The notes under the pieces are model-generated. The model searched no databases and was not told where the DNA came from. It worked only from the letters and a program-made list of their open reading frames with translations. From Candidatus Thorarchaeota archaeon (lineage in GTDB: Archaea > Asgardarchaeota > Thorarchaeia > Thorarchaeales > Thorarchaeaceae): a stretch of 34,318 bases of DNA. The stretch lies in contig SDNP01000030.1 of the NCBI GenBank assembly GCA_004524445.1, forward strand, positions 1 through 34,318, read 5' to 3'. A program made the translations under genes and the position numbers. Of the stretch, positions 1-34,318 are shown piece after piece; within the stretch, counting starts at the first letter, position 1; the number at the start of each line of letters is the position of its first letter.

Positions 1-114
1 ATTTTTAGAGGAGAGTTTGGGTGTTCAATCAAAAAAAAGTCGAAGATAAGTAGTTAAATCGCCGATAAGTATATTCAGCACTTCGACCGTCCAAAGAGCG
101 GAGGCAACTCCCGA

Positions 115-885
115 ATGGAAGTGGAACTAGTCATAGAAACAAAGGATGTAATCGTATACTTCATTGCGGTTCTATATGCAGTATTGGTTCTGGCAACTGG
201 TGATGTCGCCCGAAGAAGGCTGAATATGAGCCCTGATTTCACAAGAAAGATAATTCACCTTTTTGCGGGTGCAGCAATTTGGACTGTGCCATACTACCCT
301 CATCCCTGGGTTGCCACACTCGTCGCTCTGACATTCGTCATCATGTTGGGAATGGCGAGCATTGATAGATTCAGCAATTTCTTTTCTGCAATGGCCAGGC
401 CGGAAGACCTTGACCATGGTAGTGTCAGAGGCCCTTTCTGGTATGCCGTTTCGATTACGGTTCTAACGGGAGTATTCACATTCACAGGCTATGACAGATT
501 CTACTTCATAGCAGCTGCAGCGATTCATATTATGATGTTCGGAGATGGAATGTCGGCTCCTATCGGAATGAGGTACGGGCTAAATTCAACACGAGAGATC
601 TTCGGTTCAAAGCGAAGTACTCATGGCTGTCTAGCCCTTTTCGTATTTGGATTTCTTGGGGCGCTACTGGCATTCTGGTGGTTTGGCATTGTGAATTATG
701 GTGTGTTTGTTAGTAATGGCAATATACTATGGCTTGAAATGATAGTGTTGGCACTAGTTGGATCAATTGCTGCTACACTTGTAGAACTAGTCAGTCCAAA
801 AGGAACAGATAATACCACACTTCCAATTGCTTCTACAGTAGTAATGCTGCTTGTAGGAATGGCAATGGGGCTGGTTGCTCTATAA
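115..885 (+). CDS. Dolichol/phytol (polyprenol) kinase family integral membrane protein (CTP-dependent)
   Basis: Multi-TM; RKIIH motif, GDGMSAPIGxxYG, GSKRSTHG and VELVSPKGTDNxxLP motifs typical of the Sec59/VTE5-like kinase family. Confidence 0.85.
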   Translation: MEVELVIETKDVIVYFIAVLYAVLVLATGDVARRRLNMSPDFTRKIIHLFAGAAIWTVPYYPHPWVATLVALTFVIMLGMASIDRFSNFFSAMARPEDLDHGSVRGPFWYAVSITVLTGVFTFTGYDRFYFIAAAAIHIMMFGDGMSAPIGMRYGLNSTREIFGSKRSTHGCLALFVFGFLGALLAFWWFGIVNYGVFVSNGNILWLEMIVLALVGSIAATLVELVSPKGTDNTTLPIASTVVMLLVGMAMGLVAL

Positions 886-1461
886 TTACCGGCCTGGCTC
901 AACAACTATTCGGTAGTAGTATGTCTTTCCTGCAGTAGGGCTCTCTCTCTCAATTCTAATGACCTGCCCAACCTTGGCTCCGAGAACTCTTGCAGCAGGA
1001 TCATTTCTCCTGATTCTTGGAAATTGGGACTTGTCAATCCCATAATGCTCAGTGACCAAGTCAACTTCATCCTTGCTCGCGATTGTATGCTTTGGCACAA
1101 GTTGGTGACCAAATAGTTCGAATGAAGGATATCCTCCCTCAATTAGCTCTACCCGGGTGGCCCTAGCATGCTTCTTGGCTGCAGGAGTGAAACGGTCGCC
1201 GCCAACAATCATCCCTTCTTGGGCATTATGGTCAGCCATGTCGCGTACAACATCCCGCACCAGAGCAATCCCGATGACCTTCGGAACTTTGTAAATCCAT
1301 ACTGCTTTCTTTAGTATGTCATCTTCAATACGCTTTCGGGGGTACATCTGAAATCGGTTTTCATACTCCAGAAGCTCGTCAGCCTGATACCCTCTAAGAT
1401 TTAGCAAGTCTCTTGTCTTGATAACCATTTCAGGAAGCTCTGCCAACTTCAATACACCCAC
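886..1461 (-). CDS. rpoH: RNA polymerase subunit Rpo5/RpoH with an N-terminal restriction-endonuclease-fold (jaw) domain, i.e. eukaryotic Rpb5-like architecture
   Basis: C-terminal HQLVPKH...QFPRIRRNDPAARVLGAKVGQVIRIERESPTAGKTYYYRIVV is the Rpo5/Rpb5 assembly domain; the extra ~115 N-terminal aa carry LRGY and IGIALVRD...GMIV...FTPAAKK. Exact start uncertain (GTG 1461 or a downstream TTG/ATG). Confidence 0.9.
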   Translation of the reverse strand: MGVLKLAELPEMVIKTRDLLNLRGYQADELLEYENRFQMYPRKRIEDDILKKAVWIYKVPKVIGIALVRDVVRDMADHNAQEGMIVGGDRFTPAAKKHARATRVELIEGGYPSFELFGHQLVPKHTIASKDEVDLVTEHYGIDKSQFPRIRRNDPAARVLGAKVGQVIRIERESPTAGKTYYYRIVVEPGR

Positions 1462-1491
1462 GAAAGACGATTCTGGTTCGTTTTCATAACC

Positions 1492-1499
1492 ATATAAGG
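1492..1499 (-). promoter_or_regulatory. Probable TATA box for rpoH (CCTTATAT on minus strand), implying a very short or absent leader
   Basis: TTATAT about 30 nt upstream of the GTG start, the usual archaeal TATA spacing. Confidence 0.45.
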
Positions 1500-1577
1500 C
1501 TTGTCAAGTGTTCGGTCAATACGTTTACACAATTGCTCTTACATCTTGATTTTGATGCTGCTATGACCTCATGTCGA

Positions 1578-1700
1578 TTAGTCGCCATCGTATATTCTCA
1601 TTGGCTCGCCACAACATACTAAGGTTCCAGCGCCAGATTTCTTTACAACAACAATTTGCTGACATATATCACAGACATAGGTTGCTCCTTCTTTAGCCAT
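1578..1700 (-). CDS. Desulforedoxin (stand-alone FeCys4 iron-binding protein), 40 aa; not in ORF track
   Basis: Manual translation: MAKEGATYVCDICQQIVVVKKSGAGTLVCCGEPMRIYDGD*; YxCxxC...GxGxLVCCGxPM is the desulforedoxin signature; alternative in-frame ATG at 1709. Confidence 0.88.
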   Translation of the reverse strand: MAKEGATYVCDICQQIVVVKKSGAGTLVCCGEPMRIYDGD

Positions 1701-1861
1701 CGTTATCATCCTGCTAGTATTGATTGTGGAGACTGATATCACTGTCATTTATGGCTTTCTCAATAACACTTGGTAGAAGCAAATCCTCATGGTTCGACCT
1801 ATAGCCTCATATTCGGGGTGTTGGTGCCCTCTAGATAATAGAATTTAACGAGGTCAATCAT

Positions 1862-2770
1862 GTGAAGAATTCTAGAGCCAAATTACTGATGATTTTCGCA
1901 TCAATGATATGGGGTTCTTCATTTGTTGTTGGACGATGGGCGATAGCATTTGTTGATCCAATACCCCTAGCATTTTGGGAGAATGTTTTTGGTTTCATTA
2001 TTTTACTTGCTGCATTAATGCTGAAGAGAAAAGGAAACTTGATTGACCTACTAAGAGATATTTTTTCCAGACGTGAAATCATCGTTTTGGGAGTGCTTAA
2101 TGGACTAGCCTATGCACTACAATATATTTCTCTCTCCTTGACAACGGCGATTAATTCTAGTCTCCTAGTGAATCTTGGCATTAGCACCCTCGTTCCATTG
2201 TTTGCACACATAATGTCTACCGAAAGAATAACAAAACGAAAAATACTCGCTCTAATTCTGGGGCTCATAGGTGCAGGATTAATATCTACAGGCGGCGACC
2301 TGTCAACACTTGCTGAGGGGCGAATCCTAGGTGACATGCTGGCTTTGAGTGTGGGAGCATGTTGGGCCGTTTGGATTGTGGTTGCAGATAGTGCCTTAGA
2401 GAATGTAGAGGGTCCACTGGAGGTTGCAGCACCGAATGCAGGTTTCACTGTTTTGATACTCGGGTTGACCACAGCACTCATGGGAGGGTTGACTAATAGT
2501 ATCATTTTGGGAACAGAAACGGTTTTCTCTATCATTTACTTGGGCGTTTTTTCAATTGGTCTAGCCTATCTATTCTACTATGAGGCTCTGAAAGATATGG
2601 GAGGCACTGCCTCTGCTCTATATCTGCTTCTTCAAGCTGCAGTGACAATGTCATTAGGTGTCCTATTACTGAACGAAAATCTCACACCAATTCTCGTTTT
2701 TGGTGCTATGCTAATCATGATTGCGATTGTATTTGTTGAGGATAAAGAGCAAAAAGAATTTGACCAGTGA
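1862..2770 (+). CDS. DMT superfamily (EamA) transporter
   Basis: IWGSSFVV, about 10 TM helices in two repeats, GVLLLNENLT...GAMLIMIAI terminus. Confidence 0.92.
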   Translation: MKNSRAKLLMIFASMIWGSSFVVGRWAIAFVDPIPLAFWENVFGFIILLAALMLKRKGNLIDLLRDIFSRREIIVLGVLNGLAYALQYISLSLTTAINSSLLVNLGISTLVPLFAHIMSTERITKRKILALILGLIGAGLISTGGDLSTLAEGRILGDMLALSVGACWAVWIVVADSALENVEGPLEVAAPNAGFTVLILGLTTALMGGLTNSIILGTETVFSIIYLGVFSIGLAYLFYYEALKDMGGTASALYLLLQAAVTMSLGVLLLNENLTPILVFGAMLIMIAIVFVEDKEQKEFDQ

Positions 2771-2870
2771 TTGGATATAATTCAGGTAGTTTAAAAAAGT
2801 AGGAAGCTGCTAGATAGATACATATAGCATAGATGTCATTCTTGACAATTGAAGGGAAGAGGCGATACTA

Positions 2871-3296
2871 TTGGCCGGACTTACAAAAGGAAAAATCGCT
2901 GATGTAAAAACAAAGAAAGAAATCACCCTGCCACAGGAATTTTTCGATAATCCTATCTTGCAGGACATGAAAGCTGCCATGGTAATTTATTTTGAAAGGT
3001 CTGGCGAGGTTAGGCTTATACCCATGATGAAGAAGGGAGGCGCACGAGTGCGTCTCGAAGTTGAAAAAGTCAACCCTGCGCTGATGCAGACCATGACGCA
3101 ACTTTTCAAGCAACATGATCTAAAGGTATTATTTACAACTGGGTTCTGTTTCGAGCAAAACAGGTGCATATACGAAGTCTATTTCTCTGCTGATGATATC
3201 GAAGAAAAGAAGGGCAAAATTAGGAGTACCATAGAAAATATTCCAGGCCTATATAACAGCGAGTTTGAGATTCTAAATATTGGAGGAAATTGGTAG
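2871..3296 (+). CDS. Putative AbrB/SpoVT-like N-terminal domain plus ACT-like C-terminal domain regulator
   Basis: N-terminal DVKTKKEITLPQEF...VRLIP resembles the swapped-hairpin pattern; C-terminal beta-alpha-beta-beta-alpha-beta pattern ending IENIPGL resembles ACT. Confidence 0.5.
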   Translation: MAGLTKGKIADVKTKKEITLPQEFFDNPILQDMKAAMVIYFERSGEVRLIPMMKKGGARVRLEVEKVNPALMQTMTQLFKQHDLKVLFTTGFCFEQNRCIYEVYFSADDIEEKKGKIRSTIENIPGLYNSEFEILNIGGNW

Positions 3297-3299
3297 GCT

Positions 3300-3845
3300 T
3301 CATTTTATTTCTAGAGCTACATTATCTTTCACATTTGTTTCAACTAGTTCCAAGTCCAAGTTTAGAAGGGTTTCAAAGTAACCTCGCAGGAATGGTGCTG
3401 GATAGAACGGACTACCTATCACAATCATATCACCCTGGTCACGGAATGACCCCCAACCAAAGGACTCAAGAATCTCGAAGATCAATGCTCTATTTTTCTC
3501 ATCAGTAGGGTTAGCACCATATTCGATTTTGAGAATATCAGATACAGGGGCTTGACTACCTGCTGTCTTGCCAAGTTCGTATTGATCTCCAGGAGTAAGC
3601 TTCGAGAAAAACAGGGATGATACTGTTTCTGACTGAAGCAAAACTCGTACATTGTTAAGATAGATTCCACGCTCGGTCCATTCGTGCACAGTGAAATCCA
3701 AGAACCAGCGAACTGCATCTTCAATCAATTGAGCCCGTGAGCGCCCAACTCTTTCATCAACCAACTTGTCTATTTTGCCCACCAACGGTTGGCTCATGGT
3801 CACGCTGATGATCTTCTTTTTTTGGTCTTCTTGTTTTTTCGGCAT
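3300..3845 (-). CDS. Ribbon-helix-helix (CopG/NikR-like) DNA-binding domain fused to a V4R-like domain
   Basis: IISVTMSQPLVGKIDKLVDERVGRSRAQLIEDAVRWFL is an RHH; YELGKTAG, LESFGWG and FLRGYFE are V4R-like motifs; GAGGAGG Shine-Dalgarno upstream. Confidence 0.75.
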   Translation of the reverse strand: MPKKQEDQKKKIISVTMSQPLVGKIDKLVDERVGRSRAQLIEDAVRWFLDFTVHEWTERGIYLNNVRVLLQSETVSSLFFSKLTPGDQYELGKTAGSQAPVSDILKIEYGANPTDEKNRALIFEILESFGWGSFRDQGDMIVIGSPFYPAPFLRGYFETLLNLDLELVETNVKDNVALEIK

Positions 3846-4096
3846 CAATTGGCCTCCTCACGCCACCCCCAATGGTGACAAAGGTATGCTCATATCTTGT
3901 ATTTGGCTCTGCGGGGATTGAGTATATGAAATGCATTGCTACTATTTGAACCCTTTGGGAAGTGTGCATATGCATCTTTTCTGCAAATGCCGCATATGAA
4001 AAAATCAGTTTTCAGCACTCATCAAAAGCTTAATACAAAGGAACAATACCGGTGCTGTAGGTGTGAAGACTGGCATATTGTGAACTCTGGCTAGAG

Positions 4097-4333
4097 ATGA
4101 AAGAGGGCTTCAAGGTATTCAGAGTAGCACTTCTGGTACCAATTGAATTTGATGTCCCAGGCGAGTTTGAAAAGTCAGCTGTTCAACCCGATCTGCCCGA
4201 AAAGCAACTCTTTGTTTCTGATTGGTTTGATGGGATTGCAGGTGCGAAAGAATTAATGGATGATGCAGCAGAATTCTATGGGGATCGGAAAATAAAGTAT
4301 CTATTCTTTAGAGAGATTCGACGTCCAGCGTAA
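4097..4333 (+). CDS. Hypothetical protein (78 aa)
   Basis: ATG-started ORF in otherwise free space, protein-like composition, AAAGCTTAAT promoter-like element at 4025-4034. Confidence 0.6.
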   Translation: MKEGFKVFRVALLVPIEFDVPGEFEKSAVQPDLPEKQLFVSDWFDGIAGAKELMDDAAEFYGDRKIKYLFFREIRRPA

Positions 4334-4371
4334 AGGTGCTTTAGCAGCATTTTATGTACATAAAGTTAGAA

Positions 4372-4392
4372 GAGAGGGACATTGCCCCTCTC
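4372..4392 (-). terminator. Hairpin between convergent genes (putative terminator)
   Basis: GAGAGGG-N7-CCCTCTC inverted repeat, followed on the minus strand by pyrimidine-rich TTCTAACTTT. Confidence 0.55.
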
Positions 4393-4409
4393 GAAATTAG
4401 AACTTTCTA

Positions 4410-5051
4410 CTAAGTTATTGGGAATCCCACAAGACCGGGCTGAACCAATACCACTATTCCAACTGCAAGGGCAGCCAGTCCAATCAAGATGAGAACAGGA
4501 CGGGATGAAAATATCTTCCCGATTAGTTCAATCAGCTTAATGATTAGTCCACCAATAACATAGACAACACAGAAGATGACAACCCCAATCACTGCCATCC
4601 ATTTGAGTGAGATAATTTGCTCAATATACCCACCAATTATTGGTTCCGACACAAGCGGGGCAAGAAATCCATAGATAGTAAATGTAGCAAAGGCAGCCAC
4701 TGCAACGGCAAATACCAAAGCAAGTGGGAACTTGGATAAGACCCTCATGGTCAGAGCGAAACCTGCCAGAATAAGTACACCTGCAACGATTACCGCTCCA
4801 GGATATGTCACATATACAACATAGCCAACAAGAATGTCAAGTATCCCCAGAAAGAATCCCACAAATGTTCCGATTTTAACGAGCAAGTCAAAAATCAAAC
4901 CAAGAAGGGGAATGGGATCGGTTATGTTCTCCAGAAGCCATGCAGCACCTATGATGCCGGTTGCCACCAGAACCCATCCTATTACCCATGGGTCTGCCAG
5001 CCATGCCATTATTTCACCAAGACTAAGATCAAAAACTCCGAATTGTAGCAT
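4410..5051 (-). CDS. Hypothetical polytopic membrane protein
   Basis: About 6-7 hydrophobic segments; GAGGTG Shine-Dalgarno upstream of ATG. Confidence 0.75.
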   Translation of the reverse strand: MLQFGVFDLSLGEIMAWLADPWVIGWVLVATGIIGAAWLLENITDPIPLLGLIFDLLVKIGTFVGFFLGILDILVGYVVYVTYPGAVIVAGVLILAGFALTMRVLSKFPLALVFAVAVAAFATFTIYGFLAPLVSEPIIGGYIEQIISLKWMAVIGVVIFCVVYVIGGLIIKLIELIGKIFSSRPVLILIGLAALAVGIVVLVQPGLVGFPIT

Positions 5052-5103
5052 TCAGTGCACCTCGCGATTGCTATTCGCAAATGACTACATAGCATCCTAT
5101 AAA

Positions 5104-6633
5104 CTATTCTAGACTGAAGCTCAGACCTATGAAAGCGCCTGCAAAGGTCAGGGAGAGCAGATAGATAGTTATCGAAAGAAAGGCAATTAGTTTTGGATGC
5201 TCTCCACCAACCATCTTTGTTGATTGAAGAGCAGTGAATGCGGTAGTCAAACCCACAGCTGCTAGTAGTGGATACATATCAATGATTGATTTCGAATGAG
5301 GAACAATTCCCTGATTATTCGATAGCAGTGATGCAAGAGAAAGAAAGGGTGCGAGTGATGTTAGAAAACCCAGCACCAACGCACTGGTCAAGCTCAGTAT
5401 ATATACCTTCAATCGCTGCGCGGCTATTATTGTATCTCTCTCTTTAGCCACTTCAGAACGCTCAACTAATCTGGTAGCAATCTTACGAATGCGGACACCA
5501 GCATCTCTAGCTGAAGATGCAACCATGAGCCAAAGCAAGTTGAGAATTTGCGCTACACGTACCCCTAATGCCTTATCCGAGGCCTTGGAAAGGGCCTCCT
5601 CCAAGCTGCAATTTTTGGAGTTTAAGCATTCCAATGCAGGGTCTAATAATCGTTGTACTTCTTTCCCTATATCATCACGAACCTCGAAGAGGGCAACTTC
5701 GAGCGTGTCGCCAAGAGATAATCTTTCTCCAAGAAGAATCAAGAAGTTCAGAAATTCATCGTATTCTTCTATCACCTGATTCTGAGATGGCTGACCCAAC
5801 CCAGTTTCTCTCGGAGTATCAAAGTAGGTCGAATATCTGTTGGAGAATCTTTTTCGCAAGAGTAGAGCGAGAACGGAAAAAGCGGGAAATAAAAGTATCA
5901 CCAGCGGATTTTCCGCGGCACCATTGAGTGATAGTGCCAATACTGCGACTATAGGTAAGTAAGTCAACAGCGCAGTTGTCACGAGAAGCCTACTCTCAAG
6001 CTCTAGGTTCTTTTGTCTAAGAGTCATATCAGCTTCATACGACTCTCCTGATACCATATCGAGCAGGTCTACATCTCTCTCAGTCGCAGAGAGAATCGTG
6101 ATGATATACCTCCGCATATCCTGCGATGGCTGGTTATTGGCGAAATTCATAAGTGCCCGTTCAGGAGAAACGCCCTTCTGAATCTCACCTAGTATTCTCT
6201 GAAAAGCCTTCGAAAGGTATGGATGTTCTGATTTGGCAATCATTTCTATAGCGTCAAAAATGGTTCCGCCTGCTTGGTAGACTAAGGCGAACTGCTCAAA
6301 CATCAAATCAGATTGCTCGGATAACATTAGCTTGTGCTGGTTCATCAATGATATTGGATAGTAAACAATGGCATAGAATGAAAGCAGAGTCAGAAGCACA
6401 GATATTAGTGTCACCAGTATCCAAAGTACTCCAGCGAGAGATAGAATCACAACAGATCCTATGAGGGTAAAGATTCCTATCAGATAAGCAGTTGAAACTA
6501 CGCTTTCGGGCGACAGCTTCATGGAAGGAGAGAGGAAACCGCAAGCTTTTGCAAGTTTTTCCTTTGTGTCCTTGGGAGCATAATGGGGAAGAGGTGCTTT
6601 GGAACCAACTCGACATAGCTTCTCGAATGACAA
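5104..6633 (-). CDS. Type II secretion system F / TadC / FlaJ-like pilus-assembly platform membrane protein
   Basis: Two T2SSF-like cytoplasmic domains (GGTIFDAIEMIA...LSKAFQRILGEIQKGVSPERAL; LGDTLEVAL...SLEEAL), each followed by TM helices. Confidence 0.8.
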   Translation of the reverse strand: MSFEKLCRVGSKAPLPHYAPKDTKEKLAKACGFLSPSMKLSPESVVSTAYLIGIFTLIGSVVILSLAGVLWILVTLISVLLTLLSFYAIVYYPISLMNQHKLMLSEQSDLMFEQFALVYQAGGTIFDAIEMIAKSEHPYLSKAFQRILGEIQKGVSPERALMNFANNQPSQDMRRYIITILSATERDVDLLDMVSGESYEADMTLRQKNLELESRLLVTTALLTYLPIVAVLALSLNGAAENPLVILLFPAFSVLALLLRKRFSNRYSTYFDTPRETGLGQPSQNQVIEEYDEFLNFLILLGERLSLGDTLEVALFEVRDDIGKEVQRLLDPALECLNSKNCSLEEALSKASDKALGVRVAQILNLLWLMVASSARDAGVRIRKIATRLVERSEVAKERDTIIAAQRLKVYILSLTSALVLGFLTSLAPFLSLASLLSNNQGIVPHSKSIIDMYPLLAAVGLTTAFTALQSTKMVGGEHPKLIAFLSITIYLLSLTFAGAFIGLSFSLE

Positions 6634-6686
6634 CTCTTTTTCCTCGATAATGCTCTCATAGTAGCATTAGATAAATTACCCGAATT

Positions 6687-7940
6687 TCAAAGGAATTCAG
6701 TTAGTTGCTTCTGGGAGGTGTATTCGTTATATAGGTCACTCGATTCGAGGTACCTCTCCAAGGGTTCCTCTAGGAGGTAGGATATCAAATCTAGAGATTC
6801 TTCAAGGTTTGAAAAATGTCTACCACCTTTCGAAAAGGCACGCCTGGCAATTTCACGGAATCTCCAAACGCCCAACGGAACCCATTTTTTGGGATTGACC
6901 TCCATGAAGATAAGGGCGCCAGCTTGACGTTTCATCTCATCTAATTGTTCCAGCACTGGCAAGCGCGTTGCATAATATGCCCCGACCACATTGCTTGCAT
7001 ACTTCTTTCTCCCCTTGTGCCATTCATAATCGGATAACACTGGAGGATTGGGTGGACCCAACCAGCATTCCAATGCCTCAAATTGCCAAGCGGAGGGCAC
7101 GAATAGTGCAATGACTTTGTTGCCAAGGGCGTAATCCGCATAGACATGGTAATCGTTAATCCATTTGTACCGGAGCACTTTCTTGTGTAGCTCCTTACCT
7201 ATGATATCATCAGTGGCTGTTATGCTCCATTCTGTTGGTACCAATTTCCTTTGCTTCTTTTCACCGAGCAACCCAATTGATAACAAACGCGAAATATGTT
7301 GTTGATTGATGCCTTCTTCAAACAGGTTCATGACACCGGATGTTGCCTTAAGGTCTGTATCCGAAGTCACTTTGTCAACAGGCTTCGGAACGGCTGGATT
7401 GTCACTGAGTTTGAATAGCTGCAAGGGTGCTGAGGGGCCGATCGGAAGAGTTCGCTGAGAGAAGATACTGGTAAAAGAAGGACGCTTTATGAGCTCAGCT
7501 TCAGACTCTAGTGGCGTTTCAGATAGGGCCATTGTCTGTGTTTCATGCAGCAATCTTGGTGGTTCCACGGCAGCATCGACAGGGATTGGTTTCTTTGTCC
7601 GTACTAAACTAAACCTGAGCGTTAGAATCTCGTCAAGGCTTTTATTGAGCCACAAATCCGGGCGTTCCATCAATGATGTTTCTCTGCCGTGAATAGGGGG
7701 CACTAATGGGCCCGCCAGTACTTTGGGATAACCATGAGAACCCACAAACACAGAAGGAGGTGATGATCCGGAGAGGTCTAGACCCGAAACTGCATTCTCG
7801 ATATCGGTTAGGGCCTTTGCTCTCATCAACAACGGGCATGGAGTAATACCGCATAGAGCTCTGTGTCCCATACACCTGGAACAGACTCTATCATTATATG
7901 ATATTCCTGCTCCTGCTGGCTCAAGCTCTTTCTGTGACAT
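6687..7940 (-). CDS. nreA: Nre family archaeal DNA repair protein
   Basis: CxxCxG..LCG..CP N-terminus, GSSPPSVFVG.GYPKV, RKLVPTEWSITATD, GAYYATRL, C-terminal PIP box QKQLTEFL. Confidence 0.93.
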   Translation of the reverse strand: MSQKELEPAGAGISYNDRVCSRCMGHRALCGITPCPLLMRAKALTDIENAVSGLDLSGSSPPSVFVGSHGYPKVLAGPLVPPIHGRETSLMERPDLWLNKSLDEILTLRFSLVRTKKPIPVDAAVEPPRLLHETQTMALSETPLESEAELIKRPSFTSIFSQRTLPIGPSAPLQLFKLSDNPAVPKPVDKVTSDTDLKATSGVMNLFEEGINQQHISRLLSIGLLGEKKQRKLVPTEWSITATDDIIGKELHKKVLRYKWINDYHVYADYALGNKVIALFVPSAWQFEALECWLGPPNPPVLSDYEWHKGRKKYASNVVGAYYATRLPVLEQLDEMKRQAGALIFMEVNPKKWVPLGVWRFREIARRAFSKGGRHFSNLEESLDLISYLLEEPLERYLESSDLYNEYTSQKQLTEFL

Positions 7941-8165
7941 TATGTGTTCTTCTCTCTTCCCACTTCGGTTAACATTTCACTATTGGACGCTTCTAAATAT
8001 TTGGCATTGTAACTAGTAAGCTTCACAAGACAAAACCAAGCTAGCATCATTCAATTGTTCTCTCAGTTTGCTGGAGTCGAATGTTAAAATGTCCACGTTA
8101 CACTAGAATGACAAATTTATCAATCCAGACGGTTTGAAAAGACCAGGAGCAATATCAGAGTGGCA

Positions 8166-8465
8166 ATGTTGACGCGTCGAGAAAGAATTCAGCAGGAACT
8201 AGAGGCGACAGAATATCCATTGACAGCAAAAGATCTATGCGACATCCTAGACATCCGAAGCCGGTCGATTGTATTCGAGGACATTCAACATATTGCCAAG
8301 AGCGTTCAAAATGAGGGCAAGCAGGTCTTAATGAGCCCTGCAAGATGCGGCGAGTGCGACTATGTATTCAGAAGTAGGAAGAGGGCGAAATCACCTTCAA
8401 AGTGTCCAAAATGTAAATCAGAATGGATTCTGCCACCGAGCTTTATCATTCAAGAAATCGATTAA
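8166..8465 (+). CDS. Transcriptional regulator, HTH plus Zn-ribbon (COG3357-like)
   Basis: TRRERI...EDIQHIAKS...PARCGECDYVF...PSKCPKCKSEWI. Confidence 0.88.
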   Translation: MLTRRERIQQELEATEYPLTAKDLCDILDIRSRSIVFEDIQHIAKSVQNEGKQVLMSPARCGECDYVFRSRKRAKSPSKCPKCKSEWILPPSFIIQEID

Positions 8466-8773
8466 TCATTATCGAGTTTATGTACAGCCTTGACCCCAGC
8501 ACCTTCACGCTTGATGCTTGTCACTCGCGAAACATAATAGTCGGACAGCCCGTATTCAGCATCCTCAACATACCCATGTAAAATAACTGGCATCCCAACC
8601 CGCGGTAAGAAGTCGCATTTTTTCATGACGTTGGCAGATAACTTCACTGTATAGGTCTTCCCAGTTTCCTGATTCTGCACAACGATGTTTGTCGAGCCGT
8701 ACCAACGGCGTGCACTTATTCGGGTGGTGTTACTACGACCGACTTCTCTGATTATTCCTTTGACAGATGTCAT
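8462..8773 (-). CDS. Small OB-fold-like hypothetical protein
   Basis: VKGIIREVG...IVVQNQETG...PRVGMPVILHGYV beta pattern typical of OB folds; start may be 8773 or 8815. Confidence 0.55.
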   Translation of the reverse strand: MTSVKGIIREVGRSNTTRISARRWYGSTNIVVQNQETGKTYTVKLSANVMKKCDFLPRVGMPVILHGYVEDAEYGLSDYYVSRVTSIKREGAGVKAVHKLDND

Positions 8774-8944
8774 TGCTTGGCGCCCCTCAATGATTGTCCT
8801 ATTCAAACTGACCATTTACTACAGAATAATCTACTTTTCTATCTGCACATGACCAATAGTTTTCTCCGTTTGTCAGTCAAACTCAATCCATCGATATTGC
8901 ATCATAAGTATCGAGCATAGACTGATTGGTCAACAATCGAGTTA

Positions 8945-9934
8945 TTAGATATGAATTATCACCTTAGCAACTTCTGGCTGTGCCGCATTCTCAAATGCTT
9001 CAGCACCGTCTTCTAGGGCGAATTCACGAGATACTAACTTATTGACTTCGATTCTCCCCTTTGCCAACATATCTATTGCCTTATCGAATGATCCACTGCT
9101 GTTGCCAACGAGAGTAATTTCACGTTTCACAATTTTACGTGTGTCAATTGGAATTCCATCTCCAGGCGTACTCATGAGCGCGAGATGCCCTCCGCTCCGA
9201 ACCAGTTCCAAGGCAGTATTGAAGCCAGAGGGGGTTCCTGAACAATCTACAACAACTCTAGGACCCACGCCATTAGTTGCAGATAGGATTTTCGACTTCC
9301 AATCCTGATTGTCAGTATTGAGAGTATTCCTCAAACCCAGAGTTCTGGCTAGACCCAATTGCCATAGATTTTGTCCGAGTAAATATACATCTGCTCCAAA
9401 AGCATCATATACTTGCGATACTAGCAATCCAACTTTTCCTGAGCCCACAACAAGTACCGGTTCATCTTCTTTAGCAGGAACCCGCCTATAGGTTTGAATG
9501 GCGGATGACAAAGGTTCAATGAATGTCCCTATTGTTGTGTCAACGTCTTCTGGCAATACATGAAGTAATTCGACTGGGACGCTGATGTATTCAGCAAGTC
9601 CACCATTAACAGTAAGACCGATAATATCTCTATTAGGACACAGATGTCGCTGATTTTGGCTGCAATACCAACATCGACCGCAAAACAAATTCACTTCAGT
9701 AGTCACAGGAGTACCAATAGCCAGATCACGAACTGAAGTTTCTTGAATTGTTCCAGTTATTTCGTGGCCCAAGATTATTGGCAAATCTACTTTAATATCA
9801 CCTTGCCAAACTCTTATGTCCGATCGACAGATTCCAACCGATCGGACTTCAATTCTTGCATATCCCGGCATGACAGCGGGTTTTGGCGTGTCACGTAATT
9901 CAAGACCATCTGAGGTTAGAACCAGAGATTTCAT
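8945..9934 (-). CDS. Zn-dependent alcohol dehydrogenase (MDR superfamily)
   Basis: GICRSD, ILGHE, structural Zn site CGRCWYC-x7-C, GSGKVG Rossmann loop. Confidence 0.93.
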   Translation of the reverse strand: MKSLVLTSDGLELRDTPKPAVMPGYARIEVRSVGICRSDIRVWQGDIKVDLPIILGHEITGTIQETSVRDLAIGTPVTTEVNLFCGRCWYCSQNQRHLCPNRDIIGLTVNGGLAEYISVPVELLHVLPEDVDTTIGTFIEPLSSAIQTYRRVPAKEDEPVLVVGSGKVGLLVSQVYDAFGADVYLLGQNLWQLGLARTLGLRNTLNTDNQDWKSKILSATNGVGPRVVVDCSGTPSGFNTALELVRSGGHLALMSTPGDGIPIDTRKIVKREITLVGNSSGSFDKAIDMLAKGRIEVNKLVSREFALEDGAEAFENAAQPEVAKVIIHI

Positions 9935-10168
9935 GATATCTAGACAACGCAATATGGCTGCTCTGGAATAAACCCTTCGTTATAAACAGACCAGTTAAAC
10001 TGCATTGTTAAATCTCGGTCCAATTCAAACAAAAAATCATTCTCTAAAAAACGGATATTTTATAGGTGTAGTCCAAAGCGCTTTGATTTGAGAGCATCAT
10101 TACTTGAAACAGATAAGAACCACTTGTGGTTCAAGCTAGCAAGAAAGAAGATGGAGAGAAAACAGAAT

Positions 10169-11056
10169 ATGACGGGGAAGGGTTTCTTCAGCACTAGGCT
10201 TACCAGCGATAATGTAGATTTGTGGAATTTGTTACAGGAAGATGAAAAAACCAAAAACACCCGTGTCCTGAAAGCATTTGCTCACTTCTGTCAGATGGAC
10301 AGGTCAATGCTATTCGCTTCATATCTGGGTGACGAACTAATTGGGCTCGCCGCGGTCTATCTTGCTAAAGAAGACAAATCTGCAATGATTGCCGGCATCA
10401 AAGTGCACCAAGAATACAGGGAAAGCAGTACTAGGCAGGTGATCAGATCTTCACTTCCGTTATTCAGGACGACCAATATTCAAAGTGTGGTTGCCGCCGT
10501 AGCAGAGGTGAAGGAAACAATTGCCGATTATTTCCCTTTTACAGGTTATTTGCAGAGCTGGAGTAGAGAAGCATTGGAAGATTTGGGATTTAGACCCATC
10601 GGAGCAGTTAACTACTGCAGGATAGAAAACATCTCAAAATCCATAATCATCTCTTCATCAAAAAAGAGTGATTATAGCCATTCGCAGGGAATGGAATTGA
10701 TTCGTAGGATTAGAAAACAGGGAGAGAGGGTACCCTCAACCGTCTTGCTTGGCTTAGACTTGGGAGAAAGCACCAAACACTCAGTCATTAGCTCTACTGA
10801 TGATGCCATAAGCATGTTACTGACCTATGTGAACATAGGTAATGAAATAGTCTTTCCAGTATTTCTAGCTGAAGCTGGAATGGCAGCCAATGAAGTTTCC
10901 AAATGCTTCAAATTGAGCCCGAATAAATCGAATATTGATGCTCTCATTTTTCCATCGATTAGACAGTCTCAGGTCACAATTATGGAAGAACTGGCAGCCA
11001 AGTTGGAGGGAGAATTGGTGGTAAACTCATTAGCGCTGATGCAGAAAAATTTGTAG
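10169..11056 (+). CDS. GNAT-like acyltransferase domain protein
   Basis: LIGLAAVY...IAGIKVHQEYRE (motif A-like) and LEDLGFRP (motif B-like); start uncertain. Confidence 0.5.
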   Translation: MTGKGFFSTRLTSDNVDLWNLLQEDEKTKNTRVLKAFAHFCQMDRSMLFASYLGDELIGLAAVYLAKEDKSAMIAGIKVHQEYRESSTRQVIRSSLPLFRTTNIQSVVAAVAEVKETIADYFPFTGYLQSWSREALEDLGFRPIGAVNYCRIENISKSIIISSSKKSDYSHSQGMELIRRIRKQGERVPSTVLLGLDLGESTKHSVISSTDDAISMLLTYVNIGNEIVFPVFLAEAGMAANEVSKCFKLSPNKSNIDALIFPSIRQSQVTIMEELAAKLEGELVVNSLALMQKNL

Positions 11057-11152
11057 TAGATGGACATGCTTAAAATCACGAACAAAGTAAACAGATACTG
11101 CAATATTCTATGATGGTTGGTTTTGTCACTAAATGATACTCGGGGGTACCTA

Positions 11153-12157
11153 ATGAATAGCCTTAGAATCGAGAAACATGGTACAGGCATTCTCCTCAGG
11201 TATGGCAACACCAAACTGGCATTCGACACAGGAGCGACGGGATTTCTAACTCTTCTATCACACTCACATGCGGATCATATAGGACAGCTCCAGAAGGCTT
11301 CTCATCTGGTTGCCACTCGGGGTACCCTAGATACCTTAGAAGCAAGAGGAAAGAGTGTGTCCTGCAAATCCACCATAATCAGAAATGGAGAAACGCTAGG
11401 TAAGATCGGGTATTATATTACTGCATTGAATGCAGGACATGTATTGGGCTCCTCAATGTTTAGAATCGAATTTGATGATGGACTGAGTGTTCTGTATACG
11501 GGGGACTTCAATACCGTGGACAGCATTGTACACCGTAGAGCAAGAGCTATTGAAGCAGATGTGCTGATAACAGAGGCTACATACGGAACACCTCAATGGG
11601 TTTTTCCTGAGAGGAGAGGTGTTCATAGGGATATTGTTGGCAAGGCTAAAGAGATAATCGAATCAGATAAAATCCCCGTCTTTCGAGCGTATTCTCTAGG
11701 AAAAGCACAAGAGGCAATTGCCCTATTGCATCACTCCGGAATCACCACAGTTTCCGGCAATAAAGCAATAGATGCGGTTTCATCTGTCTACAAAAGTCAT
11801 GGTTGTGATTTCAACTTTATACCAAGCGAATCTCTCTCGCATCCAAAGGATCTACCCGATCAAATTGCAGTAGTATCTTCATCCCCTAAACACACTAGAG
11901 CAGCGCTCATAAGAGGCTCCAAAAGAAATGATGAGAATGCAAGGCCGCCAGAAATGAGAGAGTATAATCTATCTGGTTGGACATTGCTAGAGTACAAAAA
12001 CAGAGGGTTTCCGCTCAGTGCGCACTCCGACTTTCCACATCTCTTGCGCTTTGCAAAAGCAGTAAATCCGAGAGTTGTGTACTGCTTCACAGGCAATGCT
12101 CGCATTCTGGCTAGACATCTAGATAAGGGTGGGATTAATGCAGTTCCATTGGAGTAG
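11153..12157 (+). CDS. Metallo-beta-lactamase / beta-CASP nuclease
   Basis: SHSHADH, AGHVLGS, YTGDF, LITEATYG, YSLGKAQE, LSAHSD. Confidence 0.9.
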   Translation: MNSLRIEKHGTGILLRYGNTKLAFDTGATGFLTLLSHSHADHIGQLQKASHLVATRGTLDTLEARGKSVSCKSTIIRNGETLGKIGYYITALNAGHVLGSSMFRIEFDDGLSVLYTGDFNTVDSIVHRRARAIEADVLITEATYGTPQWVFPERRGVHRDIVGKAKEIIESDKIPVFRAYSLGKAQEAIALLHHSGITTVSGNKAIDAVSSVYKSHGCDFNFIPSESLSHPKDLPDQIAVVSSSPKHTRAALIRGSKRNDENARPPEMREYNLSGWTLLEYKNRGFPLSAHSDFPHLLRFAKAVNPRVVYCFTGNARILARHLDKGGINAVPLE

Positions 12158-12166
12158 GTGAATGTC

Positions 12167-12742
12167 ATGGAGGAATATCTTTCCGACCTTGTCGAGCCAA
12201 TACATGCTAATTCGTTCTTCTCAGTTTCAAAGACTGGAGAGATACATGAAAGACTCGAGTATGAATATGCTGATCCCGAAGGATATTATCGCCGAGTCAT
12301 TAAAGATGATGATTTGTTAACAACAGAAGTCACAAATCTAGCTACAAATATGCAATTCTTTCTCGACGAGGAGAGAGTAGAAATAAATGGGGAACGAGTC
12401 AAATCGGAAGTTGTCTACACGGACATCCTTCTGAAGGGTATTAGTGAAGTAGTTTCGGTTGTTTATCTCATTGACTTCGCAGGTAGATTTCAACAAGGCC
12501 CCAACTCAATTCAAACATGGCTAGAGGAAGAAGAGGCACCGTACGATTTTGAAATCATGTGGAGATTTCCCGCTGGTACAAAGATTCTCCTGGTAGATAC
12601 CCTGCTTGACTACGAGATATACAGTGATATAATCATGCTATGGGCAATGGAAGGCGAACATGTCGGAGGATATGAGAGGATGGATTTTGAATTCCCTGAC
12701 AAGATATTGGATACGCGAAAAGGTCTTCAGCATAACTCTTAA
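12167..12742 (+). CDS. Acidic hypothetical protein, probably translationally coupled to the beta-CASP gene
   Basis: The upstream stop TAG overlaps an AGGTGA Shine-Dalgarno; very D/E-rich with a beta-strand pattern. Confidence 0.75.
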   Translation: MEEYLSDLVEPIHANSFFSVSKTGEIHERLEYEYADPEGYYRRVIKDDDLLTTEVTNLATNMQFFLDEERVEINGERVKSEVVYTDILLKGISEVVSVVYLIDFAGRFQQGPNSIQTWLEEEEAPYDFEIMWRFPAGTKILLVDTLLDYEIYSDIIMLWAMEGEHVGGYERMDFEFPDKILDTRKGLQHNS

Positions 12743-12753
12743 CTTGATATCAG

Positions 12754-13032
12754 GTGTGTTCTCTTCTGTCTATGATACTCCAAACTGCAGTGTCTGTCAC
12801 AATTCTCCCATTCGTCTTTATCGTAATTGGGTTCATTCTTGTTTTGATTGGATTGGTTCTTATTGGGCGTGAGAATGAGGACACGAATGCAAATATCAAA
12901 TCGGAGTCAAAAGGGATAATTCTTCTTGGACCCATTCCCATAGTATGGGGCTTTGGCAAGAAAGTAAAAATCCTAGTAGGGACGATTGCAGTTGTTGTAT
13001 TTGTTCTGGCGGTGGTATTGTGGATCTATTGA
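12754..13032 (+). CDS. DUF131 / TIGR00304 family small membrane protein
   Basis: GIILLGPIPIVWG signature with flanking TM helices. Confidence 0.85.
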   Translation: MCSLLSMILQTAVSVTILPFVFIVIGFILVLIGLVLIGRENEDTNANIKSESKGIILLGPIPIVWGFGKKVKILVGTIAVVVFVLAVVLWIY

Positions 13033-13283
13033 CTCCAACCACATTCAGGGCATATTTTTGCCGAGTCAATGATTCTTACTAGGTCACCGTTATACAAGCA
13101 ATCAGGGCAGATTCCCAAATGTTTGCCACAAGTTGGACAAGTCAGGGAATTGCCTAGGTCACGGATACATGTAATGGTACCACAGGTAGTACATCTAATC
13201 GAGTGCAAGTAGCAGAATTCATTTTCACAATGGTCACAACGATTCTTGGGCTTGTTTTTGCAAACTGCACAGGACTTTGACAT
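13026..13283 (-). CDS. Cys-rich multi-zinc-finger protein (85 aa)
   Basis: 14 Cys including six CxxC pairs and a CxxH. Confidence 0.7.
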   Translation of the reverse strand: MSKSCAVCKNKPKNRCDHCENEFCYLHSIRCTTCGTITCIRDLGNSLTCPTCGKHLGICPDCLYNGDLVRIIDSAKICPECGWSQ

Positions 13284-13441
13284 TCGTTTCAGCCCCTCAT
13301 CTTGGCATGAATGACTGATAGATAAGTCTAATGCGAGAAAAACCAACCGAAATTTTTGTAATGTGGTTATATAGTCAGTATTACCCCAAGAGTACCAAGC
13401 CTCTTAGTCATTATAGCAGTCCGTATGTTGGGTAGAAAAGA

Positions 13442-13705
13442 ATGCTATTTGTTTGTAGAAATTGCGGCGCCACAACGGCTGACATCGATATGATTTTGGA
13501 CGGTGCATGCGAGTGCGGGTCAACGCACTTCAAACTAGTATCAGAAAACTCTCCTAAGATTCCAGCTCCTATGGCAATGAAAGAGGAGATACGTAGAAAT
13601 CTTCATACATGGTTGGACATGAATATTGATTCCATGGAATCGAATAAGATTGGCAATATGCGGGTCATATTCGAATGCGACCAAGACGACAGTCCTGTGT
13701 CATAG
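13442..13705 (+). CDS. Zn-ribbon protein (possibly OapC/DUF2072-like)
   Basis: CRNCG...ILDGACECGSTHF N-terminal ribbon. Confidence 0.6.
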   Translation: MLFVCRNCGATTADIDMILDGACECGSTHFKLVSENSPKIPAPMAMKEEIRRNLHTWLDMNIDSMESNKIGNMRVIFECDQDDSPVS

Positions 13706-13719
13706 AACGAGAGTCATTA

Positions 13720-16362
13720 TCATTTCTTGAGAGGACGTTCAATCATCTCAATCTGACTATCGATCTCTTCATTAAGGTCAGTTAGACCTCTCACATCGGC
13801 TATCCGCTGTACGGCCTTGAGGTTATGAATAACTGAATCTAACCATGAGTAAATATCGCCAGGGTATGCCCATAATTCAAATTCCTCGCGCATCTTGCTG
13901 GAAATTCCTGAAGGGTTCATGCCCTCCTTTCTTTTCTTTACAATCCATTTTCCAATCTCTATTTTTGGATGGTCACATTCTGGGAAATCCTTGCATTCAC
14001 AGGTGAAAAATGTCGAACCCCATTTCCCAAAGAGTTCAAAAACCCATTGAGGTAATCTACTAGCTCCACCCTGTTTCTGACCTACATCAGTCATGTCCAT
14101 AAATGCGCCAGAAAAGAGTCTGGTTGGCATATGAGTTCTGAAAGCTTGATTCACTTCGGCTTGAAGTTTTGAACTGAGATAGATGTTCTCTAATGGGTCT
14201 AGCTTAATTGCGATGTCAAGAACATCCATGTCATCCGTCAGTTTTGCCACTTCGTAACCCTCACTGGGACTTAAGAATGAAACAGACGTTGCTCTACCCA
14301 AAGGCGTCGGGTGAACCTCACCACTCTTAACACGAATCATATGATTTCTTACTAGATGTTTCATGGCCTCAGAGGGTGCAACAGACGCCGATAGCATTTG
14401 CAGGTAAATTCTAGCCACGGCCTTCAAATCAACGAGCCCAGTTGAACAAATCGTTGCAAGAATTTGTTCTGCGGATGCTTCCTTATTGGCAAAGGGCTCC
14501 ACATCCTCAATTTCGCCCTCAAGAATACGTGTTGCCACTTGATCCTCAGTGAGGTCTTGTCCAGAATGATATTTTCTTTCGGGTTCAATGAGTAGGTAGA
14601 CCTTTCCACGGTCATGCTTTCCAAGTCGACCAGCTCGTCCGAGCATCTGTTCGAACTCAGCAGTTGTAATCCAATGTGCGCCCATTGCCAGCGTTTCGAA
14701 AATGACTTGAGATGCCGGCAAATCAACCCCAGCGCCAAGTGCTGCAGTAGTTATGACACATGGATAGCGTTGCTTTCCGTATGAGTATTCGATACTCCTT
14801 CTATGAGAATATGAGAGACCTCCATGATAGACGGCACTTCTGACCCCATGCTCTCTCATCCAGTCACTTATTGAGTGTGCCCGTCTTCTTGAAAAGGTGA
14901 ATACTATCGATTGTCCTTTATTGCCACTGCTGCTTGTTTGCCTAAACTCATCTAGTACTAACCTCCTAATTATGGAACGTTTTGCTTCTTCATTTCGCGC
15001 GAAAACCACATGCCGCTCAAGCGTAACAGGGCGCCCAGTATAATTAACCAGTTCCAGATTCAAATCCTTGGCTAACAGGTCCGGGGAGCCAACAGTTGCT
15101 GATAGAGCAAGTATCTGAGCATTGGGTGCGTAGAATCTCAGCCGAGATAATATTCCGTCGAGCTCAGGACCTCTTTCTGAATCTGCTAGATTCTGTATCT
15201 CATCTACGACAATTGTACCTATTTCACCAAGTTTCCTTGTTTCCCCTGAACGCAGCAGCAAATCAAGGGCTTCATACGTCGCACAGATGATATCCGATTT
15301 CTCCACATCAGTGTCAACAATAGGTTTTCCTTCTTCGCCCACCTCCAGTCGGGACATTCCTACCCGAATACCTACTCTGAGACCAAGCTTTTTGTACCGC
15401 TTTCTGAAAACTTCGTATTTTTCGTTCGTTAAGGCAACCAAGGGTGACAGATATATCATCTTCTTTCCATCTAATGCCTTGGGCACCCCAGCGAACTCTC
15501 CCACCATTGTCTTTCCTGATGATGTTGAGGAGACTATGAGAAGGTCCTCTCCCTTCAGTAAGCCGGCTCGAACTACCTTCTCCTGGACTGGCAAAAGAGT
15601 ATCAAACCCCTCCTCTATCAGCATGTCCCGCATACGTTGAGGGATTTGTAGGTCTCCAATCTTCCTTCCGTCTACTACTTCGCCCCTTGACAGAGTATCG
15701 ACTTTGGTGATTTCGGGATCGCTGGTGGGGTCAAAATTCGGGTCAACCAAATCCAAGATTCTTGGCAATGATTTGACACGGAGAAGCTGCCTCTCCATGT
15801 GTCTAAGCATTGGTTTCGACATCTTGATGCCCATGGCCTTCAAGTCAGTTCGAAGTTCAGTCTTTGAACACGCTCCACAAAGAACTTGATGAGAAGAAAT
15901 CTTCACTGCATTCCTCTTTGACAGTACCGTCAGCCTGCGGTCCCGCATACAATTCGGGCATACAGTTACTACTCTTGGTTCTGTCGCACTGATTCGGTTC
16001 AATAACTCCTTTAGCGAGTCAATGAAGTCAGGGGATTGGCCTTTTGGCACTATTATGTATTTGGCTTTGCGGAGGACATCATGAAATTCACTAGGCTGAT
16101 AGTAGACAGGTTTGTTGTATTTCACAAACCATGAGCGACGAATTTCCAGCAGACCGTCATTTCGATAGCCATACTCAACCATCCCGCGTAGCAGCGCCCG
16201 CTGTCGATCCATGAGCACATCTTGGAAGACCTCTACACGGGTTCCTAATTCTTGCCTACTATCACGTAGAACGATTCCATATGGCTTTCTGAGCCTCTTT
16301 TGTATGTCTGCGTGAGCAACTTCCACTGGATTCACTATTCTTCGAGGCTGACCAAGTGCCAA
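13720..16362 (-). CDS. Archaea-specific superfamily II Ski2-like DExH helicase (COG1202 / ASH-Ski2 type)
   Basis: LLPVQ, TSSGKT, PLVALTNEK, DEIQ, SAT, YHGGL, QMLGRAGR; N-terminal CxxC...CxxC and C-terminal CECKDFPECDH Zn sites. Confidence 0.9.
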   Translation of the reverse strand: MALGQPRRIVNPVEVAHADIQKRLRKPYGIVLRDSRQELGTRVEVFQDVLMDRQRALLRGMVEYGYRNDGLLEIRRSWFVKYNKPVYYQPSEFHDVLRKAKYIIVPKGQSPDFIDSLKELLNRISATEPRVVTVCPNCMRDRRLTVLSKRNAVKISSHQVLCGACSKTELRTDLKAMGIKMSKPMLRHMERQLLRVKSLPRILDLVDPNFDPTSDPEITKVDTLSRGEVVDGRKIGDLQIPQRMRDMLIEEGFDTLLPVQEKVVRAGLLKGEDLLIVSSTSSGKTMVGEFAGVPKALDGKKMIYLSPLVALTNEKYEVFRKRYKKLGLRVGIRVGMSRLEVGEEGKPIVDTDVEKSDIICATYEALDLLLRSGETRKLGEIGTIVVDEIQNLADSERGPELDGILSRLRFYAPNAQILALSATVGSPDLLAKDLNLELVNYTGRPVTLERHVVFARNEEAKRSIIRRLVLDEFRQTSSSGNKGQSIVFTFSRRRAHSISDWMREHGVRSAVYHGGLSYSHRRSIEYSYGKQRYPCVITTAALGAGVDLPASQVIFETLAMGAHWITTAEFEQMLGRAGRLGKHDRGKVYLLIEPERKYHSGQDLTEDQVATRILEGEIEDVEPFANKEASAEQILATICSTGLVDLKAVARIYLQMLSASVAPSEAMKHLVRNHMIRVKSGEVHPTPLGRATSVSFLSPSEGYEVAKLTDDMDVLDIAIKLDPLENIYLSSKLQAEVNQAFRTHMPTRLFSGAFMDMTDVGQKQGGASRLPQWVFELFGKWGSTFFTCECKDFPECDHPKIEIGKWIVKKRKEGMNPSGISSKMREEFELWAYPGDIYSWLDSVIHNLKAVQRIADVRGLTDLNEEIDSQIEMIERPLKK

Positions 16363-16378
16363 TTACTCTTTGGGTTCA

Positions 16379-17149
16379 TCAGAGCTCAAAAATAAATTTA
16401 TCAAGATTTTTCTCAATAACACGAAGAACCGAATCATATTCCTCTCTGATTGCTTCGGTCCCCGTTCCTCCCATCCCAGCCTTTTCCACAATCATCCAAT
16501 CAGACATAACATCAATATCTGCATAGTTCGCAAATTTGGAGAAGGCAATAGCCATGACATCAAGACGCTCTATGCTACTGTACTTCATGCGATTGTATCC
16601 CTCCACTAAAGGTTGATAGAGCGGACGGTTTGTGCCGCCTAGAATGAATCTTGCTCTCTGGACTCCTGAAACAAGCGAAACGCTGAGCCGTTTCATCATC
16701 TCTTTATAGTGCGCCACGGTTGGGGGACGACCCTCGCCCTTGATGCTTGCGATAGTATCCCCAGTCAGAATGTTTCCCTTTTCTACAACAAGATCATTTA
16801 TGAGAGCAACGATCTCCTCACGTTTCTTGACCCCCATGGGATCAATAACTTCTGGATTGATTATGTCTACAAGTGGAATTGGCTCATCATATCGAAGGGC
16901 AGTTGGGTCAAACATTATTGCAAATAGGTGCTTTCCAATATCTACCTGAATACTATTCTTGATAGCTCTCCCTTTGAAATAGCCTGGCCCAATTAAGACA
17001 GAAAGGACTTGTTCTTCTCTTATAATTGACCATAGTTGAGATGATGCAATCAAGGCACGACCGTGAATATCTGCTCCCTTGAAGACCTCTGTTTCGAAGT
17101 TATAGGCTTCAATATCTACAAGCCACAAGAGAGGACCTGAATCTTTCAT
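16379..17149 (-). CDS. Hypothetical protein (256 aa), middle gene of the helicase operon
   Basis: Long ORF; ATGA overlap with the upstream gene; 16 nt gap to the helicase. Confidence 0.8.
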   Translation of the reverse strand: MKDSGPLLWLVDIEAYNFETEVFKGADIHGRALIASSQLWSIIREEQVLSVLIGPGYFKGRAIKNSIQVDIGKHLFAIMFDPTALRYDEPIPLVDIINPEVIDPMGVKKREEIVALINDLVVEKGNILTGDTIASIKGEGRPPTVAHYKEMMKRLSVSLVSGVQRARFILGGTNRPLYQPLVEGYNRMKYSSIERLDVMAIAFSKFANYADIDVMSDWMIVEKAGMGGTGTEAIREEYDSVLRVIEKNLDKFIFEL

Positions 17150-18333
17150 TGTGATGTATCACCATAGAAGTTTCTGCGCACATATTTGATGACCAATTTT
17201 GCCGCAGCTTGCTCTTGTTCATCGGGAGGAACGCCATTGAGTGCAATCTCTATTTCTTCATCAATATCCTCCAGAGAAGAGCTGGGCAATTTGAGCCGCT
17301 CTTGCATTTCGACGATGGCCTTTTCAACAGCGTCATCGATTGGCGTTCCTTGATGAATTAGTACACGAATAACTCGTGGGACTTTATTCTTCAGGTATAA
17401 TTCCCTATCCTCTCCTTTTCGTCTCTTCGCCAAGCGTACATCTCTTTCTAGAAAATCAAACGGAGATGTCATGTCCGGCTCGGTCTTATTTCCTCGTAGA
17501 GAAGACATTCCTCGAGATACATATTTTGATCTATCACCGCGAAATTGCAGTGGTCGCGGAGCAAGATGCAGTATGAAATGAGAAGCTGTGGAAACAGCTA
17601 TGTCCTCAAGTCGCGAGTCGAAATCATCTACAATCTTCTCAATTTGGTTGATCATTGCTTCCACAATTATAGAATCGGATGCAGTTGAGAGAATAACGCC
17701 CAATCTGCGGTATAATGCTTGACTTCTTCGTCTTAGAGAGATGATTTTTCCTCGCAGTGTTGTTGGCATCCAATTTGTAATAGCCTGTCCGAACACCATT
17801 ACGAGGTCTTCACTGTTTGCCTTAGGATGTTCATCAAACCAAGTTTGTGCGATTGGCATAATGAACCCCTCTGAGATTCGGGTTCTGGTATTGAAAATTG
17901 AAATTGCTTTCTCTACTGGGGGATTGTCTTCCTCAAGAACGTTTTCAAGGTTCGATAGGTTTCTTACTTTACTTTCTAACTTGCTCGTGAACCCGCCATA
18001 TAGATACTCCAACCATCTACCCTCTTGAATGGCAAATTCTTGGACATTTCCCGGCAGATTAGGAACGGATTCGCCAACATGATTCCGCCGGTTGATTTCG
18101 TTTGTAAGAAGCTCAACTGCTTGTTTCGCCCCCATTATGCCGTCCATTTCAATTAGGTAAGCTACCAAAGCCATCTGTACTGGGCATTTGGTTTCCTCAA
18201 CAATAGCGTTGGCCAAGTCAACTCTGAGTCTTTCTATTCTGTTGCTCAAATCGGAGTGCTTCTCAGCAAACTCTTCTACCAATTGTTTTCGAGTAACTAA
18301 TGCTAACTCTTGCACGTCTGCATCCCTTGACAT
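17146..18333 (-). CDS. Hypothetical mostly alpha-helical protein (395 aa)
   Basis: Long ORF with AGGGGA upstream of ATG; no family recognised. Confidence 0.82.
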   Translation of the reverse strand: MSRDADVQELALVTRKQLVEEFAEKHSDLSNRIERLRVDLANAIVEETKCPVQMALVAYLIEMDGIMGAKQAVELLTNEINRRNHVGESVPNLPGNVQEFAIQEGRWLEYLYGGFTSKLESKVRNLSNLENVLEEDNPPVEKAISIFNTRTRISEGFIMPIAQTWFDEHPKANSEDLVMVFGQAITNWMPTTLRGKIISLRRRSQALYRRLGVILSTASDSIIVEAMINQIEKIVDDFDSRLEDIAVSTASHFILHLAPRPLQFRGDRSKYVSRGMSSLRGNKTEPDMTSPFDFLERDVRLAKRRKGEDRELYLKNKVPRVIRVLIHQGTPIDDAVEKAIVEMQERLKLPSSSLEDIDEEIEIALNGVPPDEQEQAAAKLVIKYVRRNFYGDTSQ

Positions 18334-18489
18334 TGGCTATCCCCTAGACAGCAAATCCAGTATCATATGACTAGCATGCTGAAGATTACATGTTCTAATC
18401 CAATATCAATGATATGTGTGTATATGGAAAAAACTAAGAAAACTTGCCTCCCGGCATGGGACTGCAATAGGGCAGGAAGACTATCGAAC

Positions 18490-18693
18490 TCAAGCACCTG
18501 TATAGAGTAGTAAGAAATGGATTCCAAAGCCAATGAATAAAGAACCAACTATCAGGGCCAAAGCGGCCTTGATTTTTGAGAAGTGTCTAGCATGCTCCAC
18601 ATGAACACCCAACCACCCAAATGACAATAGACCGAATGCAATGAATACAATTGAAAGATATATGAAACTCGATTCGAATGTGATTTGGAGCAT
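18490..18693 (-). CDS. OST5/TMEM258-like oligosaccharyltransferase small subunit (67 aa, 2 TM)
   Basis: SLFIGFGIHFLLLYTG matches recalled TMEM258 SLFMGFGVLFLLLWVG; the TM1 LxxVxxAxGxxxxxW pattern also aligns; AGAGGA upstream of ATG. Confidence 0.75.
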   Translation of the reverse strand: MLQITFESSFIYLSIVFIAFGLLSFGWLGVHVEHARHFSKIKAALALIVGSLFIGFGIHFLLLYTGA

Positions 18694-18790
18694 AGGTATT
18701 CCTCTTTGATAGTCTAGCTTGCCCAATACTATTGTGATTTAAACATCACGGTCATCCAGTATTTGTCCTAACCATCCTCGTCGTATAGGG

Positions 18791-19561
18791 CTACACATAG
18801 AATTCATAGTCGAATGTGTATTCCTCGTCATCTAGAGTAATAGTCCTGTGCAGTTTCCCTTTTTTCTTGGCGAGTTTGCGTTTCTCAGTGAAAGTGAGCC
18901 CCTCATCTTGAGGGATATCAATATCTTCAATATGGAATTCATTTCTTATGAATACGGACTTTGGTTCCGATTCTAGTTTATCAATAACCTCAGGTGCGAC
19001 CTCATTGAAGATGAATTTCATCATTTCATCTGAACTCTCAAGTGTCCCTGTTGCGTAGTTAGGGGCTTTCTCATCCTCTTTTTCCCCACCCTTTGGACCT
19101 CTTGGGAATGAAGTCTTGGTTTTGATTTTCCAAGGCTTGGCATTCTTGGCTGGATTAATTGAGAGTTGGTAGAATGTTGTAGGATTATCTAGTTCAAAGA
19201 GCTCTTTTACATGCTCAAATGGGGCAACCTCGCTAATCTTTGCCTTATACGTCGTGGCACCTTTTCCTTTGGACTCTTTCCAAATCAAGGGCATCTGAAC
19301 AGATTTGAACTCCTCCCTTCTATCGTCATAACTAACGATTTGACCTTTCACCTTCTGTTTGACATCCGGAACGCCTTCAAGATAGGCACGATGGAAGATA
19401 GTTTCCAAATCAAGGTCTGCACGGAAGTAGATCTTAGATCCCCTGACTGTGAGTTTTATTCTTGGACCAGGGTATCTTCCCTTGCCGTATTTCACAAGTT
19501 TGGCATGAGCGTGTTCTCCAGCCTTTCCTTCTATCATTGTCTTGAGCCAACTCATTCTCAT
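18791..19561 (-). CDS. Hypothetical protein of uncharacterised archaeal type (256 aa)
   Basis: Long ORF; HAKLVKYGKGRY N-terminal and RKLAKKKGKLHRTI C-terminal motifs. Confidence 0.8.
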   Translation of the reverse strand: MRMSWLKTMIEGKAGEHAHAKLVKYGKGRYPGPRIKLTVRGSKIYFRADLDLETIFHRAYLEGVPDVKQKVKGQIVSYDDRREEFKSVQMPLIWKESKGKGATTYKAKISEVAPFEHVKELFELDNPTTFYQLSINPAKNAKPWKIKTKTSFPRGPKGGEKEDEKAPNYATGTLESSDEMMKFIFNEVAPEVIDKLESEPKSVFIRNEFHIEDIDIPQDEGLTFTEKRKLAKKKGKLHRTITLDDEEYTFDYEFYV

Positions 19562-19616
19562 TCAGCTCTCAATCAGACCTAATTATCACAGATTTAAAGA
19601 TGTCGTGGTACCATCA

Positions 19617-21347
19617 TCAGAATACTACCAAGCCAAGAAGCCGCCATATCCAGACAACGACCACAGTCAAGACCAGTGTCGCAACCAAGTCTATCACCAA
19701 TCCGGTGGAAACCATCTCATTCATCTCGACCTCTCCGGTACTGTATGCTATGGTCGATGGAGGAGTACCCGTCGGCAACGCGAAGTCCATTGAAACGCCA
19801 ATTGCAATTACCATGGTCAGCAACAGTGGATCCATTCCAAGACTAGTTGCCAAAGGAATAGCAATCGGAATCAGGATTACAGCTGCTCCAGTATTAGAAG
19901 CAACCATTGTGAGAAGAACAGCTATTGCTCCGATAATGACTACGATAAGGAGTGCCGGAAACATACCAAGACTTGTCATTTGAAATGCAAGATGCGCTGA
20001 AACCCCGGTGTCTATCATGGCATTACCCAGCACAATTCCACTCCCAAGTATCAGGAGAGATGACCAACTGATTTCGGATGATACATCTGTTTCATCGACA
20101 AGACGAAGTACAAGCAGCGCCAATCCGCCCATGACAGCTACAATCGAACTTGAGATTCCATGATACCCTTCGGTTAGCCATAACAGCACAACAGAGGAAA
20201 AGACCACAACAACCAGCTTTTGTTGTGTGGTCATTGGACCTAATTTCAGATACTCCTTTTCAGATATGTTCTTGAGTGACTTGATCTCCTCTATGTCTTT
20301 CGGGATTTTGAAACGAAACATCAGCCATTGCCAAATAAGGGGAAGCATAATCAGAACCACAGGCAAACCATATGGAATCCAGCTGATGAAGTTGAATTCT
20401 ATGCCAAGAAATGAGTTGATGTAGGTTGCTGCAAGTGGATTTGGTGGTGATCCAACAAGACTCGCAACCCCTCCAATAGTTGCTGAGTAGGCAACACCTA
20501 GGACCAATGCCTTTCCATATTTGTTCCGTATTTCTGAGTTTTGTATGCGCGATATTACCGCCAGAGCGATTGGAATCATTATTGCGGCTGATGCAGTATT
20601 GCTAATCCACATGGACAAGAAGGAAGTGACTCCCATCACAGTGATGAGAAGTCCAGACCCCGAACCGCTGCTTCGGGAGAGAATCATCAACGCAAGACGC
20701 TTGTCTAACTCGTATTTGCTCAAAGCGCGACCTATCAAGAACCCACCAAAGATGAGAGCGACTGCAGGACTAAAGAAAGGTGCAAATGCAGAGGTGGGGG
20801 TTCCAATGTCAGTTAGGACTATGAGAGTTGGAATCAGAACTGACGTTGCAACCAAGGATATTCCCTCGGAAAACCATAGAATTGCAACAACACCTAGAAT
20901 CATTACTGCAGCTTTGGACCGGACAAGAGGTTGGTATTCTATGATGAAAGTCTGTCCCTCCTGTCGTGTAGGCCTAAGGGTTTCATCAAGTCCGCTATCC
21001 CCGGTAAAATGAATCGATATTGAATCAGCCCGGATATTGACACCATTTGCATCTATTTCAAAACGAATAGGACTATCAGGTGCAATTGGAACAACTGTCG
21101 TAGCTGTCACCGTAATGTTTGTAGCTTGCCCCACGTAATGATAGGTTTCTCGTTCTATATCGCCAGACTCAACCATTGTTAGATTCAGTCTACAATTTAG
21201 AGTTATGCTGGGAGTTTCTATCATCAACTCTGCAGTATATTCGCCGGGTTCAATATCTGGGGGGGCGATATTGTATAGGAAGAAACCTGAGATGACCGTT
21301 ATAACAAGAACGATTACAGTTTTTTTCGAGATGTTATACGAAGACAT
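19617..21347 (-). CDS. DASS/SLC13 sodium-coupled anion symporter with inserted extracellular domain
   Basis: LSMWISNTA, GVAYSATIGG..SLVGSPPN, ASNTGAA, FALPTGTPP; GGAGG upstream of ATG 21347. Confidence 0.92.
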   Translation of the reverse strand: MSSYNISKKTVIVLVITVISGFFLYNIAPPDIEPGEYTAELMIETPSITLNCRLNLTMVESGDIERETYHYVGQATNITVTATTVVPIAPDSPIRFEIDANGVNIRADSISIHFTGDSGLDETLRPTRQEGQTFIIEYQPLVRSKAAVMILGVVAILWFSEGISLVATSVLIPTLIVLTDIGTPTSAFAPFFSPAVALIFGGFLIGRALSKYELDKRLALMILSRSSGSGSGLLITVMGVTSFLSMWISNTASAAIMIPIALAVISRIQNSEIRNKYGKALVLGVAYSATIGGVASLVGSPPNPLAATYINSFLGIEFNFISWIPYGLPVVLIMLPLIWQWLMFRFKIPKDIEEIKSLKNISEKEYLKLGPMTTQQKLVVVVFSSVVLLWLTEGYHGISSSIVAVMGGLALLVLRLVDETDVSSEISWSSLLILGSGIVLGNAMIDTGVSAHLAFQMTSLGMFPALLIVVIIGAIAVLLTMVASNTGAAVILIPIAIPLATSLGMDPLLLTMVIAIGVSMDFALPTGTPPSTIAYSTGEVEMNEMVSTGLVIDLVATLVLTVVVVWIWRLLGLVVF

Positions 21348-21430
21348 GAGGCTTCCTCCCATTTCGTGCTATGGAAAAACTCGATGTTGGCTAAAAAGCC
21401 GGCTACTGCGGCAATTCAATTCTCCCTGCC

Positions 21431-21793
21431 TCAATCCACTGGGCGATGCATGATGATATCAAGGAGGTCACTCTTGGGCTCAACCAATCCTTTCGTTCCA
21501 ATGATTGTTTTTGTCTTTTCTACCAAGTTGCCAGAATGGAGCTCCAGCAAGTCCGTTAGGTCTTGGAACTTGTCAAATGGGCCTTCAAAAATCGTAAATC
21601 CCGTGAAGTCAGTCCCAAAAGCATTTCCAGCCTCTGTAAGGATCCTAATGTCGTCTGGAAGCTGCTTTCTTATGCTTGCCCATTTCTGAAGCCAGTCACG
21701 CTTTTCATCATTGGACATCGCTCTGAGACGATACATGATGACATATACAAATTCACGCCCATGGGTATCCTGTTTCCTTGAATCAAGAGCCAT
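21431..21793 (-). CDS. Hypothetical protein, possible dimeric alpha+beta barrel (chlorite dismutase-like single domain)
   Basis: MSNDEKRDW...AFGTDFTGFTIFEG..DKFQDLTDLL...TKTIIG pattern. Confidence 0.45.
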   Translation of the reverse strand: MALDSRKQDTHGREFVYVIMYRLRAMSNDEKRDWLQKWASIRKQLPDDIRILTEAGNAFGTDFTGFTIFEGPFDKFQDLTDLLELHSGNLVEKTKTIIGTKGLVEPKSDLLDIIMHRPVD

Positions 21794-21988
21794 GTTTCCT
21801 TTTTGACGGAAAGAGTTTATAAAAACCTGTGTGCGCTAATCCGAGAAACGAAGAAGCTGCTGCAATCGAACCTATATCATGCCGGAAACACATGAGAACC
21901 AAGTTTCGAACGAAATGGAACATGTAAGCAAGAGTTAATAGAAACAAATGCCTGTGTGAAGCAGACCCGTACAGGGGAGATAATAATC

Positions 21989-22606
21989 ATGGTTAGGCTA
22001 ACTACCATTAGTAATATTCTATCAGGCATAGGCTTAGCAATTTTGGCGTTTTCTGCAATCCTCAAATACTTGCTGGAGAGTCTTGGTGTAACAACTACAT
22101 TGATACCTTTCTGGGCGTGGATTGGCGGAGCGGCATTGTTCACAATAGTAGTTTTGATGAGTGTTGTCAACACCTTCACAGAAATGACCGGCTTCGTTCA
22201 TCCTGAGGACAAGTTGACCAGTAACATGTTTGTCTATCTTATGGCAATTGCAACAGTTCTCATCTTTGGTATTCTGGACCAGGGGGTTCTATTTCAAGAA
22301 TCGTTGTTCAACATAGCGTCGATGATTGTCATTGCGTATGTGTTTCTCTTCATTTTCACTTACTTCAGCGCAACCATTCTCGAGGGAGGCGAAATGGGGC
22401 AGGTGAAGGAGATGACTGCCAGATTCATGCTTGTTTCACTTCTTCTTGGAGCAATCATGTCAATTCTCCTTGTGGGACTACAGTGGATCTGGGATGCTTT
22501 CAATTCCTATGAAGTTGCGTCTGTTGCCCTCGGCATTTTCGCTATTGTCCTAGTTGTATTCATCGTACTCTTCTTAGGCAGAAAATATGAGCCTGTGGGA
22601 GAATAG
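21989..22606 (+). CDS. Hypothetical 6-TM membrane protein
   Basis: Six hydrophobic segments; GGGGAGA upstream of ATG 21989. Confidence 0.78.
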   Translation: MVRLTTISNILSGIGLAILAFSAILKYLLESLGVTTTLIPFWAWIGGAALFTIVVLMSVVNTFTEMTGFVHPEDKLTSNMFVYLMAIATVLIFGILDQGVLFQESLFNIASMIVIAYVFLFIFTYFSATILEGGEMGQVKEMTARFMLVSLLLGAIMSILLVGLQWIWDAFNSYEVASVALGIFAIVLVVFIVLFLGRKYEPVGE

Positions 22607-22618
22607 ATTCAAAGAATT

Positions 22619-22654
22619 AAGAGATGGACCAACCACCTCCATCTCTTTCTTTCC
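22619..22654 (+). terminator. Hairpin plus pyrimidine tail terminator
   Basis: AAGAGATGGA-N9-TCCATCTCTT 10-bp stem followed by TCTTTCC, 12 nt after the stop codon. Confidence 0.65.
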
Positions 22655-22766
22655 TATTCTTCGGGAGCTGAAGCACGCAGATAAATCAAATAAGTAGAGA
22701 AGTAGCTCATCCAAGTAGATGGGATATACAAAGAGAAACTATACCCCCATTAGATAGGTGAAATTC

Positions 22767-24692
22767 ATGGGTGATGGAAAGCTTTGGCTAGGTTCCTATT
22801 TGGATGAGGAAGGAAAACGAACTGAAAAAAGATTTGAAATTAATATTGACTTATTACGCAGACACGGAGGAGTCTTCGGTTCAACTGGGTCGGGGAAGAC
22901 TGTTCTTAGCAAAGCAATTGTTGAAGAAGCAGCACTTGAAGGAATTCCTGTAATTGCATTCGACCCTCAAGGGGACATTGCATCATTGATGCTACCGGGA
23001 GATCCGAAGGAGCTTGAATCCAAAGGAGTGCCACCCGAGAGATTACAGAAGTATATGGACAAAGTACAAGTCAGAGTCTATACACCCGCATCAAGCAAGG
23101 GTCTCGCAATTTCCATTAACCCGCTAAAACTTCCTGACAAAAATGCAGACCAGGACGACATTATTCGATTACTGGATAATTCAGCGAGGACTCTGGTGAA
23201 GGTCCTAACAAAAGTAGGGGGGCTATCAAGATCCTGGGAGAGCAAGTCGTTTGCTGTTTTATACGAATTACTTCGGCACATCTGGGAAACTGAAACAGAA
23301 GACCTTGATGGTTTGAGTGAGCTAGCCAATCTATTGGTAGCTGACTCTGAGGAACTTGGGGTCAATCTAGAACCCTACATGAAGCTCTCCGAGAGACAAA
23401 AGCTAGCTACTACTATCCGAACACTGACTGTCGGTTCCTCGCAGCTGTTATTCAGAGAGGAAGGCCAAATCAACTTCGATGAACTGACGAAACCTGTGAA
23501 TGGCAAGACGCCGATTAATGTGATATTCCTCAAGACCTTGAGAAGCGAAGAAGAAAAACACTTCTTCATCGCAATTGTGTTAAACCAATTATACTCATGG
23601 ATGCTACGACAAGGTTTTTCCGAGAAGCCCAGAATGCTGCTTTTCCAAGACGAGGCAGCTCCATTTATCCCCGCAGGTATGAAAGCGCCTGGCCCGAAGG
23701 AAACATTTCTTCTATTATTTAGGCAGGCTAGAAAATATGGTGTTGAGTGCCTGATTGCTACTCAGAGTCCGAAAGATATCGATTACAAAGCGTTTGAACA
23801 ATTCAATACAATCGCATCGGGCAGAATAAGCAGTCAACAATCACTGAAAGTGCTTGAGAGAATTCTTGAGCCTGTGGCTGGAGAGAGAGAATCGGAGGAA
23901 ATCATCAAAATGCTACCCGGTCAACAAACCGCTTCCTTCGTGTGCTCATCAGCAGACCTGAAACCGAAAGTCAATCGAATTGGAGTCCGTTGGTTGCTGA
24001 CCAAGCACATTACACTTACTGAGCGTGATATCAAGAAACACATGGCTGAGCTGGTCAAAGAACAAGAGAAGATTCTGAAGGAACTAGAAAAGAAACGAAT
24101 TGCAGAAGAAAAGAAACGCGAAGAGGAGCGAAGAAAGGCCAAGGAATCCAAGAAGAGGGAGGAGAAAGTAAGAAGACTGGAGGCTGAGCGGAAAAAAGAG
24201 CTTGAAGCAAAGAAAAGCAAGTTCGCGAAGGCAGGAATGGAGGAGAAGATCTTCGAGACAAAGGGGCAAGCTGAGAAGTTTTCTTATGAAGACCTAATGA
24301 ATGGATTCATTGCTCGGATAGAAAAGGTAGCTAGGACCGCATTTGGTCTCCCATTTCTGAAAGAATTGGTGAAGCGAGGAGAGCTGAACTATGAGAAGGC
24401 ACTTACCTTCTACCTCAAAGAAACTCGTGCTGCAGTCAAACAAGGATTGGCAAGAAAAGAAGTGAAACAAGTCAAGAAGTATGGGCGCACCAGGAATATT
24501 GACTACATAATCTATGACTTTGAGTATGTGTTGGACAAAGTACTGCAGAGTATGGGTATCAAGGCACCTGAATATGTCGATGAACAGAGACTAAAGAAAC
24601 GATTCGAAGAATTACTAAGAAAAGCCAAGAGAAATTCACTCATTGAAAGAATAGCATTAGGAGAACCGCTCTTGGAGTTCGGAGCCAATTAG
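22767..24692 (+). CDS. HerA/FtsK-like (DUF87/DUF853) ATPase with charged coiled coil and C-terminal domain
   Basis: RHGGVFGSTGSGKT, FDPQGD, LFQDEA, RQARKYGV..LIATQSP; K/E/R-rich helix at about aa 430-495. Confidence 0.88.
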   Translation: MGDGKLWLGSYLDEEGKRTEKRFEINIDLLRRHGGVFGSTGSGKTVLSKAIVEEAALEGIPVIAFDPQGDIASLMLPGDPKELESKGVPPERLQKYMDKVQVRVYTPASSKGLAISINPLKLPDKNADQDDIIRLLDNSARTLVKVLTKVGGLSRSWESKSFAVLYELLRHIWETETEDLDGLSELANLLVADSEELGVNLEPYMKLSERQKLATTIRTLTVGSSQLLFREEGQINFDELTKPVNGKTPINVIFLKTLRSEEEKHFFIAIVLNQLYSWMLRQGFSEKPRMLLFQDEAAPFIPAGMKAPGPKETFLLLFRQARKYGVECLIATQSPKDIDYKAFEQFNTIASGRISSQQSLKVLERILEPVAGERESEEIIKMLPGQQTASFVCSSADLKPKVNRIGVRWLLTKHITLTERDIKKHMAELVKEQEKILKELEKKRIAEEKKREEERRKAKESKKREEKVRRLEAERKKELEAKKSKFAKAGMEEKIFETKGQAEKFSYEDLMNGFIARIEKVARTAFGLPFLKELVKRGELNYEKALTFYLKETRAAVKQGLARKEVKQVKKYGRTRNIDYIIYDFEYVLDKVLQSMGIKAPEYVDEQRLKKRFEELLRKAKRNSLIERIALGEPLLEFGAN

Positions 24693-24706
24693 CATCAGAA
24701 ACCGAT

Positions 24707-25384
24707 CTAGCTCTTTAGAGTCATGATATTGGAAATTTCACATGGCACCCAATTCTCCAGAAAGTCCACTGTTGTTTGGGTACTTTCGTTTATGACTTGA
24801 GTCGACACTTCGCCACTGAAACATAAATAGACAAGAGCAGTTTCGGTCTTTTTGGTGATTTTTGTATAATCTGAGTCATGTGTGGCAAATCCGAAACAAG
24901 TTATCTTTTCTTCGTCAGCTATCACAATTTCTCTGCCTCTGCATTGGATTGTTTTTCCACCAATCCTTGTGAATAACTCCCCCTTTCTAGCTTGCCGAAT
25001 GCTGAGATTGCCAGCAACCTTCTCCAGGTCTGCCAAACCAATGGGGATCCTATGATAAGCTGAAACCAGATTCATTGAGTCGACCAGGTTGTTGATGTTC
25101 CAAAGATTTTCTCCTCGAAGAATCCTTCTGATTAAGGCCTCACTTGAAACCCTAAGCTTTGTTGGGTCCATTCCAAAACTCCAGTATAAGTCACGGTACG
25201 ATCTCAGGATAGGCTCGTTCTTCAATGATGAGAGTGAGTGCTTAGACTGGATTTCTTCAAAGATTCGTTCTTCGAAATCTGCAAAATTGGGGCCGCTATC
25301 TTCAATCGTGACACCAGTTACCAGAACAACACCCAATGATAGATTCTCCTCGTGGAAATGAAAGGTAACATCCGGGATACTCAC
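24707..25384 (-). CDS. Stand-alone B3/4 domain protein (PheRS beta-like, tRNA-editing family)
   Basis: YRDLYWSFGMDPTKLRVSSEALIRR...INNLVDSMNLVS...PIGLADLEK; GTG start at 25384 removes the overlap with the GTPase. Confidence 0.88.
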   Translation of the reverse strand: MSIPDVTFHFHEENLSLGVVLVTGVTIEDSGPNFADFEERIFEEIQSKHSLSSLKNEPILRSYRDLYWSFGMDPTKLRVSSEALIRRILRGENLWNINNLVDSMNLVSAYHRIPIGLADLEKVAGNLSIRQARKGELFTRIGGKTIQCRGREIVIADEEKITCFGFATHDSDYTKITKKTETALVYLCFSGEVSTQVINESTQTTVDFLENWVPCEISNIMTLKS

Positions 25385-25528
25385 GGTCGAAACACTTTGA
25401 AAAAGAGTGAATGCGGTCATAAAAAATGCACTACTTGGACTCGAAGTCCGATTCCAGCATGCAAAATGCTTATTGTGGGACGCCATCATATTTATTGCGC
25501 TAATGTCATTGAACAAGGGGGATTCAAA

Positions 25529-26080
25529 TTGTCGAATACTGCATACGTGTACAAAGTCTGTGTGGTGGGAGATCAAGCGGTAGGAAAGACGAGTACTATA
25601 ATTCGATGGATTCAAGGATACTTCCGTGATGATTATATCAGCACGATGGGAGTCCAACACTATTCAACAAGCATGAAAATAGATGAAGATACGAAACTAA
25701 AAATCATCGTGTGGGATCTGGCTGGACAGGACACATTCAAGCAGCTTAGAGGGACATTCTATGGAGGTGCTGCAGGAGTGCTGGTCATGTTTGATGTCAC
25801 TAAACGAGAGACTTTCAAATCTATTCCGGGGTGGGTACAAGAAGCCACCAAGCATATAGGAAGAAGAGTTCCATTCATTATTGTTGGGAATAAATCGGAT
25901 TTGGTTACCGAAAACTCGGACTATTTTGGAGTAGAAGAATACGCCGAATCCATGAATGCACCGTTTCTTATCACAAGTGCAAAAACTGGAGATAACATTA
26001 CGAATCTATTTCATTTGATTGGAGAAATTGTGCATAAGAAAGCAATGGAATCAAGGTCAGATCGTCATAAAGTATTGTGA
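25529..26080 (+). CDS. Rab-like small GTPase
   Basis: G1 GDQAVGKTS, G2 YISTMG, G3 WDLAGQ, FYGGA, G4 GNKSD, G5 TSAK; TTG start after GGGGGA. Confidence 0.92.
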   Translation: MSNTAYVYKVCVVGDQAVGKTSTIIRWIQGYFRDDYISTMGVQHYSTSMKIDEDTKLKIIVWDLAGQDTFKQLRGTFYGGAAGVLVMFDVTKRETFKSIPGWVQEATKHIGRRVPFIIVGNKSDLVTENSDYFGVEEYAESMNAPFLITSAKTGDNITNLFHLIGEIVHKKAMESRSDRHKVL

Positions 26081-26090
26081 CAACACGAAA

Positions 26091-26894
26091 CTACACCATC
26101 GGAATGATTTCCTCAAGTGAGTCCACGGCATAATCAGGTTCCATATCGAGGTTTCTTGCATCAAAAGACACGATGTTGTCCGGGCGGTTAACAAGTACAG
26201 TGGTTAAACCGGCAGCATTACCACCAGCAACATCAGAGGCAGGATTATCTCCAACCAGAACCACATCCTCTTTCTCAAAGCCTAGAAGCATGATAGATTC
26301 CCTGACAATTTCCGGCATTGGCTTTCCAACTATCGTGGCTTCTACTCCAGTTGCATCTTCGATTGCAGCTACAATGGACCGTTCCCCTAGGAACTCATCA
26401 CGATGTCCTAAGAATTCTCCAGGATAATCTCTGCTGCCACTGATGCAAATAAGTGCTGCACCACTGCGAACCATTTTCGCTGCGAAATTGAGATGCTGAT
26501 ATGTCAATCCTCGGTCGGCACCAATGGCAACATAATCAATGGGAGGGTTATGAGCCAGTTTTACTCCATAATGCACGAAATCATCTCTGGCACCGCCTTC
26601 GCTGATTAGAAAACATCGACCATCTGGATTTCGGCTGATAATATACCCTGCAGCTGCGGTTCCTGCTGTCAATGTTCTATCTAGGGATAGGTCGTAACCA
26701 GCTTCTACTAATATAACATTCACCTGCTTGGCGGATAGACGTCCCACATTTGTCAGCACAGCTAGCTCTTTTCCTTTTTCATTCAAGTGTTTCCAGAGCT
26801 TTTGCGAGTCAGAAAATGGCTTTGGATTTTCAACATCGTGTATGAGTGTGTTGTCTACATCGAATAACCAGAGTTTCTTATCTTCAAGAGACAT
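26091..26894 (-). CDS. HAD-IIA (NagD-like) hydrolase
   Basis: DVDNTL, LTN, VGKP, VGDNPASDVAGGNAAG. Confidence 0.92.
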   Translation of the reverse strand: MSLEDKKLWLFDVDNTLIHDVENPKPFSDSQKLWKHLNEKGKELAVLTNVGRLSAKQVNVILVEAGYDLSLDRTLTAGTAAAGYIISRNPDGRCFLISEGGARDDFVHYGVKLAHNPPIDYVAIGADRGLTYQHLNFAAKMVRSGAALICISGSRDYPGEFLGHRDEFLGERSIVAAIEDATGVEATIVGKPMPEIVRESIMLLGFEKEDVVLVGDNPASDVAGGNAAGLTTVLVNRPDNIVSFDARNLDMEPDYAVDSLEEIIPMV

Positions 26895-26993
26895 TCTTTG
26901 CACTGAAAATAAAAGGGAGACCTCATAGAAAAATGTGACTTAATGCGTGGTTGTGCTATCACTTTGGAGGTAATTGTCATTACTCCCGATAGG

Positions 26994-27344
26994 TTAGTCC
27001 GAATCAAGGAGAGGTATCACGCAGATGAAACTGAACGGTTTATTCCCAGCTCGATTGTCATAGCCATGCGGCTCATTCGAGGAAATGAATACAACATCAT
27101 CCTTCTTCGCAGTAGAATGGTTCTCTGAACCAATCAGTTTGGCTTCGCCTTGAAGAACGAATATCTCATGCTCTTCATCATGATTGTGCTCAGGGATTAT
27201 GCCCCCAGGCTGAATTTCAAAATATCGCATGGCATAGCTCTTGGCACCCGTTGATTTTCCAATGAGCCATCGCATAGTTGTCTTCTTTGACCCAGCTAGA
27301 TCAACTTCGTGGACTTCTCTTTCTTTGTAATTCACTGTGTACAT
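26994..27344 (-). CDS. Cupin domain protein
   Basis: PGGIIPEHNHDEEHEIFVLQG and EPHGYDN metal-binding cupin motifs. Confidence 0.92.
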   Translation of the reverse strand: MYTVNYKEREVHEVDLAGSKKTTMRWLIGKSTGAKSYAMRYFEIQPGGIIPEHNHDEEHEIFVLQGEAKLIGSENHSTAKKDDVVFISSNEPHGYDNRAGNKPFSFICVIPLLDSD

Positions 27345-27524
27345 CGCATCTTTCCTCGGGTTTTAAGATATCTATAATCAAGCATTCATCTTGTAGTCAT
27401 GAAAATTCCATAATAGTATTCGGATATAGACCCGCAAACAAATAGTCATTTGATACAATTTAGGAGAAAGGCATTGCCTTATTATCACAGAAAGCTTAAT
27501 CTGAAATGCATCTTATTTTGCGCA

Positions 27525-27552
27525 AGGTAGCTCGGAGATCTTTGGGCTACCT
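27525..27552 (+). promoter_or_regulatory. 28-nt imperfect palindrome/hairpin in the leader of the 27570 gene
   Basis: AGGTAGCTCGGAGATCTTTGGGCTACCT; all three mismatches are G-U pairs on the + strand. Confidence 0.5.
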
Positions 27553-27569
27553 GCATTGATGTGATATGA

Positions 27570-28091
27570 ATGAGTGAAGAGGACACTTATCTCCGTGCAA
27601 AACTTACAGAAATCAATGGCTCCATCGAACGCTTAACTGACATGCTGAATAAAATGATCGAGGTTGTATCGAGAATGGGCGATATTCAGGATGCGGCATC
27701 TGAAATGAAGCTTGTAGCACAGGCAAATAGTGAGAAGCTTGACGATTTGCTACAAAAAGTAGATACAATCGCCAAATCAAGTCAAGGGATAGCACAAGTT
27801 GGAGCTTCATTAGGGCAGAGGGGCAGTGTTTCATCCTTAACATCAGTGCTCGATAATCTGGAAACACAGATTCGGGAGGGTGTTATAGCAAGCGATCTGG
27901 CAGTCAAAATTAGTGATGCTACTGAAACTCTTGAGGACAGAGGTGTATCTGGTTCACTCATTGTAAAAATGAACAGATGGGTCCGGATTCTTAAGACTTA
28001 CAGCCGAGTCGACACAATAAGCCCTCAAGACCTGTCAAAACTCCGTCAGGACCTTCGTGATTGGCATTCGGAGCTTGAATCAATGCGCTAA
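27570..28091 (+). CDS. Coiled-coil protein with Vps28 C-terminal-domain-like helical bundle
   Basis: Heptad-patterned N-terminus; C-terminal KMNRWVRILKTYSRVDTISPQDLSKLRQDL aligns without gaps to recalled Vps28-CTD KLIDWIVRINKLSIGDTLTETQIRELLFDL. Confidence 0.55.
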   Translation: MSEEDTYLRAKLTEINGSIERLTDMLNKMIEVVSRMGDIQDAASEMKLVAQANSEKLDDLLQKVDTIAKSSQGIAQVGASLGQRGSVSSLTSVLDNLETQIREGVIASDLAVKISDATETLEDRGVSGSLIVKMNRWVRILKTYSRVDTISPQDLSKLRQDLRDWHSELESMR

Positions 28092-28236
28092 CCAACTAGT
28101 GCATTATAAGTTTCGTGTTTGTAAAATAAAGCAAAATAAAAGCCTTAATGTCATTTTTGATTGGTAATAGGGCTTCTACTATTTATCTATGTTAACTTTT
28201 AATAGGGTCACCTCCCAAGTAAATACAGGCCACTGA

Positions 28237-28599
28237 ATGGTCGCCGGGTTGGAATACACATTGATTCCGATAGAATGGGATGAAAAAGTACAAGACACAA
28301 TAGAGAGCTTTCCGCAACCATATCGAAGTGAGATTCTTGATATTTGGAATAAATGGATTGCCCAGAGTCCAGAAACACCCTACTATGAGAATTGGAATGC
28401 ATTCTCTATGGACTGGGATGATAAGCAGGCACTCTATACCGAGAAGAGAGTATATCTAAAGAGAGTGACTAATGAATTACAGGAATTGGAGGTTCCAGCC
28501 ACTATATGGCAAAAGGTTGCTCGAGCTCTGGCAGCAGTGGCCAGCGTATTTCTTGTCGTTTTCCTTGCCCTCTCAAGAGTAGCACGCGCAAGTGACTAA
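28237..28599 (+). CDS. Hypothetical tail-anchored membrane protein
   Basis: Soluble Trp-rich helical domain followed by a single C-terminal TM (ALAAVASVFLVVFLALS). Confidence 0.72.
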   Translation: MVAGLEYTLIPIEWDEKVQDTIESFPQPYRSEILDIWNKWIAQSPETPYYENWNAFSMDWDDKQALYTEKRVYLKRVTNELQELEVPATIWQKVARALAAVASVFLVVFLALSRVARASD

Positions 28600-28680
28600 T
28601 TGACGAATTCTCAAAGAAACAGAGCTTGTTACTTATATCCATTAGCGGGCTCCTTGAACTAGAAGAGCAGTGGTAACATT

Positions 28681-30162
28681 ATGCTTGAGATTCCAAGTTC
28701 AATGAACAATAAGATAGAGCAAGCCATTGAAGCCATCAACCAATCAGGAAAGGTTCTGGCGATTTCACACATTGATACTGACGGCATCACCGCGATGGCA
28801 ATCATAGTTCAGTTTTTGCAGCGTGCGGGAAAGGAATACCTCTGGAAGAATATTCATCAGCTGAACTCAGAGAGCATTCTGACGGTCTTGGAATTGGCAG
28901 AGTCTGAAAAACCGGACACAATAATCTTTACTGACTTGGGAACGGGTCAATATCCCCTCATAGAATCAAGTCTTACAGATTTGCCTTTTGTAAGAAGCAT
29001 AATAATTCTGGATCACCATCTCCCAGGAGATAGAGAACTGCCCAGTAGAAACGATCGAAGAGCGGAGATTATTGAGGTTAATCCATGTCAACATGGTCTG
29101 AGTGGAAGTTCCGACATATCTGGAGCGGGTGTGGCCTTTCTACTAGCATATTTTTACGAATCAGAGAATATTGACCTCATTGAGCTAGCCATAGTTGGAG
29201 CCACGGGAGATCTTCAACGATACTATGGAAGAGGATTCCGTGGACTTAACAAGCAAATCCTTGATTTAGGAAGAGATGCGAGATTCATTTCTGTTGACAA
29301 AGACCTTACTTTCTTTGGAATCAACACTCGACCACTCCCCTATCTTCTATGCTATGCGACCGACCCCTATTTACCAGGCATTACTGGAAATGAAGAATCT
29401 TGTTTCTCATTCTATTCTGATTTGAATATCGATATCAAAAGTGATGATCGCTATAGGGTCTGGATTGACCTTGTTAATGGTGAGAAAAAGAAGGTCATTC
29501 AAAAGCTTGTTGCGCATATCTTAGAAACATATGAAAATCCAGCAATCGCTAAAGGGATTGTCGGAGATGTTGTCAATCTTCTCAGCAGACCAGAGAGAAG
29601 CGAGCTCAGAACAGCCAAGGAATTTTCCACAATGTTAAACGCCTGTGGGCGAAATAGGAGAGCCGATGTAGGAGTAAAGGTTTGCTTAGGAGAACCCGAA
29701 GCAATCATAGAGGGTCGTAACCTCTTACGACAACATCGTGCGAATCTTGCTTCTGCCTTACGACGGATTGAAACAAATGGCTATGATGAAAAACCGGGAA
29801 TGTATATTGTTGATGACCCAGAAACACAAGACACCATAATCGGTATTGTAATTGGAATGGCACAAGGCTCCAAAATAATTCCATGGGAGAAACCGGTGAT
29901 TGGAGTTAGCACAAACACAACAAACAAAACAACCCTCGTTAAGATATCAGGTCGTGCTCGTAAGAATCTAGTCACCATTGGTATTAATCTAAAGGAGGTT
30001 TTCACCAGTGTTGGAAAGGACATCAACGAGAGAGAGGGCAGAACAGTTATTGAAGCAGGAGGGCACCCAATGGCCGCGGGAGCATTTGTTGAAAATGGTT
30101 TTTTGGATGAATTTCTCCGGCTCTCCTCAAACAAGATGGATTCTATCCTAAATTCTAGCTAA
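28681..30162 (+). CDS. RecJ-like DHH/DHHA1 phosphoesterase (archaeal RecJ/GAN, Cdc45 relative)
   Basis: SHIDTDG, FTDLG, ILDHH, GATGD, EFSTMLNACGR, GGHPMAAG. Confidence 0.92.
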   Translation: MLEIPSSMNNKIEQAIEAINQSGKVLAISHIDTDGITAMAIIVQFLQRAGKEYLWKNIHQLNSESILTVLELAESEKPDTIIFTDLGTGQYPLIESSLTDLPFVRSIIILDHHLPGDRELPSRNDRRAEIIEVNPCQHGLSGSSDISGAGVAFLLAYFYESENIDLIELAIVGATGDLQRYYGRGFRGLNKQILDLGRDARFISVDKDLTFFGINTRPLPYLLCYATDPYLPGITGNEESCFSFYSDLNIDIKSDDRYRVWIDLVNGEKKKVIQKLVAHILETYENPAIAKGIVGDVVNLLSRPERSELRTAKEFSTMLNACGRNRRADVGVKVCLGEPEAIIEGRNLLRQHRANLASALRRIETNGYDEKPGMYIVDDPETQDTIIGIVIGMAQGSKIIPWEKPVIGVSTNTTNKTTLVKISGRARKNLVTIGINLKEVFTSVGKDINEREGRTVIEAGGHPMAAGAFVENGFLDEFLRLSSNKMDSILNSS

Positions 30163-30189
30163 AAAATAGAACAGGGGGGAAAGTCCCCC
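30161..30189 (-). terminator. GC hairpin plus U-tract terminator between convergent genes
   Basis: Minus strand GGGGGACTTTCCCCC followed by CTGTTCTATTTTTT. Confidence 0.65.
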
Positions 30190-30198
30190 GTAGTACGC

Positions 30199-30666
30199 TC
30201 AGTACTCTTCTGCTGTCAATTTCGCACCGATTATTCCGGGTATGAATAGCAGCCCAAAAGCAGCTCCTATATCTATTGCAATGTTCTCAGCAAGTGATGT
30301 TAGAATGTCAACTTGAAGCTGAGCACCCATAGATAAGACAGCATAACCAACGAAGATTACTCCTATGGTTATGAGCGAAACAAAGAGCATGCGGACGCCA
30401 CTCTTTGAAATTAGTCCTGCAATAAATCCAGCCACGCCAAGTGCTACAATTGGAGCATAGAGCGGGGTGGCGGCAGTAGCCGATGTATAGGGTTTGATTA
30501 AGACTTTCATGAGTGCTCCGCCTCTAGCCATTAGTTCATCAGTAACATTCGGGGCTGCCAAAATCTCATTTTGAATTGCTTCTATAGTAAGCCCCAGAAT
30601 TTGAAAGGCACCGATGAGTATCGCAACAGCGAGTGCAACTAGTAGTGCTGTAATAGTTCTAAACAT
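30199..30666 (-). CDS. Hypothetical membrane protein (about 4 TM)
   Basis: Hydrophobic segments; AGAGGA upstream of ATG. Confidence 0.75.
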   Translation of the reverse strand: MFRTITALLVALAVAILIGAFQILGLTIEAIQNEILAAPNVTDELMARGGALMKVLIKPYTSATAATPLYAPIVALGVAGFIAGLISKSGVRMLFVSLITIGVIFVGYAVLSMGAQLQVDILTSLAENIAIDIGAAFGLLFIPGIIGAKLTAEEY

Positions 30667-30757
30667 TGTATCGCGTCCTCTTGAGGTGTAGTTTTCTAGT
30701 TATCTGCAAAACTGGATTGGGGCTTTTTATACTTCTTGGCTAAAAGCCGCAACTCGT

Positions 30758-31192
30758 TCATAAAAGCTCCTCAATCTCAATTTTTTTGATGAGGTCAATT
30801 ATTTTTTCGGGCATTTCCTCCAATGGTAAGCCATTTAGATTGAACCATTTCACCTTAGCATCCTCTGATTCTGGCGTGATATCGGATGTAAGAGCAACCG
30901 CCAAGTAGTGATTTAGGAGATAATGGTATTCTACACCGCCATTAGAGTCCTGAATAATTATGTCATCTGTATCAATTAGCCGGATTATTTCGCAATAGAC
31001 GCCCGTTTCTTCTTTTACCTCTCGACGAACAGCATCAAGCTGTGTTTCGCCAACCTCAATGGCACCACCGGGAACACTCCACAACCCTAGGCCAGGTTCC
31101 TTGACTCTTCGAACCAACAAAACTCCCTTTTCACCGAGAACTACAGCGCCTACTCCAGGTATTGGAAAGTCTGGATAAGAACGGGAAATCAA
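30758..31192 (-). CDS. NUDIX hydrolase
   Basis: Nudix box GGAIEVGETQLDAVRREVKEETG; TTG start at 31192 preceded by AGGTGA overlapping the TPR gene stop. Confidence 0.92.
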   Translation of the reverse strand: MISRSYPDFPIPGVGAVVLGEKGVLLVRRVKEPGLGLWSVPGGAIEVGETQLDAVRREVKEETGVYCEIIRLIDTDDIIIQDSNGGVEYHYLLNHYLAVALTSDITPESEDAKVKWFNLNGLPLEEMPEKIIDLIKKIEIEELL

Positions 31193-31203
31193 GATTAGAT
31201 CAC

Positions 31204-32364
31204 CTAGAATGCGGTAATGGATTCCGGAAGACGGATGCTTGCATTGCATGATGGGCATTTGATAGACCCAGCTGCTCGAACCCGGTTTATATCGTGTGGT
31301 TCGAGCTTTTCTTCGCATCCGCACTGTATACAAGAAACTCTTAGCCAGCCAAGTATCTCAATTGCGCGTTCCCAAGCGTCAAATGCTAGGTCGTCGTAGC
31401 CCATGTCAGCATAGACTTTTGCCAGCTCAATATGTGAGGCTGCGGACCCCGAGTCAATTTTTGACCAGCGCAATAGACAATTCAGGTATCTGGTTCTCCA
31501 CCCAAGTTTTCTGTATGCCTCACAAAGACACTGCCAACAGCTTTCCACCGATTCGACCTGTGCTTCGACTAACTCGAAGTAATCATTGCTAACTACCGTA
31601 TTCCCTTGAAGTTTTGCAACGACAGCCATTCTTACAAGTGCCTCGATATTTTCTGGGTCACGTTCCAAGAGTATTTCAAGGCATTTCTGAGAGGTCTCCA
31701 AATCCCCCTCTCTGAGCTTAAGGTCAGCTTCTAGAAGGTAAGATCGATAGTCATCAGGATTGTTCTCTTGAATTTCTTCAACTATGGGAATGGCTTCTTC
31801 CAAGCGATCTTTTGCCAGAAGTAGATAGGCATAATTGGATTTGGCGGTCAGGAAGTCGGGTTTTTCCTCGATGACTCGCTTCCAGCAGGATATTGAACTC
31901 TCATAATCACCGAGACGGTAAAGGGACAATGCCAGCATAGATTGCAGTCGAATATCATTTGGAAACTGCTCTAATCCGTTTCGAAGTGCGCCTATAGCCT
32001 CAGCGTATTTTCCCTGCACATAGAATACCTTCCCGAGGTCATCCCATGCTCTTGGTTCTGTGGGATCCAAATCCACGGCAATAGACAATTCTTCTTCTGC
32101 ATCTTCATAGCGGCCTAGAGCCATGAGTGCACGTCCAAGAAACAACTCAATCACGGGATGGTCTTCCACTAGTTCCTTTGCCTCCTCAAGAACAGAAACC
32201 GCCGCCTGTGGTTTTTCTGCTTGTACGTATGCAATTCCCAGGTAAACTAGTGAATCGGGTTCATCATAGGAATGACGGGCAATGGGTTCAAGAATTGAAA
32301 GAGCCTTCTCTATTTTACCCATCTCAATTGCCTTTCTGGCTCGATCAATCTCAGATTCATTCAA
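31204..32364 (-). CDS. Tetratricopeptide repeat protein with C-terminal Zn ribbon
   Basis: Repeated TPR units (LGIAY..., LGRAL..GRYEDA, AWDDLGKVFY.QGKYAEA); terminal CIQCG...CPSC. Confidence 0.9.
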   Translation of the reverse strand: MNESEIDRARKAIEMGKIEKALSILEPIARHSYDEPDSLVYLGIAYVQAEKPQAAVSVLEEAKELVEDHPVIELFLGRALMALGRYEDAEEELSIAVDLDPTEPRAWDDLGKVFYVQGKYAEAIGALRNGLEQFPNDIRLQSMLALSLYRLGDYESSISCWKRVIEEKPDFLTAKSNYAYLLLAKDRLEEAIPIVEEIQENNPDDYRSYLLEADLKLREGDLETSQKCLEILLERDPENIEALVRMAVVAKLQGNTVVSNDYFELVEAQVESVESCWQCLCEAYRKLGWRTRYLNCLLRWSKIDSGSAASHIELAKVYADMGYDDLAFDAWERAIEILGWLRVSCIQCGCEEKLEPHDINRVRAAGSIKCPSCNASIRLPESITAF

Positions 32365-32479
32365 TGCTAGTCATTCCGATAGTGATTCCAAAGTGCCATC
32401 AAAAATGATGGGTTCAGTCCTCTCAGTCTATCTAATGCTTCTCAAACGGATTATAAGTACGATTCGTTATGGCAATAAG

Positions 32480-33325
32480 ATGACTAATGCTTCCTATGAC
32501 AATCCTTTCTCTCTTCTGCATGCTGTCAACCTATTGAGTCAGCAATCGAGGATTAACAAGTTTTCAAAGGCAATAGATGAGGTTGTTACTACCGATTCTA
32601 TAGTGTTTGACATTGGAACTGGTACAGGCATTCTAGCATTTCTTGCGGCAAAAGCTGGTGCGGAATCAGTTATTGGAATTGATGTTTCCAAGCAGAATAT
32701 TGATTATGCTCGCAGAGCTTCCAAGGCTAATGAACTGGATGACCGTGTGAAATTCATTCATGTTCATTTTGATGACTTCAATCCAGAGATAAAGGCGGAC
32801 ATCGTCATTTGTGAAATGCTTTCATCCATGCTCTTGGTTGAACAACAAATTCCGGCTATGCGCAGAGTAAATGACAGTCTACTCGGCAATAATGGCACGA
32901 CAATCCCAAAATCCACCACGGTGTATGTTGTTCCAGTTCAAAGCGAATATATGTGGAACAGATTCCAAACAGGAGATTTGAGATTTCCCAAGATGCCTCA
33001 ATCTGTGGGAGGATTAAATGAGGTGGACGATTTGGCTGATATGCAGACCCTTTTCCACGTCGAATATCGGGATTTGAATACTGATTTTCATGTTTCAGAG
33101 AAGCTTTCCTTTGAGATTATAACCGATGGATTTGTACATGGTATTGTTGGCATGTTTGAAGCAGAGCTTACTCCCGAAGTACTTCTTCGCCCCGAAGATG
33201 GCTGGAAGCATCTTTTCGTACCGATCAAACAGGAGAAAAGGGTTAGAAAAGGGGAAATAATTACGATTCAGATTGAGTATACTCCTGGTGAATTTGATTC
33301 CATATCGGTTGCTATCGAGAGCTGA
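32480..33325 (+). CDS. Protein arginine methyltransferase (PRMT)-like SAM-dependent methyltransferase
   Basis: DIGTGTGIL, AAKAGA..VIGID, DIVICEMLSSMLLVE (double-E loop), VHGIVGMFEAEL and GWKH in the beta-barrel. Confidence 0.8.
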   Translation: MTNASYDNPFSLLHAVNLLSQQSRINKFSKAIDEVVTTDSIVFDIGTGTGILAFLAAKAGAESVIGIDVSKQNIDYARRASKANELDDRVKFIHVHFDDFNPEIKADIVICEMLSSMLLVEQQIPAMRRVNDSLLGNNGTTIPKSTTVYVVPVQSEYMWNRFQTGDLRFPKMPQSVGGLNEVDDLADMQTLFHVEYRDLNTDFHVSEKLSFEIITDGFVHGIVGMFEAELTPEVLLRPEDGWKHLFVPIKQEKRVRKGEIITIQIEYTPGEFDSISVAIES

Positions 33326-33445
33326 ATGAGACAAATCATGACAGAGAAAATCAAGAACAGCAGTTAGCATATCAGATGAATCCCTTACACGTAGACATAT
33401 TTTTATCAGAGCAAGTTCGGGAGTGATATGTGGTTCGTGACAAAT

Positions 33446-34111
33446 ATGGAGCTCAAAGGTCCTCTCTGCTACATTCTTGATTATGATGATATTGCTAATT
33501 ATGCTTATCAGACCGCTCAAAAAATCAAGGAATCCGGATGGAAACCAGAAGCAATTATTGGAGTTGCACGTGGGGGTTGGGTGCATGCCCGAATCCAGTG
33601 TGACTTGTTGGGAGTGAAGAATCTCTATAGCGTCAAGATTGACCATTGGGGGGTAACTGCCACAAAAGATGGTAAAGCCAAACTCACATGCCCGCTAGTG
33701 GGTGATATTGAGGATATGCGAGCCCTTGTCGTTGACGATATCACGGATACAGGCGAAAGCTTGACCATGGCGGTTAATCACGTAAGAGAAACCGGAAAGC
33801 CTGCTGATGTAAAGTCGGCAACTCTCATGCACATTGCTGGCTCGAAATTTGTGCCTGATTATTTTGGCGTCGAAGTAACATGGGCTTGGGAGATTTGGCC
33901 CTGGAATTTCTATGAAGATCTCACCTCCCTCATCATGAAAATCTTCGAGGGTGAAAAGGTCCACGAACTCACTACCCCCGAATTGAAGAAGCATTTGAGA
34001 GAGTATAATAATATAGTGCTGTCTGATGAACGGCTATCTAAGGTGAAAGCGCATATGGGCTATCTCGAGAAGATAGAATATCCAAAAGACAAGGTCTGGA
34101 AACTGAAATAG
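33446..34111 (+). CDS. Type I phosphoribosyltransferase (purine salvage, archaeal HGPRT/XGPRT-like)
   Basis: GVARGGW, LVVDDITDTGESL PRPP loop, PDYFG...WEIWPW. Confidence 0.9.
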   Translation: MELKGPLCYILDYDDIANYAYQTAQKIKESGWKPEAIIGVARGGWVHARIQCDLLGVKNLYSVKIDHWGVTATKDGKAKLTCPLVGDIEDMRALVVDDITDTGESLTMAVNHVRETGKPADVKSATLMHIAGSKFVPDYFGVEVTWAWEIWPWNFYEDLTSLIMKIFEGEKVHELTTPELKKHLREYNNIVLSDERLSKVKAHMGYLEKIEYPKDKVWKLK

Positions 34112-34214
34112 ATAAACAAGCCGCTTGCTTTTGCATCCACCACCAAGATTCACTAGCTATAAATGTAAGTACTCATTGCTTATCTCCAGCACAGATTTGG
34201 AGCTGAGTTGTTAT

Positions 34215-34318
34215 ATGGCATTTGAGGCTGAACTTGAATTTGTACCAGTGGACGGAAAGAAGAAAGGAGACCTAGAAGACCTGCTTCCAGTTGAGATAGG
34301 ATTGTTTGGAGGTAGTGG
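34215..34318 (+). CDS. Partial 5' end of MTAP/purine nucleoside phosphorylase (family 2)
   Basis: Manual translation MAFEAELEFVPVDGKKKGDLEDLLPVEIGLFGGS(G); IGxxGGSG is the MTAP N-terminal motif; adjacent to the purine PRT; truncated by the window edge. Confidence 0.6.
   Translation, partial: MAFEAELEFVPVDGKKKGDLEDLLPVEIGLFGGS

Follow-up and report, generated by a model that had tools for sequence, protein, structure and literature searches.

An archaeal two-domain Rpo5 with an N-terminal domain related to the jaw domain of eukaryotic Rpb5

Subunit H of archaeal RNA polymerase (Rpo5, RpoH) is described as consisting of the C-terminal domain only, and the additional N-terminal module of its eukaryotic counterpart Rpb5 is called eukaryotic (PMC3906176; PMC1802627). 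The Pfam family of this module, PF03871 (RNA_pol_Rpb5_N), is listed for Eukaryota only (PMC3424549). The canonical short archaeal subunit comprises one domain of ~75–100 residues, and its gene stands at the head of rpoH-rpoB-rpoA. Eukaryotic Rpb5 (RPABC1) serves Pol I, Pol II and Pol III, whereas the long Rpo5 described here would serve a single archaeal polymerase. Viral Rpb5 homologues (ASFV, 8q3b_E; vaccinia, 6rfl_E) are likewise two-domain proteins and subunits of multisubunit polymerases. No description of an archaeal two-domain Rpo5 was found in the full-text literature (subscription journals not covered): a long form goes unmentioned in recent surveys of archaeal polymerase subunits (PMC13257274; PMC13556214), as well as in PMC13607799, PMC13539645, PMC10833476, PMC12993045 and bioRxiv 10.1101/2020.06.28.176255.

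The protein studied here is encoded in a 34,318-nucleotide stretch of DNA (contig SDNP01000030.1 of assembly GCA_004524445.1, Candidatus Thorarchaeota archaeon), which was analysed as a whole and is referred to as the window. The two-domain rpo5/rpoH gene occupies positions 886..1446 on the minus strand when counted from its likely TTG start (186 residues plus stop), and its longest open reading frame starts at GTG 1461. A preliminary description of this DNA, made from the letters alone, had pointed to a 191-residue frame with extra N-terminal residues; this frame proves to be real, lies on the minus strand, and has an N-terminal part that is both conserved and confidently folded in prediction. 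We consider it probable, at roughly 85%, that the gene is the genome's only Rpo5/RpoH, a two-domain protein carrying a dead-nuclease homologue of the Rpb5 jaw, and that it replaces the rpoH of the operon.

The C-terminal part (898..1113, minus strand; residues 117–188) is the Rpb5_C/RpoH assembly domain that the preliminary description had recognised. Pfam Rpb5_C (PF01191) matches residues 117–186 with an E-value of 3.6e-26 and 91.2 bits against a cut-off of 23.5 bits, and with 95.4 bits the protein passes the 83-bit cut-off of NF007129, the RpoH equivalog of NCBIfam. The best matches of this domain among PDB sequences are the Rpo5 subunits of P. furiosus and T. kodakarensis. More specifically, the C-terminal 75 residues are 40–54% identical to the short subunits of P. 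furiosus (8cro_H), T. kodakarensis (4qiw_H) and S. solfataricus (2waq_H), with TM-scores of ~0.81–0.84 normalised to the target, and both forms are single-copy. In contrast to these one-domain subunits, the long form reaches 186–191 residues, and its ~110 extra N-terminal residues make up a folded domain.

In yeast Rpb5, residues H147, P151, D182, R200 and R212 contact Rpb1, and the corresponding mutants are lethal or conditional (PMC1802627). All five have an equivalent in the window protein (H119, P123, D154, R172 and R184) at a constant offset of 28; four are invariant in 46 relatives, and P123 is kept in at least 90% of them. With every Rpb1-contact residue in place, the C-terminal domain looks functional.

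The N-terminal part (1132..1446, minus strand; residues ~6–110 of the ORF product) is an inactive domain of the Mrr/PD-(D/E)XK fold, and the comparisons below support its specific homology to the N-terminal, or jaw, domain of Rpb5. Among family models, Mrr_cat (PF04471) matches residues 62–109 (E = 4.8e-6; 27.1 bits against a 21-bit cut-off), spanning only profile positions 60–108 of 115, and NA-iREase1, an ‘inactive restriction endonuclease’ family, matches the N-terminal part below its gathering score. PF03871 yields no match to the window protein at E ≤ 1. To place these scores, two alignments of the N-terminal domain were used, one of 29 diverse archaeal long forms and the other of 14 eukaryotic Rpb5 proteins. 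PF03871 matches only three of the 29 archaeal relatives, weakly (best E = 6e-4), compared with 14 of 14 eukaryotic controls, while Mrr_cat matches 28 of the 29 and, again weakly, eight of the 14. The PF03871 model misses the window protein because it covers only the first ~90 residues of Rpb5, with a eukaryotic insertion included.

Comparison with Rpb5 sequences gives a much closer relationship. A phmmer search of PDB sequences aligns residues 52–185 with residues 70–208 of S. pombe Rpb5 (E = 5e-19), and the similarity therefore reaches well into the N-terminal domain. When the archaeal and eukaryotic N-domain profiles are aligned with hhalign, the match extends over the whole domain (columns 7–107 against 9–127) with a probability of 98.6 and an E-value of 8.7e-16; its one large gap faces the eukaryotic insertion, which follows helix 1 and precedes the β-sheet. 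Furthermore, an HMM built from the 29 archaeal N-terminal domains and run against all PDB sequences returns Rpb5 as its only significant matches (E = 1.9e-10 to 3e-3), with no solved nuclease at a significant score.

The sole invariant column in the 29-sequence archaeal alignment is the Arg of an RGY motif (R23 in the window protein). Opposite it in eukaryotes stands the Arg of the DRGY motif, one of just two invariant columns in the eukaryotic N-terminal domain; the yeast counterpart is R26, and the R26E substitution is lethal (PMC1802627). In addition to the RGY helix, the long form and eukaryotic Rpb5 have a VG(V/I)..(V/I)R helix and a TP.A.K motif in common. The preliminary description had pointed to these parallels (RGY, VGI..VR and TPAAKK), and the phmmer and hhalign alignments reproduce them. 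Overall, eukaryotic Rpb5 (yeast 1dzf; human 7vba_E and 8uhd_E; S. pombe 3h0g_E) matches the long form in both domains and in their order, and aligns with it over its whole length. The archaeal N-terminal domain differs in being ~25 residues shorter (~105 residues, against ~130–140 in eukaryotes) and in lacking the insertion, and its identity to the eukaryotic domain is ~17–20%.

An AlphaFold model of the full-length protein (46-sequence alignment) has a pLDDT of 84, and its top 34 Foldseek matches are all Rpb5 chains, aligned over ~200 columns with E-values of 1e-13; archaeal subunit H chains among the results cover the C-terminal domain only. The inter-domain linker (1114..1131, minus strand; residues ~111–116) is of low confidence, with pLDDT below 50 at residues 112–121 in the full-length model, so that the model does not establish how the two domains lie relative to each other. 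Folded alone with AF2, the N-terminal domain reaches a pLDDT of 96. VIA-align superposes this isolated model on Rpb5 residues 4–131 with Z scores of 9.0–9.6 and an rmsd of 3.0–3.5 Å over 97–99 of 103 residues. Viral Rpb5 is more distant, with 7–14% identity and a Z score of 7.4 for the N-terminal domain against ASFV 8q3b_E. The nuclease domains of AF1548 (1y88) and EndoMS/NucS (C-domain, 5gkj), both compared here as Mrr-type nucleases, have the same fold and superpose with a Z score of 10.7 and an rmsd of 2.8–2.9 Å over 94 residues. Because the superposition on these nucleases is equally good, structure alone cannot separate Rpb5 from nucleases.

Unlike the Mrr-type nucleases, the N-terminal domain of long Rpo5 lacks the catalytic acids and is fused to a polymerase subunit. 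The catalytic positions were read from an alignment with canonical Mrr domains of Asgard and Bathyarchaeia genomes, in which an ETDV... motif and an I-E-C-K or D-x-K motif are present. In the window protein, Q38 stands at the position of the catalytic Asp and I56 at the acid of (D/E)xK, and K58 is kept. Two of the three catalytic residues are gone, and the earlier remark that no intact nuclease motif can be seen is correct. One catalytic residue persists in some relatives and in some Rpb5 proteins of eukaryotes; none of the rows listed has all three together, and no column of the 29-sequence archaeal alignment is conserved as acidic. Judged by these positions, the N-terminal domain is a catalytically degenerate, dead nuclease.

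Among the competing explanations, convergent fusion survives best. It holds that a Mrr-type domain joined RpoH separately in archaea, and that the likeness to the jaw reflects a shared superfamily. The far more frequent matches of relatives to Mrr_cat and NA-iREase1 than to PF03871 speak for it, but the missing PF03871 match is explained by the ~90-residue span of that model and the eukaryotic insertion within it. Similarly, nuclease Z scores equal or exceed those for Rpb5, yet at the level of sequence the archaeal N-domain profile retrieves Rpb5 alone from the PDB, and the hhalign match to Rpb5 covers the domain from end to end. A tree of N-terminal domains with six Mrr outgroup domains is also in keeping with separate fusion, in that the Mrr rows do not all fall on one side; the outgroup is not monophyletic, and the branching order is not settled by this tree. 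Against separate fusion stand, in addition, the identical domain order and junction and the three motifs in common. We regard a convergent origin as improbable. The case for a common origin of the two-domain architecture instead comes from homology, motifs and identical layout, not from a resolved tree.

The preliminary description had further noted that the gene lies outside the usual rpoH-rpoB-rpoA operon, which is correct, and had suggested that it might be a second paralogue and hint at an alternative polymerase composition. The second-paralogue idea fails on copy number, and an alternative composition finds no support. The genome (2.79 Mb, 64 contigs, 90% complete) was searched in six frames for Rpb5_C with E-values up to 1, and the single match is the long rpo5 gene. 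It is flanked by a convergent gene for a 256-residue membrane protein, a same-strand upstream gene for a 56-residue desulforedoxin-like protein and an EamA transporter gene, with no polymerase gene among these neighbours. Genes rpoB and rpoA lie on a different contig (C33). The short rpoH that the preliminary description proposed to look for upstream of rpoB was not found there: the upstream genes, DinB and SIS, are encoded on the other strand, and the small ORFs between genes have no family match.

The same separation is seen in other long-form genomes. Five long-form Asgard genomes, each of a different family, and two Bathyarchaeia genomes (the closed OY969706.1 and CP170178.1) have the long gene at least 18 kb from rpoB or on another contig, and in the five Asgard genomes it is the only Rpb5_C gene (a tandem pair in one of them). 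In contrast, five short-form Asgard genomes keep the linkage and carry rpoH directly upstream of rpoB. A sole long gene away from rpoB indicates that the long form replaces the short rpoH of the operon.

A long paralogue acting beside a normal short RpoH, as part of a variant polymerase, is the second competing explanation. It could draw on the detachment of the gene from rpoB and on some Thorarchaeial genera having two tandem long copies; however, the window's own genus (g1) is single-copy in both genomes searched, as are nearly all of the 369 matching Asgard genomes, and no long-plus-short pair occurs among the Asgard matches listed. Together with the single match in the window's genome and the absence of anything rpoH-like upstream of rpoB, these counts make a second subunit very improbable.

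We surveyed 400 genomes of the Asgard phylum. An Rpb5_C match is present in 369 of them, in nearly all cases exactly one, and the N-terminal domain in 228, typically in open frames of 180–230 residues. In this survey, families f4, f5, f6, f21, f22, f23 and f29 carry the short form (frames of 81–125 residues), and the long form is found in most other Asgard families (f1–f3, f7–f19, f24, f26–f28 and f30–f33). Genomes with two copies belong mainly to Thorarchaeial genera g3, g11, g12, g13 and g16, where the copies form tandem long pairs; three other genomes also have two. By their source names, other clusters come from Thorarchaeota, Hodarchaeales and Helarchaeota.

The long form is not specific to Asgard archaea and is widespread in Bathyarchaeia as well. 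Searching with a profile of long forms from outside the Thorarchaeia gave 403 proteins, among which one large group predominates. Against species-representative genomes, this group has at least 417 confirmed loci; of the best 80 of these, most are titled Bathyarchaeia or Bathyarchaeota and the rest carry broader or other labels. OY969706.1 and CP170178.1 are among these genomes. An even sample of 401 Thermoproteota genomes, without class labels, contains the N-terminal domain in 54. Because Bathyarchaeia carry the long form too, the trait is no Asgard-only link to eukaryotes. The preliminary description had named as an alternative an independent, recent fusion whose N-terminal domain would group with catalytically intact Mrr nucleases and would not superpose on that of Rpb5. 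Superposition is in fact obtained at the Z scores given above, and the fusion is not recent, since the long form spans whole lineages, both in most Asgard families and in Bathyarchaeia. Within this large family the window gene is one ordinary member.

In a full-length tree of 65 rows (LG+C20 PMSF), a long branch leads to a single eukaryotic clade (100/98). Also recovered are a clade of Thorarchaeial sequences (100/100), a group of Asgard sequences that includes the Hodarchaeales type (88/93) and a clade containing Bathyarchaeia (97/98). The archaeal base of the tree is a polytomy, and eukaryotes attach there among the long forms. In AU tests, eukaryotes can be joined without rejection either to the Asgard group that includes Hodarchaeales (p = 0.45) or to the Bathyarchaeia clade (p = 0.39), and therefore no donor lineage of eukaryotic Rpb5 can be named. 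A tree of the C-terminal domain from 106 long and short forms interleaves the two (17 changes) and does not settle the branching order; part of the interleaving comes from truncated gene calls that look like short forms.

Transfer of the gene from eukaryotes or giant (nucleocytoplasmic) viruses into archaea would also produce a shared layout, and the viral homologues of ASFV and vaccinia are indeed two-domain and appear among the structural matches; still, the eukaryotic clade sits on its long branch outside all archaeal long forms, archaeal forms are without the eukaryotic insertion, and long forms are lineage-wide in two archaeal lineages of different phyla and cluster largely by lineage, all of which leaves this direction of transfer with hardly any credibility.

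Descent in the opposite sense, with the archaeal long form as a precursor of eukaryotic Rpb5, is plausible. We hold the broader proposal more tentatively, at slightly less than even odds: that two-domain Rpo5 existed in archaea before eukaryotes, that Rpb5 is its descendant, and that the module alters the handling of downstream DNA or the recruitment of factors. If this is true, archaea invented the lower-jaw module found in Pol I, Pol II and Pol III alike, and most Asgard lineages as well as Bathyarchaeia still have it in their one polymerase. An Asgard-to-eukaryote account is tempered by the sharing of the trait with Bathyarchaeia, by the short form of some Asgard families (f21 and f22 among them) and by the polytomy in the gene tree.

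By analogy with Rpb5, we infer that the long form is incorporated into the polymerase and takes up the jaw position. The C-terminal domain would act as an ordinary assembly domain, anchoring the protein on the largest subunit (A'/A''), and, as Pol II structures and yeast genetics suggest, it would keep the N-terminal domain on the lower jaw, close to the downstream DNA. There, the role of the N-terminal domain may be structural, DNA-proximal or factor-docking, and not enzymatic. A complex prediction of the isolated N-terminal domain with the genome's own Rpo1 A'' (P0421, 394 residues) scored 0.00; it was run without controls and counts neither way. The protein is of interest for how the transcription machinery evolved. 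Should the long form prove to be part of the polymerase, a further trait of transcription that passes for eukaryotic would be older than eukaryotes, and the role of the Rpb5 jaw would become open to study in a simpler system with one polymerase.

The start of the gene can be placed by comparison with relatives. On the minus strand, 886..1461 is a 191-codon ORF starting with GTG, but most relatives are 186 residues long and homologue N termini read M-[VAI]-E-[LI]-P, which makes the TTG at 1446-1444 (MAELPEMVIK...; 186-residue product) the likely start. A candidate ribosome-binding site, GGGTG (1455..1459, minus strand), precedes this TTG by 8 nt, and a TATA-like hexamer, TTATAT (1492..1497, minus strand, read 1497-1492), lies ~48 nt upstream of it; these two elements are proposed from sequence inference only and suggest a putative promoter of the gene's own. 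Given the start used by relatives, the GGGTG and the TATA-like hexamer, the gene most likely spans 886..1446 and has its own promoter.

The N-terminal part, ~110 extra residues, is conserved in more than 110 clusters, with an identity of 95% in the nearest cluster falling to 30–43% in distant full-length relatives (hundreds of clusters), and the full-length ORF is open in every long-form genome examined. A gene-call artefact, in which translation yields only the C-terminal 80–108 residues and the open frame ahead of them is fortuitous, could appeal to several NCBI entries belonging to the same 90% clusters that annotate just 81–108-residue products, but protein-level conservation across hundreds of clusters, open full-length frames, the confident fold of the N-terminal domain and the TATA-like box and GGGTG ahead of the upstream start render it scarcely credible. 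Such C-terminal-only calls in some public records hide the N-terminal domain, and the database label for long-form proteins is simply ‘subunit H’.

The long Rpo5, with its N domain and C-terminal Rpb5_C/RpoH domain, is encoded by two genes per genome in the Thorarchaeial genera g3, g11, g12, g13 and g16, and by a single gene in the genus to which the window belongs. In the Thorarchaeial pairs examined, the two genes are arranged in tandem (loci L041 and L044; genome G364, contig C207, 2663-3830; G371, C31, 10849-11828; G369, C1, 2176842-2178040). Because both copies from G369 are sisters in the full-length tree (support 99/88), the duplication arose within Thorarchaeia. Separately, the 5.8-Mb Asgard genome G128 (family f19) carries two Rpb5_C genes in a non-tandem arrangement, about 104 kb apart (C1, 150104-150322 and 254160-254378), lying in long frames of 206 and 184 aa.

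In some public NCBI records from long-form clusters, the C-terminal 81-108 residues alone are annotated as RpoH. These shortened records share 90%-identity clusters with proteins of 182-186 aa; they comprise Thorarchaeota records of 108 aa (clusters of P0116-P0120) and Bathyarchaeia records of 81-91 aa (clusters of P0436, P0437 and P0423). In part of the databases, the N domain goes unseen because the RpoH gene is called from an internal methionine.

Upstream of rpo5 in the window, a gene on the same (-) strand (1578-1748) encodes a protein of 56 aa whose N-terminal domain is of the desulforedoxin type (Desulfoferrod_N, E = 1e-12). The gap to rpo5 is 116 or 131 bp, depending on whether the GTG or the TTG start is used, and contains the TATA-like box, a sequence feature which argues that co-transcription of the two genes is unlikely. 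Outside rpo5 the window resembles a typical stretch of archaeal chromosome, encoding an Nre protein (6687-7940, -), a DEAD-box helicase with a DUF5814 tail (13720-16362, -), a HerA-type ATPase (22758-24692, +) and a DHH/DHH-CID/DHHA1 protein of the RecJ/Cdc45-like (GAN) type (28681-30162, +); the window contains no tRNA genes.

In Asgard family f8, long Rpo5 lies in open frames of 227-345 aa (G015, C1, 1464294-1464827, locus L042; also G019, G026, G037, G039 and G040). The G015 protein is extended further at its C terminus, finishing with an acidic tail, …EEEVVEDIEEDIEEEL; no such extension was seen among the Thorarchaeial proteins.

In certain genomes from the Thermoproteota sample, including the named Bathyarchaeia genome G400 (OY969706.1), the N-domain profile matches a second, more divergent sequence (E = 1e-13 to 1e-20). 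This match falls in an open frame some 200 aa long, apart from the main long Rpo5 (G400, C1, 2250706-2250993; G725, C2, 114999-115301; G695, C3, 25375-25677).

Follow-up and report, generated by a model that had tools for sequence, protein, structure and literature searches.

The window, by which we mean the whole 34,318-nucleotide stretch of DNA that was analyzed, is contig C20 of a 2.79-Mb genome that is held in 64 contigs and is 90% complete. The database relatives of its proteins bear Thorarchaeota names. A preliminary description of this DNA had reported a 67-aa protein with two transmembrane segments at positions 18490 to 18693 and had likened it to the OST5/TMEM258 subunit of the eukaryotic oligosaccharyltransferase (OST). 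The open reading frame proved to be exact, hydropathy analysis gave two helices, and both stretches of protein sequence that the description had quoted are present in the translation. The gene, its parts, and its surroundings are as follows (window numbering).

18490..18693, minus strand: coding sequence of the Ost5/TMEM258 homolog (P0001, 67 aa), stop codon included, from the open reading frame and its translation
18693-18691 and 18492-18490, minus strand: start codon (ATG) and stop codon (TGA), respectively, of the Ost5-like gene
18604..18672, minus strand: transmembrane helix 1, about residues 8 to 30, from hydropathy; its end lies at the nearly invariant Trp27
18568..18603, minus strand: short basic loop, residues 31 to 42, HVEHARHFSKIK, presumably cytoplasmic
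18496..18567, minus strand: transmembrane helix 2, about residues 43 to 66, from hydropathy, with the motif SLF-x-GFG-x-x-F-LLL, common to TMEM258
18737..18743, minus strand: TTTAAAT, TATA-box-like, 44 to 50 nt upstream of the ATG, read from the sequence as a candidate promoter of the gene's own
18701..18704, minus strand: GAGG, Shine-Dalgarno-like, 8 to 11 nt upstream of the ATG, read from the sequence
18791..19561, minus strand: 256-aa soluble protein of no known family, 97 nt upstream of the Ost5-like gene; context, not an OST subunit
17146-18333, minus strand: 395-aa protein of no known family, 156 nt downstream of the Ost5-like gene
13720-18333, minus strand: the 395-aa protein, then a 256-aa protein of no known family, then an 880-aa DEAD/Helicase_C/DUF5814 helicase
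115-885, plus strand: P0148, a 256-aa multipass membrane protein

The two hydrophobic helices of the Ost5-like protein were placed by hydropathy at about residues 8 to 33 and 40 to 66, within hydrophobic windows that span residues 1 to 33 (strongest from about residue 8) and 38 to 67, and a 12-residue polar loop lies between them. On paper, a longer frame of 78 aa can be started from a TTG at 18726. The ATG is nevertheless the likely start, because relatives of the protein begin with a conserved MLQ(I/V), because the TTG lies just 11 nt past the TTTAAAT box, and because GAGG is found 8 to 11 nt before the ATG. Both the assignment of TTTAAAT as a promoter and that of GAGG as a ribosome site are putative. 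The loop carries R36, K40, K42, and three histidines against a single glutamate, and the termini are neutral or acidic. By the positive-inside rule, the protein probably has its termini outside the cell and its basic loop in the cytoplasm. In TMEM258, both termini are lumenal and the loop is cytoplasmic.

Close relatives of the protein are 53 to 88 aa long and 54 to 76% identical to it. Residues W27, H31 to S39, and G55 to F60 are invariant in the alignment of these relatives (alignment A1). In a wider set of 22 Asgard relatives, W27, E33, and S39 are nearly invariant and G55, F56, and G57 vary little or not at all. A HMMER pass over 1.8 billion representative sequences returned 17 relatives, all of 60 to 88 aa. 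The order Trp, (H)VE, Ser, GFG is kept in 16 of them; the exception has a C-terminal half that reads as a shifted frame. When the gene was compared with six orthologs from the same family, 116 of the 190 codons specifying the same residue differed in DNA, which indicates that the protein is under purifying selection. Within the loop, the DNA had changed in 26 of 40 codons whose residue is conserved. Since the frame is short (204 nt) and sits in a 457-nt gap between larger genes, it could be regarded as a chance opening between two real genes. We consider the probability of this to be close to nil, and the conservation of the sequence refutes it: hundreds of genomes preserve the protein sequence although many of its codons have changed synonymously, the MLQ start is kept, and the TATA-like and Shine-Dalgarno-like elements are correctly placed. 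The open reading frame is a real, conserved, single-copy gene.

A search with the Pfam Ost5 profile (PF05251) had been proposed as a check of the preliminary description, and it was positive. The 67-aa protein matched with 28.8 bits (E value of 1.5e-6; profile positions 10 to 70 of 73) against a curated gathering cutoff of 27.4 bits, an excess of only 1.4 bits; the next Pfam-A family had an E value of 0.89. A six-frame search of the genome with PF05251 gave a single match, of 27.6 bits. In the reverse search, which was carried out with phmmer over 177,635 distinct PDB sequences, human TMEM258 was the only significant match (E value of 1.1e-5; next, 5.8). The alignment pairs residues 9 to 66 of the archaeal protein with residues 17 to 76 of the 79 in TMEM258 (6S7O chain C), and the same TMEM258 sequence is also present in PDB entries 6S7T, 8B6L, 8PN9, 9N9J, and 9YGY. 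The strings of human TMEM258 that the preliminary description had given for comparison agree with the HMMER printout for 6s7o_C. A profile built from nine close relatives again retrieved TMEM258 from the PDB (E value of 9.7e-5; next, 0.31). W27, G55, F56, and G57 of the Ost5-like protein align with identical residues of TMEM258.

Composition controls were run because hydrophobic microproteins can mislead. The BLOSUM62 local score of the protein against TMEM258 residues 17 to 76 was 96. In 3,000 shuffles of the whole sequence, the mean score against TMEM258 was 28.7 and the maximum was 55; in 3,000 shuffles within segments, which leave each helix and the loop where they are, scores averaged 31.4 and peaked at 65. 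The real score was reached by none of the 6,000 shuffles (z = 10 to 13). The best score against TMEM258 among 105 other small two-helix open frames of the genome was 44.

These results bear on the notion that the protein is an unrelated two-helix microprotein that resembles TMEM258 through convergence or composition. Weak profile matches are common for short hydrophobic proteins, the Pfam Ost5 score is marginal, and 9 of 14 control genomes contain subthreshold PF05251 matches at an E value of ≤1. We nevertheless hold convergence or composition to be very improbable, and it is largely refuted by the sequence comparisons: the score stands 10 to 13 standard deviations above shuffles that preserve composition and segments and is over twice that of any other small two-helix frame of the genome, TMEM258 is the only significant PDB match, the Asgard and human sequences both conserve the Trp that closes helix 1 and the GFG of helix 2, and PF05251 scores in other Asgard lineages rise to 45.6 bits, bridging to the eukaryotic family. 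On this evidence, the 67-aa protein is a true relative of Ost5/TMEM258. Of 400 Asgard genomes, 243 had a match to PF05251 at an E value of ≤0.01, but most of these fell below the Pfam cutoff, which only 70 of the 400 exceeded; in the window's own family, 73 of 85 genomes had a match. Above the cutoff, there was none in the 14 control genomes.

Eukaryotic Ost5/TMEM258 is a noncatalytic hairpin that packs on the transmembrane helix of Ost1/RPN1; the two make up subcomplex I, next to STT3. The archaeal protein resembles human TMEM258 in size (67 versus 79 aa), in having two transmembrane helices, in being colinear with it, in the Trp that ends helix 1, and in the SLF-x-GFG-x-x-F-LLL motif of helix 2. 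It differs from TMEM258 in its shorter N terminus and in its loop, which is two residues shorter, basic, rich in His, and invariant among close relatives. It also would reside in the cell membrane, whereas TMEM258 resides in the endoplasmic reticulum (ER), and its association with OST is proposed by analogy. Yeast Ost5, the zeta subunit (chains in 6EZN and 6C26), is likewise a two-helix hairpin of this Pfam family; it is noncatalytic, and its partner in subcomplex I is Ost1. The PDB sequence searches (phmmer and the nine-relative profile) did not retrieve yeast Ost5, and the archaeal protein more closely resembles the animal form, TMEM258.

We looked for the remaining parts of the enzyme in the same genome. 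STT3/AglB is present in one copy of 925 aa on contig C30. Two further components were found.

L009:6338-6937 (G000:C30:54337-54936), plus strand: Ost3/6-like protein, 199 aa, with a match of 35 bits to the membrane half of OST3/OST6
G000:C34:42098-45049 (L044:1501-4452), minus strand: Ost1/ribophorin-I homolog P0027, 984 aa

Upstream of STT3, at a distance of 3.5 kb and beyond folate and glycine-cleavage genes, is the Ost3/6-like gene; no thioredoxin part of OST3/OST6 was detected in its 199-aa product. The STT3, Ost1-like, and Ost5-like genes are on three separate contigs.

The Ost1 homolog was harder to recognize by profile, as a search of the genome with Pfam Ribophorin_I (PF04597) gave no match, P0027 included. 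In a genome of the same genus, a 984-aa open reading frame matched PF04597 weakly in a six-frame search (27 bits versus a 25-bit cutoff), although hmmscan of that protein lists no PF04597. P0027 is 91% identical to the 984-aa ortholog of the same-genus genome, and several P0027 orthologs carry a precomputed PF04597 match. Since the homolog was recovered via the same-genus ortholog and then by its fold, the miss in its own genome reflects a failure of sensitivity rather than absence. The last 150 residues of P0027 match PDB entry 8WHN (E value of 3.9e-6 alone and 4.4e-9 as a profile), the cytosolic domain with which the OST1 of the Loki-type strain MK-D1 binds the ribosome (J Biol Chem 2024, PMC11417166). 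The AF2 model of P0027 shows an all-beta region at residues 441 to 791 (pLDDT mostly 82 to 94), a transmembrane helix at 793 to 817, and four cytosolic helices at 845 to 980. The top eight Foldseek matches of this model were human RPN1 and yeast Ost1 (E values of 1.4e-27 to 4.2e-17; TM scores by target of 0.48 to 0.63), and the next match had an E value of 1e-10. The predicted fold, together with the tail of ribosome-binding type and the PF04597 matches in orthologs, establishes P0027 as Ost1-like.

P0027 consists, in order, of a signal/anchor, an FKBP domain (residues 151 to 232), an Ig-like domain (342 to 411), the Ost1 lumenal domains, one transmembrane helix, and the four-helix tail; the FKBP domain is extracytoplasmic and is fused ahead of the Ost1 part. 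The presence of this domain explains the public name of P0027, which is FKBP isomerase. Human FKBP11 is a separate membrane FKBP found at the OST-A translocon (Nature 2025, PMC12804085), and it occurs together with TMEM258 in PDB entries 9N9J and 9YGY. FKBP11 and the FKBP-Ost1 fusion may be functional parallels, which does not imply homology of the arrangement.

In this genome (90% complete), Ost4 (PF10215) gave only a subthreshold match of 12 bits, and searches for DAD/Ost2, OST48 (Wbp1), and ribophorin II (Swp1) gave nothing above the cutoffs. With no Ost4 above the cutoff and no Ost2, Wbp1, or Swp1 detected, the complex, if formed, would be smaller than the eukaryotic one. The set of subunits without a match above the cutoffs (Ost4, Ost2/DAD1, OST48, and ribophorin II) agrees with the reported restriction of subcomplex III to Heimdallarchaeia (Eme et al. 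2023, PMC10307638). A prediction of the complex between residues 640 to 984 of the Ost1-like protein (29-row alignment) and the Ost5-like protein (22-row alignment), run without controls, scored 0.01 against a mark of 0.32, a value that speaks neither for nor against binding.

These analyses make it likely that the open reading frame encodes the Thorarchaeota Ost5/TMEM258, a two-helix membrane hairpin that would be noncatalytic and would serve as a scaffold stabilizing the Ost1-STT3 assembly. By analogy with the eukaryotic enzyme, the hairpin would be embedded in the cell membrane next to the sole transmembrane helix of the Ost1 homolog, the pair constituting "subcomplex I," and would help hold the Ost1 homolog against the catalytic STT3/AglB. 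The tail of the Ost1 homolog is of the ribosome-binding type, and the Ost1-STT3 assembly therefore is probably near the Sec translocon. The outcome would be a stabilized multisubunit N-glycosylation enzyme at the translocon in which the Ost5-like protein has no catalytic role. We infer the binding to Ost1 and STT3, as well as the stabilizing role, from the eukaryotic complex. The main loose end is the strict conservation of the basic loop, which a purely intramembrane scaffold role does not explain.

Gene order around the Ost5-like gene is unchanged in six loci from the window's family, in all of which the 395-aa gene adjoins it. We surveyed the neighborhood in 30 related Asgard loci with flanks of 1.5 kb. 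No glycosylation genes were found beside the Ost5-like gene, either here or in the 30 loci; the neighbors included rpoB, a weakly Yip1-like membrane protein, TFE-alpha, ThiF-type enzymes, and an RsmB-type methyltransferase. The sole recurrent neighbor was the 256-aa protein encoded upstream of the Ost5-like gene in the window, which is adjacent in 17 of the 30 loci, drawn from two distant Asgard families. It is on the same strand as the Ost5-like gene in the window's family and head-to-head with it in an AT-rich family, f22. Its relatives (alignment A2) include the following.

L022:620-1378: relative of the 256-aa neighbor
L012:1847-2626: relative of the 256-aa neighbor; in family f22, of which this locus is an example, the gene of this type (260 aa) is directly upstream of the TFE-alpha gene

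In family f22, the opposite flank of the Ost5-like gene encodes a membrane protein of about 150 aa (L012:905-1378, minus strand), and the same is seen in 11 other f22 loci. This protein gives a Yip1-domain match of 21.6 bits, below the cutoff of 28.6, and the end of rpoB lies beyond it.

The 256-aa neighbor itself had no sequence match in Pfam, NCBIfam, or the PDB. Its AF2 model is confident, with a pLDDT of 89.4 and a pTM of 0.85. Foldseek returned nothing for this model at an E value of ≤0.001, the top rows being human RPP40 (E value of ≥0.013; TM score of 0.15), and VIA-align gave a best Z score of 3.3 to 3.6, with no clear structural match in the PDB and no CENP-L/N chain among the matches listed. 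The Atlas search with this protein yielded nothing usable.

The recurrence of this gene, together with the loop, raises the alternative that the protein is a true Ost5 homolog that works mainly with a partner outside OST, such as a cytoplasmic protein at the basic loop (possibly the 256-aa neighbor) or another component of the translocon. Loop residues 31 to 39 are invariant in close relatives despite strong DNA divergence and are unlike the eukaryotic loop, the 256-aa gene recurs beside the Ost5-like gene in both families even though its orientation differs, and the neighborhood is devoid of glycosylation genes. This conserved adjacency, however, may reflect inherited synteny, the position of the 260-aa gene in f22 points to transcription rather than to the membrane, and the presumed partners from the eukaryotic complex are encoded in the same genome. 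We regard a mainly non-OST partnership as unlikely. A narrower form of the idea is that the invariant loop of Thorarchaeota-type Ost5, HVEHARHFS, is a docking site for a cytoplasmic factor, for which the 256-aa neighbor would be the obvious candidate; this we consider a long shot. If it were true, the loop would couple glycosylation and the translocon in archaea to a novel cytoplasmic component that eukaryotes lack or have replaced.

The preliminary description also had placed a polyprenol kinase at 115 to 885, possibly belonging to the same pathway. P0148 has no Pfam match and no sequence match in the PDB. Its Atlas look-alikes, at feature values of 0.94 to 0.97 and a structural TM score of 0.81, are named cytidylyltransferase, diacylglycerol/polyprenol kinase, and phytol kinase family. 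The kinase label therefore is backed by look-alikes from a language model and predicted structures and not by Pfam or PDB sequence matches; P0148 is possibly a CTP-dependent polyprenol (dolichol) kinase, which we treat as a lead only. The position of P0148, 17.6 kb from the Ost5-like gene and on the opposite strand, offers no support for the suggested pathway link.

Eme et al. (2023, Nature 618:992; PMC10307638) reported homologs of Ost5/TMEM258 from every Asgard phylum, described them as present "in most Asgard archaeal classes," and placed OST5 in subcomplex I, so the caveat raised at the outset that the gene may not be new was justified. An eLife paper of 2022 also names Ost5 among the subunits detected in some Asgard archaea; Ost5 is absent from the list in the paper on the MK-D1 translocon (J Biol Chem 2024, PMC11417166), which has OST1, OST3/6, and STT3. 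Compared with the Asgard OST5 homologs of Eme et al., the protein described here is of the same family and from the same kind of organism. It is one more member, and our count of 243 in 400 genomes agrees with their report. The gene had further been called easily missed: public records do name its product a hypothetical protein, but the gene is already called there and carries a precomputed PF05251 match. The Ost5-like gene was identified correctly, but such genes were known before, and it is no new kind of component. What the present analysis adds is the statistical controls, the invariant loop of the Thorarchaeota type, the inventory of OST genes in the genome, and the recurrent 256-aa neighbor.

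Its practical value lies in supplying the right names for a "hypothetical" gene and for an Ost1 homolog annotated as an "FKBP isomerase." It also provides a defined four-gene set for reconstitution. The published picture is confirmed in one more Thorarchaeota genome, which encodes STT3, Ost1, Ost3/6, and Ost5 and in which Ost2, Wbp1, and Swp1 were undetected. The occurrence of accessory OST subunits in Asgard archaea is relevant to the origin of the eukaryotic ER glycosylation and translocon machinery.

Follow-up and report, generated by a model that had tools for sequence, protein, structure and literature searches.

A compact PRMT-fold methyltransferase of Thorarchaeota, probably directed at protein arginine and encoded head-to-head with a TPR/zinc-ribbon protein

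Protein arginine methylation by protein arginine methyltransferases (PRMTs) is regarded as a eukaryotic trait. One of the eukaryotic enzymes, PRMT9, has N-terminal TPR repeats. The residues that bind the substrate arginine are strictly conserved in PRMTs and comprise the two glutamates of the double-E loop and the tryptophan of the THW loop (PMC4860837). Our literature search, which covered few subscription journals, found no paper on an Asgard or other archaeal PRMT, on the function of COG4076 proteins or on the activity of the family described here or its nearest relatives, and a preprint on chromatin evolution (10.1101/2021.11.30.470311) makes no mention of PRMTs.

The window analysed here, which is the whole stretch of 34,318 nucleotides, contains a gene for a PRMT-fold protein, designated P0001, with the following features in and around it.

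31204-32364, minus strand: TPR protein of 386 aa, divergent from the PRMT-fold gene, with a C-terminal zinc ribbon
about 31246-31332, minus strand: CxxC...CxxC zinc ribbon of the TPR protein, invariant and C-terminal
32365-32479, no strand: divergent spacer of 115 bp between the TPR gene and the PRMT-fold gene
32480-33325, plus strand: PRMT-fold methyltransferase gene (P0001), 281 aa, stop codon included in the coordinates
32507-32584, plus strand: N-terminal helices, residues 10-35, equivalents of PRMT alpha-Y and alpha-Z
32603-32683, plus strand: SAM motif I (VFDIGTGTGIL, residues 42-52) and post-I (VIGID, residues 64-68), from the sequence
32810-32848, plus strand: double-E loop CEMLSSMLLVEQQ, residues 111-123, from conservation and PRMT alignment
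32942-33043, plus strand: arm insert, residues 155-188, 34 residues between barrel strands, with invariant F169 and Q174
33128-33205, plus strand: barrel strand VHGIVGMFE (residues 219-227) and DGW loop (residues 240-242), the latter at the THW-loop position
33428-34111, plus strand: phosphoribosyltransferase of purine-salvage type, 69-86% identical to eight full-length relatives
34215-34318, plus strand: first 34 codons of an MTAP-type phosphorylase, ending at the contig end

The P0001 frame translates without an internal stop, and the gene is present in one copy in the 2.79-Mb genome. Its homologues carry the source name Candidatus Thorarchaeota. A longer in-frame ORF opens at 32282, and the stored gene call (P0002, 305 aa) is 24 residues longer than P0001 and would fit the in-frame ATG at 32406. 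The homologues from other genera start at the residue equivalent to 32480, and a TATA-like element, ATTATAAG, can be read at 32450-32457, about 27 nt 5' of the ATG at 32480. Thus 32480 appears the likelier true start codon, and the ATTATAAG element may be the promoter of the gene. At one locus in a genome of the same family (G155:C4:324418-325195), the PRMT-fold gene is matched as two overlapping pieces covering profile positions 20-197 and 182-278, which is a frameshift or an assembly error.

All sequence motifs listed for this gene in the first-pass annotation are present in the translation. These are H..NLLSQQSR (residues 14-24), motif I, EMLSSMLLVE (residues 112-121, with E-x8-E spacing), IPKSTTVYVVPV (residues 142-153), HGIVGMF (residues 220-226) and DGWKH (residues 240-244). 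Conservation was assessed among 33 homologues of 43-80% identity. Within the double-E loop C111, E112, M113, L114, S115, E121, Q122 and Q123 are invariant, as are R24, motif I, F169, Q174, G217, G221, F226, D240, G241 and W242 elsewhere in the protein; H220 is nearly so. The annotation had read an E-x8-E loop and DGW in place of THW, and both readings hold throughout the family, with the double-E loop intact. All three of the arginine-binding residues defined for PRMTs (PMC4860837) are therefore retained, as E112, E121 and W242. Two canonical PRMT motifs are altered. At the THW-loop position the tryptophan is kept, with Asp and Gly standing in for Thr and His. The N-terminal helix reads LLSQQSR (family pattern LLS(Q/H)xSR), in which R24 matches the Arg of MLxDxxR in PRMTs, L18 occupies the position of its Met in PRMT7 and PRMT9, and its Asp is replaced.

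Comparison with solved structures by sequence places P0001 among the PRMTs. The best phmmer matches in the PDB were PRMT7 (1.6e-17) and PRMT1 (1e-16), and the alignment pairs 'DIVICEMLSSMLLVEQQI' of P0001 with 'DIIISEWMGYCLFYESML' of PRMT1 so that both glutamates of the double-E loop correspond. This resemblance is far beyond chance. The family profile pairs 'eDGW' with 'ETCW' of PRMT9, which places TCW at the DGW position. When the C-terminal half of P0001 was the sole query, PRMT5 was the only PDB match (E 0.004), collinear through the barrel, with VHGIVGMFE aligned to LHGFAGYFE, GW to SW and VPIKQE to FPIKQP. Pfam PRMT5_C (PF17286) reached 29.9 bits in P0001 (residues 146-265), just short of its 30.3-bit cut-off, and each of the 33 family members matched it at E <= 0.001, the best at 1.2e-11; the PRMT5 catalytic model PF05185 gave 16.9 bits in P0001 against a cut-off of 22.9. 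PRMT_C (PF22528, gathering cut-off 27 bits) had no match in P0001 at E <= 0.01 and is absent from the Pfam families listed for the 33 family members. Judged by sequence, the barrel thus appears PRMT5_C-like and not PRMT_C-like. The other Pfam matches of P0001 were to generic class-I methyltransferase families, and no NCBIfam family scored above its own cut-off.

An AlphaFold2 model built from the 33-sequence alignment (mean pLDDT 90.6, pTM 0.86) was compared with the PDB. The top Foldseek matches were all PRMT7, CARM1, PRMT9, PRMT5 or PRMT3 (E about 1e-23, query TM 0.72-0.80), with a PRMT-type barrel present in the model. In an exhaustive structural search, 15 PRMT representatives aligned over 260-279 of the 281 residues with Z of 21.9-27.7. 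The aligned PRMT spans are 303-323 residues, so that P0001 is 25-45 residues shorter. The architecture of Rossmann domain, beta-barrel and arm proposed in the first-pass annotation is borne out by these full-length matches, and homology of P0001 to the PRMT fold is essentially certain. The next match after the PRMTs was PrmA, with Z 16.4 over 140 residues of the Rossmann half alone, and the other matches below the PRMTs were likewise Rossmann-only.

These alignments bear directly on two database names. NCBI calls many family members PrmA, the ribosomal protein L11 methyltransferase, and the Pfam PrmA model matches at 6.4e-16, but that match covers only positions 153-239 of the 296 in the profile, which is the Rossmann core. 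The dedicated model TIGR00406 (prmA) gives 51 bits against a cut-off of 183, PrmA structures align over only 137-140 residues, and the C-terminal barrel of P0001 has no PrmA counterpart. Identity with PrmA is effectively refuted by domain architecture. Several homologues carry the JGI label 'predicted RNA methylase', which we take to be the name of COG4076, and Pfam TRM5-TYW2 matches weakly within the Rossmann part (27.6 bits against a cut-off of 28). An RNA methylase is nonetheless very improbable, given that tRNA and rRNA methylases align over about 140 Rossmann residues with Z of 13-15, compared with Z of 22-28 over the full length for PRMTs, and that P0001 is without an RNA-binding domain. 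Moreover, domain searches give the COG4076 label to plant PRMTs as well (PMC11165092).

The dimerisation arm had been described as looking shortened, which the model does not support: the 34-residue insert at residues 155-188 is present and carries the predicted dimer contacts. Prediction of a P0001 homodimer scored 0.75, compared with 0.00 for the best of three controls, with contact agreement of at least 76% between runs and a partner pLDDT of at least 89. A mark of 0.75 was reached by 20 of 30 solved same-chain pairs versus 1 of 23 solved single chains, counts that apply only roughly to P0001 since a custom alignment was used. In the predicted complex, residues 157-175 of the arm contact three stretches of the second copy (6-25, 49-58 and 76-84), which we take to be the canonical head-to-tail arrangement of PRMTs. 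Because PRMT dimers have already been solved, passing this mark may express no more than likeness to them and is not proof. P0001 probably forms a PRMT-style homodimer through residues 155-188.

Based on these results, we propose that P0001 is a compact, probably homodimeric, SAM-dependent PRMT-fold methyltransferase whose most likely chemistry is methylation of protein arginine (probability roughly 0.6). Arginine chemistry is favoured because the arginine-holding residues are invariant; the replaced Thr and His of THW and the replaced Asp of MLxDxxR are points against it. SAM would be bound through motif I, R24 and the acidic residue of post-I, and E112 and E121 of the double-E loop would grip the guanidinium group of a protein arginine. 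W242 of the DGW loop would pack on the arginine side chain, and one or two methyl groups would then be moved to a terminal nitrogen, with MMA, SDMA or ADMA as the possible product.

The first-pass annotation had called this architecture eukaryote-type. A profile search of 1.84 billion representatives returned 252 proteins below 1e-30. After the Thorarchaeota family itself, the next relatives scored 130-170 bits, and most of them have MLxDxxR, SE...E and THW; PRMT_C was matched by most of the ten that were scanned. Bacterial proteins that combine PRMT_C with these motifs are common. The solved eukaryotic PRMTs scored 70-106 bits against the same profile. Since bacterial THW-type relatives and archaeal relatives with an ICEMLDT motif outscore the solved eukaryotic enzymes, the PRMT part of the description stands and the eukaryote-specific part does not. 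Look-alikes in the ESM Atlas form clusters of 280-540 aa from bacteria and even from phages. The three relatives whose gene contexts were inspected are all bacterial. One of these, a 396-aa PRMT_C protein on a JGI metagenome contig (L015:1-9191), lies amid at least five radical-SAM genes and a PqqD-like gene, in what looks like a peptide-modification cluster.

Phylogenetic trees placed the Thorarchaeota sequences in a clade of their own (support 99-100). A split with 95% SH-like support put this clade, a group with the signature ICEMLDTALI-E-QVP and a small clade of PRMT9 and TPR-fused bacterial proteins on one side, and the mass of bacterial THW-type proteins on the other; PRMT9 (P0282) was the one named eukaryotic sequence serving as an anchor. 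The first-pass annotation had called for a phylogeny against COG4076 methylases. Separation from the ICEMLDT (COG4076-type) clade was evident, as the Thorarchaeota sequences lie outside that clade (97% support) and the P0001 loop reads ICEMLSSMLLVEQQIPAM and not ICEMLDTALI-E-QVPVM, while sisterhood of the two groups was weak (65, IQ-TREE). Within the remaining small clade, module 1 of insect PRMT9 (P0282) groups with proteins of 543-548 aa (SH-aLRT 99). The metagenomic protein P0281 has N-terminal TPR repeats fused to a PRMT-like module, and P0270 has an extension of about 260 aa. PRMT9 may have prokaryotic TPR-PRMT relatives.

Members of the ICEMLDT group occur in Methanobacteriaceae, Thermoplasmata and a few bacteria, and the group probably makes up the core of COG4076. 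Its gene has two fixed neighbours in Methanobacterium sp. ACI-7 (L041:2428-4213) and at 52 further Methanobacteriaceae loci (among L030-L101): at 51/52 loci it follows a NikR gene, and at 52/52 it runs into the start of a gene for a hydrogenase maturation protease of the HycI type. These neighbours suggest a role for the ICEMLDT protein tied to nickel or to hydrogenase maturation.

Such relatives raise the alternative that P0001 is a repurposed PRMT-fold enzyme that would methylate an acceptor other than protein arginine, for instance a different side chain, a peptide, a cofactor-related protein or a small guanidino compound. The missing THW His and MLxD Asp are consistent with repurposing, as are the grouping (95, SH-like) with a family that adjoins NikR and hydrogenase protease genes in almost every Methanobacteriaceae locus and the occurrence of a bacterial relative in a radical-SAM/PqqD cluster. 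Against it, both glutamates, the tryptophan and the SAM-binding arginine are invariant in the family, and the arginine-holding residues of PRMTs (PMC4860837) are among these. We consider repurposing unlikely, though it is the most serious of the rival readings, and we retain arginine methylation as the preferred one.

Distribution was examined in 201 genomes of the phylum, of which 44 are other genomes of the same order (Thorarchaeota by source names) and 157 come from the rest of the phylum. The PRMT-fold family was found in 41 of the 44, with full-length matches (E 1e-102 to 1e-138) in 40 of 43 other genomes of the source organism's family and in the only genome representing a second family of this order. 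Among the remaining 157 genomes there was one truncated, more distant relative (G100, 92 bits). None of the 201 genomes had a canonical PRMT_C match that cleared the cut-off. Asgard proteins of 550-610 aa also matched the profile; the one examined (600 aa, G052) matched in its Rossmann part only and is without the double-E loop. A search for longer proteins found no fused form of the Thorarchaeota protein, which is weak evidence given the word filter, and yielded only the bacterial TPR fusion, insect PRMT9 and one unnamed protein of 748 aa. Since the PRMT-fold family was not found in the remaining Asgard families of the sample, and since prokaryotic relatives outscore the solved eukaryotic PRMTs against its profile, simple vertical descent from it to the eukaryotic enzymes is not supported.

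The order of genes around P0001 recurs. At nine loci from other genera it reads NUDIX (minus), TPR/zinc ribbon (minus), PRMT-fold (plus), phosphoribosyltransferase (plus) and MTAP (plus), with the TPR gene present in 9/9, the phosphoribosyltransferase in 9/9, NUDIX in 7/9 and MTAP in 5/9; short flanks cut the remainder. In the window, the NUDIX ORF (30758-31333, minus strand) shares 130 nt with the 3' end of the TPR gene. NUDIX homologues align only from about residue 40-50, so the real NUDIX start probably lies further downstream. Further upstream, 28681-30162 (plus strand) encodes a 493-aa protein with DHH, DHH-CID and DHHA1 domains, a set that presumably fits proteins of the GAN/Cdc45/RecJ type.

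The MTAP gene had been noted as starting about 0.9 kb downstream and as possibly recycling SAM by-products. Its position is as described (ATG at 34215), and the fragment is 45-62% identical to the N-termini of orthologous neighbours, of which one (L005:1-744, minus strand) matches PNP_UDP_1 at 6e-41 and MTAP models at 261-284 bits. The proposed recycling does not hold. Methyl transfer yields SAH and MTAP acts on MTA, so MTAP is not a metabolic partner of the methyltransferase. Additionally, the phosphoribosyltransferase gene, with a TATA-like element of its own, lies between the two genes, and a TATA-like stretch is found about 50 nt before the MTAP ATG.

The TPR/zinc-ribbon gene mirrors the distribution of the enzyme: at a threshold of 1e-25 it was found in 40/43 genomes of the same family, 1/1 of the sister family and 0/157 of the other genomes of the phylum. 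Of the 41 genomes that have both genes, 40 carry them head-to-head on one contig, with about 80-310 bp between the match ends. Independently, TPR repeats and PRMT-like modules are fused in bacterial proteins (P0281 and ESM Atlas clusters). The TPR/zinc-ribbon protein is thus the best functional lead and the foremost candidate for the role of substrate adaptor, partner or substrate of P0001, a proposal to which we give somewhat less than even odds. We are cautious about this link because TPR domains are promiscuous neighbours and fusion partners.

Proteins with RGG tails were also considered as substrates. RG-rich tails in the genome are found in an OB-fold SSB-like protein (G000:C16:71970-72455, minus strand), two proteins that by eye look NifX-like and one short coiled-coil ORF. 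The OB-fold SSB-like family, also recognised by eye (loci L105-L134), is multi-copy, with six matches in the genome, and has Gly/Arg-rich C-terminal tails (GYGGRDRR, RGG). These tails resemble eukaryotic GAR domains and are found in genomes of the source organism's own family and of another family of the phylum. As specific substrates the RGG proteins were rejected, because orthologues with equally RG-rich tails also exist in f12, a family of the phylum where the search for the PRMT-fold gene found none, and there is thus no co-occurrence signal. RGG-tailed proteins are plausible as substrates of P0001.

A broader proposal is that the PRMT-fold enzyme, with its PRMT5-type barrel, and the divergently encoded TPR/zinc-ribbon protein make up a dedicated two-component system for protein arginine methylation that appears confined to Thorarchaeota. 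We regard this as possible but on balance doubtful. In such a system the adaptor would be a separate polypeptide, whereas bacterial TPR-PRMT fusions and PRMT9 carry it in one chain. If true, no archaeal PRMT would have been demonstrated before this one, and the enzyme could serve as a prokaryotic model for the origin of PRMT5- or PRMT9-type enzymes. This Asgard order has a conserved, single-copy enzyme of 281 aa, the shortest among the related PRMT-fold proteins seen, in which the residues that hold arginine are retained and for which a candidate partner is consistently encoded alongside. P0001 makes arginine methylation in Asgard archaea, its targets and the minimum size of a working PRMT directly testable. 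Neither name given to this family in databases, '50S ribosomal protein L11 methyltransferase' or 'predicted RNA methylase', is supported, and the present result corrects both.

Compared with known systems, the bacterial PRMT_C proteins have the same fold as P0001 (TM 0.86-0.90 to ESM Atlas clusters) and score 130-165 bits against the family profile, and some are fused to TPR repeats. They keep MLxDxxR, SE...E, THW and the PRMT_C match, whereas the Thorarchaeota family is without these canonical forms. The ICEMLDT family is like P0001 in its compact size, in its two-domain layout by alignment and in the Gln two residues past the second Glu of the double-E loop. It differs from the Thorarchaeota family, to which it is 27-36% identical within the alignment, in having Asn for His220 and no DGW, and in its neighbourhood, which is NikR and a hydrogenase protease in place of the TPR/zinc-ribbon gene.

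Among the eukaryotic enzymes, chains of PRMT5 (type II) gave the lowest rmsd to the P0001 model (2.5-2.6 A). Unlike PRMT5, P0001 begins at the alpha-Y helix without a TIM-barrel N-terminal domain, and its loop preceding the Trp is six residues shorter. L18 presumably corresponds to PRMT5 Phe327 and PRMT1 Met48, an assignment based on motif spacing and residue numbering. Relative to the eukaryotic PRMT cores in general (PRMT7, PRMT9, PRMT5, PRMT1/3 and CARM1; PDB 5eku, 4g56, 2fyt, 8rbk), P0001 is 18-22% identical, has no N-terminal extension or extra domain, has DGW for THW and LLS(Q/H)xSR for MLxDxxR, and is without a Pfam PRMT_C match. Common to P0001 and these enzymes are the Rossmann domain, barrel and arm, the alpha-Y Arg, motifs I and post-I, the E-x8-E spacing, the Trp at the THW position, the 'hHGxxGxF(E/D)' strand and the head-to-tail dimer, which in P0001 is predicted.
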